From a virus: a stretch of 6,185 nt of DNA. Every line of letters begins with the position of its first letter. Within the stretch, counting starts at the first letter, position 1. The translations under genes and the position numbers were made by a program. Location of the stretch: positions 1 through 6,185 of the IMG/VR virus record IMGVR_UViG_3300045988_003412; one strand, 5' to 3'. Of the stretch, positions 1 through 6,185 are shown in pieces. A model generated the notes under the pieces. The model did no database searches. It was not told the origin of the DNA and was given only the letters and a program-made list of their open reading frames with translations.

Positions 1-55
1 CCAGCAGGATTACGAACAGATGAATTACTAATACCATCAGTAGCACGAGCAAGAA
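1..55. repeat. Terminal direct repeat, copy 1 (identical to 6131..6185); assembly overlap of a circular genome
   Basis: Read directly: 'ccagcaggattacgaacagatgaattactaataccatcagtagcacgagcaagaa' occurs at 1-55 and again at 6131-6185 with no mismatch. The VP1 reading frame stays in phase across the implied junction: 7032-6081 = 951, which is divisible by 3. Confidence 0.97.
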
Positions 56-902
56 CAACATTAGTCGAAAGAGTTCTATCAAGAGGCTGGAGGAATGCTA
101 CTGAGCCATATTGCGAACTAGGTAACATACCCATAAAATAGTCCTTAGGATAATTCGCATAACGCAACTGAACCATATCCGTAACCAAGCCAATATTACC
201 AGTACCAGACCAATAATCTACATTATAAGCGTAGGCCTTATGCTTCTCCCATTGAGAATTCGAGAATATATCATAATAAATCTTTTGATATGTAAGCAAA
301 GGTAGCATATTGACAGTCTGAGAAGTTTGATAGACCAAGGGGTTATCAGCATCACCAAGATTGTCAACACCTAGATATTTCTTAGTAATAGCAGCCTTAC
401 CGGTATTAGTACTAGCAATCATAGAACCATAACCAAGCATATCAAGCAACTTACAAGATCCGTAGACAATAGGAAGACCTGCGTCATCACGAGTATTAGT
501 TTGATCACCAGCATTAGCCGTCTGAAGAAACATACTGAACAAACTCTGAGTAACATTAGGCACAGAAGTAAGTGCAGATGTATTGGCAGTAGAACTAGCA
601 GCACTAGTCATATAATCCGTCATCTGGGTAAATGCCTGGGGAAGCGCACGAGAAATTAGGCGTAACGGCACAGCGTAAAAATCATAATATTCCTTGATAC
701 GGGTATAAGCAGCAGTATTGACGGGGACGGTACGGGTAAACCAATCCGAGGAAATACGATACTTAGTGCCAGGGATAGCAATTTGCCAATAACAAGGTAA
801 AATTTCACCAACCTTAGCGGTGAACAATTTTTTCGAGCTCAAGTCGAAAGACGAGCGATGCGTATTAATTCTCGCTCGGTCAAGGGGATTAAAATCACTC
901 AT
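1..902 (-). CDS. VP1: Major capsid protein VP1 (phiX174 F-like jelly-roll), N-terminal 300 codons plus 2 nt; continues at 6130 on the circle
   Basis: ATG at 902-900 (forward 'cat'). I checked roughly half of this frame codon by codon (1-422 and ~600-902) and found no stop; the rest I only read through. The ORF track reports no stop-bounded ORF here, consistent with a frame that runs off the window edge. Translation starts MSDFNPLDRARINTHRSSFDLSSKKLFTAKVGEILPCYWQIAIPGTKYRISSDWFTRTVPVNTAAYTRIKEYYDFYAVPLRLI. It later includes LLTYQKIYYDIFSNSQWE and RYANYPKDYFMGMLPSSQYG. These are patterns I recognise as conserved microvirus VP1 blocks (FDLS..K..F....GEL.P; YDF..VP.RL; DYF...LP..Q.G). Confidence 0.93.
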   Translation of the reverse strand, partial: MSDFNPLDRARINTHRSSFDLSSKKLFTAKVGEILPCYWQIAIPGTKYRISSDWFTRTVPVNTAAYTRIKEYYDFYAVPLRLISRALPQAFTQMTDYMTSAASSTANTSALTSVPNVTQSLFSMFLQTANAGDQTNTRDDAGLPIVYGSCKLLDMLGYGSMIASTNTGKAAITKKYLGVDNLGDADNPLVYQTSQTVNMLPLLTYQKIYYDIFSNSQWEKHKAYAYNVDYWSGTGNIGLVTDMVQLRYANYPKDYFMGMLPSSQYGSVAFLQPLDRTLSTNVVLARATDGISNSSVRNPA

Positions 903-920
903 AATTAATTAACATTTAAA

Positions 921-2741
921 TTAAACCATACGGTTAAAAATATTATTAGCATCATTAAGCTTTTTGTGCTTAATCATATCGCGACAGAAGGTAGCAGCAC
1001 GGAAATCAAGACATTTTTGTAAGTCGCTACTTTGCCTACTATCATAGGCACTTCTTGTATCGGGTTTCGCGGATTTGATGTAATTACAAGCCGCGAGAGG
1101 TGGGATTCTGGGGTCATCAAACGGAACGTGTATCTGTTCTTTAACGGGACGAATAAATCCGTCTGCATATTCTCCGTCTTCACCGATACCAATGGTTGCC
1201 ATTTCGCACCCTTCGGCTGGTAAATAGAAATACCGAAGCATAGGGGCTGGCAGAGTCTGCTGTATTCGCAACGAATCACACATTCGTACATAATCCGCTT
1301 TCTTTTCATATTCTATGCCTGTTTTAATGATAAACCGAATACGACCGGCATAAGTACTAATATCAGAACCGAAGGAAGGCAAATGCCAATTACAGAAGAA
1401 TTTAAAGACATATAAGAACAGCCGATATAATTTATTAATATAAGATTCAATATCGACATCACTAGAACAGTTGCAGAACCTAGTAAGACACCGAGAAGCA
1501 TGTAATATAATCTTATCATCATCAGTAAGAATAGAATTAGCTTTAAGATATTGATAATAAGTACGAACAAGACTCAAGACTGAATCCTGTTTGTAGTCGA
1601 TGAATCCATATTTTGCAATTCTCTGCGGCGTTCTGTGCACAGCGCAAAGAATTCGAGCAATCGCAGTACTATCGTCATTGCGAGCAGACGAGAATCGGGG
1701 TAATAAGGTACGCATATACGACACGGGTGGAGTTGACCGAACAGTGATGCCGTTGAAATTATAGATTCTTCCGTTAACGACAGAATCGATTTTTTGCTCA
1801 ATCTGCGCATAAGAGTCCTCGTCTTCAACGAAATCACAACCTTTTTCAAAGAATCCAAGAGATGCTCTCGAGCGGGGTCTAAATGCGCGGCATGAGCGAT
1901 ATAATGAGGGAGCAGAACTAAGGCTGTTAACGTAACTCGCAACGTACGAGCTAGCTCCACCAGCGGCACGTTGGAAATCTGAACGACCGAGCTTCCAACT
2001 CTTAGCGTGACAGTATCGTAAAACCTCGGCGACTTCCTCCGAGTTTGTGAATAATAAGAGATGATAATGCGGGCGAAAATGGACGGGTCCGTACTCACCC
2101 ACAGCGTAGAAACATAATGGTTCATAAGATCCTAATTTTAAAGACAAATGTTTACGTAAGCGCTTAATATAATTCTGAACATCAACATAATTCAGGAAGG
2201 GAATAAGGTTATCACGACCGTATTGCGCAGAAGCGGGATAGTCCGTTTTGTCAACGGCTTGCGTTTTACCGATAAAACTACGAATAGCATCCATACTAAG
2301 AAACCAATTATCCCTAACAGGGACATACTCCTTAATCTCACGGTCAAACGGAACAGTGCCCTGAACCTGTTCGAAAAAAATATGACGCAGCGCGGAGTTA
2401 TCATTACATTGATACTCGGAAACAGGGATATATTTATGATATTCATTACCAAAATGAATATCTCCTGAGATGCCTACAACGTCCTCATATTCACTATGCA
2501 GGACTTTACAATTAAATAGAGGAATATGTTCGTTATCATACGTAAGCGTCACAAAATAAGAATACTTAAATGCACTTCCAGCGGTCTTCACACGCATGGA
2601 CGCCTTTTGAGCACGCTTATGAATACAATAATCACATTGACCACAATCCACGGCAATGCGTGCACCAGTGTAACGATTAGTAATAAACGAACGATGCTGA
2701 CAATGATCAGCCGCTTTCAGTAAATCAGGAGAAAATTTCAT
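921..2741 (-). CDS. VP4: Replication initiation protein VP4 (HUH rolling-circle endonuclease, phiX174 gpA-like), 606 aa
   Basis: 606-aa ORF with ATG at 2741-2739 and TAA at 923-921. N-terminal Cys cluster CGQCDYCIHKR (aa 33-43). RCR motif I FVTLTY (aa 63-68). HUH motif RPHYHLLLF (H225-Y226-H227, codons verified at 2069-2061). Two-tyrosine motif III SYVASYVNS (Y266 and Y270, TAC codons verified at 1946-1944 and 1934-1932), which closely matches the phiX174 gpA active site YVAKYVNK. Confidence 0.95.
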   Translation of the reverse strand: MKFSPDLLKAADHCQHRSFITNRYTGARIAVDCGQCDYCIHKRAQKASMRVKTAGSAFKYSYFVTLTYDNEHIPLFNCKVLHSEYEDVVGISGDIHFGNEYHKYIPVSEYQCNDNSALRHIFFEQVQGTVPFDREIKEYVPVRDNWFLSMDAIRSFIGKTQAVDKTDYPASAQYGRDNLIPFLNYVDVQNYIKRLRKHLSLKLGSYEPLCFYAVGEYGPVHFRPHYHLLLFTNSEEVAEVLRYCHAKSWKLGRSDFQRAAGGASSYVASYVNSLSSAPSLYRSCRAFRPRSRASLGFFEKGCDFVEDEDSYAQIEQKIDSVVNGRIYNFNGITVRSTPPVSYMRTLLPRFSSARNDDSTAIARILCAVHRTPQRIAKYGFIDYKQDSVLSLVRTYYQYLKANSILTDDDKIILHASRCLTRFCNCSSDVDIESYINKLYRLFLYVFKFFCNWHLPSFGSDISTYAGRIRFIIKTGIEYEKKADYVRMCDSLRIQQTLPAPMLRYFYLPAEGCEMATIGIGEDGEYADGFIRPVKEQIHVPFDDPRIPPLAACNYIKSAKPDTRSAYDSRQSSDLQKCLDFRAATFCRDMIKHKKLNDANNIFNRMV

Positions 2742-2743
2742 AA

Positions 2744-3052
2744 TTATTTACGTTTATCAATCAATTGGCGACGATTACGATTACCAAATGAAATATGAAT
2801 AAATGTAGGATATAATATCAATTGATCAAATGCATGAGTATTGTCTGAATAATCATGGATATGTTCAAGCAATCGGCTATAAGTGGTAGAACCATACGGC
2901 TTAATATCAATAGCCTCTCCAAACAAATGCTGAGAATTTGGAACACCACCGGCAGATTCGTTCTCAAGAACAGAACGCTTAGCACTTGTTATCGTAAAAT
3001 GCAAGTTAAAACATAACAAATGCTCAAGAAAATCCATAAGAGTAGTATTCAT
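2744..3052 (-). CDS. Peptidase M15-family (LAS/VanY-like zinc D-Ala-D-Ala or L-Ala-D-Glu peptidase fold) cell-wall hydrolase, 102 aa; candidate endolysin
   Basis: Sequence ITSAKRSVLENESAGGVPNSQHLFGEAIDI matches the M15 signature S-x-x-R...N...GG...S-x-H-x-x-G-x-A-x-D. H42-x6-D49 was verified as CAT at 2929-2927 and GAT at 2908-2906. A distal His lies in TFIHISF (H86, expected at 2797-2795 by arithmetic; that codon was not read back). There is no N-terminal signal peptide. Third codon positions are T-rich like the other genes. The start overlaps the upstream ORF stop (ATGA at 3052-3049), and the stop is 2 nt from the rep ATG. Confidence 0.8.
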   Translation of the reverse strand: MNTTLMDFLEHLLCFNLHFTITSAKRSVLENESAGGVPNSQHLFGEAIDIKPYGSTTYSRLLEHIHDYSDNTHAFDQLILYPTFIHISFGNRNRRQLIDKRK

Positions 3053-3132
3053 AATCCAATAGAATTAAGAATATAACCTAAAGCAGCAGACACAGCACCA
3101 ATTATGATTTTCCAAATATTACTACTTTTCAT
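3049..3132 (-). CDS. 27-aa single-pass membrane peptide (MKSSNIWKIIIGAVSAALGYILNSIGL), translationally coupled to the M15 peptidase; candidate holin-like or membrane-targeting partner
   Basis: ATG at 3132-3130 (forward 'cat' verified). Its TGA overlaps the peptidase ATG as ATGA. It has a Lys-containing N-terminus followed by a ~19-residue hydrophobic, small-residue-rich stretch. From this ATG onward the frame regains the genome-typical T-ending codons (AGT AGT AAT ATT ... GGT GCT ... TCT GCT GCT ... GGT TAT ATT CTT AAT TCT ATT). The upstream 47 codons of the 74-aa track ORF do not show this bias. Such a short ORF remains uncertain. Confidence 0.5.
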   Translation of the reverse strand: MKSSNIWKIIIGAVSAALGYILNSIGL

Positions 3133-3316
3133 TTCCTTGAGTTTTAAGTTCAACAAAATTATTTTCCTCTTCAATCGAATCCACAATAACAATAAGACCC
3201 ATCGGAGAAATTCGCTCAGAATAATTTCCAAGACCATCGAGAGAATTAACGATATAAGGCGAAATAACATCACGGCCAGTGTTTTTTTCTTTAACTGAGA
3301 TAATAAACTTTTGCAT
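3122..3316 (-). CDS. Hypothetical 64-aa acidic protein, first gene after the promoter-like region
   Basis: Internal ATG of the 84-aa track ORF at 3316-3314 (verified 'cat'). Protein: MQKFIISVKEKNTGRDVISPYIVNSLDGLGNYSERISPMGLIVIVDSIEEENNFVELKTQGNEK. The composition is not low-complexity, and third codon positions are T-rich as in the other genes. I recognise no family. Confidence 0.6.
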   Translation of the reverse strand: MQKFIISVKEKNTGRDVISPYIVNSLDGLGNYSERISPMGLIVIVDSIEEENNFVELKTQGNEK

Positions 3317-3365
3317 AATTGTAAATTTTAAAAAATTAATAATAGTTGTAACTTCTAACTGGGAG

Positions 3366-3396
3366 CAAATATACAAACTATTTTCATAATTACAAA
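3366..3396 (-). promoter_or_regulatory. Candidate Bacteroidetes-type promoter: -33 TTTG (3396-3393) and -7 TAnnTTTG (TATATTTG, 3373-3366)
   Basis: The coding strand reads ttcTTTTGtaattatgaaaatagtttgTATATTTGctccc, with 19 nt between the two elements. It lies in an extremely AT-rich stretch (9/60 GC by hand count at 3301-3360), ~50 nt upstream of the first ATG (3316). The match is to the published Bacteroides sigma-ABfr consensus as I remember it. Motif matches in AT-rich DNA arise easily by chance. Confidence 0.35.
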
Positions 3397-3462
3397 AGAA
3401 AACTATTTTTTTAGATTCTACCGTAGAGTGTGAGTTGTGCGTTTATGGACAAGGGAAAGGAG

Positions 3463-3485
3463 AAATCGAGAGGATAACTCGATTT
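3463..3485. repeat. Perfect inverted repeat / stem-loop: aaatcgag [aggataa] ctcgattt (8 bp stem, 7-nt loop)
   Basis: Paired base by base: 3463-3470 with 3485-3478. It may be enclosed by a longer-range 6-bp pairing of ttgtgc+g (3436-3441) with cgcaca (3491-3496). Confidence 0.8.
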
Positions 3486-3551
3486 TGCTTCGCACACAAC
3501 TAGGGGCTTCGCTTAATTAACAAGTGGATGCATACAAAGGTGTATAGGCAC

Positions 3552-3574
3552 GGCAAGGCAGGAACTGTCTTGCC
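3552..3574. repeat. Stem-loop: ggcaaggcag [gaa] ctgtcttgcc (10 pairs including one G-T, GAA triloop on the + strand, TTC on the coding strand)
   Basis: Paired base by base: 3552-3561 with 3574-3565. The only non-Watson-Crick pair is g3558/t3568. The apex is cagGAActg. Confidence 0.8.
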
Positions 3575-3600
3575 TTTGCGCACCTGCGTGCTAAAATACC

Positions 3601-3615
3601 GAAGCGGAACGCTTC
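3601..3615. repeat. Perfect stem-loop: gaagcg [gaa] cgcttc (6 bp, GAA triloop); an alternative extended imperfect hairpin spans ~3604-3634
   Basis: Paired base by base: 3601-3606 with 3615-3610. The apex gcgGAAcgc shares the pentamer GGAAC with the 3552-3574 hairpin. The competing fold is gcggaacgcttc / gaagtcgctccgc, with one mismatch and one bulge. Confidence 0.8.
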
Positions 3616-3650
3616 TCTAAGGAAGTCGCTCCGCTCCATATTTCGATCAG

Positions 3651-3697
3651 GCCCTACGCGGGCGGCGGGTGTATATCGCTCAAACGCCGCGATGGGC
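3651..3697. repeat. GC-rich imperfect inverted repeat just downstream of the VP2 stop (gccc ta cgcgg... / ...ccgcg at gggc; alternative perfect 6-bp register gcggcg/cgccgc)
   Basis: One register has 4 bp (3651-3654 with 3697-3694), a 2x2 internal loop, then 5 bp (3657-3661 with 3691-3687). The alternative register is 3662-3667 with 3690-3685. No U/T tract follows on the coding strand, so it is not a canonical intrinsic terminator. Confidence 0.6.
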
Positions 3698-3715
3698 TTT
3701 TAGTCCTGAAGCATG

Positions 3716-4837
3716 CTATCTACTCTTAGTACCGATTGAATTGCCAATACCTTGGAATATACGTGTACCATAATCCACAGCATTACGTAACTCATAAGAA
3801 TCAACGTCTTTCTGTTTATGCTTAGAAGACCATTTATAATAATCACGAACAGCCTTTTCTTTAGAATACTCCATATTCTTAAGAACATTCATATTCTTAG
3901 AATCCCATAATGAACCTAGACCACGAGCACGATTAGACTGAATATTTGCATAAATCAGAGAATCAGCAGTCTGAGAAGCAATCCTATTGTTAATCCGGAT
4001 ACCATTGGTTTCAGCGGCAGTCTTAACAGCTTTAGCCATTTCAGATTTATATTGAGCTTCAGTCAGAGAACCTTGTGCATACAGATTAGCAAGCGTCTGA
4101 CCTTTAATAAACAAATCAGCTTGCTGTTGCTCATCAAGATATTTATTAAGTACCTGTTGAGCTTCAGAATCAAGCAAAATTTGTGCCTCTTGGGCCGAAG
4201 TAAGACGACCTGCAAACTCCATATTCTTAAGCTCCTGATATTCCTTAGACTGATCTAGGAGCGCAGAACGTCTACCGGTAGAAGCATTCCAATAACCAGA
4301 TTGACCGACACCGATATTACGATAGTTCGTATCACCAAGAATCTGGTTAATACGATAAGGGGTAAGAGCAGCATTTTGCTCAGCGTTCATCATAGAAGCA
4401 CGAGCCTGAGCCATAGAAGCAAGAGCAGTACCAATATCAGAAAAATCAGGCCGGAAAGCTTGTAAACTAGGCATACCAGCAGCAGAAGCAGCAACACCGC
4501 CTGAAGCAGGGGACTTCGAGCCAGCCATGGCAGCAGAGCCTTGAACAAATGGATTAAGACCGCGAGAAATCATAGCATTAGGAGAGTTATAAGAATTATT
4601 CATTCCCCACATCTTTTCTTGCCAATTTCGTTGAATCTGAGCTTGCTCAGCGTTAAACGCATTATTCTCACGATTAATATCAATACTGGTCTGATTGGTC
4701 TTGTTTTGAGATGATGCACCAATAGCATTACCTGCAAGAGACGCACCGGCAGCAATGATACCACCAAGTACAAGCGGAGCAATATGCTTTTCAGAGAGCC
4801 CCATTAAGGGGCTTTCTCCAATATCATAAAATCTCAT
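3716..4837 (-). CDS. VP2: Minor capsid / DNA pilot protein VP2 (phiX174 H-like), 373 aa
   Basis: 373-aa ORF with TAG at 3718-3716. Its ATG at 4837 overlaps the upstream gene's stop as ATGA (4837-4834). It has a Gly/Ala-rich hydrophobic N-terminal segment (LVLGGIIAAGASLAGNAIGA). This is followed by NRENNAFNAEQAQIQRNWQEKMWGMNNSYNSPNAMISRGLNPFV, which resembles the conserved VP2 block (N..A..Q..FQE.M......P......AGLNP). The C-terminal half is long and Q/A/E/K-rich, looking coiled-coil. Position after VP1 and the scaffold-like gene is as expected. Confidence 0.85.
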   Translation of the reverse strand: MRFYDIGESPLMGLSEKHIAPLVLGGIIAAGASLAGNAIGASSQNKTNQTSIDINRENNAFNAEQAQIQRNWQEKMWGMNNSYNSPNAMISRGLNPFVQGSAAMAGSKSPASGGVAASAAGMPSLQAFRPDFSDIGTALASMAQARASMMNAEQNAALTPYRINQILGDTNYRNIGVGQSGYWNASTGRRSALLDQSKEYQELKNMEFAGRLTSAQEAQILLDSEAQQVLNKYLDEQQQADLFIKGQTLANLYAQGSLTEAQYKSEMAKAVKTAAETNGIRINNRIASQTADSLIYANIQSNRARGLGSLWDSKNMNVLKNMEYSKEKAVRDYYKWSSKHKQKDVDSYELRNAVDYGTRIFQGIGNSIGTKSR

Positions 4838-5277
4838 TGAGCAGAAACGTCAGGGGCGGACGCAGGAGCGGGCTCTGACTTTTGCTCTGCCAACATTGAC
4901 TGTGCATATTTAGTAAGTTCAGACTTTTCACTAGCTAATTGTTGGAGAACAGCCTGACGCTCTGACATAGTCTGACAATGACGGGAAATAACACATCCAA
5001 ATCGCTCCTCATCGGTCATATCATCCATAGCAGTAGATTGAGTGGGATGCATCTGGGCAAGGATATTCTGCACATTCATATCACCAAGTAAACGACGATA
5101 TTTTTCTTGATTTAGAAGAATCTGCGTCATATCAACTTGAATCAAATCACCTTCAGGAGACTCGTCATACATAACTGTATCATATACAGATTGTTGGTAA
5201 CAGGGGTGTTCTTCAATCAATTCCGGAACAACCTCGTTTTTAATATAATCGGGATTTTTATAAGCAAAATTTCTCAT
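4834..5277 (-). CDS. Putative internal scaffolding protein (VP3-like), ~147 aa, acidic
   Basis: The track ORF 4834-5289 begins at a TTG directly abutting the VP1 stop. The first ATG is at 5277-5275 (verified 'cat'), giving MRNFAYKNPDY.... The protein is rich in D/E/Q with a Pro/Ala-rich tail. Its size, acidity and position between VP1 and VP2 fit a microvirus scaffold. The functional call rests on context only, not on a recognised motif. Confidence 0.6.
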   Translation of the reverse strand: MRNFAYKNPDYIKNEVVPELIEEHPCYQQSVYDTVMYDESPEGDLIQVDMTQILLNQEKYRRLLGDMNVQNILAQMHPTQSTAMDDMTDEERFGCVISRHCQTMSERQAVLQQLASEKSELTKYAQSMLAEQKSEPAPASAPDVSAQ

Positions 5278-5289
5278 AACGACACACAA

Positions 5290-6185
5290 TTAATAGGGTA
5301 AACCATTTCTATCCAAATTCTGCACAGCATATACTTGGAAATTAACATTACACAACAACTGGTCAAAGGCAACAGAGCAATTCGAAGCACCAACTTGAGG
5401 AACAAAAATAGAATTCAATTGCTGAGGACGAACCTTCATAGACTGATAAGACCAAGCACCGGAAGAAGTCAACACCTGCCAGCCATCAAGAGGAGCAACC
5501 CAAGACTGATAAGCAGCACCAGCACGAAAACCAGCGTGGACGGTATCAATATTAGATTTCCACTGCCAATACCGAAGATTATAACCAAGAGAACCGGAAA
5601 CATTTCGTCCAGGGTTATTCTGAAGGTTCAAAGCAGGAACAGCCTGCATACCAAGCTGGTCAAATGCAGGTTGCGGAAAATCAGAGATAGCAGTCACAGT
5701 CAATTGAGGATTTTGACCAGTCAAATTCCAATCTAACATAGGTACGGCATGATATACACACATGATTACCTGATGCTCAGCGCCACAATCATAAGTAATA
5801 GTATGTCCTGAATTACTAGATATGCCTTTGCCGGCAATAGAAGCCTGAGAAGAGTCAGTATCAAGATTAGTATTAACTACTTCATTAATATTAATGACAC
5901 TAGACCAACCTCCAATATAGTGACAATGATTGCCCATATATTCAGGGGCTTTAATACCAAATTGGGCGGCCATCTGGTCCGAATAGTCCTTACTAGAGAA
6001 TTGTACTACTTCTTTCCAGCGCTGGAGGTATTCTGTGGCACGAATTGAAAGAGCGGAAAGGTCAGTATTGACACGAAGCAATCTATCAGAAGTAGTAGAG
6101 TTGGTTGAAGTTGTTTGAACAGTATTACCGCCAGCAGGATTACGAACAGATGAATTACTAATACCATCAGTAGCACGAGCAAGAA
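5290..6185 (-). CDS. VP1: Major capsid protein VP1, C-terminal part (unique sequence 5290-6130; 6131-6185 duplicates 1-55)
   Basis: The track ORF 5290-6081 starts at a TTG only because of the ORF-calling rule. I translated 6082-6185 in the same frame and found it open (…RATDGISNSSVRNPAGGNTVQTTSTNSTTSDR/LLRVNTDLSAL…). It joins in phase to 902-1. Joined length is 902 + 841 = 1743 nt, giving 580 aa plus TAA (5292-5290). It contains SIRATEYLQRWKEVVQFSSKDYSDQMAAQFGIK and MCVYHAVPMLDW, typical C-terminal VP1 blocks. Confidence 0.93.
   Translation of the reverse strand, partial: LARATDGISNSSVRNPAGGNTVQTTSTNSTTSDRLLRVNTDLSALSIRATEYLQRWKEVVQFSSKDYSDQMAAQFGIKAPEYMGNHCHYIGGWSSVININEVVNTNLDTDSSQASIAGKGISSNSGHTITYDCGAEHQVIMCVYHAVPMLDWNLTGQNPQLTVTAISDFPQPAFDQLGMQAVPALNLQNNPGRNVSGSLGYNLRYWQWKSNIDTVHAGFRAGAAYQSWVAPLDGWQVLTSSGAWSYQSMKVRPQQLNSIFVPQVGASNCSVAFDQLLCNVNFQVYAVQNLDRNGLPY
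6131..6185. repeat. Terminal direct repeat, copy 2 (identical to 1..55)
   Basis: Exact 55/55 identity with the window start; see copy 1. Confidence 0.97.

What the first reader, a model, noticed from the sequence alone, without database searches (positions are those of the whole stretch)
3421..3715. Compositional island: the single long spacer is GC-rich and packed with stem-loops, two sharing a GGAAC (coding-strand GTTCC) apex
The genome is AT-rich and almost gap-free, yet about 300 nt between the VP2 stop and the promoter-like region reaches ~57-62% GC in my hand-counted windows. I verified several hairpins base by base: 3463-3485 (8 bp), 3552-3574 (10 pairs), 3601-3615 (6 bp, with a competing longer fold to 3634) and 3651-3697 (GC-rich, two registers). 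The 3552 and 3601 stems are both capped by a G-C closed GAA triloop, so both present the same pentamer GGAAC at the apex, which suggests a repeated protein-recognition element. In ssDNA phages such hairpins in the packaged strand are known to serve as complementary-strand origins. Examples are the phiX174 PriA-dependent primosome assembly site and the G4 primase-recognised hairpins, both in the F-G intergenic region. The region could also act as the transcription terminator closing a genome-length operon. A further possibility is the attachment region used by temperate Bacteroidales microviruses, which are proposed to integrate via host XerC/D. A structured ncRNA cannot be excluded.
Basis: partly seen in the sequence, partly recalled or inferred. 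Interest (0 to 1): 0.65.

Follow-up and report, generated by a model that had tools for sequence, protein, structure and literature searches.

The report
Conserved hairpin-rich replication region of microvirus
The only long non-coding stretch of this gut microvirus is a strongly conserved 284-base cluster of hairpins on the packaged DNA strand, and it most likely serves as the phage's replication-origin region, whose last ~97 bases are a three-armed module found in every Rep lineage of related microviruses examined here.

Summary
Window 3421-3715 has the highest GC of any 295-nt stretch in the genome (51.5% against 40.3%; 57-59% only in 3551-3715).

The real unit is a 284-nt non-coding block, 3711..3428 on the coding (- strand, presumably packaged) strand. 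It lies between the VP2 stop and the genome's only Bacteroidetes-type promoter (3396..3366).

The block occurs in 34 GenBank and 102 IMG/VR microvirus genomes. It shows long invariant stretches and 23 base pairs with compensatory changes. The shared GGAAC apex is not conserved, because both loops vary in relatives.

The 3' 97 nt (3520..3424) form a three-way junction. Covariance models found it once per genome, on the coding strand, in 80 of 84 genomes from other Rep lineages (Rep 26-41% identical). There were no hits in 0.74 Mb of bacterial DNA or in plasmids.

The region is rich in C-GNA-G "mini-hairpin DNA" motifs: 12.4 per kb on the coding strand against 0.6 per kb on the other strand. This motif class is known from the G4, St-1 and alpha3 priming sites.

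Best reading is a single-stranded-DNA replication region: a complementary-strand origin, probably with the Rep nick site and a terminator. No dif-like site, Rfam family or prophage was found. A function as RNA is not excluded.

The parts
3428..3711 (-). Conserved non-coding block (284 nt) between the VP2 stop (3716-3718) and the promoter; the real extent of the feature
   Evidence: Conservation profile over 106 relatives and alignments A1 and A2. 93.6% of cells are paired, 23 pairs have compensatory changes, and 0 of 500 shuffles reach the observed values. Most indels are not multiples of 3 and no reading frame is conserved.
3646..3711 (-). 5' domain, found at sequence level only in the Rep lineage with at least 60% identity
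   Evidence: An nhmmer profile of the whole block finds no match to profile positions below 137 in 84 genomes of other Rep lineages. The 34 GenBank records with the block equal in number the 34 records with Rep at least 60% identical.
3675..3693 (-). Hairpin H2 (ATCGC...GCGAT)
   Evidence: 100% paired; one pair switches among G:C, A:T and C:G in 11 sequences.
3665..3677 (-). Invariant GATATACACCCGC ('Box 1'), starting in the 3' arm of H2; candidate Rep nick or recognition site
   Evidence: Invariant columns in A1 and A2. Related motifs sit directly after a stem in other lineages: GGTTATACACCT (clade 2) and CTTGATATCG (clades C3 and C4). The assignment is an inference.
3648..3663 (-). Hairpin H3 (GCCC-GCGTA-GGGC) followed by the nearly invariant CTG
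   Evidence: C56T and G62A co-occur in L003, L019, L102 and L109. H3 is 100% paired, whereas the alternative pairing with 3697-3694 has 5 broken cells, 4 of them in these four sequences.
3628..3634 (-). Mini-hairpin motif GCGGAGC (GCGAAGC in some relatives)
   Evidence: The C:G closing pair and the G and A of the loop are invariant; the middle loop base varies.
3591..3615 (-).
   Evidence: The only terminator-like site in 3250-3800. The stem covaries, loop bases vary, the GGTAnTTTAGC tail is invariant, and the hairpin is absent in 5 of 95 relatives. A competing longer fold, 3637..3601, is also mostly compatible.
3580..3591 (-). Hairpin H5 (GCAC-GCAG-GTGC)
   Evidence: 100% paired; A:T is replaced by G:C in 25 sequences. 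The loop is GNAG, or the triloop GGA or AGA.
3548..3579 (-).
   Evidence: Outer pairs are conserved or covary. The apical part has indels and a variable loop, so the GTTCC apex is not conserved.
3539..3546 (-). 'Box 2' TATACACC, a second copy of the Box 1 core, just upstream of the 3' domain
   Evidence: TATA is invariant and the rest nearly so. Counterparts are GCTATACCCCT (clade 2) and CCCTATATACCCC (clade C4), directly upstream of their 3' domains.
3424..3520 (-). 3' domain: a 97-nt three-way junction made of mini-hairpin M1, closing helix H7, mini-hairpin M2, hairpin H9 and a 22-nt unpaired tract
   Evidence: 98.3% paired, 12 of 20 pairs compensatory. Model R1 hits 67 of 84 genomes of other Rep lineages, once each, on the coding strand. 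Model R2 adds 12 more plus L237. 99.9% paired and 16 of 20 pairs compensatory in the distant set. No hits in 0.74 Mb of bacterial DNA.
3506..3512 (-). Mini-hairpin M1 GCGAAGC
   Evidence: Variants are GCGGAGC and ACGAAGT, the latter with a compensatory outer pair.
3487..3493 (-). Mini-hairpin M2 GCGAAGC
   Evidence: The outer pair switches among G:C, C:G and A:T in 31 sequences, and the C:G pair next to the loop is kept. Loops are GAA, GGA, GTA or GAAA.
3494..3501 (-). 5' arm of the long-range helix H7
   Evidence: Pairs with 3440..3433. Three pairs are compensatory within the window's lineage, and the helix is fully re-coded in other lineages, for example ATTTCTA/TAGAAAT in L235.
3433..3440 (-). 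3' arm of helix H7, followed by the invariant CACAC
   Evidence: The invariant T.G wobble (3494 with 3440) indicates that the coding strand is the one that folds.
3463..3485 (-).
   Evidence: 7 of 8 pairs are compensatory; the loop core GTTATC is nearly invariant.
3441..3462 (-). Unpaired junction strand: a C/T-rich tract followed by the conserved CTTGTCCATAAAC
   Evidence: CTTGTC and ATA.AC are kept in every lineage examined (CTTGTCTTATATAC, CTTGTCATATATAC, CTTGCCTTATTTTAG).
3366..3396 (-). Bacteroidetes-type promoter TTTG-N19-TATATTTG, flanking the element but not part of the fold
   Evidence: The only match to TTTGN{17,23}TANNTTTG in the window on either strand; 0.26 expected by chance. Both TTTG boxes are invariant in A1.

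Best explanation
The spacer is the phage's cis-acting replication region, and it acts as folded single-stranded DNA of the packaged (coding-sense) strand. It plays the role that the intergenic region plays in filamentous phages, and that the F-G spacer plays in G4 and phiX174.

Proposed mechanism:
1. After the ssDNA circle enters a Bacteroidota cell, host SSB coats it.
2. The hairpin cluster stays folded. The C-GNA-G mini-hairpins and the 97-nt three-way junction (3520..3424) form an SSB-free landmark.
3. A host priming enzyme (primase, PriA primosome or RNA polymerase) starts complementary-strand synthesis at that landmark.
4. The lineage-specific 5' half, with the invariant GATATACACCC box just after a stem, probably carries the recognition and nick site of the phiX174-like two-tyrosine Rep.
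5. The hairpin at 3615..3601 plus its T-rich tail ends the genome-length transcript that starts at the promoter 3396..3366.

What is shown: the element, its structure, the folding strand, its distribution, its motif content, and its position relative to the promoter and terminator-like sites.

What is inferred: that it acts as DNA, which enzyme reads it, and which module serves which origin.
For: 1. Strong selection on structure. In the block 93.6% of cells are paired, 23 pairs are compensatory, and 0 of 500 shuffles reach this; slid controls give 25-45% paired. The 3' domain is 98.3% paired in the window's lineage and 99.9% in the distant set.
2. The folding strand is the coding strand. G.T cells outnumber A.C cells 98 to 6 and 11 to 0.
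3. C-GNA-G and C-GNNA-G mini-hairpin motifs occur at 12.4 per kb on the coding strand of the element, against 0.62 per kb on its other strand and 0.8-1.45 per kb elsewhere, across 95 genomes. The window has 3 in 284 nt and 3 in the remaining 5.8 kb.
4. The C:G pair next to the loop is invariant while the outer pair covaries. This fits the closing-pair rule for d(GNA) loops (PMC3201870 abstract).
5. The Hirao review (PMC13037366) places GCGAAAGC and GCGTTAGC at the primase sites of the G4, St-1 and alpha3 complementary-strand origins, and CCGAAGG in RSF1010 ssiA. It reports poor SSB binding and much lower stability of the RNA versions.
6. The 3' domain is kept at 56-63% nucleotide identity between genomes whose Rep is 26% and VP2 32% identical. 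It is present once per genome in 80 of 84 genomes of other Rep lineages. That is what one expects of a module read by a host factor.
7. The 5' half is lineage-specific, as expected for a Rep-specific part.
8. The element lies next to or downstream of terminator-like hairpins (by eye in clade 2) and upstream of the only promoter. Its 3' half should therefore be poorly transcribed.
9. Every microvirus needs a complementary-strand origin. This genome has no other non-coding stretch.
Against: - There are no experimental data. Nothing here shows priming, nicking or SSB exclusion.
- The viral DNA strand and the mRNA have the same sense, so covariation and the G.T bias fit RNA equally well.
- Folding z-scores are the same on both strands.
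- The terminator-like hairpin is missing in 5 of 95 relatives, and the clade-2 hairpin was not called by the simple scan, so read-through into the 3' domain is possible.
- phiX174-type phages keep their Rep origin inside gene A, so the (+) origin need not be in this spacer.
- The assignment of the 3' domain to the (-) origin and the 5' half to the (+) origin could be the reverse. The unpaired CTTGTCYATAWAC resembles the CTTG|ATA nick motifs of phiX174 and pC194 (from memory).
- Genomes within a lineage are related, so the motif counts are not independent.
Confidence: 0.55

Rival explanations
1. The block is a structured RNA. It would be the 3' untranslated end of the genome-length mRNA, or an RNA processed from it, acting as a stabiliser against 3' exonucleases, a regulator or a ribozyme.
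For: It has the same sense as all the genes. Covariation and G.U-type wobbles fit RNA. The RNA fold has z = -3.8. In the window's lineage the first T-rich tail comes only about 120 nt into the block, so at least the 5' domain is transcribed. Overlapping helices H1 and H2 hint at a pseudoknot or a switch.
Against: No Rfam family matches, even at E up to 10. No promoter consensus lies upstream of the 3' domain, and the only one in the genome lies downstream. The 3' domain sits beyond terminator-like hairpins. The loops are mainly C-GNA-G triloops, which are far less stable in RNA than in DNA (PMC13037366), rather than GNRA or UNCG. The H1/H2 pseudoknot would have only a 2-nt loop across a 7-bp stem, which looks sterically doubtful (my inference).
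Confidence: 0.17
2. The conserved 3' three-way junction is the viral-strand (Rep) origin rather than the complementary-strand origin. The unpaired CTTGTCYATAWAC would be the nick site, presented as single strand. The variable 5' half would hold Rep-binding or host-priming sites.
For: Rep keeps the phiX174-like motifs FRPHWHLLLF and YVASYVNS, invariant in all five aligned lineages, so a conserved nick motif is expected. CTTGTC..ATA is unpaired and conserved in every lineage and resembles CTTG|ATA of phiX174 and pC194 (from memory). In rolling-circle plasmid families the nick locus is conserved and the binding locus varies (established knowledge).
Against: The fold is asymmetric: it has an invariant T.G wobble, sheared G.A loops and a 22-nt single strand. 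That suits ssDNA but extrudes poorly from duplex DNA. Clades C3 and C4 carry an exact CTTGATAT elsewhere in their spacers, outside the 3' domain. The 20:1 strand bias of GNA motifs points to a role while the DNA is single-stranded.
Confidence: 0.15
3. The spacer is an attachment site for integration by host XerC/D, as proposed for Bacteroidales proviruses. It might act as a folded ssDNA substrate, as in CTXphi.
For: Krupovic and Forterre (PMC3091885) place the dif-like att sites of related proviruses upstream of the Rep gene, in the same part of the genome. Such a site would also depend on the host and so be conserved across Rep lineages.
Against: The best match to the bacterial dif consensus anywhere in the genome is 21 of 28, equal to the shuffled mean of 21.4, and no top match is in the spacer. 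No stem is long enough to mimic a 28-bp dif duplex. The helices covary instead of keeping a fixed sequence. The long IMG/VR contigs are concatemers, and this phage is seen only as contigs of about 6 kb. The single genome-contig scan was wasted on a pattern that was too loose, so prophages were not properly searched.
Confidence: 0.04
4. The block is only a terminator or insulator that stops transcription from running round the circle, or it is a packaging signal.
For: There is a terminator-like hairpin with a T-rich tail. The block sits at the end of the single operon.
Against: A terminator does not need 284 nt, long invariant unpaired stretches, or a three-way junction kept across lineages with 26% Rep identity. 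The terminator-like hairpin is the one part that some relatives have lost. No separate packaging signal is known in Microviridae, where packaging is coupled to Rep-driven synthesis (established knowledge).
Confidence: 0.05

Closest known systems
Primase-dependent complementary-strand origins of G4, St-1 and alpha3 (hairpins in the F-G intergenic region)
   Same: Microviridae; an intergenic cluster of stable hairpins on the packaged strand. GCGNAGC and GCGNNAGC mini-hairpin DNA motifs are present, as at the G4, St-1 and alpha3 priming sites (PMC13037366). The orientation bias is strong and strand-specific.
   Different: I did not run a direct comparison with the G4 origin and expect no sequence homology. 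The element here is about twice as long and has a long-range three-way junction instead of three simple hairpins. The host is Bacteroidota, whose primase specificity is unknown. Priming is untested.
Intergenic region of filamentous phages (M13, f1, fd)
   Same: The single large non-coding region of an otherwise tightly packed ssDNA phage genome, lying after a terminator. It is made of several hairpins that together hold the (-) origin, the (+) origin and other cis signals. Rep belongs to the same Pfam family as gene II protein (PF23343).
   Different: A different virus family with no detectable sequence homology. The Ff (-) origin mimics a sigma-70 promoter, and no Bacteroidetes promoter mimic was found inside the element.
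phiX174 primosome assembly site (n'/PriA site)
   Same: A folded ssDNA landmark in an intergenic region that recruits a host priming machine. A three-way junction could mimic a fork, the kind of substrate PriA binds (inference).
   Different: The phiX174 site is about 55 nt and has no defined consensus to test. Nothing here shows PriA involvement.
Single-strand origins (ssoA type) of rolling-circle plasmids, and ssiA of RSF1010
   Same: Orientation-dependent, highly structured, non-coding ssDNA elements read by host enzymes and shared between replicons with different Reps. ssiA contains a CCGAAGG mini-hairpin.
   Different: The ssoA hallmark CS-6 (TAGCGT, from memory) does not occur in the block (coding-strand sequence printed). 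There is no match in 72,556 plasmids.
Conserved intergenic hairpins of reekeekee- and roodoodoo-microviruses (PMC9865509)
   Same: Uncultured microviruses with intergenic hairpins conserved through compensatory substitutions. The authors suggest, but could not certify, that they are negative-strand initiation sites.
   Different: Those are one or two simple hairpins of 13-64 nt in tiny genomes. Here there is a multi-domain 284-nt block, with one module shared across Rep lineages.

Membership tests
G4-type primase-dependent complementary-strand origin | Cluster of stable hairpins in an intergenic region of the packaged strand | tested here: met
   Eleven helices supported by the alignment, in the only long spacer. 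The coding strand is the folding strand.
G4-type primase-dependent complementary-strand origin | Mini-hairpin DNA motif (GCGNAGC or GCGNNAGC) at the priming hairpin | tested here: met
   Three motifs in the window's element. 12.4 per kb against 0.6 per kb on the other strand, across 95 genomes. The motif class is described in PMC13037366.
G4-type primase-dependent complementary-strand origin | Primase starts a primer at a defined trinucleotide next to the hairpin; SSB is excluded from the hairpins | not testable with these tools
   A nearly invariant CTG follows hairpin H3 (3650..3648). Bacteroidota primase specificity is unknown to me, and there is no biochemistry.
G4-type primase-dependent complementary-strand origin | Sequence homology to the G4, St-1 or alpha3 origin | not tested
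   No direct comparison was run. BLAST of the element found only this group of uncultured microviruses.
Filamentous-phage-type intergenic region | One non-coding region after a terminator holding both origins | tested here: inconclusive
   The layout matches. The presence of either origin is inferred, not shown.
ssoA-type single-strand origin | Conserved CS-6 hexamer TAGCGT in a terminal loop, and an RSB site (from memory) | tested here: not met
   TAGCGT does not occur in the coding-strand block sequence (printed). No similarity to any PLSDB plasmid.
XerC/D dif-like attachment site | 28-bp dif-like sequence (two 11-bp arms and a 6-bp spacer) | tested here: not met
   Best score is 21 of 28, equal to the shuffled mean of 21.4; no top match in the spacer.
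XerC/D dif-like attachment site | Integrated copies with the junction inside the element | tested here: inconclusive
   No prophage among IMG/VR contigs or contigs encoding the window's peptidase. The genome-contig scan returned only chance matches.
Intrinsic (rho-independent) terminator | G+C-rich hairpin followed directly by a T-run, on the transcribed strand, at the end of an operon | tested here: met
   3615..3601 plus GGTATTTTAG is the only such site in 3250-3800. The stem covaries and the tail is invariant. The hairpin is lost in 5 of 95 relatives.
Any curated RNA family (Rfam 15) | Covariance-model match | tested here: not met
   No hit within the element on the coding strand at E up to 10. 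The only overlap is a chance-level ylbH hit on the other strand (E = 3.6, 17 bits against a gathering score of 50). No tRNA or tmRNA.
phiX174/pC194-type Rep origin (nick site) | CTTG|ATA-type nick sequence recognised by a two-tyrosine HUH Rep | tested here: inconclusive
   Rep has HUH and YVASYVNS. The window has GATATAC (3677..3671) and CTTGTCCATAAAC (3453..3441). Exact CTTGATAT occurs only in clades C3 and C4. Motifs this short are expected by chance.

The most novel reading that the evidence does not exclude
The 97-nt three-way junction is a new class of host-read single-strand origin. It consists of two C-GNA-G mini-hairpins, a covarying closing helix and an unpaired CTTGTCYATAWAC strand. 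In this reading it is a fork- or promoter-mimicking ssDNA fold that recruits a Bacteroidota priming enzyme, shared by gut microviruses whatever their Rep. A still more novel alternative is that the whole 284-nt block is a new large structured phage RNA.
Probability: 0.35. Interest if true: 0.7.

Novelty: new variant of a known kind. Interest (0 to 1): 0.55.

Why it matters
To my knowledge, neither replication origin has been mapped for any microvirus outside the phiX174/G4 group, although Bacteroidota-associated microviruses are among the commonest phages of the mammalian gut. This work provides:
- a precisely bounded element with a covariation-backed structure;
- two covariance models that find its 3' module in all five Rep lineages examined;
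- concrete candidate sites for priming and for Rep nicking.

That turns the question of how these phages start complementary-strand synthesis in Bacteroidota into a set of mutational and biochemical tests. It would also help in building replicating ssDNA vectors for Bacteroides. Finally, several GenBank 'hypothetical protein' annotations that overlap the element are probably spurious.

Tried and rejected
- Rfam scan at E up to 10 and a tRNA/tmRNA scan: nothing in the element.
- Genome-contig scan with a 16-nt pattern: too loose.
- IMG/VR contigs longer than 6.5 kb: concatemers, not prophages.
- The search for related loci with the mar56 Rep alone: no relatives. With the window's Rep first in the alignment, it returned only the close lineage.
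- Plasmid searches with both versions of the element: no match.
- dif consensus scan: chance level.
- The RNAalifold long-range pairing of GGAGCGGAGC with GCGAAGCCCC, and its GCCC/GGGC pairing: rejected. The first has no covariation. The second is broken in exactly the four sequences where hairpin H3 is compensated.
- Full H1/H2 pseudoknot: H1 is only 81% paired, and the loop geometry looks too tight.
- Folding energy as a way to pick the strand: the z-scores are equal on both strands.
- Search for a k-mer shared by all lineages upstream of the 3' domain: none at k = 6-9, only pairwise shares.
- The simple terminator scan did not call the clade-2 hairpin plus T-run, because its loop exceeds 8 nt.
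- Literature searches found no description of this element.
Full report
**Context**

The window is a complete circular microvirus genome of 6130 nt; bases 1-55 repeat at 6131-6185. All genes lie on the - strand:
- the major capsid protein (Phage_F), which runs across the window ends;
- a 147-151-aa protein;
- VP2 pilot protein (4837..3716);
- small ORFs, the first starting at 3316;
- an M15 peptidase;
- a 606-aa Rep of the ORF2/G2P family.

This is the gene order of Alpavirinae-type, Bacteroidota-associated microviruses (PMC3394797). The same phage appears in human gut metagenomes only as contigs of 4.9-6.3 kb. By established knowledge of Microviridae, the packaged strand has the sense of the mRNA. 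The - strand of the window is therefore the one that exists as single-stranded DNA.

**Checking the observation**

Window 3421-3715 is 51.5% GC against 40.3% for the genome, and none of 1226 sliding 295-nt windows is higher. The 57-59% figures apply only to 3551-3715. No 100-nt window exceeds 59%.

The spacer folds better than dinucleotide shuffles. For 3377-3715 z = -3.5 as DNA and -3.8 as RNA. For the 284-nt block z = -4.4, but the opposite strand gives -4.3, so energy alone does not identify the strand.

**What is really there**

BLAST found the spacer in 34 GenBank microvirus genomes from lemur, dog and human samples, at 73-89% identity. The similarity starts at the VP2 stop, or a short variable linker after it, and ends just before the AT-rich promoter region. 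A 22-base conserved pattern found it in 102 IMG/VR contigs, nearly all microvirus genomes of about 6 kb.

The conserved block is 3711..3428. It is non-coding:
- most indels are not multiples of three;
- no frame is open across it in all relatives;
- substitutions are compensatory in stems.

A hand-drawn structure was tested on 95 non-redundant sequences. It gives 93.6% paired cells and 23 pairs with changes on both sides. None of 500 column shuffles reaches this, and slid controls give 25-45% paired.

Supported helices, in window coordinates on the - strand:
- H2, 3693..3675;
- H3, 3663..3651;
- a mini-hairpin, 3634..3628;
- the 3615..3601 hairpin;
- H5, 3591..3580;
- H6, 3579..3548;
- mini-hairpin M1, 3512..3506;
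- long-range helix H7, 3501..3494 with 3440..3433;
- mini-hairpin M2, 3493..3487;
- H9, 3485..3463.

Long unpaired stretches are invariant: GATATACACCCGC, GGTAnTTTAGC, CCGTGCCTATAC, CCCCTAGTT and CTTGTCYATAAACG.

**The GGAAC apex**

In relatives the loop of the 3615..3601 hairpin is TTC, CCC, TTT, CTC or TCC. Five of 95 sequences lack this hairpin. The apex of the 3574..3552 hairpin differs in length and sequence. The stems are selected and the apex pentamer is not, so it is not a repeated recognition element.

**A module shared across Rep lineages**

Rep similarity falls sharply outside the lineage that carries the whole block. Thirty-four GenBank records have Rep at least 60% identical, the same number as have the block. 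The next relative is at 41%, and the rest are at or below about 31% over most of the protein. These more distant genomes also have a long spacer after VP2.

A covariance model of the last 97 nt (3520..3424; 98.3% paired, 12 of 20 pairs compensatory) found one full-length hit on the coding strand in 67 of 84 such genomes. There were no hits in 0.74 Mb of unrelated bacterial DNA. A broader model added the 12 complete genomes of the Dulem-244 lineage, and L237 weakly.

In the distant set the structure is 99.9% paired, with 16 of 20 pairs compensatory. That alignment was fitted to the model, which favours the structure. Between the window and L346, Rep is 26% and VP2 32% identical, yet this module is 63% identical at nucleotide level, with many of the differences falling in the covarying stems.

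Its architecture is constant:
1. mini-hairpin GCGAAGC;
2. 5' arm of the closing helix;
3. mini-hairpin CCGAAGG or GCGAAGC;
4. a 7-8-bp hairpin with a TTAYC-type loop;
5. a pyrimidine-rich single strand ending in CTTGTC..ATA.AC;
6. 3' arm of the closing helix;
7. CACA.

The 5' two-thirds of the block is not detectable in other lineages. Those lineages have their own hairpin-rich modules with recurring pieces:
- a stem followed by (T)ATACACC, or by CTTGATATCG;
- GCGNAGCGAC;
- a TATAC(A/C)CC box just before the 3' module.

The element was found only in microviruses and not in plasmids.

**DNA or RNA?**

The viral DNA strand and the mRNA have the same sense, so covariation cannot separate them. 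G.T-type wobbles outnumber A.C cells 98 to 6 and 11 to 0, which fixes the folding strand as the coding strand. Three observations favour a role as ssDNA.

First, the hairpin loops are dominated by C-GNA-G triloops and C-GNNA-G tetraloops. The window has three GCGNAGC motifs in 284 nt and three in the other 5.8 kb. Across 95 genomes of all lineages the density is 12.4 per kb on the coding strand of the element, 0.62 per kb on its other strand and 0.8-1.45 per kb elsewhere. The C:G pair next to the loop and the G and A of the loop are fixed. The middle base varies (A, G or T) and the outer pair covaries.

This is the definition of 'mini-hairpin DNA'. The Hirao review reports it at the primase sites of the G4, St-1 and alpha3 complementary-strand origins, in RSF1010 ssiA and in N4 ssDNA promoters. 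It also notes poor SSB binding and much lower stability of the RNA versions (PMC13037366; closing-pair dependence in the PMC3201870 abstract).

Second, the only match in the genome to the Bacteroidetes promoter consensus TTTG-N17-23-TAnnTTTG lies at 3396..3366, just downstream of the element (0.26 expected). Terminator-like hairpins lie upstream of, or inside, the element. In the window this is 3615..3601 plus its T-rich tail. In clade 2 it is a hairpin plus TTTTGTTTTTTTTT directly after VP2 (seen by eye; not called by the simple scan). The 3' module should therefore be transcribed little.

Third, no Rfam family matches.

**Mechanism proposed**

On entry, SSB coats the ssDNA circle while the mini-hairpins and the three-way junction stay folded and mark the site where a host enzyme primes complementary-strand synthesis. 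The module read by a host factor is conserved across Rep lineages. The lineage-specific 5' half, with its invariant GATATACACCC box after a stem, would carry the recognition and nick site of the phiX174-like Rep (HUH FRPHWHLLLF; YVASYVNS). The 3615..3601 hairpin would end the genome-length transcript.

The steps involving enzymes are inferences. The assignment of the two origins to the two halves could be the reverse, because the unpaired CTTGTCYATAWAC resembles CTTG|ATA nick motifs.

**Rivals**

- A structured RNA remains possible, at about 0.17.
- The XerC/D attachment idea is not supported. No dif-like match beats chance, none lies in the spacer, and no integrated copy was seen. My single bacterial-genome scan used a pattern that was too loose and gave only chance hits, so prophages were not properly searched.
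- A pure terminator or packaging signal does not explain the size and the conservation across lineages.

**Comparison with what is known**

In function, the closest analogues are the G4-type complementary-strand origins and the filamentous-phage intergenic region. It is not a demonstrable member of either: I tested no homology to G4 and there is no biochemistry.

Conserved intergenic hairpins with compensatory changes have been reported in other uncultured microviruses and tentatively linked to negative-strand initiation (PMC9865509). I found no description of this element or of its three-way-junction module.

**Verdict**

I rate it a new variant of a known kind, of moderate interest. It is real, strongly selected and widespread. 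It gives testable candidates for the unmapped origins of gut microviruses, but its function is inferred.

Noticed in passing
window 3366-3396 (- strand): The only match in the genome to the Bacteroidetes promoter consensus (TTTG-N19-TATATTTG). It lies about 50 nt upstream of the first small ORF (ATG at 3316). Both TTTG boxes are invariant in relatives. This points to a Bacteroidota host and a single genome-length operon.
   Followed up: partly
L002, L013, L046 and about 12 other relatives, between the middle and 3' domains (A2 columns about 208-300); absent from the window near 3523: An optional perfect hairpin of about 35 nt, CCTAGATCTATTAGTAATGGATCTAGG, is inserted at the same spot in about 15 of 95 relatives. 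L065 instead carries three tandem 25-nt copies of CACTTTGTCAAGTCCAGGACTTA.
   Followed up: no
window 3529-3536 (- strand): An 8-bp near-palindrome, TGTATGCA (TGTATACA in most relatives), lies between Box 2 and the 3' domain. The segment containing it is missing in about 12 relatives.
   Followed up: no
L005 416-742 (PP511392 XCD03858.1); L236 3581-3784 (PP511330 XCD03224.1): GenBank 'hypothetical protein' CDSs lie over the conserved structured element. In Dulem virus 257 the CDS covers the 3' domain. They are probably spurious ORFs.
   Followed up: partly
window 921-2741 (- strand), Rep: The 606-aa Rep keeps phiX174 gpA-like motifs (FRPHWHLLLF; YVASYVNS with two tyrosines). It also has four N-terminal cysteines (C14, C33, C36, C39) that are invariant across five lineages only 27-47% identical. 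They may form a zinc-binding module.
   Followed up: no
L238 about 3655-3675; L288-L299 and L300-L306 spacers: Two other Rep lineages carry an exact CTTGATATCG, a phiX174/pC194-like nick motif, followed at once by a mini-hairpin (GGCAAAGCC, GGCGGAGCC or GCCAAAGGC). It lies upstream of their 3' domains.
   Followed up: partly
L235 (MZ089802) 3470-3800: The 593-nt spacer of Microvirus mar56 has several direct repeats upstream of its 3' domain: ATTCCCCACAGCGCAGC x2, GGAGTACGGAA x2, GCGTAGCG x2 and TCCGCAGGTGT x2. They look like iterons.
   Followed up: no
window 3406-3427 (- strand): Directly after the element there is a small hairpin, CTACGGTAG, and then a run of seven A. The hairpin sequence varies between relatives, but an A-run is always present.
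   Followed up: no
window 1-55 and 6131-6185: An exact 55-nt terminal repeat shows the window is a circular genome of 6130 nt, with the capsid gene running across the ends.
   Followed up: yes
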